Positions 1-4,508 of a DNA stretch of 4,508 bases are shown here, one piece after another. The number at the start of each line of letters is the position of its first letter. Positions within the stretch are counted from its first letter, which is position 1. The notes under the pieces are model-generated. The model was given only the letters and a program-made list of their open reading frames with translations. It did not search any database and was not told the origin of the DNA. The position numbers were made by a program, and so were the translations under genes. The DNA comes from a virus (lineage: Duplodnaviria; Heunggongvirae; Uroviricota; Caudoviricetes): the IMG/VR virus record IMGVR_UViG_2671180986_000011, one strand, 5' to 3'.

Positions 1-248
1 AGCCTTACATCATCTGCCAGTCTGGTTTCTCTTTTCGCCACAGAGAGCATCCAGTCAAACGGCTCCACAACCGCACCGCAGATTTTACAGCGGACCTGAC
101 GCTCTTTTTCGTCAACCCGGACAGAAGCGTGATGGCAATATGGTCTTTCCGATGGCTCATAAAGAAAATTAACCTGATTACGAGGGTTATCCTCTTTTAC
201 CGGAAATAAAACGATATTGCTTAACTCATCTTCTGGTTTTATTTCCAT
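1..248 (-). CDS. Hypothetical protein, N-terminal part only (continues past left edge); Cys/His cluster suggests a small zinc-ribbon
   Basis: ATG at 248-246 with a purine-rich SD (minus-strand AAGGAGAGGAGC immediately 5' of ATG). 82 codons open to the window edge by manual translation: MEIKPEDELSNIVLFPVKEDNPRNQVNFLYEPSERPYCHHASVRVDEKERQVRCKICGAVVEPFDWMLSVAKRETRLADDVR. Same strand as, and 57 nt downstream of, the preceding gene. Absent from the ORF track because it has no stop in the window. Confidence 0.5.
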   Translation of the reverse strand, partial: MEIKPEDELSNIVLFPVKEDNPRNQVNFLYEPSERPYCHHASVRVDEKERQVRCKICGAVVEPFDWMLSVAKRETRLADDVR

Positions 249-305
249 GCTCCTCTCCTTTGATGCGAATGCCAGCGGTAATTGAAGCCTGATAGCTAAT
301 TTCAT

Positions 306-728
306 TCACAGTATCGCCTCCTGAAAATTACCCTGATAGAAAGCCAGTACACGCTGCATAGCTTCGCTCTTCCGGCACTCGCGACAGATTATATTCAGGC
401 GCCTGTCGTAGCGGCGTATTTCTCCGTCAGGTAATGACCAGATAAGGTCCGGATCAACAACAACCGGTTTCCTCACCTTTACTCTCGAGAGTTTTTTGCG
501 GGCGCTTTGCCAGTCCTTGCGAGCCTGTTCAGACGGGAATAAGCCGTAGCCAGAATTATATACATCACCACTTGCGACCAGTTCTATGCATAAGCGACCG
601 ACAGACGCACGACTGATACCTGTTTCATCTGACAACTGCCGAATCGTGACCCGACCGTCCTGATGCACGAGTTCCACAATTCGCGTCTTCAGTTCTTCCC
701 GCTGTTCGGGAGTAAAAGGTTTCGCCAT
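306..728 (-). CDS. Hypothetical lambdoid prophage protein, 140 aa, with an N-terminal HTH-like segment; occupies the position of Rac ydaW downstream of the DnaC-like gene
   Basis: Complete ORF in the track. ATG at 728 preceded by AGGAGG (spacer 4). Begins 14 nt after the stop of the upstream DnaC-like gene. Segment RQLSDETGISRASVGRLCIELVASGDV looks like a winged-HTH; a CxxC pair lies near the C-terminus. Confidence 0.7.
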   Translation of the reverse strand: MAKPFTPEQREELKTRIVELVHQDGRVTIRQLSDETGISRASVGRLCIELVASGDVYNSGYGLFPSEQARKDWQSARKKLSRVKVRKPVVVDPDLIWSLPDGEIRRYDRRLNIICRECRKSEAMQRVLAFYQGNFQEAIL

Positions 729-742
729 AAATCCTCCTGAAA

Positions 743-1489
743 CTACTTAACAACCCTCGAATGGCTAACATTCGGACGCCAGCTCTCCCAGTTAAAATTC
801 ACCCAGCGCCCGCCGTTCATGACCATGCGATCCATCACCCGCTCGCCGAGCAATGTTTTCATCACCTCATAGTTCAGGTTTGTCAGCATCCCCACGCTGC
901 GCATCGACGCTGTCCGGCGATCAACAATCTGGTGCAGCACCACCTGCTCGTTTTTCGTCTCGCGCTGAATGCCAATTTCATCAAGAACCAGCAGATCCAC
1001 TTCGCACAGCTCCCGCAAAAATTTTTCGCCTGACTGCCCGTCGTCATAGCTGGCGTGCAGGGCGCTCATAACATCAGCCACGGTAACCACAATCACTGTC
1101 TGACCGTCTTTCAGCAGGCGATTCCCGATAGCTGCCGCTAAGTGATTCTTCCCGGTACCAGGTTTTCCGCTGAACGCAAAATTTGTACACCCGGTCATCA
1201 GTTCATCGGCGATGGATTTCGCCTGGCTTAACGCGTATCGCTGGCCGTCGTTCTGCACCTGGTAATTCGCAAACGAGCATTTACGGTGCAACGGCTGGAT
1301 GCCTGAGCGATTCAGAATTTTTTCCACCCGCAACTGGCGATTCAGGCGGTTGATCTCCTCGCTACGTTTCTGGCCTTCAGCAAGTTGCCACTCGCGCCAC
1401 TCCGCTACCGTTCTGAATGGGGCGGTTACATGTGGCGGGGTCAGTCGGCGGATGCGTTCCAGAACGCCGCCTGTCGCAATATTTTTCAT
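743..1489 (-). CDS. ydaV: DnaC-like replicative helicase loader (AAA+ ATPase), phage P-protein analogue
   Basis: 248-aa ORF. Walker A FSGKPGTGKNHLAAAIG and Walker B DLLVLDEIG are read directly from the translation. The C-terminal half resembles E. coli DnaC and Rac YdaV from memory. ATG at 1489 with a GGGGG SD 7 nt upstream, overlapping the stop of the upstream gene. Confidence 0.9.
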   Translation of the reverse strand: MKNIATGGVLERIRRLTPPHVTAPFRTVAEWREWQLAEGQKRSEEINRLNRQLRVEKILNRSGIQPLHRKCSFANYQVQNDGQRYALSQAKSIADELMTGCTNFAFSGKPGTGKNHLAAAIGNRLLKDGQTVIVVTVADVMSALHASYDDGQSGEKFLRELCEVDLLVLDEIGIQRETKNEQVVLHQIVDRRTASMRSVGMLTNLNYEVMKTLLGERVMDRMVMNGGRWVNFNWESWRPNVSHSRVVK

Positions 1490-1495
1490 GGTCCG

Positions 1496-2346
1496 TTACC
1501 CCCTGAAGCCTGGCGGGATCGCACTGTCCGGCAACGAGACGGTGTTAACCTGTCGGAGCAACGTCTCAGGCCGAACACCTTTCGGCGCGAACAGGCCCTG
1601 GTATTCATTGGCGATGCTGTGTCGAATCACCTGCTCAGGTGTAAAACCCTGCTGACGGAATTTTTCCAGTTCCCGTATCGCCCCGTTAGCGCCCTGCTCC
1701 GTTCGAATCGGTTTTCGCAATGCCTGTCTGAACCGGACCCACTCATGCCAGAGTGTTTCCGGCAACCAATCGGGCAGCTCAATAGCCTCCGGCTCGAATT
1801 TTTTAGACGCTCGTTTTTGGCGAGGGGGAGATCAGTATTTAGATCTTCCTCTTCCTCTTCCTCTTCCTCTTCCTCTTCCTCTTCCTCTTCCTCTTCCTCT
1901 TCCTCTTCCTCTTCCTCTTCCTCTTCCTCTTCCTCTTCCTCTTCCTCTTCCTCTTCCTCTTCCTCTTCCTCTTCCTCTTCCTCTTCCTCTTCCTCTTCCT
2001 CTTCCTCTTCCTCTTCCTCTTCCTCTTCCTCTTCCTCTTCCTCTTCCTCTTCCTCTTCCTCTTCCTCTTCCTCTTCCTNNNNNNNNNNNNNNNNNNNNNN
2101 NNNNNNNNNNNNNNNNNNNNNNNNNNNNNNNNNNNNNNNNNNNNNNNNNNNNNNNNNNNNNNNNNNNNNNNNNNNNNNNNNNNNNNNNNNNNNNNNNNNN
2201 GCCCAGAAGCGAATAACCTTCCCTAATGCGGCATCTGGATCAATATTCAGAATCTCAGNNNNNNNNNNNNNNNNNNNNNNNNNNNNNNNNNATATTTCCG
2301 GCTTATCCGGCGTAATAACCTCGAGCTTTATCCAGTTTGAAGCCAT
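1496..2346 (-). CDS. ydaU: YdaU-like phage replication protein (lambda O position), interrupted: N-terminal and C-terminal parts are in different frames, separated by a hexamer repeat and N runs
   Basis: ATG at 2346 with AAGGTG SD (spacer 7); N-terminus MASNWIKLEVITPDKPEI, then EILNIDPDAALGKVIRFW across a 33-nt N block. The C-terminal part, in another frame, is open from 1831 to the TAA at 1496-1498 (...SPPRQKRASKKFEPEAIELPDWLPETLWHEWVRFRQALRKPIRTEQGANGAIRELEKFRQQGFTPEQVIRHSIANEYQGLF...). The middle is (CTTCCT)n plus Ns. Family assignment is from memory of Rac YdaU. Confidence 0.6.
1845..2078. repeat. Perfect tandem hexanucleotide repeat (CTTCCT)x39, polypyrimidine on + strand, truncated by an N run
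   Basis: 234 nt of uninterrupted CTTCCT units, read directly. AGATCT sits at the left junction (1841-1846). On the minus strand it is (AGGAAG)n, read as poly-Glu in the frame of the YdaU-like N-terminus. Confidence 0.95.
2079..2200. other. Run of 122 N (gap or masked sequence) inside the YdaU-like gene
   Basis: Literal n characters; length is not a multiple of 3. Confidence 0.99.
2259..2291. other. Run of 33 N inside the YdaU-like N-terminal region
   Basis: Literal n characters; the frame is preserved across it (11 codons). Confidence 0.99.
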
Positions 2347-2360
2347 TTGTTTTCACCTTG

Positions 2361-2379
2361 TAACGCTCGCAGCGTTACA
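2361..2379 (-). other. Perfect hairpin/inverted repeat (8-bp stem, 3-nt loop) in the ydaT-ydaU intercistronic region
   Basis: GTAACGCT-CGC-AGCGTTAC. On the minus-strand transcript it ends immediately 5' of the AAGGTG SD of the YdaU-like gene. No U-tract follows on either strand, so it is not a typical intrinsic terminator. Confidence 0.4.
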
Positions 2380-2423
2380 TTTAACTGATACCGAACAAAA
2401 CAATCCGGCACGATTAATTTCAA

Positions 2424-2845
2424 TCAATGCACTACGACAGAATCGCCGGGCGACCCACCACCGCTGAAATGTGCTTTCCGGTAAACGGCCTGGACAGCAT
2501 CATCATGCGCATCAATTGCCGTACTCAACGCTTCCTGCGCCGCCAGTAATGCACGGCGTTCCAGGGTATCGAAGATACAGAGTCGGTGACGCAGCTCACG
2601 CGGAAGAATTGCCAGAACCGCAGGGATCAGTTTCTGAATTTTTTCCCTTTGCGCTTTCGTTTCACCTTTCAACCAACGGTGATAGATATTCTGCTGATTG
2701 TTCCAGTCCTTGCCTGGTACCAGAGACAATTCGCCGCCCCCCTGCCGCAGATATTCTTCAGTAATTGCGTTAGCGACCCACGCCTGCCCTTTTTCGGCTG
2801 CCAGGGCAACAGCACTGATTCGATGTGCTCATGCCTGATTTTCAT
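2424..2845 (-). CDS. ydaT: YdaT-like protein (position of lambda cII, downstream of cro-like gene), apparently disrupted by a 1-nt frameshift near 2807-2812
   Basis: ATG at 2845 with GGAAGGTG SD gives MKIRHEHIESV in one frame, which then degenerates and stops at 2669-2671. The protein-like ORF ending at the TGA at 2424-2426 (...ALAAEKGQAWVANAITEEYLRQGGGELSLVPGKDWNNQQNIYHRWLKGETKAQREKIQKLIPAVLAILPRELRHRLCIFDTLERRALLAAQEALSTAIDAHDDAVQAVYRKAHFSGGGSPGDSVVVH) is in the adjacent frame and has no ATG before the TTG at 2729. Joining the two frames reproduces the YdaT N-terminus I recall. Confidence 0.6.
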
Positions 2846-3056
2846 GAATCACCTTCCAAGGTCGTTTTGCCTTACGATATTCGTCATAAACTTTGGGGTC
2901 GTACTGAAGTTCCCCGCCAGATGCCTCTTGCAGGCGCATCGCGCGACCTTCAGGAACCAGTTCCCCCCATGCAGCAATGCTTGCCAGCCTAACTCCTGCG
3001 GCATTGGCAAGCTTTGTTTTGCTGCCAAAAANNNNNNNNNNNNNNNNNNNNNNNNN
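2829..3056 (-). CDS. dicC: Cro-like DNA-binding regulator, DicC-like; C-terminal 66 aa visible, N-terminus (about 9 aa) hidden in the N run; start coordinate estimated
   Basis: Manual minus-strand translation of 3029..2832: FGSKTKLANAAGVRLASIAAWGELVPEGRAMRLQEASGGELQYDPKVYDEYRKAKRPWKVIHENQA, stop TGA at 2829-2831. It closely matches the E. coli Qin DicC sequence as I recall it. The ORF track lists a different frame (2849..3490), which is spurious here. Confidence 0.75.
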   Translation of the reverse strand, partial: XXXXXXXXXFGSKTKLANAAGVRLASIAAWGELVPEGRAMRLQEASGGELQYDPKVYDEYRKAKRPWKVIHENQA

Positions 3057-3310
3057 NNNNNNNNNNNNNNNNNNNNNNNNNNNNNNNNNNNNNNNNNNNN
3101 NNNNNNNNNNNNNNNNNNNNNNNNNNNNNNNNNNNNNNNNNNNNNNNNNNNNNNNNNNNNNNNNNNNNNNNNNNNNNNNNNNNNNNNNNNNNNNNNNNNN
3201 NNNNNNNNNNNNNNNNNNNNNNNNNNNNNNNNNNNNNNNNNNNNNNNNNNNNNNNNNNNNNNNNNNNNNNNNNNNNNNNNNNNNNNNNNNNNNNNNNNNN
3301 NNNNNNNNNN
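3032..3310. other. Run of 279 N covering the dicC start, the divergent dicC/dicA promoter-operator region and the N-terminal HTH of DicA
   Basis: Literal n characters. Confidence 0.99.
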
Positions 3311-3603
3311 AAAGAGATGAAACACAGCCGGCGGGGAAAAGATTATTCGCACTGAGCCAAGCGCTTCAGTGCTCACCGACTTGGCTTCTTTTTGGGGATG
3401 AAGATAAACAACCAGGCGAACCGATCCCGGATAATCAGCCAGCCATTCTGACAGAAGATCAAAAAGAGTTACTTCAACTGTTCGACGCACTGCCTGAGTC
3501 AGAGCAAAAGGCCCTGTTGTCAGAGATGCGTGCTCGAGTTGAAAATTTCAACAAACTTTTTGAAGAACTACTCAAAGCTCGCAAAAGAAGCGCAAACAAA
3601 TAA
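3190..3603 (+). CDS. dicA: DicA-like XRE/CI-family repressor; C-terminal 96 aa visible from 3313, N-terminal HTH hidden in Ns; start estimated from the 135-aa DicA length
   Basis: Visible translation RDETQPAGKRLFALSQALQCSPTWLLFGDEDKQPGEPIPDNQPAILTEDQKELLQLFDALPESEQKALLSEMRARVENFNKLFEELLKARKRSANK, stop TAA at 3601-3603. Strong resemblance to the DicA C-terminal half as recalled (..GKNLFALSKVLQCSPTWILFGDEDKQP..MRARVKNFNKLFEELLKAR..). Divergent from the dicC-like gene. Confidence 0.85.
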   Translation, partial: XXXXXXXXXXXXXXXXXXXXXXXXXXXXXXXXXXXXXXXXXRDETQPAGKRLFALSQALQCSPTWLLFGDEDKQPGEPIPDNQPAILTEDQKELLQLFDALPESEQKALLSEMRARVENFNKLFEELLKARKRSANK

Positions 3604-3675
3604 TCCCCTTTTTTCTCCACACCCTGTAATAAAAAGCACAAACTTTCAAACAATTGTGTTTTTTACATCAAAAAA

Positions 3676-3728
3676 CTTAGGTTTTTCTACACAAAAATCT
3701 TGACCGCCCACCTTAGGTTATTCTAAAT
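3676..3728 (+). promoter_or_regulatory. Candidate promoter/operator for the ydfA operon: TTGACC -35-like hexamer flanked by two 14-nt direct repeats
   Basis: CTTAGGTTTTTCTA (3676-3689) and CTTAGGTTATTCTA (3712-3725) match at 13/14. TTGACC lies at 3700-3705 with a weak -10 candidate (TCTAAA/CTAAAT) about 17 nt downstream. Located in the 202-nt gap between dicA-like and ydfA-like. Confidence 0.3.
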
Positions 3729-3805
3729 TTCATTCATCAAGACACCGCACGGTGTTCTCAGCAAACAGTTCCGCTACCCCGGCGTTAAGGGGAAATGGGG
3801 TCAAC

Positions 3806-3961
3806 ATGAATACTATCGATCTTGGCAACAACGAATCTCTGGTGTACGGCGTGTTCCCCAACCAGGACGGCACATTCACCGCCATGACGTATACCAAAAG
3901 CAAAACGTTTAAAACCGAAGCTGGCGCACGTCGTTGGTTGGGAAGACATTCAGGTGAGTAA
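3806..3961 (+). CDS. ydfA: Small prophage protein, YdfA-like, 51 aa
   Basis: ATG at 3806 with AAGGGGAAATGGGG SD upstream: MNTIDLGNNESLVYGVFPNQDGTFTAMTYTKSKTFKTEAGARRWLGRHSGE, stop TAA at 3959-3961. The track's longer ORF starts at GTG 3752 with no SD. Position immediately downstream of dicA matches Qin. Confidence 0.7.
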   Translation: MNTIDLGNNESLVYGVFPNQDGTFTAMTYTKSKTFKTEAGARRWLGRHSGE

Positions 3962-3962
3962 A

Positions 3963-4166
3963 ATGAACGAGACAGAATTAAAACACGTTATCGCTCTACT
4001 CCTAGAAGATGCAAAACGCCTCCAGCAACTGGAGCCAAATGCAGGCACTGGGGCACGCATCTGGCTGGCTAAAGAAGCGCTGGAATCTGGCGATTATGAT
4101 AGCGAAGAAGCCTTCTACAAAGCAGAAGGCCGTGCAGGATATTCACCGGGTCTTGGCGGGGTATAA
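3963..4166 (+). CDS. Small prophage protein in the YdfB position, 67 aa, with a Gly-rich C-terminal tail
   Basis: ATG at 3963, one nt after the ydfA-like TAA, with AGGTGA SD: MNETELKHVIALLLEDAKRLQQLEPNAGTGARIWLAKEALESGDYDSEEAFYKAEGRAGYSPGLGGV. The 3' end overlaps the convergent minus-strand gene by 24 nt. Confidence 0.55.
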   Translation: MNETELKHVIALLLEDAKRLQQLEPNAGTGARIWLAKEALESGDYDSEEAFYKAEGRAGYSPGLGGV

Positions 4167-4439
4167 ATACCATGCGCATTGACTGAATTCGCAAACAAAA
4201 ACAGACGCGCGATACCTGGATAGTCGGTCTGCATAGTCAGATATCTGGCTGCGAATTTGATAAATATCACCGCCCTTTTCGGAAACATAAGTTCCGTCCG
4301 GGAGTTGATTATACGAACCATCTCCATGGGGGATCGTTCTCCTGAATCCTAGTGAGAGCATATATTTATGAAGCCCTTCGTAATCCTCTGGCTCAGCATT
4401 ATATAGTTCTACTCTGGCGAGATACGTTGGCATATTCAT
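4143..4439 (-). CDS. Hypothetical protein of unknown function, 96-98 aa, convergent to the dicA operon
   Basis: Complete ORF. Starts ATG-AAT-ATG (4439 or 4433), with AAGGA 1 nt before the first ATG and 7 nt before the second. Translation MNMPTYLARVELYNAEPEDYEGLHKYMLSLGFRRTIPHGDGSYNQLPDGTYVSEKGGDIYQIRSQISDYADRLSRYRASVFVCEFSQCAWYLYPAKTR. No hydrophobic TM segment or signal peptide. I do not recognise the family. Confidence 0.65.
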   Translation of the reverse strand: MNMPTYLARVELYNAEPEDYEGLHKYMLSLGFRRTIPHGDGSYNQLPDGTYVSEKGGDIYQIRSQISDYADRLSRYRASVFVCEFSQCAWYLYPAKTR

Positions 4440-4508
4440 TTCCTTACTGGTTGTGTGAGAACTTCAGTAAAGATACCACTGAGGTAGCCTGAGTTTAACG
4501 GACACTCC
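4436..4508 (-). CDS. Possible 3' end of an upstream minus-strand gene entering from the right edge, overlapping the next gene's start (ATGA)
   Basis: The minus frame is open from the window edge to the TGA at 4438-4436 (..ECPLNSGYLSGIFTEVLTQPVRK*). This TGA overlaps the ATG at 4439-4437 as ATGA, a common coupling arrangement. Only 23 codons are visible, so this is weak on its own. Confidence 0.35.
   Translation of the reverse strand, partial: ECPLNSGYLSGIFTEVLTQPVRK

Follow-up and report, generated by a model that had tools for sequence, protein, structure and literature searches.

The hexanucleotide array found within the ydaU-like replication-initiator gene of this prophage sequence is an already known VNTR, and with a probability of about 85% its length of 39 copies reflects an artefact of assembly or gap filling and not biology. 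The window, i.e. the whole stretch of 4,508 nt that was analysed, is a gapped draft scaffold from a Rac-like lambdoid prophage. It is nearly identical to Shigella sonnei 53G and has a 10-nt deletion in a flank that no complete E. coli genome matched without an indel; these two facts point to S. sonnei or a very close relative as its source. The features of the window are collected in Table 1.

In the window, a perfect period-6 run of 235 nt, composed of only C and T on the plus strand, was recognized by direct inspection as well as by TRF. The (CTTCCT)x39 part occupies exactly positions 1845-2078 (100% matches, TRF score 470) and is immediately followed by 122 N. The coding strand of the array reads (GAG GAA)n, and one frame of the minus strand gives 78 consecutive Glu residues followed by DLNTDLPL. 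The preliminary description had reported the perfect array with the adjoining 122 N inside a replication-initiator gene, together with a Glu run of about 78 residues, and both were reproduced here with recomputed positions; the 33-N and 279-N runs were found in addition to the N run given there. A perfect hexamer of 39 units cannot have originated by chance, and the copy number displayed in the window is probably inflated.

Table 1. Positions of the annotated features in the window, with strand and supporting evidence where given.
Feature	Position	Strand	Evidence
DUF977 gene	306-728	-	
ydaV, DnaC-like helicase loader/ATPase (Pfam IstB_IS21/Bac_DnaA), immediately downstream of the initiator gene	743-1489	-	Pfam
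ydaU-like prophage replication-initiator gene, PHROG 2509; frameshifted pseudogene with two gaps	1496-2346	-	ORFs, PHROG match, phage annotation
Junction of the 10-nt deletion (ATTTAGGGGG, between two G5 runs) relative to intact alleles	~1824-1829	-	left-flank comparison, translations
AGATCT: Asp-Leu codons (GAT CTA) and neighbouring bases after the Glu run, motif EEE-DLNTDLP	1841-1846	-	relatives, translation
Hexamer array, (CTTCCT)x39 on the plus strand, (GAG GAA)n coding; VNTR locus SS10	1844-2078	-	TRF, translation, relatives, primer mapping
Scaffold gap, 122 N; replaces 293 nt of unique coding sequence of 53G including the SS10 primer site and two palindromes	2079-2200		
Second scaffold gap, 33 N; replaces 9 nt (CAAGCCTGA) of otherwise identical 53G	2259-2291		
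ydaT	2424-2729	-	ORF
Third scaffold gap, 279 N; replaces 216 nt of 53G, cro/dicC - dicA intergenic and operator region	3032-3310		
dicA/cI-like repressor, C-terminal part	3311-3603	+	
DUF1391 gene		+	

Read from its sequence, the window is an immunity/replication module of a Rac-like lambdoid prophage, and it has the gene order dicA, dicC-ydaT-ydaU-ydaV in common with Rac. The gene carrying the array is annotated as ydaU in phage Rac and as 'DNA replication protein O' in induced E. coli phages, and the window DNA is 92-94% identical to the ydaU of phage Rac and to these induced phages. The intact allele of an E. coli locus (L002) matched phrog_2509, 'replication initiation protein', over its full length (residues 1-262, E=1.2e-89), and its N-terminal and C-terminal halves each matched other initiator, O-like and primosomal PHROGs. 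The ydaU-type initiator identity proposed in the preliminary description is thus upheld by the phage annotation and by PHROG 2509, and the initiator function of the protein is predicted at annotation level. No Pfam domain was found in the intact allele, and a Foldseek comparison of the AlphaFold2 model with the PDB gave nothing at E<0.1, with faint winged-helix-like matches only and no structural family assigned. The replication-module reading of the locus is supported by ydaV, which adjoins the initiator gene. In comparison to Rac YdaU, the gene of the window is a pseudogene with a 10-nt deletion, is split by two assembly gaps and is without a Pfam domain. Its N-terminal domain starts at 2346, the frame is shifted after DLNTDLPL, and the C-terminal domain is left as an out-of-frame ORF at 1496-1765.

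Compared with the intact 140-aa allele of an E. coli locus (L004), the ydaT gene (2424-2851) has lost 1 nt at window 2808, and what remains is an ORF of 101 aa that starts with TTG. This lesion, shared with S. sonnei 53G, is a second indication that the prophage module is decaying. Many complete genomes of S. sonnei (L003, L007 and L009-L012) have the N-terminal part of ydaU interrupted at about window 2214/2215 by an IS3-family element, which neither the window nor 53G carries. A stretch of about 500 nt at 3977-4477 with two small ORFs is missing from the S. sonnei complete genomes fetched and was found at 99.5% identity in the E. coli loci L002 and L004. The final 31 nt (4478-4508) recur beside IS copies in Shigella loci, and hence the scaffold probably ends at an IS boundary. 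By exact look-up, the 98-aa product of the ORF at 4143-4439 (minus strand) matched only the chromosome of S. Typhi CT18, inside a related Rac-like prophage whose ydaU homologue is intact (262 aa); BLAST did not place CT18 as the closest relative. An imperfect direct repeat of 23 nt (GTTTTTTACATCAAAAAACTTAG x1.9) at 3658-3701 and CTTAGGTT-type motifs at about 3640-3740 follow downstream of the dicA-like gene. Similar CCTAAG/CTTAGG motifs occur in the cro-dicA intergenic region, which lies under the 279-N gap (216 nt in 53G). These motifs and the 23-nt repeat may be repressor operators arranged as in OL/OR.

The repeat itself is native to the gene. Fifteen related loci were fetched, and in all of them the repeat occurs at the identical codon of the ydaU-like gene. 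Arrays were measured in 12 loci, two of which were E. coli sequences found by DNA similarity while the other ten were obtained by exact look-up of the YdaV protein of the window. These ten are mostly IS-rich chromosomes of S. sonnei type, including 53G (HE616528, locus L008). The arrays were 19, 25, 37, 43 or 49 nt in length (3.2-8.2 copies), and in all 12 loci they lay between a left-hand TTAGATCT and a right-hand CTGGTAACGC. The preliminary description had considered an array of 234 nt highly atypical for enterobacterial coding DNA. The repeat as such is not foreign to the gene: the comparison with ydaU homologues, which that description had proposed, showed the hexamer array at this codon in the 12 measured relatives too, with 3-8 copies instead of 39.

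The repeat is translated in the relatives as QKALP-(E)n-DLNTDLP, and the Glu run has 3-10 residues across 120 cluster representatives of the family. An alignment of 37 sequences from several enterobacterial genera (52-96% identity) showed that L136 and P137 are invariant and the acidic run following them is nearly so, sometimes with Asp or with interruptions (e.g. LPDEDEEEE and LPEEELEEE). Since the codons and interruptions of this Glu/Asp-rich run differ between genera while the run itself persists, selection appears to act on the peptide and not on the DNA. The AlphaFold2 model built on the same alignment has two confidently folded helical domains (residues ~10-95 and ~161-240), and the segment 123-160 between them, which contains the Glu run, has a pLDDT of ~31. 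From this model and the conservation pattern, the repeat probably encodes part of a flexible acidic inter-domain linker, the length of which would vary by two-residue steps. A second in-frame length polymorphism of the gene, a T6 versus T9 run (KSSKKR versus KSSKKKR), was noticed between E. coli FDAARGOS_944 (L002 ~3075) and S. sonnei 53G (L008 ~3470-3480), within the segment which is hidden in the window.

The locus could be assigned to a published typing scheme. The forward primer of SS10 is ACGGTGGGCTTTCTCTACCT (Table 1 of PMC3420240, after Liang et al. 2007), and it has an exact single match in 53G at L008 3448-3467 (plus strand), 135 nt from the array and aimed at it. The array of 53G (L008 3602-3646) has period 6 by TRF and is the sole period-6 tandem repeat within 1 kb. 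The primer was also found in L001, L002 and L004-L006, which are the loci retaining that segment; in the window its site falls under the 122-N run, and it is therefore seen in relatives only. None of the other six MLVA forward primers had a site in these related loci. The hexamer strings gave no match when sought in the MLVA literature, and the locus was identified by primer mapping. Judged from the forward primer, the 6-bp unit and the array position, the hexamer array of the window is taken to be the SS10 locus, an already known VNTR. Published typing of 1,672 isolates from 50 countries describes SS10 with a 6-bp unit and nine alleles of 2-10 copies, the ranges being 2-10, 3-8 and 0/3-8 copies in the three clonal groups (PMC3310650). 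Thus, the unit size and the primer placement agree with SS10, and the 3-7 copies of the complete genomes are inside the published 2-10, whereas the window with its 39 copies is at about four times the published maximum and has its primer site hidden by Ns. This disagreement is taken as evidence about the assembly and not about the identity of the locus. Moreover, the coding hexanucleotide VNTRs used in the MLVA schemes of E. coli O157 and Shigella likewise have an in-frame 6-bp unit, are variable by slippage and serve as epidemiological markers. They sit in prophage-borne or hypothetical genes, as is the case here, and no substantive difference from them was noticed.

The rarity of long arrays at this position was studied with a BLAST query made of the left flank and the whole array, by which records were ranked according to their own array extent. 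The left flank was matched by 621 complete E. coli genomes, and their longest array measured 51 nt (8 copies), followed by 33 and 27 nt. The left anchor with 10 copies had no match in 185,579 species-representative genomes, JGI metagenome contigs and IMG/VR, and 10 copies with the right anchor had none in the species-representative genomes and the JGI metagenome contigs. Alleles designed on the 53G backbone were found by exact look-up with 3, 4 and 5 copies in 1, 21 and 11 contigs, respectively, named S. sonnei. Designed alleles of 6-12 and of ~39 copies were not found by this look-up, and since it also missed the 7-copy product of 53G itself, the missing longer alleles carry little weight.

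These figures bear on the reading in which the isolate truly carries an SS10 allele of at least 39 copies, with a Glu tract of at least 78 residues produced by slippage in a pseudogene, and the assembler left a gap behind it. SS10 is a genuine slippage-prone VNTR, and S. sonnei VNTRs with 7-bp units do reach 30-34 copies, although none of its 6-bp loci exceeds 18 copies and SS10 stays at 10 copies or below in the 1,672 isolates typed (PMC3310650). The gene is already inactivated by the 10-nt deletion, so that selection against a long Glu tract would be relaxed and its cost little; yet the maximum was 8 copies in the 621 complete E. coli genomes and the Shigella genomes examined, and an array of at least 10 copies with its flank was absent from three large contig collections (two for the right anchor). 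A true array longer than the reads would likewise end in an assembly gap. Short reads, on the other hand, cannot determine exactly 39 units, and the number itself is thus without support. On balance, and in view of the interval lengths considered below, a real expansion of this size is very unlikely.

The gaps of the scaffold bear on how the array arose. The window is 100% identical to S. sonnei 53G at 189-1843, 2201-2258 and 2292-3031, and it differs from 53G at two positions in 3311-3976. The runs of 122, 33 and 279 N stand in for 293, 9 and 216 nt of 53G, respectively. As their lengths differ from 53G despite identical flanks, the N runs are to be read as gap-size estimates and not as length-preserving masks. 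Masking of the latter kind was rejected as the origin of the Ns, because their lengths differ in both directions from the 53G sequence replaced. Three hidden indels as the cause of the mismatch would be implausible, the flanks being identical to 53G. The Ns resemble gap sizes that were estimated from paired ends between very small contigs, and one of these contigs has only 58 nt.

The array ends at 2078 and the Ns begin at 2079, and the window is without the CTGGTAACGC junction, which each of the 12 measured relatives has. Because the gap begins directly at the end of the array, its right-hand junction was never observed; with this junction missing, the repeat was at no point spanned by the assembly, and a count of 39 units cannot come from short reads. 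The array and the Ns together measure 235 + 122 = 357 nt in the window in comparison to 43 + 293 = 336 nt in 53G, an excess of 21 nt, which agrees with the other two gaps, where the N runs exceed the 53G sequence by 24 and 63 nt. If the array of 235 nt was real and the 293 hidden nt were added, the interval would be 528 nt and the gap would be underestimated by 171 nt, which is in the opposite direction to the other gaps. The interval arithmetic hence fits a gap of roughly correct total size that was partly filled by a run-on repeat, and it does not fit a real expansion.

Similar errors are documented for the gap-closing programs GapCloser, GapFiller and Sealer (PMC10265787). In one example GapCloser returned 7.9 copies in place of the true 2.9, and in an E. 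coli simulation 75-100% of the wrongly closed gaps of each tool involved tandem repeats (PMC10265787). The window shares with these errors a tandem repeat at the gap edge and a copy excess over relatives, and it further resembles them in having a perfect array which ends in Ns and a total interval which is roughly preserved. In the published example the overestimate was 2.7-fold for a 69-bp unit; for the 6-bp unit of the window it would be about 5-10-fold. For the copy number, the assembly or scaffolding artefact which the preliminary description had offered as an alternative is favoured by the position at a gap edge, by the interval arithmetic and by the 3-8 copies of the relatives.

The sequence of events can be proposed as follows. 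The copy number of the locus would change by replication slippage in steps of 6 nt, equal to two Glu residues, and the reading frame is kept because of this step size. The true allele of the isolate would probably be of a few to about ten copies and longer than the k-mer of the assembler. A short-read assembler or gap filler then most likely entered the gap from the left contig edge by cycling through the repeat, and the remainder of the estimated gap would have been left as 122 N.

The preliminary description had further noted that the gene is out of frame across the array and the Ns. The C-terminal part (ORF 1496-1765) is indeed in a frame different from the Glu/DLNTDLP frame, but the block is not the cause of the shift. 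The array cannot cause a frameshift because its length changes in multiples of 6. The intact alleles of 262 aa (L002, L004 and L006) read GGCGAGGGGG-ATTTAGGGGG-AGATCAG, and the 10 nt ATTTAGGGGG are missing from the window, as they are from L003, L005 and L007-L012 of S. sonnei. This deletion lies just 3' of the array on the coding strand and shifts the frame after DLNTDLPL, leading in 53G with its 7 repeat units to a 224-aa product without the C-terminal domain; the deletion-bearing S. sonnei genomes have only 3-7 repeat copies. A homologue search with the frameshifted tail of S. sonnei gave no hit at E<=1e-10, a result that tells little. The frameshift is due to the lineage-specific 10-nt deletion, separate from the repeat. 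None of the 621 complete E. coli genomes matching the left flank had the ATTTAGGGGG deletion, their best identity being 95.6%, and the deletion is therefore a possible lineage marker. E. coli 2013C-4974 has independently lost a single nucleotide from this G run, and its gene is annotated as frameshifted.

The AGATCT at the left edge of the array had been regarded as marking a junction, and a non-biological insertion or edit of another kind can be imagined from it, namely a BglII cloning or vector junction, a chimeric read, or deliberate masking or editing. The perfection of the array, its place beside Ns and the practice of N-masking some stretches in sequence collections would agree with such an event. 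AGATCT and the first repeat units are nevertheless native in 12/12 loci, where they encode E-D-L, and the window does not differ from S. sonnei 53G in the flank leading up to the array. The N runs, moreover, deviate both ways from the lengths they replace, as expected for gap estimates and not for masks. The AGATCT is thus a pair of native Asp-Leu codons with neighbouring bases, and its role as a cloning or assembly junction was rejected. An insertion or edit of this type is extremely improbable.

A functional role of the array as a DNA element, either as a triplex (H-DNA) replication barrier or as part of the phage origin in the initiator gene, was also weighed. The array had been described as a polypurine/polypyrimidine mirror repeat. 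The first half of this description stands, as the tract is 100% pyrimidine on the plus strand, but the mirror symmetry does not: no centre gives a mirror identity above 67%, and TCCTTC, the unit read backwards, cannot be obtained by rotating CTTCCT. As the tract is not mirror-symmetric, the H-DNA argument is weakened, and mirror-repeat H-DNA was rejected since the canonical symmetry is lacking at 67%. Natural alleles of the array are, in addition, only 19-51 nt long, and the Glu/Asp run is kept across genera by different codons, which indicates selection on the peptide.

In lambda, the origin lies inside gene O, and iterons of this type are several direct repeats of about 18-20 bp, set close together beside an A/T-rich region and bound by the initiator. 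In the relatives, the segment under the 122 N is 293 nt of ordinary coding sequence with two dispersed 19-nt palindromes, and the collapsed iterons suspected there by the preliminary description are not found. The palindrome (GTAACGC-N5-GCGTTAC) is present in three copies in 14/15 fetched loci and in two copies in L007, and among its carriers are Rac-type phages and the prophage of S. Typhi CT18. Of the three copies, one closely precedes the ydaU-like start codon and two are in the gene, ~190-210 nt apart. The site seen in the window is at 2360-2378, and those of 53G are at L008 3157-3175, 3349-3367 and 3559-3577. Both in-gene copies fall under the 122-N gap of the window, and one of them is ~25 nt from the Glu repeat. 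Compared with iterons of the lambda type, the hexamer array is coding Glu sequence and not a set of iterons, and the palindromes are dispersed and not tandem. The palindromes are plausible candidate binding sites for the initiator or a regulator, and possibly they form a candidate prophage origin; they may also have contributed to the assembly break. The proximity of one conserved palindrome, the pyrimidine tract and the precedent of lambda are compatible with the array being a functional DNA element, but with the missing mirror symmetry, the short natural alleles and the selection on the peptide this is extremely unlikely.

This study suggests that repeat lengths or in-silico MLVA types read from gapped short-read scaffolds can be far off at VNTRs, and that a perfect array which ends in Ns should not be counted as an allele. 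The locus is an established epidemiological marker; its biological weight is small and its striking length is probably not real. If an allele of at least 39 units was true, it would have about fourfold the size of the largest allele among the 1,672 S. sonnei isolates typed, and would represent a runaway expansion of a coding microsatellite after frameshift inactivation, i.e. a modest curiosity in a decaying prophage gene.

Follow-up and report, generated by a model that had tools for sequence, protein, structure and literature searches.

The minus-strand gene near the right end of the window (the whole stretch of 4,508 nucleotides of Caudoviricetes DNA analysed here, IMG/VR record IMGVR_UViG_2671180986_000011) is a single, self-contained moron, with no two-gene module around it; its 96-aa product has a predicted fold of the GhoS/Cas2 type, and the gene lies antisense in the early-left operon of a lambdoid prophage. 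The best explanation of the locus as a whole, which we consider somewhat more probable than not, is a lone GhoS-fold moron residing in the sieB/ymfI slot, with a putative RNA-targeting role in the lysogen. The locus had been singled out as the likeliest place in the window for an undescribed system; what it holds instead is an ordinary moron of a catalogued family.

The window comes from a lambdoid prophage of the Rac/e14 type and spans its immunity and replication region (Table 1). The original prediction used Qin as the comparator, but Rac and e14 fit better, with replication genes of the ydaS/T/U/V type. Its observation that the conserved Qin continuation is missing stands: no dicF/dicB-type continuation follows the ydfB-like ORF, and in relatives the intact continuation is kilR-ydaE-recE-recT or rha-ydaE. 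The ydaT-like gene on the minus strand has suffered a one-base deletion at window position 2807/2808, compared with E. coli FDAARGOS_943, in which the YdaT-family gene is intact (140 aa), and is split into ORFs of 58 and 101 aa (2669-2845 and 2424-2729, minus strand); this deletion and an IS600 insertion suggest that the prophage is decaying.

Table 1. Features of the window and their coordinates
Feature	Coordinates	Strand	Remarks
DUF977, ydaV/DnaC-like ATPase, ydaU-like replication gene, ydaT-like and cro-like genes		-	
HTH repressor, DUF1391 (ydfA/ydaF-like) gene, ‘ydfB-like' ORF	repressor end 3603; ‘ydfB-like' ORF 3963-4166	+	
‘ydfB-like' ORF	3963..4166	+	Chimera: ~44 N-terminal aa of a YmfJ-like protein plus a 23-aa tail
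Hairpin, 10-bp, GC-rich	4109..4131	-	12 nt past the stop codon; fold of 4080-4150: -22 kcal/mol, z -3.3
Coding sequence of the 96-aa YmfI/DUF2622-family protein	4143..4433	-	Second ATG at 4433
ORF, 98 aa	4143-4439	-	First ATG at 4439, the alternative annotated start
Shine-Dalgarno-like AAGGA	4441..4445	-	Read from the sequence; 7 nt to the ATG at 4433, 1 nt to the ATG at 4439
Native leader remnant	4446..4479	-	Conserved in CT18, in Salmonella L011 and upstream of e14 ymfI
IS600 (IS3-family) left terminal 29 nt	4480..4508	+	Transposase reads rightward, away from the 96-aa gene

Two further peculiarities of the window concern its replication and immunity genes. A perfect hexanucleotide tandem repeat (TCTTCC; 39.2 copies, 100% matches) occupies positions 1844-2078, abuts an N-masked block and, read on the minus strand, gives the product of the ydaU-like replication gene a stretch of 78 or more Glu residues; relatives carry 0-6 equivalent copies (‘EEEE' in locus L001, three units in S. 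Typhi CT18, six in contig L023), and the array is explained either by strong VNTR expansion or by an artefact of assembly or masking. Runs of N at 2079-2200, 2259-2291 and 3032-3310 (434 bases in total) hide portions of three genes (replication, repressor and divergent cro-like) along with the operator region between the latter two, so that the immunity region is only partly readable.

The product of the minus-strand gene is most likely 96 aa long, because the AAGGA motif is better spaced from the second ATG and because alignment with the PHROG and family profiles begins at residue 3 (the second Met) of the 98-aa ORF. The 98-aa form is identical to STY2069 of S. Typhi CT18, and the 96-aa form is present on 317 contigs, many of them from Shigella sonnei. 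The protein had at first not been placed in any family; it belongs to the YmfI/DUF2622 family, which is linked to the Pfam family GhoS (PF11080, formerly DUF2622). The NCBIfam profile NF051477 (YmfI_phage) is matched with E 4.2e-14 and 52.8 bits, over positions 3-88 of its 89 positions and far below its equivalog cutoff of 140 bits; judged by sequence, the window protein is a homologue of YmfI and not an equivalog. The hhalign alignment between the family profile A3 and e14 YmfI covers the full domain (92 columns, 97.1% probability, E 4.9e-11), the PHROGs match is phrog_8894, and the source databases name both the close homologues and the exact protein ‘DUF2622 domain-containing'.

Membership in PF11080 is transitive only, because relatives match this profile and the window protein does not. 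Of the 125 relatives, 40 match PF11080 at E<=0.01, and half of the 10 tested (P0020, P0026, P0032, P0041 and P0047) score 21.7-27.2 bits against the gathering cutoff of 21. The window protein itself stays below this cutoff: Pfam and PADLOC scans of the 98-aa form returned nothing usable, with no PF11080 match even at E<=1. The direct profile alignment with E. coli GhoS is weak (35.6% probability); it matches D15 of GhoS to E9 and R28 to H22, both conserved in the family, and R28 is reported as the residue on which the RNase activity of GhoS depends most (PMC4010927). The invariant or near-invariant positions of the family are R7, E9, Y18, L21, H22, M25, L44, P45 and Y49, and its polar set is conserved at 100% (R7), 91% (E9), 100% (Y18), 96% (H22) and 98% (Y49). 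The family is mildly acidic, with a median pI of 6.1, compared with 4.4 for GhoS. A literature search retrieved nothing on DUF2622 or STY2069, nor on the function of E. coli YmfI, and the term ‘GhoS-like' turned up in one unrelated paper.

Profile searches and structure prediction, the checks proposed at the outset, thus yield the YmfI/DUF2622 family and a fold of the GhoS/Cas2 type. The AlphaFold model obtained with the 125-sequence alignment (pLDDT 92.2) is a beta-alpha-beta-beta-alpha-beta ferredoxin-like fold, of the same kind as that of GhoS. The top Foldseek match in the PDB is GhoS itself (2LLZ, E 1.1e-3, TM 0.62), and the best structural neighbours are RNases, namely, GhoS, Cas2 SSO8090 and VapD. 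GhoS is not reached by sequence: profiles built from 6 and from 125 sequences gave no significant match to PDB chains. The BFVD viral fold library contained no match at E<=1e-3 and nothing characterised.

The convergent accessory gene in a lambdoid prophage early region that had been predicted is indeed there; the early-left slot that it occupies is one where exclusion genes are known to reside, and in Rac the same slot holds sieB. In CT18, the gene is flanked by the kilR-ydaE-recE-recT-lar-xis-int block on one side and by the ymfJ-like, DUF1391 and repressor genes on the other, and is antisense to every one of these. The CT18 prophage is homologous to Rac of E. coli K-12 until 33 nt before the ATG and then again from the DUF1391 gene, and the interval held by sieB in Rac is filled by the gene and the ymfJ-like remnant. 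In e14, ymfI is convergent with ymfJ and sits beside the repressor; the same context, convergence with a ymfJ-type gene by the immunity repressor, is found in the window, where the repressor is two genes away. The cassette shared with the Salmonella lambda-like prophages extends from -28 to +25 around the ORF. In 27 IMG/VR viral contigs, the order is always ydaE-kilR or rha, then the gene, the ymfJ N-terminal part, DUF1391 and the repressor. Citrobacter prophages carry a homologue alone and antisense between Q and the holin gene, phages of Pseudomonas, Ralstonia and Burkholderia carry it alone and antisense to its neighbours, and one homologue is located on a Caulobacter island together with TIR and Abi genes.

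Conservation of a gene pair across prophages had been proposed as a check, and no conserved same-strand partner was found in the contexts examined (three enteric prophage types, the 27 IMG/VR contigs and the Pseudomonas, Ralstonia and Burkholderia phages). Downstream on the same strand in the window, there are only antisense ORFs inside the ydfA- and ydfB-like genes. A prophage in an enterobacterial MAG (L013, 4239-4532) has a second antisense lone gene directly upstream of its YmfI-like gene; its 97-aa product contains a CxxC motif and has an unrelated sequence, and the gene itself also converges on a small opposite-strand ORF, so that this locus holds two morons in tandem in the same slot.

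As to what the protein does, it would bind or cleave a specific RNA on the open face of its beta-sheet, in the manner of GhoS, with R7, E9, Y18, H22 and Y49 as the proposed RNA-site residues, and the outcome may be a benefit to the lysogen, such as the exclusion of superinfecting phages or the control of a transcript from host or phage. This specific mechanism, an RNA-binding or RNA-cleaving protein expressed in the lysogen, is offered tentatively. Several findings weigh against it: the window protein has no PF11080 match and the family only a weak direct match to E. coli GhoS, the catalytic Arg of GhoS is a His here, and the family is mildly acidic, with no positive support for RNA binding in its charge. 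The same His and the same mild acidity speak for the main rival explanation, a non-enzymatic protein binder whose ferredoxin-like scaffold inhibits or redirects a host or phage protein, for example as an anti-defence factor or by mimicking Cas2 and thereby poisoning Cas1-Cas2; protein inhibitors are common among the small lone morons of phages. We regard such a binder as rather unlikely, given that R7, E9, Y18, H22 and Y49 are kept from Enterobacteria to Acidobacteria among proteins at only 30-40% identity, and this constancy of polar residues across distant taxa fits a catalytic or ligand site better than a lineage-specific protein interface; the identity of the closest structural neighbours, all RNases, also argues against it.

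Considerably less probable is an orphan type V antitoxin, i.e. a protein that cleaves the mRNA of a host GhoT/OrtT-type membrane toxin encoded elsewhere and so disarms that toxin during lysogeny or induction. The fold and the distant family link to GhoS would agree with this reading, as would the known action of GhoS, cleavage of the ghoT mRNA (PMC4010927), and the E. coli chromosome carries ghoT next to ghoS. However, the family ranges far beyond the taxa in which GhoS homologues were found, which makes the orphan antitoxin less likely: members occur in Pseudomonas, Ralstonia, Burkholderia, Caulobacter and Acidobacteria, whereas a word-indexed search with E. coli GhoS retrieved only Escherichia- and Shigella-named proteins. 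Identity to GhoS is only ~14%, and neither a GhoT-like gene (PF10753) nor a small hydrophobic ORF lies next to a homologue in any of the neighbourhoods examined.

That the 98-aa gene is the second member of an operon of two or more genes, the first lying off the window, had been predicted from an upstream frame that stays open for 23 codons and ends in an ATGA overlap with the first ATG. An open run of this length is about what chance would give ((61/64)^23, roughly 0.33), and the distal 29 nt of the frame are an IS600 terminal repeat. This segment (4480-4508) has exact matches in L001 at 11418-11446(+) and 10523-10551(-), each located 64 nt before the start of a CDS annotated by PGAP as ‘IS3-like element IS600 family transposase' (orfA), so that both the terminal identity and the distance to orfA are those of IS600. 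Similarity to all IS-free relatives ends at 4479. The 4479|4480 junction is shared with the IMG/VR contigs L023 and L025, which are not identical to the window elsewhere, and was found in no complete E. coli genome.

In L025, a full IS600 segment with orfA lies beyond the identical junction, and the extension to the right that had been proposed can be read there: the ATGA frame is 30 aa in total and closes 7 codons beyond the window edge, inside the IS600 end and on the strand opposite to the transposase gene, and the sole nearby gene, the divergent orfA, points away from the 96-aa gene. Closure within a few codons with no partner gene is the very outcome that the original prediction had named as fatal to it. 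In IS-free CT18, the equivalent frame encodes a different 30-aa peptide that is unrelated, and the upstream 394 bp contain no called gene, nor do roughly 400-490 bp in the IS-free relatives. The likely true start, the second ATG, is free of overlap in any case, and the operon model is refuted. The IS600, inserted 40 nt upstream of the first ATG, has replaced the native upstream region and created an illusory upstream frame. More generally, an IS terminus at the edge of a window or contig can be mistaken for an upstream gene in translational coupling. The possibility that IS600 supplies an outward promoter was rejected, as only the element's own inward promoter-like site was found. The arm of L025 upstream of the gene (1-4954) contains three IS600 fragments interleaved with duplicated rha segments, which indicates repeated IS600-mediated rearrangement of that prophage.

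The gene itself, predicted as a minus-strand ORF of 96-98 aa converging on the ydfB-like ORF, is confirmed, with a 24-nt overlap between the two. Among homologues at 54-88% identity, dN/dS is 0.03-0.33, with synonymous sites saturated between clades, and an exhaustive HMMER search recovered 938 cluster representatives at E<=1e-3, nearly all of 92-100 aa; the gene is under purifying selection and is real, not a chance ORF. An intact copy at 99-100% identity is carried by 19 of the 5426 complete E. coli genomes in RefSeq, and PGAP places a feature over it in none of the 19 (an example is NZ_CP038394.1, 2245263-2245622; matches H46-H64). This omission would suit a spurious ORF, non-coding or merely antisense to a true ydfB/ymfJ-like gene, but that reading is already refuted by conservation, i.e. 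the dN/dS values and the many homologues of matching length, next to the confident fold prediction and the annotation of the gene in several phages and, as DUF2622 proteins, in Salmonella. Damaged copies exist as well. In Shigella flexneri SFBU1023 and E. coli ECMA0423 (L007 and L008, 4674-6004), a 1331-bp insert breaks the gene behind codon ~11, and window bases 4392-4396 are duplicated (5 bp) on its two sides; this duplication and the size of the insert would fit IS2. Truncated copies are found in L035-L037.

The overlapping ‘ydfB-like' ORF bears the mark of a replacement. The e14 YmfJ N-terminus is nearly identical to it over ~40 aa, DNA homology to e14 ymfJ is limited to the 5' part, phrog_12693 matches residues 1-44 only, and PGAP treats the L001 orthologue as a C-terminally truncated pseudogene. 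The remaining tail is the antisense reading of the 3' flank of the cassette and of the last 7 codons of the 96-aa gene. The overlap, which had been taken as part of a convergent module, reflects a cassette replacement that truncated the ymfJ-like gene. The cassette is ~350 bp long, made up of the ORF, 28 nt of leader before it and a 3' flank of 25 nt, and was swapped in by recombination between a conserved leader and a ymfJ-like gene; the swap truncated ymfJ and made it overlap the 3' end of the gene. The stop codon of the chimera is the antisense of the conserved ...YLY codons, which accounts for the recurrent overlap of 21-24 nt in other prophages. A conserved convergent partner protein or module was also considered and rejected: the partners differ (the YmfJ N-terminus, phrog_9419, phrog_26625 or none) and share only the C-terminal tail imposed by the overlap, the similarity between those of L011 and L014 being weak (E 4e-5). 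The hairpin beyond the stop codon (Table 1) is a possible terminator of the cassette, with a weak U-tract; a terminator scan made no call at this site, and the hairpin is not kept in L011. The G+C content of the 96-aa gene is not clearly distinct from that of its neighbours.

The leader remnant in the window holds an extended -10-like TGgTATCTT (4478-4470), and IS600 has taken the place of the -35 half and of all that lay upstream. The motif TTCACC...TGgTAT(G/C)(C/T)T is conserved with e14. A strict sigma-70 consensus scan calls no promoter in the leader, so the promoter remains putative. In intact prophages, the gene would be transcribed alone in the lysogen from this conserved extended -10 promoter, against pL-type transcription. 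In the window, the IS600 insertion probably weakened or silenced expression. Between e14 ymfI and this distant allele, whose proteins are only ~26% identical, a leader of ~60 nt (L002 7940-8000, L004 5434-5488, L011 ~4940-5000) is at least 77% conserved. Its inverted repeat CACCAC...GGTGGT spans the putative -35/-10 spacer and could be an operator or a recombination joint; the IS600 of the window cuts through this leader. Further upstream, kilR and the gene are separated in CT18 by a ~360-bp spacer (L002 7607-7968) that is 89% identical to the kilR-sieB spacer of Rac (L005 7230-7605), which is annotated with the small RNA KilS (L005 7406-7503); in the window, this spacer is gone, replaced by IS600.

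With regard to regulation, ymfI is listed among SOS genes (PMC9742991). An upstream LexA box was looked for and rejected, with no convincing CTG-N10-CAG site in e14, CT18, L001 or L011. During the SOS response of e14, the change in ymfI is late and modest and ymfJ is strongly induced, a difference that fits separate transcription of the two genes (PMC11002266).

The window copy matters little in itself: the hypothetical gene is already catalogued (STY2069, DUF2622), and this intact example of it sits in a prophage that is decaying and riddled with IS elements. The family is mildly notable for its link to GhoS, its steady, partner-less antisense placement and its omission by PGAP in 19 E. coli genomes. 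Its only characterised relative is the type V antitoxin GhoS, yet the members examined lack a conserved partner and are antisense accessory genes of temperate phages or of one mobile island, placed in the sieB slot in Rac-like prophages. A more far-reaching view would hold that YmfI/DUF2622 proteins are widespread, single-gene, lysogen-expressed RNases of the GhoS/Cas2 fold in antisense ‘exclusion' slots, that temperate phages from Enterobacteria to Burkholderia carry them as a new kind of prophage-encoded effector of superinfection exclusion or defence, or else as anti-toxin or anti-defence factors, and that chromosomal GhoS of E. coli is a domesticated, divergent offshoot of this phage family; that all these parts are true together is unlikely.

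Among the known systems, the Cas2/VapD ferredoxin-fold nucleases resemble the window protein in fold only: it has no detectable sequence similarity to any solved chain, and neither cas1 or any other cas gene, nor a CRISPR array, nor vapX was found in the neighbourhoods examined. The resemblance to SieB of Rac (also lambda and P22) is positional only: the two genes share the slot between kilR and the DUF1391 gene, the antisense orientation and the overlapping 3' ends, and the proteins are not detectably homologous (BLASTP against Rac SieB, E 0.70; SieB has 162 aa). With GhoS (YjdK; type V GhoST system; PDB 2LLZ), the window protein shares its size, the beta-alpha-beta-beta-alpha-beta order and, in alignment with D15 and R28, an acidic residue that closes beta-1 and a basic one on alpha-1, but it is ~14% identical and has His in place of R28; the window gene is prophage-borne and antisense to its neighbours, whereas GhoS is encoded by the first gene of the chromosomal ghoST operon, and no small membrane toxin gene (GhoT, PF10753) is adjacent to it. 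Compared with the lambdoid morons, the gene has no clearly distinct G+C content and its promoter and terminator fall below consensus scans, but it is, like them, small and solitary, has a leader of its own and possibly a hairpin terminator, runs against the operon around it and varies in position among phages (in the early-left region, or between Q and holin). The closest counterpart is YmfI of e14 (E. coli K-12 b1143): although the identity is only ~26%, YmfI has 113 aa with a C-terminal extension and the ymfJ gene of the window is cut to its first ~44 codons, the two genes are placed and oriented alike, each converging on and overlapping a ymfJ-type gene near the repressor, encode homologous proteins and are preceded by related leader or promoter-like sequences.
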